Assembly (NCBI GenBank): GCA_045605425.1
Contig: JAZUQA010000004.1
Coordinates: 1 to 26,683, forward strand
Length of the DNA: 26,683 bases
Direction: 5' to 3'
From: Acutalibacteraceae bacterium
GTDB lineage: Bacteria > Bacillota > Clostridia > Oscillospirales > Acutalibacteraceae
This document shows, piece by piece, positions 1 through 26,683 of this stretch. Position numbers and translations under genes: made by a program. The notes below the pieces were generated by a model. That model made no database searches and was not told where the DNA came from. It saw nothing but the letters and a program-made list of their open reading frames with translations. Position 1 is the first letter of the stretch, and every line of letters starts with the position of its first letter.

Positions 1-141
1 TACGCTGATGAATAATGAATAATAACGGAAGGGCTACGCCCTTACCCATATTATTAAGATTCGGGTGCGGGTGTCCCGCCCGCAATTATTCATTATTCAC
101 TATTCATTATTCATTCGCAACAATTTATTGTTGCGCTAAAC
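1..141. repeat. Structured intergenic repeat, copy A (second copy at 7550-7687); may extend left of the window
   Basis: About 140 bp near-identical to 7550-7687 at both ends (tacgctgatgaataatgaataataa ... caattattcattattcactattcattattcattcgcaacaatttattgttgcg), with a variable GC-rich core. A 14-15 nt internal inverted repeat pairs gaataatgaataat with attattcattattc. ATTATTC-like heptads run in tandem. A terminal perfect hairpin gcaacaat-tt-attgttgc lies at 117-134. Confidence 0.85.
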
Positions 142-157
142 CGTAATTTGCTATACT
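128..157 (+). promoter_or_regulatory. Candidate sigma-A promoter for the AGCS symporter gene
   Basis: TTGTTG (128-133), 18-nt spacer, then an extended -10 TGcTATACT (149-157), about 65 nt upstream of ATG 223. The -35 is weak and overlaps the repeat hairpin. Confidence 0.3.
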
Positions 158-222
158 ACACCAACATCATACATCATATTAATTAGAATATAAAGACTTA
201 TTTTGATTTTTGGTGAAAAATT

Positions 223-1557
223 ATGTCAGGGATAATCTTTACAATACGGGAGCTTTGCTGGAATCCGCTGCTGCTTGCGGCATTTTTCGGGGTAGGGTTA
301 TATTTCAGCATAAAGTCGGGATTTTTACAGATACGCAGACCCGTATTTATATTCCGCTCAACCTTCGGCAACATAAAAAAATCCGACACAAAAGACGGAA
401 TATCACCTTTTGCCGCTCTTTCCGCAGCCCTTGCCGCCTGTATGGGCACAGGCAACATAATAGGTGTTGCAAGTGCGCTGACTCTCGGCGGCCCCGGCGC
501 AGTTTTCTGGATGGTTGTTTCTGCCTTGCTTGGTGAAATGACAAGCTGTGCGGAAAATATACTCGGCATAGAATACAGGGCAAGGAACGAAAAAAACGAG
601 TGGATGGGCGGCTCTTTGCTGTACATAGAAAAGGCCTTCGGAAGAAAAACCGCCTGCGTTTTCAGCGTTTTCTGCGTTGGTGCGGCACTCGGAATGGGAA
701 ATATGACACAGGCAAACGCTATCAGCACCGCTGTTTGTGAGCAGACTGAAGCCGTACCCGTTGCGCTCGGTGTTGCCGTTGCCGCCGTTGCAGGCATGGT
801 TATTTTCGGCGGAGTAAAGCGGGTTTCGGGCGTTACTGAAAAAATTATTCCGCCGCTTTCGCTGGCAGTGATAATTGCTCTGCTGGCAGTAATAATAAAG
901 AATTATACCTTTATCTTTACGTGCATCAAACAGATTTTTGTTTCGGCGTTTGATTTCGGCTCACTGTCGGCAGGCGTGGGCTCGTACACACTTTCAAAGG
1001 CAATTAAGGAGGGCTTTGCACGGGGTGTATTTTCCAACGAAGCCGGTTTAGGCTCTTCTCCCCTTGTGCACGCTTCGGCTGATGTCCGTGAACCGTTTGA
1101 GCAAGGCTTATGGGGAATTGCCGAGGTTTTTATTGACACGGTGCTGATGTGCACGCTGACCGCTCTTGCGCTTATGACAAGCGGAGCTTACGGAAGTAAC
1201 GCTCCCCTTTCGCCCGTACAGATGAGTGTTGCCGCTTTTTCGGATATTTTGGGGAATTCAAGCGGAATTTTCGTGTGCGTTGCGCTTTGCCTTTTTGCCT
1301 TTGCAACGATAATCGGCTGGGGCTTTTACGGCGAAAAAGCAGTAGAATACGCCTTTGGCGAAAAGGCAGTGACACCCTACAGAGCCGTGTTTTTAATCTG
1401 CACGGTTATAGGCACCTGCGTTTCACTCGACACGGTGTGGGCGCTTTCCGATATTTTCAACGCACTTATGGCTATACCCAACCTTGCTGCAATTATTAAG
1501 CTGAGAAAAGCTGCTGTTTACCATATAAAAAAATCAGCCACGGATAACCGTGACTGA
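223..1557 (+). CDS. Alanine/glycine:cation (sodium) symporter, AGCS family
   Basis: 444-aa polytopic ORF. The block GTGNIIGVASAL..GGPGAVFWMVVSALLG and the overall TM pattern are typical of the sodium:alanine symporter family (TC 2.A.25). GGTGA RBS lies 6 nt before the ATG. Confidence 0.9.
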   Translation: MSGIIFTIRELCWNPLLLAAFFGVGLYFSIKSGFLQIRRPVFIFRSTFGNIKKSDTKDGISPFAALSAALAACMGTGNIIGVASALTLGGPGAVFWMVVSALLGEMTSCAENILGIEYRARNEKNEWMGGSLLYIEKAFGRKTACVFSVFCVGAALGMGNMTQANAISTAVCEQTEAVPVALGVAVAAVAGMVIFGGVKRVSGVTEKIIPPLSLAVIIALLAVIIKNYTFIFTCIKQIFVSAFDFGSLSAGVGSYTLSKAIKEGFARGVFSNEAGLGSSPLVHASADVREPFEQGLWGIAEVFIDTVLMCTLTALALMTSGAYGSNAPLSPVQMSVAAFSDILGNSSGIFVCVALCLFAFATIIGWGFYGEKAVEYAFGEKAVTPYRAVFLICTVIGTCVSLDTVWALSDIFNALMAIPNLAAIIKLRKAAVYHIKKSATDNRD

Positions 1558-1576
1558 TTCGTGGATTAATTCAATT

Positions 1577-3241
1577 TCACTTAACTGCCTTCTTGGATGT
1601 TGTGAACTTGATGATAAACATACCTGCAAGCATAACAACAATCATAAGAGGAAGAACAATAGCAGCATTGGGTACGAAGCCGGCGATAACATAACCTACG
1701 AATGAGAACGCAGCAACCGTCATAGCGTAGGGAAGCTGGGTTGAAACGTGGTTGAGGTGGTTACACTGACCGCCTGCGGAGGACATAATTGTTGTATCGG
1801 AGATGGGTGAGCAGTGGTCGCCGCAGACAGCACCTGCAAGGCAAGCGGACATTGCGACAATCTGGAGAGGATCACCTGCTTCGAAGATAACAACAACAAT
1901 CGGGATAAGGATACCGAATGTGCCCCATGATGTACCTGTTGAGAAGGAAATAAAGCAAGCAACAAGGAAGATAATAGCAGGAAGGAACTTTGCAAGAGCA
2001 CCTGCGTTAGACATAACATCGTTAACAAAGGGCTGTGCGCCGAGAACGGCTGTCATATTCTTAAGAGCTGTTGCGAAGGTAAGAATAAGGATAGCGGGAA
2101 CCATTGCAATAAAGCCCTTGGGAATGCACTCCATAGCTTCCTTAACGGTAACAACCTTACGAAGCGCAAGATAAGCAATTGTGAATACAAGAGCAATAAT
2201 GCTGCCCCAGGGAAGACCGACTGTAGCATCAGTATCGGCAAAGGCTGTAATGAAATCAGCACCGTCGAAAATACCGCCGACATAAACAAGAGCGAATACG
2301 CAGGCAATAATAAGAACAACGATGGGAAGAACAAGGTCAAGAACCTTACCCTTGGGGTTGAAGCCCTCTTCCGTAACCTCTGCCTTTTCGCCTGAGGTGT
2401 AAAGGTCACCGTTCTTCATAGCGTTGAACTCGTGAAGCTTCATCGGGCCGAAGTCAAACTTCATAACTGCAAGAGCAACCACGAAAATGAGAGTGAGAAG
2501 TGAATAGAAATTGAAGGGAATTGCCTTTATAAACAGAGACAGTCCTTCTCCCTCGGGAGCGTAGGAGGAAACTGCTGCTGCCCAGGAAGAAATGGGAGCA
2601 ATCATACAAATCGGAGCTGCAGTAGCGTCGATAAGGTAAGACAGCTTTGCACGGGAAATCTTGTGGCTGTCTGTTACGGGGCGCATAACGGAGCCGACTG
2701 TAAGGCAGTTGAAATAGTCATCAATAAAGATAAGTACGCCCAGAACAAAGGTTGCAAGCATTGCACCTGTACGGGACTTGATGTGGGTCTGTGCCCAGCG
2801 GCCGAAAGCAGCTGAACCGCCCGACTTGTTGACAAGGGCAACAAGAATACCGAGAACAACGAGGAACACGAAGATACCTGCTGTACCGGATACGGCGGAA
2901 ATAAGACCGTCGTTAGTGAGGATATCCATAGTGCCGGTAAAGCTGAAATTTGAGCCGAGAAGAGCACCTGCAAGGATACCGATGAAAAGTGAGCTGTAAA
3001 CCTCTTTGGTTACAAGGGCAAGGCCGATAGCGATTACCGGGGGAACGAGAGCCCACCAGGAAGCCGTAACCTGACCTGCACCTGCACAGGTTTCGCAGTC
3101 TGCACCGTCAACAAGACCTGCACCGCCGCAATCAACACAGGGAGCAGTTGCCATTGCGCCGCCCGAAACGCCTGCCCAGACGAGCAGACCGACAATCGCT
3201 ACAGCGACAACAGCAAGAAGTATTTTTCTTGACTTTGACAT
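1577..3241 (-). CDS. nhaC: Na+/H+ antiporter NhaC-family transporter with an N-terminal signal-anchor helix plus a DnaJ-type CxxCxGxG x2 zinc-finger module
   Basis: Polytopic ORF with NhaC-like organisation (LVTKEVYSSLFIGIL..., C-terminal GDHCSPISDTTI motif). Start chosen at ATG 3241 (MSKSRK) because a GGAG RBS lies 8 nt upstream. The track start at 3301 is a GTG with no RBS. Confidence 0.85.
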   Translation of the reverse strand: MSKSRKILLAVVAVAIVGLLVWAGVSGGAMATAPCVDCGGAGLVDGADCETCAGAGQVTASWWALVPPVIAIGLALVTKEVYSSLFIGILAGALLGSNFSFTGTMDILTNDGLISAVSGTAGIFVFLVVLGILVALVNKSGGSAAFGRWAQTHIKSRTGAMLATFVLGVLIFIDDYFNCLTVGSVMRPVTDSHKISRAKLSYLIDATAAPICMIAPISSWAAAVSSYAPEGEGLSLFIKAIPFNFYSLLTLIFVVALAVMKFDFGPMKLHEFNAMKNGDLYTSGEKAEVTEEGFNPKGKVLDLVLPIVVLIIACVFALVYVGGIFDGADFITAFADTDATVGLPWGSIIALVFTIAYLALRKVVTVKEAMECIPKGFIAMVPAILILTFATALKNMTAVLGAQPFVNDVMSNAGALAKFLPAIIFLVACFISFSTGTSWGTFGILIPIVVVIFEAGDPLQIVAMSACLAGAVCGDHCSPISDTTIMSSAGGQCNHLNHVSTQLPYAMTVAAFSFVGYVIAGFVPNAAIVLPLMIVVMLAGMFIIKFTTSKKAVK

Positions 3242-3289
3242 TTTAGTCACTCCTAAAAGTTTATTTTGGGAATATGCTTTTACGGGTTG

Positions 3290-3318
3290 AATATAGCACA
3301 CTTAAATTACAGTGTCAA
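3290..3318 (-). promoter_or_regulatory. Sigma-A type promoter for nhaC
   Basis: On the minus strand: TTGACA (3318-3313), 17-nt spacer, TATATT (3295-3290), preceded by TGc (extended -10). It lies about 50 nt upstream of ATG 3241. Confidence 0.6.
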
Positions 3319-3378
3319 CAACAATATTCGAAAAGAAAAGATTTATTATTACTTATTTCTACTTTATTCCTTACTATT

Positions 3379-5565
3379 TCACACAATATAGCTGTGTGTG
3401 CCTGCTTCGACTTCGTATTCTCCGTCGGGCAGAGTTACCGTTGCGGTACAGCCCTCGGGAACAGTGAAAATATATGTTGTTTTACCGTTTTCACGCTTCC
3501 ATTCGCTCTTGACAAGGCCGTTGCGTGTATCAACACTTGCCTTTACCCAGTCAATGCGTGAATCGGTATAGGGCTTAAAGAGAATGTGCTTATAAGCAGG
3601 GTTCTTTTCGTCAATCTTGATACCTGCCATATCGCCGTACATCCAGTCGGCAACGGCACCGTATGCGTAGTGGTTGAAGGAATTCATTTCCGTGCTCCAC
3701 ATTGTGCCGTCCTCACGCATACCGTCCCAGTGCTCCCAGATAGTCGTTGCACCCATTCGCACCGAGAAGAGCCACGACGGATAATCCTCACGAAGAATAA
3801 GGTCGTAAGCGGTCTTTACATAGCCGTTATCGGTAAGTGCGTGGAGAAGATACGGTGTGCCGACAAAGCCTGTTTTAAGGTGACCGCACTCGGTTACAAG
3901 GTCGTTAAGCTGCTTTGCGGTTTCTGCAAGGTTATCTGAAATACCAAAGTGTACGGCAAGGGTTGCGGCAGTCTGTGTTGCGTATTCGGGCTTAATTCTG
4001 CCGTTTTCCATAAACATATTACGGAAAGCAATGATTGAATTCTCTCGCTTCGTCTTGTATTCAAAAGCATCCTCACCGCAAAGCTCCATAGCCTTGATAA
4101 GGATTTCACTTGAATAGATATAGTAAGCGGTTGCAATAAGGTCTTTATTCGTACCGATGTCGCACTTGCCGACATCGCTTGCATCAAGGTTAAGCCAATC
4201 GCCGAAATGCCAGCTCTTGCACCAGATACCGTCAACGCTGCTATTTTCAATGTACTCAATATAATTCTTCATTGAGTCAAGCGATTCGGCAATCAAATCC
4301 TTGTTTGCGTAGGACAGATACATCTGCCAGGGACAAACCGTTACAGCATCCGCCCAGGCGGCAGAGGAATTTTCGTCAACATCGAAAAGATCGGGAATTA
4401 CGTGAGGAATAGTACCCCACGGTCTCTGCTCTGCCCTCAAATCGGCAAGCCACTTGATAAAGAAGCGCTCAACATCGAAGTTATAGGCAGCCGCCTTTAC
4501 AAAGACTTGTGCATCACCCGTCCAGCCGAGTCTTTCATCACGCTGCGGACAGTCTGTAGGCACGTCGAGATAGTTGCCCTTCTGACCCCAGATAACGTTG
4601 TGGTAGAGCTTGTTGAGCATTTTGCTTGAGCACTCAAAGTGACCCGTGCGCTTCATTTCGGAATGGACAACTATAGCCGTGAAGTTTTCGAGCTTGACTT
4701 CGTCGCTCCAGTTTTCGAGCTTTATGTAACGGAAGCCGAAGAAATCAAAATCGGGCTTGCAGATATGCTCCTCACCGTCGCAGACAAAGCGAGCCTGTGC
4801 CTTTGCGGAGCGAAGGTTATCCCTGTAGAAATTACCCTGAGCATCAAGCACCTCACCGTGGTGAATAACGGCGGTTTCGCCCTTGCTGCCCTTGATTTTA
4901 AATTCAACATAGCCCGTGAGATTCTGACCGAAATCAACAACGATTTCACCCTTGGGGGTGATAATTATTTCCTTGGCGGGAATTCTCTCCTGCTCAATAA
5001 CCTTTTCGCCCTGACGGTCAAGAAGAATCTTATTATTATGAGGGAATGCAACAGCCTTCATCGGCTCTGCATCAACAAAATTCGGGTCGTATGTATAGCC
5101 GTTGTAAAGGTCAGTTGAAATGAATTTACCGAGTTCAGCCGTCCAGCTTCCGTCGGTATAAATAACCTCGCTTGTGCCGTCGGCATATTCAAGGGTGAGG
5201 GCTGCAATAAGTGCCGTTTCACGCACGCCGAGGAAATAGCCTGCGCAACGCTCGTTACCCGTAAAATATCTGCCCTTCCAGCCGGGACCGACACCGATTG
5301 AAACTGTATTATTCTCCTTGAGCATAGCGGTCACATCGTAGGTTTCAACCTGCAGGCGCTTCTGATAGGCAGTCCAGCCCGGTGCAAGGACATAGTCCCC
5401 TACTCTTTCGCCGTTGATGTCAACAACATATACGCCCAGTGCCGTAGCCTCTAGGCTTGCGCTGACAAGGTCTTTTTTTACCTCAAAGTTCTTTGTGTAG
5501 CGGATTTCACACTCTTTACAGAGCTTCGGGCTTTTAATCCATTGTGCGTTGGTAATGTTTTTCAT
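3379..5565 (-). CDS. Alpha-L-rhamnosidase, glycoside hydrolase family 78
   Basis: 728-aa ORF containing the GH78 hallmark block PTDCPQRDERLGWTGDAQVF and the C-terminal beta-sandwich region. AGGAGG RBS precedes the ATG. Confidence 0.9.
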   Translation of the reverse strand: MKNITNAQWIKSPKLCKECEIRYTKNFEVKKDLVSASLEATALGVYVVDINGERVGDYVLAPGWTAYQKRLQVETYDVTAMLKENNTVSIGVGPGWKGRYFTGNERCAGYFLGVRETALIAALTLEYADGTSEVIYTDGSWTAELGKFISTDLYNGYTYDPNFVDAEPMKAVAFPHNNKILLDRQGEKVIEQERIPAKEIIITPKGEIVVDFGQNLTGYVEFKIKGSKGETAVIHHGEVLDAQGNFYRDNLRSAKAQARFVCDGEEHICKPDFDFFGFRYIKLENWSDEVKLENFTAIVVHSEMKRTGHFECSSKMLNKLYHNVIWGQKGNYLDVPTDCPQRDERLGWTGDAQVFVKAAAYNFDVERFFIKWLADLRAEQRPWGTIPHVIPDLFDVDENSSAAWADAVTVCPWQMYLSYANKDLIAESLDSMKNYIEYIENSSVDGIWCKSWHFGDWLNLDASDVGKCDIGTNKDLIATAYYIYSSEILIKAMELCGEDAFEYKTKRENSIIAFRNMFMENGRIKPEYATQTAATLAVHFGISDNLAETAKQLNDLVTECGHLKTGFVGTPYLLHALTDNGYVKTAYDLILREDYPSWLFSVRMGATTIWEHWDGMREDGTMWSTEMNSFNHYAYGAVADWMYGDMAGIKIDEKNPAYKHILFKPYTDSRIDWVKASVDTRNGLVKSEWKRENGKTTYIFTVPEGCTATVTLPDGEYEVEAGTHSYIV

Positions 5566-5583
5566 TATTTATTACCTCCTAAA

Positions 5584-7485
5584 TTATTCCAGCTTGCTCT
5601 GGGTTTCTTCCCATTCTTCAAGCAGAAGTTCAAGTTTTGTGTTGAGCTCGTCAATTTTTGCGGTAAGCTCTATAACCTTTTCAAAGTCTGCCGCAGTTTC
5701 GGGCTTTTCAAGCTCTGACTGTGCCGAGTTTATTTCTTCCTCGGTCTTTGTTATTTCAGCCTCTACCCTTCGGCAGGCGGCTGCGAGCTTGCGCTTTTCG
5801 CTGTCCTTCAGCTTGCGCTGCTTGTAGCCGTCCTCTTTTATTTCCTTCTCCTTGGGCTGTGCGGCCTGTTGCGCCTTTATGGCTTCAAGGCGTGCAAGGT
5901 ATTCGTCGTAATCGTTGCCGAAATCCTCTGCACCGTTTCTGCCAAGGCGAAGAATACGGGTGGAAAGCTTATTTATAAAATAGCGGTCGTGCGAAACAAT
6001 GAGCATAGTGCCGTCGTAGTCAAGAAGTGCGTCCTCAAGAGCTTCACGGGAGCTTATATCAAGGTGGTTTGTCGGCTCGTCAAGCAGCAGAAGATTATAG
6101 CCGCCGAGCATTAATTTAAGCATAGCAAGCCTTGCCTTTTCGCCGCCGCTCAAATCGCCTACCCTTGCAAAAACATCGTCACCCCTGAAAAGGAAGGCGG
6201 CAAGAGCGCTGCGCACCTCGGTCTGGGTTAATCTGCGGTACTGATCCCACACCTCGTCAAGCACGGTTTTATCCTCGTGCAAACCTTCAAGCGACTGGTC
6301 AAAATAACCTACCCTTACGTTTTCGCCGAATTTGCGGATACCTGCCTGCGGAATATACTGACCCATCAGCACACGCAAAAATGTAGTTTTTCCGCAGCCG
6401 TTAGCGCCTAGCAGAAATGCACGCTCGCCTTTCTTAATAAGTAAATCGACGTTTTCAAACAGAGGCTCTGCGCCAAAGCTCTTTGTTAATCCTTGCGTTA
6501 TGAGCACGTCGTTACCAGTTTCAACAAGCGTGCCGAATTTAAATTTCAGCGTTGCCTCGTCCGACTCAGGCTTTTCAAGTCCGTCAAGCAAGCGGTCGAT
6601 TGATTTCTGCTTATGCTCTGCTGTTCGGATATTTCGCTCTCTGTTCCATTGCTTTTGCTGTTCGATTATTTTTTCTATTCTGTGAACCTCTGCCATTGTG
6701 TTATCGTAATGGCGCTGTTCGATTAGTTTGTCCTTTTCCTTCTGCTCGATAAACTTCGTATAGCCGCCGTTGTAAATTCTCATTCTGCGGTGCTCGATTT
6801 CCATTGTACGTGTTGTGACACGGTCGAGGAAATAACGGTCGTGCGAAATAATCAGCGCCGCACCCTTATAATCCGAAAGGAAGTTTTCCAGCCATTCCAC
6901 GCTGTCAATATCAAGGTGGTTTGTAGGCTCGTCAAGCAGCAGCAAATCGGGCGAAGAAAGCAACAATTTGCCGAGGCTCAGCTTTGACCGCTGACCTCCG
7001 CTCAACCTGTCGCAGGCGAGAGTATGCATTTCAACAGGAAAGCCCAGACCCGTGAGCATTGATTTTGCACGGCTTCTGTAAGTAAGACCGCCGTCACGCT
7101 CGTACTTTTCGTGCAGGCGAAGCTGCTCGTCAATAAGAGCATCAATATCGCCGCCCTTATCGATAAGGCGGTTTAACTGCTCAAGGCGGATTTCAATTTG
7201 CATAAGCGGCTCAAAAACGGTGAGAATTTCATCGTAAATACTTCTTACCGAATTGCGGCAGGCGTGCTGCTCCATATAGCCGACAACGGTATTTTTACCC
7301 GGATGAATTTCGCCCGAGGTAGGCTGCTCCTGACCTAAAACAAGGCGGAAAAGAGTAGTCTTACCCGTACCGTTTGCACCGATTAAGCCGACACGCTCCC
7401 CTTCCTTTATATCAAAGGAAACCTTGTCAAAAAGCACACGGTCGCCAAAGGACATATTTAAATTTTGTGCTGATAATACTGCCAT
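5584..7485 (-). CDS. ABC-F family ATPase (Uup/YdiF-like, two ABC domains, no TM domain, C-terminal coiled coil)
   Basis: 633 aa. It has two Walker A motifs (GANGTGKTT, GANGCGKTT), two ABC signatures (LSGGQRSK, LSGGEKAR), two Walker B motifs (LLLLDEPTNHLD twice), an inter-domain linker and a charged K/E-rich C-terminal helix. GGAG RBS present. Confidence 0.9.
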   Translation of the reverse strand: MAVLSAQNLNMSFGDRVLFDKVSFDIKEGERVGLIGANGTGKTTLFRLVLGQEQPTSGEIHPGKNTVVGYMEQHACRNSVRSIYDEILTVFEPLMQIEIRLEQLNRLIDKGGDIDALIDEQLRLHEKYERDGGLTYRSRAKSMLTGLGFPVEMHTLACDRLSGGQRSKLSLGKLLLSSPDLLLLDEPTNHLDIDSVEWLENFLSDYKGAALIISHDRYFLDRVTTRTMEIEHRRMRIYNGGYTKFIEQKEKDKLIEQRHYDNTMAEVHRIEKIIEQQKQWNRERNIRTAEHKQKSIDRLLDGLEKPESDEATLKFKFGTLVETGNDVLITQGLTKSFGAEPLFENVDLLIKKGERAFLLGANGCGKTTFLRVLMGQYIPQAGIRKFGENVRVGYFDQSLEGLHEDKTVLDEVWDQYRRLTQTEVRSALAAFLFRGDDVFARVGDLSGGEKARLAMLKLMLGGYNLLLLDEPTNHLDISSREALEDALLDYDGTMLIVSHDRYFINKLSTRILRLGRNGAEDFGNDYDEYLARLEAIKAQQAAQPKEKEIKEDGYKQRKLKDSEKRKLAAACRRVEAEITKTEEEINSAQSELEKPETAADFEKVIELTAKIDELNTKLELLLEEWEETQSKLE

Positions 7486-7494
7486 AGTTACTCC

Positions 7495-7522
7495 AAATTA
7501 CAGTTTGTCTGTGACAAACTGT
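7495..7522. repeat. Perfect 10-bp stem hairpin carrying the 14-mer AAATTACAGTTTGT that is also found at both ends of the 21-kb repeat cluster
   Basis: acagtttgtc (7500-7509), loop tgt, gacaaactgt (7513-7522). It lies between the ABC-F RBS and the manA 3' end. The 14-mer at 7495-7508 is identical to 21077-21090 and to the reverse complement of 21279-21292. Confidence 0.8.
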
Positions 7523-7549
7523 TAATGAAAAATGAATAATGAAGCCGCA

Positions 7550-7687
7550 TACGCTGATGAATAATGAATAATAAAGAGAGGGCTTACGCCCTCACCCATT
7601 ATATTTTCGGGTGCGGGTGTCCCGCCAACAATTATTCATTATTCACTATTCATTATTCATTCGCAACAATTTATTGTTGCGTTAAAC
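7550..7687. repeat. Structured intergenic repeat, copy B (paired with 1-141)
   Basis: Same conserved ends as copy A. The core differs by small indels. The hairpin gagggc-ttac-gccctc replaces aagggc-tac-gccctt of copy A, so the outer pair covaries A-T to G-C. The terminal hairpin at 7663-7680 abuts the manA stop codon (7682-7684). Confidence 0.85.
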
Positions 7688-8647
7688 TCTGCTCTCTAAA
7701 ATTTCAATCTTACCTTCAACGGTGTACTCGCCTGCATTTGCAGGAACAAACACGCCGTCGCCTTTTGCGATATCGAGAGTAACTCCGCCGCAGGAAATTC
7801 TGCCGCAGCCGTCGAGAATCATAATATGTACAAAGGAATTTTCATCGGCAAGGCTCTTGTATGTGCCGTCTATCTCAACTCTGTTCACGCTGAAAAGCTC
7901 AAAGCTGACAAGCTCGGTTTTTGTTGCGCCGTCAAGCTTTTCAACCTTTGTGAGGGTGGGAATTGACGGGCACGGAGGCTCACACTTGGTAACATCAAGC
8001 GTTTCCTTGATGTGAAGCGGTCTCGGGCCGTTGCACTTAGCGTCAAAGCGGTTATAGTCGTAGGCTCTGAAGGTAACGTTTGAATTCTGCTGCACCTCGG
8101 CAAGCAGTATGCCCTTGCAGATAGCGTGGAGCGTGCCTGCCTCGATAAAGAAGAAATCGCCCTTCTTTACTTCAACGAAGTTTACAACATCCTCAATTCT
8201 GTTTTCTTCAATTGCCTTTGCAAATTCCTCAGTTGTTATTTTGTTTTTAAAACCGTAGATAATTTTTGCGCCCGGCTCACAGTCCATAATATACCAGCAC
8301 TCGGTCTTACCGAAGCCGCCGTTATACTGCTTGGCATATTCATCATCGGGGTGTACCTGTACGGAAAGGTCGTCCGCCGCATCAATAAACTTTATTAAAA
8401 TCGGGAAATCGTCAAAATTTTCTGCGTTTTTGCCGAGAATGCCCTTGCCTGCCTTTTCGATAATTTCGGGCATAGTAAGTCCGTCATACTCGCCGCCGCA
8501 GGCCTTCGACTCAAAATCCTTAAAGCAGGAAAGCATCCACGCTTCGGCACAGTTTTCTAGGTCTGTTTTGACGTTGTAGTTTTCAATAAGCTTTCTGCCG
8601 CCCCATATAGTGCGCACAGCAAAGGGCATAAGTTTTGTGATATTCAT
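7682..8647 (-). CDS. manA: Mannose-6-phosphate isomerase, class I
   Basis: 321 aa. N-terminal ...RTIWGG..., QVHPDDEYA and KTECWYI metal-site motifs are typical of type I PMI (Bacillus ManA size class). AAGGAG RBS present. Confidence 0.9.
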   Translation of the reverse strand: MNITKLMPFAVRTIWGGRKLIENYNVKTDLENCAEAWMLSCFKDFESKACGGEYDGLTMPEIIEKAGKGILGKNAENFDDFPILIKFIDAADDLSVQVHPDDEYAKQYNGGFGKTECWYIMDCEPGAKIIYGFKNKITTEEFAKAIEENRIEDVVNFVEVKKGDFFFIEAGTLHAICKGILLAEVQQNSNVTFRAYDYNRFDAKCNGPRPLHIKETLDVTKCEPPCPSIPTLTKVEKLDGATKTELVSFELFSVNRVEIDGTYKSLADENSFVHIMILDGCGRISCGGVTLDIAKGDGVFVPANAGEYTVEGKIEILESRV

Positions 8648-8744
8648 AATGAAATCTCCTTATCGGGTTGAATAATTACAAGAATATTTGTCCATTATCT
8701 TTACATAAAAATGTTATACAGTTTGTGAACAGAAAGGATAGATT

Positions 8745-8987
8745 ATGGCTGCTTTGATTGATTTATTAAACCGCAAAAAGGCTGATGAGGAAAACACAAG
8801 CCTCATTTACGAAATCCAGGACATCAGCCGTGCACTTGAAAGAGCATACGAGCGCTTTGAGCTGCAAAGCGACAGCGACCTTGTGGAGGCAACGATTTTT
8901 GAAATTGAAGCGCTCAAGGCACGCTACAGGTATATGCTCTCACTTGCCAAAGAGCAGAACCTGACAGCACAGGGAAAGAGGGAATAA
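8745..8987 (+). CDS. yaaL: YaaL family protein (DUF2508)
   Basis: 80-aa helical protein. Its position immediately upstream of bofA matches the yaaL-bofA arrangement of Bacillus. AAAGGA RBS present. Confidence 0.7.
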   Translation: MAALIDLLNRKKADEENTSLIYEIQDISRALERAYERFELQSDSDLVEATIFEIEALKARYRYMLSLAKEQNLTAQGKRE

Positions 8988-8988
8988 A

Positions 8989-9252
8989 ATGAAAGCTACG
9001 ACAATTGTAATAATCTTTGCCGCAGTATGCGTTCTTACAATGCTGACGGTAATGCTCAGAAGAAAGTGTTTTTTCAAGGGGCTTTTCGCCACGGTTTTTC
9101 AGGGTGTAGCCGCACTTTATGCGGTTAAACTGATCGGGCTTGCGACGGGAATAAGCATAGCGGTAAACTGGTACACGCTGGGCACGGCGGCTGTTTTAGG
9201 CTCACCGGGTGTTGCACTTATTCTCGCTGCAGAGGCTATCTTTATGCGCTGA
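8989..9252 (+). CDS. bofA: Pro-sigma-K processing inhibitor BofA (sporulation membrane protein)
   Basis: 87 aa with two or three TM segments, matching BofA family size and hydrophobic pattern (..NWYTLGTAAVLGSPGVALIL..). It starts 1 nt after the yaaL stop. AGAGGGA RBS present. Confidence 0.75.
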   Translation: MKATTIVIIFAAVCVLTMLTVMLRRKCFFKGLFATVFQGVAALYAVKLIGLATGISIAVNWYTLGTAAVLGSPGVALILAAEAIFMR

Positions 9253-11440
9253 TTACATATTCCTTATTTGCTTCAAGTGCACAGTCTACGGTTTCACCGT
9301 TGATTTCGACCTTAACCGTCTGTGCAGACTCTGAAACGAGTGTACAGGAAATAACCTTGCCTTCTTTAAACTTGGCGGAAACCTCCACATTGCCTCTTGC
9401 CTTAAGACCGCTGAAGGAGCCGGAGAGGAAGCAAGCCGTTGCAGGAAGCAGGGAGATTACATCCTCGTGGCTTTGCAGAAGCATTTCGCCTATGCCTGCC
9501 GCACCGCCAAAGTTACCGTCAATCTGGAAGGGCGGATGAGTGTCGAAAAGGTTGGGCAGGGTTGAGCGTGTGAAGAGAAGTCTTATGTGTTTATATGCTT
9601 CGTTGCCATCACGCAGTCTTGAAAAGAGGTTGATAAGCCATGCTCTGCTCCAGCCCGTGTGACCGCCGCCGTTGGCAAGTCTGCGGTCAATTGTTACTCT
9701 GATTGCGTTATAAAGCTCGGGTGTGTTTCTCGTAATCTGTGAAGCGGGATAAAGGCCAAAGGCGTGGGAAATGTGGCGGTGTCCGGGGTCTTCCTCGTCA
9801 TAATCCTCAATCCACTCCATAAGCTGGCCGTGCTTGCCGACCTGCATAGGCGGAATTTTGGGAAGTGCGGCCTTTACCTTTTCAGCCGTTTTTGTCTCCA
9901 TGCCGAGAAGCTTTTCTGTTTCAAGGTAGAATTCAAAGAGACCTCTTACAATCTGTCTGTCCATTGTAGGAGCCATACACATTGTGACGGGCTTACCGTC
10001 CGCACCGATGTACTCATTTTCGGGTGAAGCAGAAGGACCGGTAAGAAGTCTGCCCTTATCGTCCTCAACCATATAATCAAGGAAGAAATCAACACAGGCC
10101 TTTATGTATTCATACGCCTCGTTCTTAAGGAAACCAAGGTCACGGGTGTAGAGGAAATGCTCCCACATATGGAAGGCGAGCCACGCACCGCCCACAGGCC
10201 ACAAGCCCCACACGCCGTCTGCAGGGCCATTGAAGCCGTAAATGTCGCTCAGGTGGTGGGTAACAGTACCGTTGCAGCCGTAGTAATCCTTAGCAGCTTT
10301 TCTGCCGCCTTCAAGAAGATTAGTGTTCATATAATCAAACAGCGGCTTTGTACACTCGCTGATGTTTGCCTGCTCTGCCTGCCAGTAGTTCATCTGCAAA
10401 TTGATATTGGTGTGGTAGTCGGCGTTCCACGGGTTCTGCATTCTTTCGCCCCACACACCCTGGAGGTTTGCAGGAAGAGAACCCGGTCTGCTTGAGCCGA
10501 CAAGCAGGTATTTACCGAACTGCCAGTAAAGTGACATCAGCCCGAAGTCCGTTGCCTTATCGTCCTTTTTAAGTCTTTCAAGTCTTTTGTCAACAGGCAG
10601 CTTTTCAAGAGCCTCATCAGCGTCAAAGCAAACATCGCTGCGCTCCATAATTGAAGAGAAGCTCTTAGTATGTTCAGCCTTTATTGCTTCGTAATCGAAA
10701 TCCTTGCTCAGCTTTTCTACGCAGGCTGTTCTGTAGTTTTTATCAATATTATCCGAAACTATGTTTATGTAAATCACAGCGGTGCTTGCGTTTTCAACAC
10801 GCAGACTGTCTTTTTGTGCTATTACCTCACCGTCGGTATCAACCTTTGCCGCAACACAGAAGGCGTGAGTTTTATGTGCGGTGTCACAGCAGGCAACCAG
10901 CTTATTGCCGACAGCCGTTTTTTCGGTAATAAGGTCACGGTCATAGGTAATATTGAACGAAGAAGGAGCAGAGAAGCTGAATTTTACAGCCATCAGCTTT
11001 TCCTCATAGGAAACAAAGCACTCCTCAACCGTTTCAACATCCTTTTTGGTATAACTGACCGTTGCAACACCCTTATTAAGGTTGAGGTCACGGCGGTAAT
11101 TCTTTGCCTTTGACTTGTTGTCAAACTCAACGTTAATTCTGCCTGCAACCTCAAAGGAAGCGATAACGTTAAAATCATTTTCAAGGTTTTCCTCTGCCCA
11201 CTTTGCCGCCTCGAAATTTTTACCCTCGAGGAACAGTGAACGGATATAGGCAATTTTTTCTTTGAAATCGCCTGCCGGCTTCATTTCGGTGGGCTCATCC
11301 CACACGGTTTCCTCGTTGAGAACAAAAAGCTCGCTGTCTGTTCTGCCGAAAACGCTCAAACCCATTGAGCCGTTGCCAAGGGGAGTACAGTTTTCCCACT
11401 TGTCTGCCGAATTTTCAAGGTGAAGAATGTAGTCTTTCAT
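9242..11440 (-). CDS. Glycoside hydrolase family 95 (alpha-L-fucosidase-like)
   Basis: 732 aa. The N-terminal PLGNGSMGLSVFG....LNEETVW block and the central ANLQGVWGE..NPWNADYHTNINLQMNYW block are GH95 signatures. The 3' end overlaps bofA convergently by 11 nt. Confidence 0.88.
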   Translation of the reverse strand: MKDYILHLENSADKWENCTPLGNGSMGLSVFGRTDSELFVLNEETVWDEPTEMKPAGDFKEKIAYIRSLFLEGKNFEAAKWAEENLENDFNVIASFEVAGRINVEFDNKSKAKNYRRDLNLNKGVATVSYTKKDVETVEECFVSYEEKLMAVKFSFSAPSSFNITYDRDLITEKTAVGNKLVACCDTAHKTHAFCVAAKVDTDGEVIAQKDSLRVENASTAVIYINIVSDNIDKNYRTACVEKLSKDFDYEAIKAEHTKSFSSIMERSDVCFDADEALEKLPVDKRLERLKKDDKATDFGLMSLYWQFGKYLLVGSSRPGSLPANLQGVWGERMQNPWNADYHTNINLQMNYWQAEQANISECTKPLFDYMNTNLLEGGRKAAKDYYGCNGTVTHHLSDIYGFNGPADGVWGLWPVGGAWLAFHMWEHFLYTRDLGFLKNEAYEYIKACVDFFLDYMVEDDKGRLLTGPSASPENEYIGADGKPVTMCMAPTMDRQIVRGLFEFYLETEKLLGMETKTAEKVKAALPKIPPMQVGKHGQLMEWIEDYDEEDPGHRHISHAFGLYPASQITRNTPELYNAIRVTIDRRLANGGGHTGWSRAWLINLFSRLRDGNEAYKHIRLLFTRSTLPNLFDTHPPFQIDGNFGGAAGIGEMLLQSHEDVISLLPATACFLSGSFSGLKARGNVEVSAKFKEGKVISCTLVSESAQTVKVEINGETVDCALEANKEYVISA

Positions 11441-11453
11441 ATTAATAAACCTC

Positions 11454-12299
11454 TCAATTAATAATTTCTTTTATTTTTTCAAGCACGCTGTACGGAATTG
11501 CCATATTCCCCGTGCCCTTACCGATTGAAATGTGGGGCTTCATTGCGGCGTGAAAATCCGTACCGCCGCTCAAATTCAGCCCGTGTCTTTTTGCCATAGC
11601 CTGAAACTTTTCCTGCATTTCTTCGTCGTAATCGGTGTAGTAGCCTTCCAAGCCGTCAAGTCCGTAAGATTTGAGCTCAATTAAAAATTTTTCCAGTTCT
11701 TCATCGGAAATCTTTATAAGGTGCGGATGCGCCAAAAAGGCAACACCGCCTGCGGAATGTATGGCTTCAATTGCGGTTTTCGCCTCTAACTTCTGGTTGC
11801 CGAAATAGGCAGGCTTACCCGAAGAAAGATATTTTTCAAACGCCTCCTTAACGGAAGATACATAGCCCTTGTTCAACATAACCCGTGCAAAATGTGCCCT
11901 GCCGACTATACCGCCCGGCGCAAGCGAGGCAGCCTCTTCAAGCGTAACATCAAAGCCGAGGTCTTTAAGAAGCTGCGCAGTCATAACGTTGCGCTCAATC
12001 CGCTTTTCAATAATCTCGCCCAGGATTTCTTTCAAATTCGGGTTGTGAACATCAATAAAGTATCCGAGAATATGCGTTTCCGTTTTAGATTTAACGGAAA
12101 ACTCAATTGCAGGCACAACCTCAACGCCGTACCTCTCCCCTGCCTCAACAGCTTCTTCAACACCGCTTACGGTGTCGTGGTCGGTCAGCGCTATTGCGGC
12201 AAGACCGTTTTGTGCTGCGTGCTTTACCAGCTCGGCAGGTGTCATCGACCCGTCCGAGCAGGTTGAGTGGGTGTGCAAATCAATCAGCCCTTGCTGCAA
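11454..12299 (-). CDS. PHP-domain metal-dependent phosphoesterase (TrpH/YciV-like)
   Basis: IDLHTHSTCSDGSMTPAELV N-terminus, ..LTDHDT.., and ..GTDFH.. are PHP family motifs. The start is probably TTG 12299 (LQQGLIDLH), because GGGAGGTG lies about 6 nt upstream. The ATG at 12332 has no RBS. The gene lies 13 nt upstream of GH95 and is probably co-transcribed with it. Confidence 0.8.
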   Translation of the reverse strand: MQQGLIDLHTHSTCSDGSMTPAELVKHAAQNGLAAIALTDHDTVSGVEEAVEAGERYGVEVVPAIEFSVKSKTETHILGYFIDVHNPNLKEILGEIIEKRIERNVMTAQLLKDLGFDVTLEEAASLAPGGIVGRAHFARVMLNKGYVSSVKEAFEKYLSSGKPAYFGNQKLEAKTAIEAIHSAGGVAFLAHPHLIKISDEELEKFLIELKSYGLDGLEGYYTDYDEEMQEKFQAMAKRHGLNLSGGTDFHAAMKPHISIGKGTGNMAIPYSVLEKIKEIIN

Positions 12300-12444
12300 A
12301 GCGTCACCTCCCAAACAATTTATATAATACAAATTCTAGTTTATTATATTATCAAAAATCTATATGCATTGCAATAGAAAAAGTGCAGAATTTTATCAAA
12401 AACTTTAGCGCTTGAAAGTGATAAAATTATTTTTGCAAAAAGTA

Positions 12445-12473
12445 TTGACATTCAAAAATCACGGGTGTATAAT
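12445..12473 (+). promoter_or_regulatory. Near-consensus sigma-A promoter of the aro operon leader
   Basis: TTGACA (12445-12450), exactly 17 nt spacer, TATAAT (12468-12473). Confidence 0.75.
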
Positions 12474-12506
12474 GCACTCAATCTTTGACACGGGAGACGC
12501 AGTATT

Positions 12507-12575
12507 ATGCTTTGCAAAATGAATGCAACTGCATACGAGTTTTTTTACTTTTACTTTTATTTCAGCGAGAAATAA
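12507..12575 (+). CDS. Leader peptide MLCKMNATAYEFFYFYFYFSEK (22 aa) with 8 consecutive Phe/Tyr codons
   Basis: ATG 12507 is preceded by GGGAGA (12492-12497). Codons 12540-12563 read TTT TTT TAC TTT TAC TTT TAT TTC. Stop TAA is at 12573-12575. The ORF lies between the promoter and the terminator of an operon that makes Phe and Tyr. It is too short for the ORF track. Confidence 0.7.
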   Translation: MLCKMNATAYEFFYFYFYFSEK

Positions 12576-12633
12576 ATAGTAGAAGTGATTTTTGCTGCGC
12601 CTTAATTCAAAGGCAGAATATAAAGCGATTTTA

Positions 12634-12676
12634 AAGAGCTTTGCAGTAATTTCACTGCAAGGCTCTTGATTTTTTT
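12634..12676 (+). terminator. Intrinsic terminator (attenuator) immediately upstream of aroF
   Basis: agagctttgcagt (12635-12647) pairs with actgcaaggctct (12654-12666): 13 bp with one G-U, 6-nt loop, followed by a run of 7 T (12670-12676). The aroF RBS and ATG follow within 17 nt. Confidence 0.85.
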
Positions 12677-12692
12677 GAAAGGTGTTTTAAAA

Positions 12693-13703
12693 ATGGTAGT
12701 AGTACTTAAAAGCAACGCAACACAAAATCAGCTCGACAACCTTATAAGCTGGCTTGAAGAACAGAAGGTTCTTGTTCATATTTCAAAGGGCGAATATCAG
12801 ACCATTCTCGGCCTTGTAGGCAACACAACAGCCATTGACACAGACCTTATTGAAGGTCTTGACATAGTTGAAAGCGTAAAGAGAATTTCCGACCCGTTCA
12901 AGAGCGCAAACAGAAAGTTCCACCCCGACGACACGGTAGTTGACTGCTCGGGCGTAAAAATCGGCGGCGGTGAATTTGCAATTATCGCAGGCCCCTGCTC
13001 CGTTGAAAGCGAAGCACAGATTCTTGAAGTAGCAACAAAGGTACAGGCAGGCGGTGCAACACTTCTGCGTGGCGGCGCTTTCAAGCCGAGAACCTCACCC
13101 TACGATTTCCAGGGTCTTCACGCAGAAGGTATTGAGCTGCTGCTTGAGGCAAAGGAAAAGACAGGTATGCCGATAGTAACTGAAATTATGAGCGCACATC
13201 ACCTGCCCTTATTTGAAAAGGTTGATGTTATTCAGGTTGGTGCACGCAACATGCAGAACTTTGAGCTGCCCAAGGAGCTTGGCAGAACAAACAAGCCGAT
13301 ACTTCTCAAAAGAGGACTTGCAAACACACTTAAAGAGCTGCTTATGAGCGCTGAATACATTATGGCAGGCGGCAACGAGAACATCATTCTCTGCGAAAGA
13401 GGTATCCGTACCTTTGAAACCTACACGAGAAATACGCTTGACCTTTCCGCCGTACCGATGCTCAAGGAGCTCACACATCTGCCCGTAGTAATTGACCCCA
13501 GCCACGCAAGCGGTATTGCAAGGCTGGTAAAGCCAATGGCTATGGCTGCCGCAGCAGCAGGCGCAGACGGACTTATGATAGAGGTACACAACGACCCGCA
13601 GCACGCATTGTGTGACGGCCCGCAGTCACTCACACCCGAGCAGTTTGAGGACGTTGCAAGGCGTGTATTCGCAATACGCAAGGCAGTTGCGGAGCTTGAC
13701 TGA
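12693..13703 (+). CDS. aroF: 3-deoxy-7-phosphoheptulonate (DAHP) synthase, type I-beta, with an N-terminal ferredoxin-like/ACT-like regulatory domain
   Basis: [11 protein letters not shown]...[16 protein letters not shown] is an N-domain like that of the Thermotoga-type regulated DAH7PS. It is followed by the catalytic barrel ([32 protein letters not shown]). The start is ATG 12693 with an AAGGTG RBS. The track start TTG 12666 lies inside the terminator stem. Confidence 0.9.
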
Positions 13704-13730
13704 TAATTAACAGCAAAGGAGAAGAATGCA

Positions 13731-14573
13731 ATGAAAATAGGTATATGCGGCCTCGGTCTTATTGGAGGCTCACTTGCAAAGGCATTTAAAAGAGCAAACG
13801 AAACCGTATTCGGCTACGATATAAATACTCCCGTTACCGACTATGCGGTAATGGCAGGAATTACCGACGGAGTGCTTGACGACAAAACGATAGGCGAATG
13901 TGATTATATTTTCGTTGCACTTTACCCCAATGCTGTGGTAGAATATGTAGATAAGATTTCCGGAAAGGTAAAAAAAGGCGCAACGGTGGTTGACCTTTGC
14001 GGTACAAAAGCAACTGTCTGTCCGCCCTGTTTCAGAATAGCTGAAGAAAACGGCTTCAACTTTGTGGGCGGTCACCCGATGGCTGGCACACAGTTTTCCG
14101 GGCTTAAAAATTCCAAGGAAACACTTTTTGACGGCGCAACAATGATACTTGTGCCAAAGCCCAACGAGGATATGCATTTACTGGCAGACCTTCGTGACGT
14201 GCTTCTCAAAGCCGGCTTCGGCACGGTTACGGTATCCACACCCGAGGTGCACGACGTAAATATAGCCTACACCTCACAGCTTGCTCACGTTGTTTCAAAC
14301 GCATATGTCAAAAGCCCCCGTTCAAAGGTTCACAAGGGCTTTTCCGCAGGCAGCTACAAGGACCTGACCCGTGTTGCGTGGCTGAACGAGAATATGTGGA
14401 CACAGCTTTTCCTTGAAAACTCCGAAAACCTGATTATGGAAATTGACCTGATGGTAGATAATTTAAAGAAATACAGCGAAGCATTAAAGGAAAAAGACGA
14501 AGAAAAAATCCGAGACCTGCTGCGTGAAGGCAGGCTTATGAAGGAAGCGGTTGACAGTGACGAAAATAATTGA
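13731..14573 (+). CDS. tyrA: Prephenate dehydrogenase
   Basis: 280 aa. N-terminal Rossmann motif GLGLIGGS and the GGHPMAG catalytic motif. AAAGGAG RBS present. Confidence 0.88.
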
Positions 14574-15609
14574 GGTTAATGCAGGTAAGCCCTACAGCGT
14601 AAAAATCGGAGGCAGTCTGCTTGACAAAACGGGCGAAGAAGCAAAAGCACTCGGGCTTGACGGCAAGGCACTCATAATAAGCGACGACAACGTTGCCGCA
14701 CTTTATATTGAAAGAGTGAGTGCTTCGCTAAAGCAAGCAGGCTTTGAGGTGTTAAGCTTTGTAATTCCTCACGGCGAAGCCTCCAAATCTGCCGAAAATC
14801 TGATTGCAATACTTGAATTCGCCGCAGAAAACGCCCTGAGCCGCACGGACACATTTTTTGCCCTGGGCGGCGGTGTTGTCGGCGACCTTTGCGGCTTTGC
14901 AGCGGCAGTTTATATGAGGGGCACAAACTTCGTTCAGCTTCCCACTACCCTGCTTGCGGCGGTTGATTCATCAGTCGGCGGTAAAACGGCAATAGACCTT
15001 ACAGCCGGAAAAAACCTTGCAGGCGCCTTTTATCAGCCGAAGCTCGTGCTTTGTGACACGGACACCTTTGACACCCTGCCCGACAATGAATTTTCAAACG
15101 GTATGGCAGAGGTTATCAAGTACGGTATGTTCTGCGACAGTGAGTTTCTTGATATTCTTGCCGAAAGCAACACGGATATTGAAAGCATAATTGCACGCTG
15201 TGTTCAGATTAAGGCAAGGGTTGTCGAAGCCGATGAATTTGACAAGGGTGAGAGAATGTTCCTCAATTTCGGTCACACCGTTGCCCACGCTGTTGAGAAT
15301 TTAAGCAGCTATACCACTCCGCACGGAAGCGCAGTTGCAATAGGTATGGCGGTAATCACAAAAGCCGCAATTGCTATGGGTAAATGCGAAAATGAAGTTT
15401 TGGAAATTCTGATTGAACTATTGAAAAAACACAAGCTCCCCTTTGAATGTCCCTACGGCGTTGACGAGGTTTTTGAGGTTACGCTGAAGGACAAGAAAAA
15501 TGCCCACGGTAAAATAACACTCGTTATTCCCACGGGCAAGGGCGAAAGTGTACTGCAAAAATGCGATTATAACGAACTCAAGGAAATTATTACACTCGGA
15601 TTGAAGTGA
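14551..15609 (+). CDS. aroB: 3-dehydroquinate synthase
   Basis: 352 aa with GGGVVGDLCGFAAAVYMRG, LPTTLLAAVDSSVGGKTAI and the HTVAHAVE metal site. TTG start with an AAGGAAG RBS. It overlaps the tyrA 3' end by 23 nt. Confidence 0.88.
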   Translation: MTVTKIIEVNAGKPYSVKIGGSLLDKTGEEAKALGLDGKALIISDDNVAALYIERVSASLKQAGFEVLSFVIPHGEASKSAENLIAILEFAAENALSRTDTFFALGGGVVGDLCGFAAAVYMRGTNFVQLPTTLLAAVDSSVGGKTAIDLTAGKNLAGAFYQPKLVLCDTDTFDTLPDNEFSNGMAEVIKYGMFCDSEFLDILAESNTDIESIIARCVQIKARVVEADEFDKGERMFLNFGHTVAHAVENLSSYTTPHGSAVAIGMAVITKAAIAMGKCENEVLEILIELLKKHKLPFECPYGVDEVFEVTLKDKKNAHGKITLVIPTGKGESVLQKCDYNELKEIITLGLK

Positions 15610-15618
15610 TTAAAAAAT

Positions 15619-16827
15619 ATGAAAGCAATTATAACTCCCTCTGCTCTCTGCGGCGAGGTAAAAGCGCCTGCTTCAAAATCGGTTGCACACCGTGCGCTAA
15701 TCTGTGCGGCGTTGAGTGACAGGGCAACAAAAATTGACTGCTCCACCACATCAGCCGATATTGAAGCCACGGCTGACTGCTTAAGACAGCTTGGTGCAAA
15801 AATCACAAAAACAGATACGGGCTTTTTCGTTGAACCGATAACCAACTCAACCGAAAACGCAGTGCTCAACTGCGGTGAAAGCGGTTCAACACTCCGTTTT
15901 ATGTTACCCGTTGCCGCCTCATTAGGTAAAGTGGTTTCACTTTACGGCAGCGGCAGATTACCCGAAAGACCCATAGGAGAGCTTTGCGAAGCCTTACGCT
16001 CACACGGGTGCAGCACAAGCGGCGACACCATCCCCTTGACAGTAAGCGGAAAGCTCCAATCGGGTGACTATGTTATAGACGGCAGTGTCAGCTCACAGTT
16101 CATAAGCGGTCTGCTGCTCAGCCTGCCCCAAACCCACGCAGAATCAACGGTTACGGTAATCGGCGAAATTCAGTCAAAGCCATATATCGATATGACTTTA
16201 TCCGTTCTTTCCGACTTCGGAATCAGAACAGAATTCATTGAAAACAAAATAAAAATATATGCAAATAACGGCTATGTTTCGCCCGAAAAATACACGGTTG
16301 AGGGCGATTGGTCGAACGGAGCGTTCTTTATCTGTGCAAATGAAATTGAAGGCAACAACGTAAAGTGTTTAAGCTTGACAGATGCTTCATTGCAAGGCGA
16401 TAAGGCAGTTGCCGAAATTGTAAAAAAATACGGCTCGGATATAAGAATTGATGTCGGCAACATACCCGACCTTGTGCCTGTGTTAGCAGCTACGGCGTGC
16501 TTTTTCAAGGCAACAACCGTGTTTTATAACGCCGCAAGGCTGAAAATAAAAGAAAGCGACCGTTTGCTTTCAACACAAAAAATGATAACCGACCTTGGCG
16601 GCTGTGCCGAGGCAACAGATGACACACTTACCGTTTACGGAACGGGAAAACTAAGCGGCGGTACTGTTGAGTCGTTCAACGACCACCGCATCGTAATGGC
16701 GGCGGCAATTGCGGCAGCAGCGTGCGAAAACGAAACGGTAATCAACGGCTGTGAGGCCGTAAACAAATCCTACCCCACTTTTTTTGAAGAGTATAAAGCT
16801 CTGGGCGGTAAAGTAAAATTAGATTAA
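15619..16827 (+). CDS. aroA: 3-phosphoshikimate 1-carboxyvinyltransferase (EPSP synthase)
   Basis: 402 aa with KSVAHRALICAAL, GESGSTLRF, ESDR and NDHRIVMA motifs. Confidence 0.9.
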   Translation: MKAIITPSALCGEVKAPASKSVAHRALICAALSDRATKIDCSTTSADIEATADCLRQLGAKITKTDTGFFVEPITNSTENAVLNCGESGSTLRFMLPVAASLGKVVSLYGSGRLPERPIGELCEALRSHGCSTSGDTIPLTVSGKLQSGDYVIDGSVSSQFISGLLLSLPQTHAESTVTVIGEIQSKPYIDMTLSVLSDFGIRTEFIENKIKIYANNGYVSPEKYTVEGDWSNGAFFICANEIEGNNVKCLSLTDASLQGDKAVAEIVKKYGSDIRIDVGNIPDLVPVLAATACFFKATTVFYNAARLKIKESDRLLSTQKMITDLGGCAEATDDTLTVYGTGKLSGGTVESFNDHRIVMAAAIAAAACENETVINGCEAVNKSYPTFFEEYKALGGKVKLD

Positions 16828-16839
16828 CGGAGATGCATT

Positions 16840-17928
16840 ATGGAATCCTCTGCAGGTGAAAACATTAAAATAACTATATTCGGCGAGTCACACTCACCCG
16901 AAATCGGCGTTACGATAGATGGCTTTCCCGTCGGCTTTGAGATTGACGAAGAAAGCCTTGCCGCATTTATGGCAAGACGAGCCCCGGGAAAGGACGAATT
17001 TTCCACCCAAAGAAAGGAAGCGGACAAGGTTGTATTTCTGTCGGGATTAACTGACGGCAAGACTGACGGCACAACAATCCGTGCAGTCATTTACAACAGC
17101 AACCAGCGTTCAAAGGATTATTCCGAGCTCAACGATAAGCCCAGACCGGGTCACGCCGATTACACGGCAAAGATGAAATACGGCAAGGATTACGATGTCA
17201 AAGGCGGAGGACATTTTTCCGGCAGGCTCACCGCTCCGCTTTGCATTGCAGGCGGAATATGTATGCAATGGCTTGAAAGCAATGGCATCACCGTTGGCGC
17301 ACATATAGCAAGTGTTCACGGCATTAATGATAAAAGATTTGACAGCGTAAATATAACAGCCGAAGAGTTGACCGCTCTTAAGGGAAAGCCCTTCACCTGT
17401 ATTGATGACGGTGCAGCCGAAATAATGAAGGCTGAAATTCTTGCCGCAAAGAACGACTGTAATTCAGTCGGAGGTACTGTTGAATGTGCCGTTATCGGTC
17501 TACCCGTAGGTGTCGGCGGCCCTATGTTCAGCGGAATTGAGAGCAAGATTTCGCTTAACGTTTTCGGAATTCCGGCAGTAAAGGGCATTGAATTCGGCGC
17601 AGGCTTTGAAAGCACAGAGCTTTTCGGAAGCGAAAACAACGACGAATTTTATTTTGATGAAAACGGCACGGTAAAAACACGCACAAACAACTGCGGCGGT
17701 ATACTAGGCGGTATTTCCAACGCCATGCCGCTTATATTCCGGGTTGCATTCAAGCCCACACCTTCTATTTACAAAACGCAGAACACGGTTTCGCTTGAAG
17801 CAAAAGAGAACACAACGCTTAACATAGTCGGCAGACATGACCCGTGCATTGTTCAGCGTGCCGTACCCGTAGTTGAAGCGGCAGCGGCGCTGACAATTGC
17901 CGATATGATGATTGGAGAGAACAGATAA
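16840..17928 (+). CDS. aroC: Chorismate synthase
   Basis: 362 aa with FGESHSPEIGVTIDGFPVG, RPGHADYT, GRHDPC motifs. Confidence 0.9.
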   Translation: MESSAGENIKITIFGESHSPEIGVTIDGFPVGFEIDEESLAAFMARRAPGKDEFSTQRKEADKVVFLSGLTDGKTDGTTIRAVIYNSNQRSKDYSELNDKPRPGHADYTAKMKYGKDYDVKGGGHFSGRLTAPLCIAGGICMQWLESNGITVGAHIASVHGINDKRFDSVNITAEELTALKGKPFTCIDDGAAEIMKAEILAAKNDCNSVGGTVECAVIGLPVGVGGPMFSGIESKISLNVFGIPAVKGIEFGAGFESTELFGSENNDEFYFDENGTVKTRTNNCGGILGGISNAMPLIFRVAFKPTPSIYKTQNTVSLEAKENTTLNIVGRHDPCIVQRAVPVVEAAAALTIADMMIGENR

Positions 17929-17929
17929 C

Positions 17930-19072
17930 ATGGACCTGCAGCAGATAAGACAGGATATTGACAATATTGACACCCAGCTTGTTGAGCTTTTCAAGCAGAG
18001 ATTGGAAAAGGCGGCAAGCGTTGCAGAATACAAAAGACAAAACTCAATGAGCATATATGACCCCACACGGGAGCGTGCGCTGTTGCAGCGTGTTTCCGAC
18101 CTTGCAGGCGAAGAACACGAGGCTAACACTAGGCTGATGTTTTCGCTGCTGATGGATCTTTCAAAGTCCTACCAGGCTAAGCTGCTTCTGCCTGAATCAA
18201 AATACGAAAAAATAATCGCTTCTGCTCTATCAGATACCTCTCCCCTCTTCCCGGAAAGAGCAACCGTTGCCTGCCAGGGCACAGAGGGTGCATACGCACA
18301 GGTTGCGTGCAACAAGCTGTTTGCACTACCCAACATTATGTACAACAATTCCTTTGAAGGCGTGTTCAACGCAGTAGAATCAGGGCTTTGCAAATACGGC
18401 GTACTGCCGATTGAAAACAGCACGGCAGGCTCGGTCAACAGCATTTACGACCTTATGATGAAGCACAGCTTCTATATCGTAAGAAGCACGAGAGTGCAGA
18501 TTAATCACTGCCTGCTTGTTAAGCCCGGCACAAAGCTTGAGGATATAAAGGAAATTATTTCTCACGAGCAGGCGCTCAGCCAGTCAAGCGATTTTCTCAG
18601 CTCACTTGACGACGTAAAAACCACAGCCTATGCTAACACGGCACTTGCCGCACAGGCAGTTGCCCAAAGTGACAGAAAAGATATTGCAGCCCTCGGCTCT
18701 GCCGAATGTGCCGCACTTTACGGTTTAAGCGTGCTTAAACGAGCAGTCCAGAACAAGGGCAGTAACTACACACGCTTTATCTGCATTTCCAAAAAGCCCG
18801 AGATTTATCCGGGTGCGGACAGGACAAGCCTTATGCTTATTCTTCCCCATAAGCCCGGCTCGCTTTACAAAATCATCTCCCGTTTCTATGCTCACGGCAT
18901 AAATATGACAAAGCTCGAAAGCCGTCCGATTCCCGGCAGCGACTTTGAATTTATGTTCTATTTTGATGTAGGCACTTCGGTTTACTCACCTGCCCTCAAG
19001 CAGCTTATATGTGAGCTTGAAACAGAGCTTGACAATTTCACCTATCTCGGCAGTTATTCGGAGATAGTATAG
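17930..19072 (+). CDS. pheA: Bifunctional chorismate mutase / prephenate dehydratase (P-protein)
   Basis: The N-terminal AroQ-type CM helix bundle (LQQIRQDIDNIDTQLVELFKQRL..) is followed by the PDT domain (VACQGTEGAYAQ.., ENSTAGSV) and a C-terminal ACT domain (TKLESRP...FEFMFYFD). The start is probably ATG 17930, 1 nt after the aroC stop. The alternative is 17912. The stop TAG 19070-19072 overlaps the left end of the MITE-like insertion. Confidence 0.88.
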   Translation: MDLQQIRQDIDNIDTQLVELFKQRLEKAASVAEYKRQNSMSIYDPTRERALLQRVSDLAGEEHEANTRLMFSLLMDLSKSYQAKLLLPESKYEKIIASALSDTSPLFPERATVACQGTEGAYAQVACNKLFALPNIMYNNSFEGVFNAVESGLCKYGVLPIENSTAGSVNSIYDLMMKHSFYIVRSTRVQINHCLLVKPGTKLEDIKEIISHEQALSQSSDFLSSLDDVKTTAYANTALAAQAVAQSDRKDIAALGSAECAALYGLSVLKRAVQNKGSNYTRFICISKKPEIYPGADRTSLMLILPHKPGSLYKIISRFYAHGINMTKLESRPIPGSDFEFMFYFDVGTSVYSPALKQLICELETELDNFTYLGSYSEIV

Positions 19073-19345
19073 GGTGGCGAGAATAATCCGAACCCGCCCA
19101 AAAGCGTGAATTTTTGCGGCTTTTCGGCGTTTCGGATTTGAAAGGCAACAGCCTGTCGGCATCCTCAACATCCCAAAATCCATCAAAAATTTGCACTTTT
19201 GGGTCGCAGATTTTTTACGAAGCGGATTTTTGTCATATCAAGGCACAAAACGCAGTAAATCCTAACGGATTTACGAGTATTTTAACGATGAGATGGCGGA
19301 AATCCGCCCCGCAAAAAACGGGTTCAGATTATACTCACCACCCTA
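19070..19345. mobile_element. MITE-like non-autonomous element (272 bp plus flanking TA/TA) inserted between pheA and aroE/aroK
   Basis: 25-bp terminal inverted repeats: gggtggcgagaataatccgaacccg (19072-19096) versus the reverse complement of 19319-19343, gggtggtgagtataatctgaacccg (22/25 match). TA lies on both flanks (19070-71, 19344-45). There is no credible ORF. Internal perfect hairpins are gtaaatcc-taac-ggatttac (19255-19274) and ggcgga-aa-tccgcc (19295-19308). Confidence 0.7.
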
Positions 19346-19364
19346 AGAAAAGAGATTATGCCTT

Positions 19365-20594
19365 ATGGTTTTCGGACTACTCGGCCGCAAGCTCGGCCAC
19401 AGCTACTCACCACAGATTCATTCATTCTTAGGCGATTACGAATACCCGCTTTACGAAAAAGAGCCCGATGAAATAGCCGATTTTATGATAAACGGCAGCT
19501 TTGACGGAATGAACGTCACTATTCCCTACAAGGAAACCGTTATGCCGTATATGTCGGGGCTTTCCGATTCGGCAAAGAAAATCGGCTCGGTAAACACGGT
19601 TACACGCCTGCCCGACGGCACACTTTACGGCGACAATACGGATTATTACGGTTTTTCGTTTCTGCTTGAAAGCGCAGGCTTTGATGTCAAGGACAAAAAG
19701 GTTATCGTGCTCGGCAACGGCGGTGCCTCCAAAACGGTTGTCTGCGTCTGCCGTGACAAGGGCGCAAGGGAAATAACCGTTATTTCACGCAGGAGTGAAA
19801 CGGACAACTACGAAAATATCACAAAGCATGCCGATGCGGATTACGTAATCAACACAACGCCTGTTGGAATGTACCCGAACAACGGCGAAAGCCCTGTTGA
19901 TTTGTCAATCTTCAAAAGCTGCCAGGGCGTTGCCGACCTCATTTATAATCCGTCAAAAACAAAGTTTATTCTGGATGCCGAAGCGCTCGGAATTCCTGCG
20001 GTAAACGGACTTGTTATGCTCTGCGCCCAGGCAGTTAAGGCGGCAGAAAGTTTTATTAAAACAGATTTTGATAAAAACAAAACGCTTGAAATACTGTCAG
20101 CACTCGAAAAGCAGATGAAAAACATTGTGCTTGTTGGTATGCCCGGCTGCGGTAAATCCACAGCAGGCAAGCTGCTTGCAAAAAAGCTGAACAGAGATTT
20201 AGTTGACACGGACAGCCTTATAGTTGAAAACGAAAAAATGCCCATACCCGAAATTTTCGAGAAATACGGCGAGGAGTATTTCCGCAACGCCGAAGCCAAA
20301 GCGGTTGCCGAAGCCGGAAAAATGAGCGGCAAAATAATCGCAACGGGCGGCGGTGCAATACTGCGTGAGGAAAACAAAACGGCGCTCAGGCAAAACGCCG
20401 TTGTTGTGTACTTAAACCGTGATATTTCATCACTTGCCATTGACGGCAGACCATTGAGCAAAGCAAACAAGCTCCAAGAAATGTACAACACCCGTCTGCC
20501 GCATTACAAAGCGGTAAGCGATATGTCGGTTGAGGTGGATTCCGCCCCCGAAATAACGGTTGAAAGAATACTGAAAGGACTTGAGGAAAAATGA
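19365..20594 (+). CDS. aroE/aroK: Fused shikimate dehydrogenase / shikimate kinase
   Basis: The N-terminal part has AroE motifs (LLGRKLGHSYSPQIH, NVTIPYK, GNGGASK). The C-terminal ~165 aa has the AroK P-loop GMPGCGKST plus DTD and GGG motifs. Confidence 0.88.
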   Translation: MVFGLLGRKLGHSYSPQIHSFLGDYEYPLYEKEPDEIADFMINGSFDGMNVTIPYKETVMPYMSGLSDSAKKIGSVNTVTRLPDGTLYGDNTDYYGFSFLLESAGFDVKDKKVIVLGNGGASKTVVCVCRDKGAREITVISRRSETDNYENITKHADADYVINTTPVGMYPNNGESPVDLSIFKSCQGVADLIYNPSKTKFILDAEALGIPAVNGLVMLCAQAVKAAESFIKTDFDKNKTLEILSALEKQMKNIVLVGMPGCGKSTAGKLLAKKLNRDLVDTDSLIVENEKMPIPEIFEKYGEEYFRNAEAKAVAEAGKMSGKIIATGGGAILREENKTALRQNAVVVYLNRDISSLAIDGRPLSKANKLQEMYNTRLPHYKAVSDMSVEVDSAPEITVERILKGLEEK

Positions 20595-21016
20595 AAATAC
20601 TTGTTATAAACGGTCCTAATTTAAATATGCTGGGTATCAGAGAACCCGAAATATACGGCAGTAAAACCTATGCGGATTTATGCGGTATGATTGCCGCTCA
20701 CTGCGAAGGAAAACAAATTGAGGCCCAGTTCTACCAGTCCAACCGCGAGGGCTGTCTTGTAGATAAAATTCAGGAAGCCTACGGAAAGGTTGACGGAATT
20801 ATCATCAACCCCGGCGCATACACTCACACAAGCGTTGCCCTGCTTGATGCGGTCAAGACTGTAAACATTCCCACAGTTGAGGTGCACATTTCCGACCCCG
20901 ATGAGAGAGAAGAATTCCGCAAGATTTCTTACATACGTGCCGCCTGTATCGCAACGGTAAAAGGCAAGGGCTTTGACGGGTATCTTGAAGCGGTAGATAT
21001 ATTGGCTGATATTTAA
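20591..21016 (+). CDS. aroQ: Type II 3-dehydroquinate dehydratase
   Basis: 141 aa with ILVINGPNLNMLGIREPEIYG, NPGAYTHTSVAL and VEVHISD motifs. An ATGA overlap joins it to aroE/aroK. Confidence 0.9.
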   Translation: MKILVINGPNLNMLGIREPEIYGSKTYADLCGMIAAHCEGKQIEAQFYQSNREGCLVDKIQEAYGKVDGIIINPGAYTHTSVALLDAVKTVNIPTVEVHISDPDEREEFRKISYIRAACIATVKGKGFDGYLEAVDILADI

Positions 21017-21036
21017 ATTTGTATATGAATAAAATT

Positions 21037-21073
21037 AACCCGACCTTGGAGCAAAAAATTCCAAGGTCGGGTT
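21037..21073. terminator. Hairpin terminator at the convergent junction after aroQ
   Basis: Perfect 14-bp stem: aacccgaccttgga (21037-21050) pairs with tccaaggtcgggtt (21060-21073), with a 9-nt A-rich loop. The flanking T/A tracts are modest on both strands. Confidence 0.6.
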
Positions 21074-21076
21074 GTT

Positions 21077-21292
21077 AAATTACAGTTTGTAGGGATCTTT
21101 ATCAATGTAAAATTGATTATCGACCGTAGGGAGCGACGCCCTCGTCGCTCCGATGTAAAACATTATATCAATCTTATGGCGAGCTGTAGGGACAATTCAC
21201 GAATTGTCCGCCGTAAAAGTGATATGACGGTGAATTACGGGCGATTCGTGAATCGCCCCTACAAAACGAATCATATCGACAAACTGTAATTT
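21077..21292. repeat. REP/BIME-like cluster of GTAGGG-headed hairpins bounded by a 14-bp inverted repeat
   Basis: The ends are aaattacagtttgt (21077-21090) and its reverse complement (21279-21292). GTAGGG heads lie at 21089, 21126 and 21186 on the + strand, and one is inverted (ccctac at 21257-21262). The GC-rich stems are ggagcgacg/cgtcgctcc (21130-21151), ggacaatt/aattgtcc (21190-21209) and gggcgatt/aatcgccc (21239-21258). Confidence 0.75.
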
Positions 21293-21295
21293 GTT

Positions 21296-22426
21296 TTACT
21301 GAAACTCTCCGTCAAACAGTTCGTAATTCACGAAGTACTCTTCCGGCACGGCGGGGACATAGAAATAACCGTAATGCTCGTAATCTTCCGGCAGACCGGT
21401 ACGCTCGAACGGAAGCAAATCAAGCCAGATATAAAACCTGTAATACGGCATAAATAGCTGTTGGTTATTGCCCGTATAGTAGATTATATCAACCTTTCTG
21501 ATAAGCCGTTCTTCAACACTTCCGCTTGAAATATACGATACTTCATCTACCGAACTCACATACTGACCATCCAATAGTTTTTCTTTGGCTTCGTCAAAGC
21601 TGATAACGGGATAGTCGCCGAGCTTTTCGGAAAAATCTGTCTGAATGTTAATATTCACAGCGTCTATTTCACCGTTTTCTGAATGAGTAAATCGCATATT
21701 TTTCAGCGTATAGTTTACAACACTTTGCTCTACCATTTCGCCTTTTTCATATTTTTTGTAATAAGACCCCAACGGCTCACCATCTATTGAAAACTCCTGA
21801 TATTTACCCACAACATCATTTTCATTAAACAGGATCGGATATTTCGCTTTGACTGCGGATAAATCCGTCAAGCCTTCGGAATTTTTGAACACAATGCTCA
21901 CTCCGCCATCGCCACCAACAGATACCTGATGGTTTTGCGTTTGAGCAATGACGTTGCGCACTATTTTTTCGTTGAAATCATCCGTAAATTTTTCATAAGA
22001 AATAATTTCTTCGCCTAACAGCTCAGAATATTCCTGTACAACCCTCAACAAATCCTCTTCGGAAAAATACGATTCTTCCTGCCCCTCATAGCGGTATAAA
22101 AGATTTTTGTAAACGGGCAGCTTGTCAATTTTAATCTGCTCATTCCACGGGCTTATATCATCGGAATGTTCAAGGGTAAGGCTGTCACTGCCCTCAAAGC
22201 CCATGCCGCCGAAATCAATTTTCTCAAACTCCAACAGGGGCAGTTGAGAATTCTGAAAAGACTTATAGGCATATACTCCGCCTGCAACAAAGCAGACACA
22301 GGCGGCAACCACAGCAGCTGCTTTGGCAAGAACAAGCAGCTTTCCCTTTTCCTTTGAGGGCACAGCCTCGGCAACAAAGCGCTCGTCAATACCGTTCATT
22401 GCCTTTAAAACAGTTAAACCGTTCAT
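21296..22426 (-). CDS. Membrane-anchored protein co-translated with the sigma factor (putative anti-sigma factor; extracytoplasmic domain of unknown function)
   Basis: 376 aa with a short cytoplasmic N-terminus, one TM helix (LLVLAKAAAVVAACVCFVAGGVYAY) and a ~310-aa external domain. Its ATGA start/stop overlaps the upstream sigma gene. No zinc anti-sigma HxxxCxxC motif was seen. Confidence 0.45.
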   Translation of the reverse strand: MNGLTVLKAMNGIDERFVAEAVPSKEKGKLLVLAKAAAVVAACVCFVAGGVYAYKSFQNSQLPLLEFEKIDFGGMGFEGSDSLTLEHSDDISPWNEQIKIDKLPVYKNLLYRYEGQEESYFSEEDLLRVVQEYSELLGEEIISYEKFTDDFNEKIVRNVIAQTQNHQVSVGGDGGVSIVFKNSEGLTDLSAVKAKYPILFNENDVVGKYQEFSIDGEPLGSYYKKYEKGEMVEQSVVNYTLKNMRFTHSENGEIDAVNINIQTDFSEKLGDYPVISFDEAKEKLLDGQYVSSVDEVSYISSGSVEERLIRKVDIIYYTGNNQQLFMPYYRFYIWLDLLPFERTGLPEDYEHYGYFYVPAVPEEYFVNYELFDGEFQ

Positions 22427-22983
22427 AAATTTACTCCTTCCTTTTCAAGTGTTTCTTTAAGCTCATTCCTCATTCTGAACAAAATGCTTGTAACCTTGCT
22501 TTCGCTTATTGATAAATCCTTTGCTATCTCATTTATGCTGCAAAGATACCAATACCGTTTTACGAAAACAATTCGTTTTTCCTTTGGGCTGTTTTGGAGC
22601 AAAGCATTAATGCACCGTGTTATTGCTTCGCCTTCAAGGTGTGCAAAAACATCCGCCTCGTCCGACAGCGAATTTTCAAGTTCGCCAATAGCAAGCTCTG
22701 CTTGCGTGCCTCCCCTTTTCTGTGCAGAATAATGCTCAAAGCGGTTAATTGAAACATTGCGCACGAGCTTGCCCATATATGTACGCAGGTTTCGGGGCTT
22801 GTTGGGCGGAATTGAATTCCACGCATTAAGCAGGCTGTCGTTGACACATTCCTCCGCATCCTCACAGTTGCGAAGAATGTTGAAGGCAATGCTCCTGCAA
22901 TAGCTGCCGTATTTGGTGCGTGTATGCTCAAGCGCATTTTGATTCCTTTTCCAAAAGAGTTTTACGATTTCGCCGTCATTCAT
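22423..22983 (-). CDS. RNA polymerase sigma-70 family factor, ECF-like
   Basis: 186 aa with region 2 (..IAFNILRNCEDAEECVNDSLLNAW..) and a region 4 HTH (..SINEIAKDLSISESKVTSILFRMRNELK..). AAGGGGGA RBS present. Confidence 0.85.
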   Translation of the reverse strand: MNDGEIVKLFWKRNQNALEHTRTKYGSYCRSIAFNILRNCEDAEECVNDSLLNAWNSIPPNKPRNLRTYMGKLVRNVSINRFEHYSAQKRGGTQAELAIGELENSLSDEADVFAHLEGEAITRCINALLQNSPKEKRIVFVKRYWYLCSINEIAKDLSISESKVTSILFRMRNELKETLEKEGVNL

Positions 22984-23150
22984 TTTGTTTTCCCCCTTTC
23001 ACCTTTATACACAGAAAAGATTGAGATTCATTGCATATATTATAGCACAAATTCCCGTACATTTTTTTGTTTATGATGTTAATTGAAACACATATCAAAT
23101 TATGATATATTAATATATATTATTGTGTCCGAAAGGGAGCTGTGGAAGCT

Positions 23151-24749
23151 ATGAGCAAAACACTTATAATGGCATTTGATATTGGCACGACGGGCGTTAA
23201 GACCTGTCTTTTTGAAGTTGACAAAACCGTAAATCTCATCGGTGCGGCTATGGAGGGCTACTCCCTGCACACAAAGCCCGACGGCTCTGCGGAGCAGATT
23301 CCGTCCGAGTGGTGGAGTGCAATTTGCTCCACGAGCAAAAAGGTTATAGAAAAGACGGGTGTTGACCCCAAGGAAATCGCCGGTATTTCCTTCTGCTCGC
23401 AGATGCAGGGTCTTGTTATAGTTGACGAAAAGGGTGAGCCCATTCGAAACGCATTCAGCTATATGGACCAGCGTGCCAAGCAGGAGCTCAAAGAAAATAT
23501 GGCGTATGGCATACAGATTGCAGGTGCAAATATTTTCAAGCTCATTCCCTCGCTTCTTATCACGGGCGCTGTTTCCGCAAGCGTTAAGGATCCCGTTTAC
23601 AAATACAAGTGGGTTGAAAAGCACGAGCCCGAAAATTTCAAGAAGATTTACAAGTGGCTCGATGTTAAGGAATACATAATCTGCAAGATGACAGGCAAAT
23701 GCGTTATGACGCAGGACTCTGCCTTCGGCACGTTGCTTTACGATATTCGTGACGGTAAGCGTGGCTGGAGCAAGACTGTTTGTAAGCTGCTCGGCGTTGA
23801 TATGAAGCACCTGCCCGAAATCGTAAAATCGACCGACAAGGTTGGCGGACTTACAGATGAAGCAGCGGCTGAGCTTGGCCTTTGCCCCGGTACGGCTGTT
23901 TTCGGCGGTGGCGGTGACGCTTCGCTTATCGGTGTCGGTGCAGGCGCAACAGCACTTGGCGACACTCACGTTTATTCCGGCACATCCGGCTGGGTAGGCA
24001 CGGTTGTTGACAAGAGCATTGTTGACACCTCGGCTATGATTGCCGCAATTGTCGGCGCACAGGACGGCTATTACAACTACTTTGCCGAGCTTGAAACCGC
24101 AGGCAAGTGCCTTGAATGGGTCAAGGATCACCTTGCGCTTGACGAAATCGGCATCTACCTCAAGAAAGAGGACGTTGCCGAAAGCAAGGAAAGCGTATTC
24201 ACCAGCCTTTACGACTATATGACAGACGCTATCAAGGACGTTCCGGCAGGCTGCGGCGGCGTAATCTTCACACCGTGGCTTCACGGCAACCGCTGCCCGT
24301 TTGAGGACCCCAACTCAAGAGGTATGTTCTTCAACATCAGCCTTGAAACTGGCAAGAGTGAGCTTATCCGTGCCGTGCTTGAAGGCGTTTGCTACCACCT
24401 GCGCTGGTTTATTGAAACGCAGGACAAGAAAATCAAGACAAGCGACACTATACGTTTCGTCGGCGGCGGTGCACTTTCCGCACTTACCTGCCAGATTCTT
24501 GCTGACTGCACAGGCAAAACCGTTGAAACAACCAAGAGTCCGCAGAACGCAGGCTCAGTCGGTGCAGCTCTCACGGTTGCTGTCGGTTTGGGCGTTATAG
24601 AAAACCTTGAAAAGGCAAAATCGCTTATCCCTGCCGACGCCACCTACAAGCCCAACCCTGCACTCAAAGGTGTTTACGACAAGAATTTTGAGGTTTACAA
24701 GCAGCTTTACAAGGCAAACAAGAAAAACTTTGCAGCACTTAACGGTTAA
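23151..24749 (+). CDS. FGGY-family carbohydrate kinase (substrate not assignable)
   Basis: The N-terminal MAFDIGTTGVKTCLF phosphate-1 motif, GGGDASLIGVGAG, SGTSGW and the C-terminal FVGGGALS motif mark the FGGY family. The start is set at ATG 23151 (GGGAG 11 nt upstream) rather than the track GTG at 23142. Confidence 0.85.
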   Translation: MSKTLIMAFDIGTTGVKTCLFEVDKTVNLIGAAMEGYSLHTKPDGSAEQIPSEWWSAICSTSKKVIEKTGVDPKEIAGISFCSQMQGLVIVDEKGEPIRNAFSYMDQRAKQELKENMAYGIQIAGANIFKLIPSLLITGAVSASVKDPVYKYKWVEKHEPENFKKIYKWLDVKEYIICKMTGKCVMTQDSAFGTLLYDIRDGKRGWSKTVCKLLGVDMKHLPEIVKSTDKVGGLTDEAAAELGLCPGTAVFGGGGDASLIGVGAGATALGDTHVYSGTSGWVGTVVDKSIVDTSAMIAAIVGAQDGYYNYFAELETAGKCLEWVKDHLALDEIGIYLKKEDVAESKESVFTSLYDYMTDAIKDVPAGCGGVIFTPWLHGNRCPFEDPNSRGMFFNISLETGKSELIRAVLEGVCYHLRWFIETQDKKIKTSDTIRFVGGGALSALTCQILADCTGKTVETTKSPQNAGSVGAALTVAVGLGVIENLEKAKSLIPADATYKPNPALKGVYDKNFEVYKQLYKANKKNFAALNG

Positions 24750-24755
24750 TAAATT

Positions 24756-25358
24756 ATGAGAATCATTGATATTTCAAGAGATTTGTTTGAAGCCGAGGTT
24801 TACCCCGGCGACCCTGAGCCCCGTTTGCAGAGGGTTGAAAGAATGGAAGAGGGCGACGACTGCAACCTTGCCGCACTCTATTTCTGCCTGCACAACGGCA
24901 CGCATATTGATGCACCCAGGCACTTTATTGAGGACGGTATGACTGCGGAAGAGCTTGACCTGAGCCGATTTATAGGCGAATGCTTGGTACTCGAAGTTCC
25001 GGAGGGCCCGATTAACGGCGATTTTATAGACGAAAACGTACCCGAAAGCTGCGAGAGGCTTATTGTAAAGGGCAACGGCAAGGCGTATTTTTCGCAGAGC
25101 GGTGCTTTTGCGGCAGCTTCAATGGGTCTTAAGCTGGTCGGTACGGATTCAAATTCTGTCGGCACACACGGCGCACAGTTAGCTCCCCACAGAGCCTTCC
25201 TCGGCGCTGATATTCCTCTGCTTGAAGGGCTTGACCTTGAAAAAGTTACACCGGGCAAATATTTCCTCGTTGCCCTGCCGATGAAATTCAGCGGCGTTGA
25301 AGCCACACCCACAAGAGCAATTCTCATTTCGGATTTCGTTTTCTGGGGCAAAGCGTAA
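24756..25358 (+). CDS. Cyclase-family protein (arylformamidase/kynurenine formamidase-like fold)
   Basis: 200 aa with HNGTHIDAPRHF (the HxGTHxDxPxH metal motif of the putative cyclase family). It starts 6 nt after the kinase stop. Confidence 0.8.
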   Translation: MRIIDISRDLFEAEVYPGDPEPRLQRVERMEEGDDCNLAALYFCLHNGTHIDAPRHFIEDGMTAEELDLSRFIGECLVLEVPEGPINGDFIDENVPESCERLIVKGNGKAYFSQSGAFAAASMGLKLVGTDSNSVGTHGAQLAPHRAFLGADIPLLEGLDLEKVTPGKYFLVALPMKFSGVEATPTRAILISDFVFWGKA

Positions 25359-25397
25359 AATACCTCTTGACGGCTAATAATAAAATATGGTAATATA

Positions 25398-25422
25398 TTC
25401 GGGCGGTGTAAAACCGCCCGAA
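25398..25422 (+). terminator. Hairpin terminator after the cyclase gene
   Basis: ttcgggcggt (25398-25407) pairs with accgcccgaa (25413-25422), with loop gtaaa. The downstream tract is A/T-rich but not a clean T-run. Confidence 0.55.
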
Positions 25423-25435
25423 GTATTAAAATTCA

Positions 25436-25463
25436 ATATCTGCCTGCATAGTTAAACGGATAT
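25436..25463 (+). pseudogene. Degenerate tRNA-Arg 5' fragment, copy 1 (acceptor plus D-arm only)
   Basis: gcctgcatagttaaacggatat (25442-25463) is 21/22 identical to copy 2 and shares the 5' flank atct. Homology to the tRNA is lost after the D-arm. A perfect 11-bp hairpin, catacaaaatc-aaa-gattttgtatg, follows. Confidence 0.6.
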
Positions 25464-25566
25464 GCGAACTTGACCCACATACAAAATCAAAGATTTTGTA
25501 TGGGTACCCCAAAACCGCGATACTCGCTATCGCTCGTATGAATAAACCCCTTTAAAGTTAACATCT

Positions 25567-25604
25567 GCCTGCATAGTTAAATGGATATAATAAACCCCTC
25601 CTAA
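25567..25604 (+). pseudogene. Degenerate tRNA-Arg(CCT) 5' half, copy 2 (acceptor to anticodon loop)
   Basis: The 38 nt gcctgcatagttaaatggatataataaacccctcctaa match positions 1-38 of the intact tRNA at 33/38. Homology stops exactly after the anticodon loop CTCCTAA. There is no T-arm or 3' acceptor. Confidence 0.7.
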
Positions 25605-25690
25605 TTGTTTGTTATGTCGTTCACTTTTTGATGAAAAGTGATTGACAACAAGTTAATACAGTATCATACAATTCCATAAATTCCACATAT

Positions 25691-25765
25691 GCCTCCTTAG
25701 TTCAATGGATAGAATAAGCCCCTCCTAAGGGCTAGATATCGGTTCGATCCCGGTAGGGGGTGCCA
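25691..25765 (+). tRNA. tRNA-Arg (anticodon CCT), CCA encoded
   Basis: Manual cloverleaf. Acceptor GCCTCCT/AGGGGGT (two G-U). D-stem GTTC/GAAT with an AATGGATA loop. Anticodon stem AGCCC/GGGCT with loop CT-CCT-AA. Variable loop of 4 nt. T-arm ATCGG-TTCGATC-CCGGT. Discriminator G, then CCA. Confidence 0.9.
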
Positions 25766-25770
25766 TTTTT

Positions 25771-25820
25771 GAAGTCGAAAGCCCTTGATATATCAAGCGT
25801 TTTCGGCTTCTTTGTTTTTT
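25771..25820 (+). terminator. Strong intrinsic terminator downstream of tRNA-Arg
   Basis: A long hairpin pairs 25771-25788 with 25793-25810 (12 bp, one mismatch, then 5 bp, around the palindrome cttgatatatcaag). It is followed by tttgtttttt (25811-25820). Confidence 0.8.
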
Positions 25821-25854
25821 ATTAACTCATTGACATCCACCAAAATCGCATATT

Positions 25855-26018
25855 TTTGTTAGCAGAAATCGCCTCCCCAAGGCGGAATTACTTGAATTGT
25901 CCTTTCAATTTCAAGGTGAATGTCACTGCTAACATTTGTTAGCAGAAATTTTGAAATTTTGCTAACAAAATTTGCATTTTGCTAACACGAGAAAAAATCC
26001 CGAAGCTTTTTTGCTAAC
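25855..26018. promoter_or_regulatory. Six TGCTAAC/GTTAGCA iterons (candidate integrase arm-type, Xis or repressor binding sites)
   Basis: GTTAGCA lies at 25858-25864 and 25938-25944, both inside the identical 15-mer tttgttagcagaaat. TGCTAAC lies at 25927-25933, 25960-25966, 25980-25986 and 26012-26018, the last three as ttttgctaaca. The stretch 25927-25944 forms the palindrome tgctaaca-tt-tgttagca. Confidence 0.6.
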
Positions 26019-26073
26019 AAAAAAGTGATTGTTATTCAGTTAACTCGATATTTAATAAGGATATATAATAGTA

Positions 26074-26101
26074 AAAAGGCAATCCTCTCGGACTGCCTTT
26101 T
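26074..26101 (-). terminator. Hairpin terminator just downstream of the integrase stop
   Basis: aaaaggca (26074-26081) pairs with tgcctttt (26094-26101), with a 12-nt loop. On the minus strand the 3' arm ends in a short T-run. Confidence 0.45.
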
Positions 26102-26107
26102 CCATTT

Positions 26108-26683
26108 TTATAAAGATTTGGCTAATGCTTTTAGGAGTGCTGCTGCATCAGGGTTGGCTAATATCTTTGTGAGCAAAGCCACATTGTCATCTTCTTTTGG
26201 TTCTTCTGTGATTTCAGTTTCCTCATCTTCAACTACTGCCATTGTATCAAGTAATTCAATATTATTTGAAAATCTTGGCATTGGTGCCGTCTTACCCTCT
26301 TCGGTATTTCGTAATCCTTTTGTATTATAAAACTGTTCCTCAAATTTCTGTGCATTAAAGCGCCTATCTTCATCAATTATATGGCTATATACATCTGCAA
26401 CCATATCCATTCGTGCGTGACCTGAATCGCCTTGTACGGATTTCATATCTCCCCCGTTCCATTTTAGCTTGTATGTAATACTCGCATGACGGAAAGAGTG
26501 AAATACTATGGGCGGTAAATCATTGTCCGTAATGAGTTTTTTTAACGCTCTGCTGATTACTTGCGACTCCATTGGTCTGCCGGATGAATGACAAAAAACT
26601 AAATCGTAATCGGTGTATTCATCTCCGTATAACTCTTTCATTTCCTCAATTTGCTTTTTGCGTTCAGTAAGCATTGAAGCAAC
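26108..26683 (-). CDS. int: Tyrosine recombinase / phage-type integrase, C-terminal part (N-terminus beyond window end)
   Basis: The frame is open to the last base of the window; the M at 26674 is internal. The catalytic block has HSFRHAS (HxxR) and GHARMDMVADVYSH (His plus the Tyr nucleophile). It is followed by an unusually long (~90 aa) acidic tail ending LLKALAKSL. Confidence 0.85.
   Translation of the reverse strand, partial: VASMLTERKKQIEEMKELYGDEYTDYDLVFCHSSGRPMESQVISRALKKLITDNDLPPIVFHSFRHASITYKLKWNGGDMKSVQGDSGHARMDMVADVYSHIIDEDRRFNAQKFEEQFYNTKGLRNTEEGKTAPMPRFSNNIELLDTMAVVEDEETEITEEPKEDDNVALLTKILANPDAAALLKALAKSL

Follow-up and report, generated by a model that had tools for sequence, protein, structure and literature searches.

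A phenylalanine- and tyrosine-rich leader peptide upstream of aroF as probable ribosome-mediated attenuator of the shikimate operon in an Acutalibacteraceae bacterium

How an operon for the synthesis of phenylalanine and tyrosine is controlled in a member of the Clostridia is the question raised by the locus described here. For aromatic amino-acid genes in Bacilli, T-box and TRAP are the mechanisms generally cited, while the aroF gene of this locus is preceded by a short open reading frame (ORF) rich in Phe and Tyr (F/Y) codons and by an intrinsic terminator, on the basis of which a sequence-only reading had put forward a candidate ribosome-mediated attenuator. The DNA originates from an Acutalibacteraceae bacterium (GCA_045605425.1, contig JAZUQA010000004.1, positions 1-26,683, forward strand), and this whole stretch of 26,683 nucleotides is referred to as the window. 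The genes at stake are the following:

12693-13703, plus strand: aroF, DAHP synthase with N-terminal ferredoxin-like domain (PF00793, 1.8e-77; PF18152 from residue 1)
13731-14573, plus strand: tyrA (Pfam)
14551-15609, plus strand: aroB (Pfam)
15619-16827, plus strand: aroA (Pfam)
16840-17928, plus strand: aroC (Pfam)
17912-19072, plus strand: pheA (CM-PDT-ACT; Pfam)
19365-20594, plus strand: aroE-aroK fusion (Pfam)
20591-21016, plus strand: aroQ (Pfam)

These Pfam assignments agree with the earlier statement that all seven shikimate steps, pheA and tyrA lie downstream and match the regulatory codons: the genes encode the complete common pathway and both terminal branches (Phe and Tyr), and trp genes are absent. 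Location on the same strand and tight packing suggest that aroF to aroQ (to 21016) form one operon, of which aroF, with its RBS AAGGTG at 12679-12684, is the first gene. Upstream of it, the following elements were found:

12445-12473, plus strand: sigma-70-type promoter TTGACA-17-TATAAT, 12/12 consensus
12492-12496, plus strand: leader Shine-Dalgarno (SD) sequence GGGAG, 10 nt 5' of the ATG, read from the sequence
12507-12575, plus strand: leader ORF of 22 codons plus stop, peptide MLCKMNATAYEFFYFYFYFSEK, with homologues in the family
12534-12563, plus strand: regulatory codons (Tyr10, Glu11 and eight F/Y codons), from the sequence and the family runs

Promoter and leader ORF are thus present as they had been claimed. 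With its -35 box TTGACA at 12445-12450, a 17-nt spacer and the -10 box TATAAT at 12468-12473, the promoter is the sole 12/12 match within 11 kb, and the transcript would start near 12480, about 7 nt past the -10 box. The RBS-led ORF extends from the ATG at 12507 to the stop codon TAA at 12573-12575 and features eight F/Y codons in a row at 12540-12563 (five Phe, three Tyr) as well as a ninth aromatic codon, Tyr10, at 12534, a pattern unique to the leader within the window. Codons 12534-12563 are proposed as the site of ribosome stalling under scarcity of Phe-tRNA or Tyr-tRNA; the leader is presumably translated, and ribosomes would stall on its hungry F/Y codons. The 22-codon ORF should be regarded as a regulatory leader rather than a protein gene, and 12445-12692 should be annotated as a Phe/Tyr leader-peptide attenuator.

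A comparative set of 81 aroF loci, i.e., the window locus and 80 others, was used to follow this element beyond the single genome. The set comprises mostly gut and rumen Clostridia MAGs (class labels from record titles), including Oscillospiraceae, Acutalibacteraceae, Lachnospiraceae, Ruminococcus, Anaerovoracaceae and others. Aligning the regions upstream of aroF, as the sequence-only reading had recommended, revealed conservation of F/Y run, reading frame and terminator: 67 of the 81 loci carry an in-frame SD-ATG ORF with 5-10 F/Y codons followed by a strong terminator. Cultured bacteria are among the family members, e.g., Hominicoprocola fusiformis (L015), Angelakisella massiliensis (L055) and Pseudoflavonifractor (L067). 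The loci L027, L034 and L063 were left out of this leader-bearing set; the F/Y-rich ORFs of L027 and L034 represent the C-terminal end of pheA upstream of aroF and are not leaders. Within the family, 54 of 67 members have a promoter scoring at least 10/12 ahead of the leader ATG, which follows the end of the -10 box after a median of 32 nt. The leader peptides comprise 14-47 aa, with 3-14 codons preceding a run of a median of seven F/Y codons, and all runs together sum up to 246 Phe, 243 Tyr and a single Trp codon.

Several observations speak for a coding role of the reading frame itself. The best SD-ATG, picked blind to frame, shares its frame with the F/Y codons at 63 of 64 loci (p = 4e-29), and an ATG-ORF with at least six F/Y codons per eight is found in 57 of the 67 real upstream regions (85%) vs 0.3% of their dinucleotide shuffles, which served as chance control. 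Moreover, the spacing between ATG and run differs among loci by whole codons only, and the runs are interrupted by arbitrary sense codons (AGC, GCA, ACC, others) and never by stops. Tails and lengths of the leader peptides vary freely among loci.

Besides its coding role, the F/Y run provides one strand of an RNA hairpin, for which the sequence-only reading had claimed a 19-bp pairing in the '1:2' arrangement of classical attenuators:

12545-12563, plus strand: region 1, 5' strand of the anti-antiterminator, within the F/Y run (MFE)
12569-12588, plus strand: 3' strand of the anti-antiterminator, 19 bp with the F/Y run, bulge at 12577

This pairing was recovered in the MFE structure, with -16.6 kcal/mol for the hairpin alone and -18.2 kcal/mol as duplex, and it is conserved in the family. 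Its 3' strand covers the stop codon at 12573-12575 and ends with AGUGA, a segment shared with the antiterminator described below. The whole leader folds with z = -5.9, and none of 200 shuffles folded equally well. In the family, the corresponding helix 1 (alignment A1, columns 61-72 : 96-107) is 82% paired and shows changes on both sides, e.g., ACUAUUACU/AGUAAUAGU. An outer helix UUUGCAGC:GCUGCAAA (A1 columns 31-38 : 114-126), which surrounds the F/Y run, is 77-81% paired. In the window this outer helix is weak, with 4/8 pairs according to our own reading of alignment A1; in its lineage the strand that usually reads UUUGCAGC (the 5' side of P1) is degenerate, and the hairpin of the F/Y run is longer, with 19 bp. 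As side observations, the family alignment resolves into the blocks UUUGCAGC / F-Y run / GUGAUUUKUGCUGC / GCAGUGAAAUCAC, and a recurrent peptide motif 'FAAEY' is explained by the UUUGCAGC:GCUGCAAA pairing rather than by the peptide.

Such a double role of the run raises the option that the RNA alone is the switch, i.e., that a protein or small ligand reads the U-rich hairpin with its UUUUAC repeats and the ORF is a by-product. Pairing alone would constrain a run that doubles as a conserved hairpin strand, the origin of 'FAAEY' in base pairing fits this option as well, and Firmicutes often use protein-mediated attenuation (TRAP, PyrR). The placement of the SD-ATG in the F/Y frame, the whole-codon spacing and the lack of stops within the runs argue against it, as do the balance of Phe and Tyr and the exclusion of Trp, which match the products of the operon. 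Further counter-evidence comes from profile searches, which gave no match to an Rfam family in the leader, and from the absence of a (G/U)AG array. Altogether, we consider an RNA-only or protein-binding switch unlikely.

In these searches, Rfam at the gathering threshold yielded a tRNA at 25691-25762 as the sole real match in the whole window. Weak matches at E up to 10 within 12300-12750 (PyrG_leader, Spy1186876, others) covered the terminator hairpin only and were dismissed as chance. Neither Phe_leader (RF01859) nor the leu-phe leader (RF01743) matched at E up to 10 in 12300-12750, and the T-box model RF00230 gave no Rfam match at the gathering threshold or at E up to 10, with no T-box core in the leader. 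The expectation of the sequence-only reading that T-box and riboswitch models would not match thus held in Rfam at E up to 10. A T-box was also not found in the 14 aroF loci that have no leader. For TRAP, six (G/U)AG triplets occur in the leader, and the longest chain with 2-3 nt spacers amounts to one, vs 9-11 triplets for TRAP. Diverged T-boxes can evade Rfam models (PMC5314783), and a divergent T-box or TRAP-type leader escaping the profile searches is thus conceivable. With a leader of only about 200 nt, consisting mostly of the ORF and three helices, and with TRAP sensing Trp ahead of an operon that harbors no trp genes, this explanation is, however, highly improbable and the least likely of those considered here.

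For ribosome-mediated attenuation, the structures required for termination and antitermination were located as follows:

12634-12676, plus strand: intrinsic terminator, stem 12634-12647 : 12654-12667, loop 12648-12653, T7 12670-12676
12584-12598, plus strand: region 2, 5' strand of the antiterminator, AGUGAUUUUUGCUGC (nascent-transcript folds; duplex -15.2 kcal/mol)
12643-12656, plus strand: 3' strand of the antiterminator, GCAGUAAUUUCACU (MFE of the masked nascent transcript)

The terminator had been described as a 13-bp stem with seven T, ending 17 nt before aroF. Its presence was corroborated, and its dimensions had to be adjusted: the stem has 14 pairs, of which six are G-C, or 15 pairs (-21.7 kcal/mol) when one more is added, the energy is about -21 kcal/mol, and the T-run and the aroF ATG (12693) are 16 nt apart. 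All 67 leader-bearing loci feature a terminator (-12.7 to -30.4 kcal/mol), compensatory changes occur at 10 of 11 pairs in the MAFFT alignment, and RNAalifold recovered the terminator de novo on this alignment, on which it recovered no other helix.

For the antiterminator, the sequence-only reading had offered candidates by eye without a convincing definition. From the folds it could now be defined as a predicted helix of 12584-12598 with 12643-12656, in which GCAGUAAUUUCACU runs from the upper part of the terminator 5' arm through the entire loop into the 3' arm, of which it includes the first three bases. The candidate 12592-12598 : 12643-12649 was correct in position and covers half of this helix; the second candidate, 12623-12627 : 12638-12642, forms an internal hairpin within the fold predicted for the antiterminated state. 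According to the folds, the AGUGA of region 2 is held in the F/Y hairpin as long as no ribosome is stalled, and UGCUGCG at 12593-12599 may alternatively pair with CGCAGUA at 12498-12504. The family consensus of region 2 is GUGAUUUKUGCUGCAA.

Support for these helices across loci was obtained by counting pairs on a sequence-only MAFFT alignment, with slid and shuffled partners as controls; antiterminator and anti-antiterminator were named beforehand and then counted, and were also subjected to an alignment-free test. Anti-antiterminator and terminator are 82% paired vs 35-50% with slid partners, and show 152 double-change cells vs 55 in shuffles. For the antiterminator, 74.5% of cells are paired vs 28-64% with slid partners, and its covariation score was reached by none of 500 shuffles. 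Its double-change pairs number nine vs 7.7 in shuffles, a count reached by 124 of 500 shuffles, so that the pair counts point to this helix with moderate strength. In the alignment-free test, self partners were compared with nonself partners: the F/Y run of each locus favors the downstream segment of that locus for pairing (median rank 0.076, p = 1e-10), and this segment in turn favors the terminator apex of the same locus (median rank 0.061, p = 3e-12), while the negative control of run vs apex gave p = 0.38.

Folding with and without a ribosome mask, also suggested by the sequence-only reading, revealed an antiterminator that depends on the ribosome footprint in nascent transcripts and a terminator that stays in place at full length. 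With the transcript of the window ending at 12657 and a masked footprint, the antiterminator is part of the MFE structure for every ribosome position within the F/Y run, and is not part of it when the ribosome is absent or located at the stop codon. Nascent-transcript folds were used here because the equilibrium MFE of the full leader, in which the terminator is retained in every masked state, cannot show the switch; the persistence of the terminator at equilibrium also means that the switch works only kinetically and needs synchrony of polymerase and ribosome. Across the 67 loci, upstream sequence captured on average 9.45 bases of the terminator 5' arm when a ribosome was stalled. This mean was 7.33 without ribosome, 5.81 for a ribosome on the stop codon and 7.20 when the spacer was shuffled (Wilcoxon p 1e-6 to 1e-8); in many loci the fold without ribosome also sequesters part of the terminator arm. 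In silico, the models thus contain both an antiterminator that excludes the terminator and an anti-antiterminator that uses the regulatory codons, as expected of this class.

A terminator that is the equilibrium structure in all states could also be expected if the upstream ORF acted mainly on translation or mRNA stability, e.g., if a constitutive partial terminator, keeping the basal level low, were combined with leader ribosomes that protect the transcript or aid initiation at aroF. Enhancement of downstream translation by leader ORFs via reinitiation has been proposed (PMC4833913) and was counted in favor of such a role. The leader stop codon, however, is separated from the aroF start by 117 nt that include a strong terminator, the co-evolution of apex and region 2 would be pointless unless both compete, and the footprint-dependent switching of the nascent-transcript folds speaks against this option as well, which makes it marginally less likely still than the RNA-only switch.

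Comparative and folding evidence strongly supports the attenuator initially suggested for this locus. Based on the leader, its codon run and terminator, their conservation, the in-frame coding, the co-variation of three helices and the footprint-dependent switching of nascent-transcript folds, all of which the analysis shows, we conclude that the element is very probably a classical trp/pheL-type ribosome-mediated transcription attenuator of the shikimate-Phe-Tyr operon, which senses Phe as well as Tyr. Transcription would begin approximately 7 nt beyond the -10 box, and the 22-codon leader would be translated at once. If charged Phe- and Tyr-tRNA are ample, the ribosome would pass the eight F/Y codons and reach the UAA at 12573, where its footprint would extend to the beginning of AGUGA (12584-12588); once the ribosome is gone, the 19-bp hairpin 12545-12563 : 12569-12588 would form again. 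AGUGA would be unavailable either way, so that the terminator (12634-12667 plus T7) could fold and transcription would stop 16 nt before aroF. If either charged tRNA is scarce, the ribosome would stall in the F/Y run, occupy this strand and free region 2 (12584-12598). Once transcribed, the terminator apex GCAGUAAUUUCACU (12643-12656) could immediately pair with the freed AGUGAUUUUUGCUGC, the terminator stem would fail to nucleate, and RNA polymerase would read into aroF-tyrA-aroB-aroA-aroC-pheA-aroEK-aroQ. Polymerase and lead ribosome would have to be synchronized in this process, probably via a pause.

The element itself is real, and its class is not new, as F/Y attenuators were already predicted computationally in Firmicutes in 2019. 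Stav et al. (2019, BMC Microbiol 19:66; PMC6429828) described 'aromatic amino acid attenuators', among them uORF-13 with 336 and uORF-12 with 1258 examples. The view of the sequence-only reading that such a mechanism would be unusual for Clostridia has to be abandoned, since 67 of the 81 aroF loci, most of them labelled as Clostridia, carry the element and the class is published (PMC6429828). uORF-13 was found starting from Clostridium novyi NT (type locus NC_008593.1, 2309418-2308872) and occurs in Firmicutes, among them Clostridiales, as well as in metagenomes; of its 336 examples, about half precede aroF, with tyrA and further shikimate genes downstream, and its short ORF with a conserved F-Y-F inside hairpin P1 and a subsequent terminator was read as a trp-like attenuator (PMC6429828). 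Our family shares with it the location upstream of aroF, tyrA and shikimate genes in Clostridia as well as a helix, UUUGCAGC:GCUGCAAA, that encloses the F/Y run, corresponding to 'F-Y-F within loop of P1', with the terminator next; this likeness is judged by the published description, as the uORF-13 model is not in Rfam and the motif does not occur among the Rfam 15 matches. That description is limited to P1 and terminator; how the F/Y run pairs and how the antiterminator engages the terminator loop were worked out here.

Further relatives share parts of this architecture. Like E. coli pheL-pheA and trpL (RF01859, RF00513), the leader combines an SD-led ORF, a run of cognate codons and 1:2, 2:3 and 3:4 helices with a terminator immediately preceding the first structural gene and with a stop codon at which a terminating ribosome may occlude region 2. 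It differs from them in the phylum (Bacillota), in the lack of sequence or profile similarity (Rfam, E up to 10), in sensing Phe and Tyr equally, in controlling the whole common pathway together with both branches, and in an antiterminator predicted to engage the loop and apex of the terminator rather than the 5' arm alone. Both uORF-12 and uORFC-13-1, an Acholeplasma aroF uORF (Brewer et al., 2021; PMC8632094), resemble it in an F/Y- or F-rich uORF followed by a terminator at aromatic genes in Firmicutes or Mollicutes. However, uORF-12 is mostly found upstream of amino-acid transporters, with the peptide just before P1 and a more complex structure (PMC6429828), and uORFC-13-1 is limited to Acholeplasma and has a U-run encoding at least one Phe (PMC8632094). 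Leader-peptide attenuation outside Proteobacteria is also represented by the aroR leader of Corynebacterium glutamicum, which contains F-Y-F, controls aromatic biosynthesis and is cited in the supplement of PMC6429828, the His leader of bacilli (PMC2965389), the Leu-rich ilv leader of S. aureus (PMC5794164) and streptococcal leuA (PMC5314783), which belong to other phyla or respond to other amino acids and are unrelated in sequence and structure. A literature search retrieved no experimental test of these F/Y attenuators, including follow-up on uORF-12, uORF-13 and aroR.

Leader-peptide attenuation requires that the first ribosome keeps pace with RNA polymerase. For Bacillota, which were classed as organisms of 'runaway transcription' with the polymerase outrunning the ribosomes (PMC13323073), this synchrony is non-trivial. 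In C. difficile, the aroF 5' UTR contains a mapped site of premature termination (PMC8237595), which was counted in favor of the attenuator. As a tentative joint reading, to which we would give considerably less credit than to the attenuator as such, the family may imply that lead ribosome and RNA polymerase are coupled, physically or kinetically, in Clostridia at least on these leaders, that the likely means is a pause dependent on the F/Y hairpin and released by the ribosome, and that the balanced Phe/Tyr run acts as a single OR-gate sensor controlling the common pathway. If true, this would contradict the phylum-wide assignment of Bacillota as 'runaway', i.e., uncoupled. In this context, an attenuator with three co-varying helices represents a compact and testable system for studying such synchrony in anaerobic Firmicutes, and might also be of use as a native Phe/Tyr-responsive control part.

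The region upstream of aroF contains every element proposed for it by the sequence-only reading, i.e., a promoter, a Shine-Dalgarno-led ORF rich in Phe/Tyr codons, an intrinsic terminator and pairing of the F/Y codons themselves; the terminator stem, given there as 13 bp, counts 14 pairs. The features of the leader, including three helices that compete for its sequence, are as follows:

12445-12473, + strand: promoter TTGACA-17-TATAAT, with no other 12/12 match in the 11 kb scanned
12492-12496, + strand: Shine-Dalgarno sequence GGGAG 5' of the ATG at 12507, read from the sequence
12507 (ATG) to 12573-12575 (TAA), + strand: leader ORF, product MLCKMNATAYEFFYFYFYFSEK
12540-12563, + strand: F/Y run of eight consecutive Phe/Tyr codons (5 Phe, 3 Tyr), with Tyr10 two codons before
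12545-12563 with 12569-12588, + strand: anti-antiterminator, from folding
12584-12598 (region 2) with 12643-12656, + strand: predicted antiterminator (duplex -15.2 kcal/mol; fold of 12576-12660, -22.5 kcal/mol)
12634-12647 with 12654-12667, + strand: intrinsic terminator of 14 pairs, 6-nt loop, T7 at 12670-12676

By folding, the terminator has a stability of about -21 kcal/mol, and its T-tract lies 16 nt before the aroF ATG (12693). The anti-antiterminator is part of the minimum-free-energy (MFE) fold of the leader, and the leader as a whole folds far better than its shuffles (z = -5.9; 0/200 equally good). Judging from gene content, the genes 3' of the leader (aroF, tyrA, aroB, aroA, aroC, pheA, an aroE-aroK fusion and aroQ) indeed cover all seven shikimate steps and both terminal branches, with pheA encoding a chorismate mutase-prephenate dehydratase-ACT protein; the operon is devoid of trp genes and no regulator gene adjoins it in the window.

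Some further observations concern the surroundings. A PHP-domain protein gene (11454-12332, - strand) and the aro promoter diverge from an AT-rich spacer of 112 nt. Inside the operon, ~290 nt (19073-19364) separate pheA from the aroE-aroK fusion; this gap carries a perfect palindromic hairpin, GTAAATCC-TAAC-GGATTTAC (19255-19274), scored as terminator-like on both strands, and a 105-aa ORF without Pfam match spans 19114-19431; the gap may represent a remnant or else serve as a regulatory site within the operon.

An AroF protein scan with one genome per GTDB species returned 80 further loci, mostly from gut or rumen Clostridia MAGs, the closest AroF proteins being 99% (sheep-rectum Clostridia MAG) and 97% (Acutalibacteraceae MAG) identical. 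Comparison of the upstream regions showed F/Y run, reading frame and terminator to be conserved: counting the window, 67 of 81 loci have 5-10 Phe/Tyr codons in a short ORF upstream of aroF, in all 67 followed by a strong intrinsic terminator (-12.7 to -30.4 kcal/mol). An ATG-initiated ORF with at least six F/Y in eight codons is found in 57/67 real regions vs 0.3% of dinucleotide shuffles. At 54 of the 67 loci the leader ATG is preceded, at a median distance of 32 nt, by a promoter that agrees with the consensus in 10 or more of its 12 positions, which places the ORF at the transcript's 5' end.

In most of the 14 leaderless loci, aroF either lies behind a same-strand gene or belongs to a genome labelled Bacteroidaceae, Alloprevotella or Spirochaetales; neither a T-box nor any other Rfam element was detected in these 14. 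AroF of the MAGs so labelled is 68-71% identical to that of the window (aroF at 3001 in loci L020, L035 and L070, at 1532 in L063 and at 1438 in L072), which might reflect horizontal transfer, mis-binning or another type of leader. A tiny ORF, MYFCN[PL]HYYKKNK[LQ], common to L035 and L063, ends 5 nt before aroF. Degenerate or displaced leader candidates, under the thresholds used, occur in L029 (MLEEAMSRTFGFPFAFYFYGYRKSFLRREG, ~490 nt upstream of aroF) and L060 (...FATGYRYYCLTAYYYGR..., 86 nt upstream).

When the best Shine-Dalgarno-ATG in the 90 nt preceding the run was picked irrespective of frame, it fell into the F/Y frame at 63 of 64 loci (p = 4e-29), and the distance from ATG to run, 3-14 codons, is a whole number of codons every time. 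Peptides range from 14 to 47 aa with freely varying lengths and tails, and interruptions of the runs are ordinary sense codons. On sequence grounds, this pattern is the signature of a regulatory ORF in which the codons, and not the peptide, matter. Family-wide, the runs comprise 246 Phe, 243 Tyr and a single Trp codon, a balance that fits the operon because it makes Phe and Tyr and lacks trp genes. A protein- or ligand-binding RNA acting as the switch is possible, but the frame statistics argue against it. Apart from chance hits to the terminator hairpin, neither the T-box, Phe_leader and leu/phe leader models nor any other Rfam family matched the leader even at E up to 10, and at gathering thresholds a tRNA gene (25691-25762) was the window's single match; the T-box core is absent, as is a TRAP-type array of (G/U)AG triplets.

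Side by side, the 67 leaders follow a common plan of SD, ATG, UUUGCAGCWGAA, F/Y run (typically UAYUUUUACUUUUACUUU) and AAAGUAAAAGUGAUUUKUGCUGCAA, with the stop codon immediately before or after the latter, then a variable spacer and a terminator with the apex typically GCAGUGAAAUCACUGC. The anti-antiterminator pairs UUUGCAGC and the F/Y run with AAAGUAAAAGUG and GCUGCAAA, and a run changed to ACUAUUACU is matched by AGUAAUAGU downstream in L014, L019, L026 and L062. The antiterminator joins GUGAUUUKUGCUGC to the terminator apex, made up of the upper 5' arm, the loop and the first 3'-arm bases; the third helix is the terminator itself. For intrinsic terminators, apex and loop (GCAGUGAAA.UCACUGC) vary unusually little across the 80 other loci, as the loop and first 3'-arm bases belong to the antiterminator. 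Three loci, namely the window, L001 and L002, have a degenerate UUUGCAGC strand (AAUGCAACUGCA) and an F/Y-run hairpin lengthened to 19 bp. The MFE fold of the window's leader instead pairs UGCUGCG (12593-12599) of region 2 with CGCAGUA (12498-12504) of the SD-AUG spacer (duplex -10.8 kcal/mol), replacing the usual strand just 5' of the run in this lineage. Leader initiation might thereby be coupled to the switch; we give this pairing little weight because L002 is mismatched there.

With ample Phe-tRNA and Tyr-tRNA, the ribosome would reach the stop codon and occlude the start of region 2; upon its release the F/Y hairpin would re-form and the terminator fold. If instead the ribosome stalls at the F/Y codons, it would hold strand 1, leaving region 2 to capture the terminator apex, and polymerase would continue into aroF. 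We infer translation, stalling and ribosome-polymerase synchrony at the leader, and consider a classical ribosome-mediated attenuator very probably the right reading.

When the nascent transcript up to 12657 was folded with and without a ribosome footprint, the outcome followed the ribosome: every tested position within the run puts the antiterminator into the MFE fold, and it is absent without a ribosome or with one at the stop codon, where the terminator begins to nucleate. Folded to equilibrium, the complete leader keeps the terminator in every state, as expected if the switch is kinetic. Over the 67 loci, upstream sequence captures on average 9.45 bases of the terminator 5' arm with a stalled ribosome, vs 7.33 without ribosome, 5.81 when the ribosome sits at the stop codon and 7.20 after shuffling of the spacer (p from 1e-6 to 1e-8).

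In an alignment-free test, the best partner of each run is the downstream segment of its own locus (median rank 0.076, p = 1e-10), and that of each segment is the terminator apex of its own locus (0.061, p = 3e-12); run vs apex gave no signal (p = 0.38). In a sequence-only MAFFT alignment of 49 leaders, anti-antiterminator and terminator are 82% paired vs 35-50% with partners slid, with 152 double-change cells vs 55 in shuffles; the antiterminator reaches 74.5% vs 28-64%, and its covariation score was matched by 0/500 shuffles. RNAalifold alone recovered only the terminator, so that support for the other two helices comes from the named-structure and alignment-free tests.

The sequence-only reading deemed control of aromatic genes by a leader peptide unusual for Clostridia. 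This view does not hold, as Stav et al. 2019 (PMC6429828, Fig. 6b and supplementary text) already found two "aromatic amino acid attenuators" from Clostridium novyi. One, uORF-12 (1258 examples), lies mostly upstream of amino-acid transporters; the other, uORF-13 (336 examples from Bacillales, Clostridiales, Thermoanaerobacterales, Negativicutes and metagenomes), lies upstream of aroF in about half of the cases, with tyrA the next most common downstream gene, and consists of a short ORF with F-Y-F inside a hairpin P1, then a terminator (PMC6429828). Judged by the published text on uORF-13, our family fits that class in gene context, taxa, F-Y-F within P1 and terminator. The window element thus belongs to a class already predicted and is not a new mechanism for Clostridia. 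Related cases are a Phe uORF upstream of aroF in Acholeplasma (Brewer et al. 2021, PMC8632094), the F-Y-F-bearing aroR leader of Corynebacterium glutamicum, as cited in the Stav 2019 supplement (PMC6429828), leader peptides for His, Leu and branched-chain amino acids reported in bacilli, streptococci and S. aureus, and, in C. difficile 630, a premature termination event mapped to the 5' UTR of aroF (PMC8237595). The literature searched contained no experimental test of the F/Y attenuator mechanism. New here are a defined predicted antiterminator engaging the terminator loop, co-evolution evidence for all three helices and the 1:1 ratio of Phe to Tyr codons. Bacillota are classed as having "runaway" transcription, with which a widespread leader-peptide attenuator in this phylum fits uneasily (PMC13323073).
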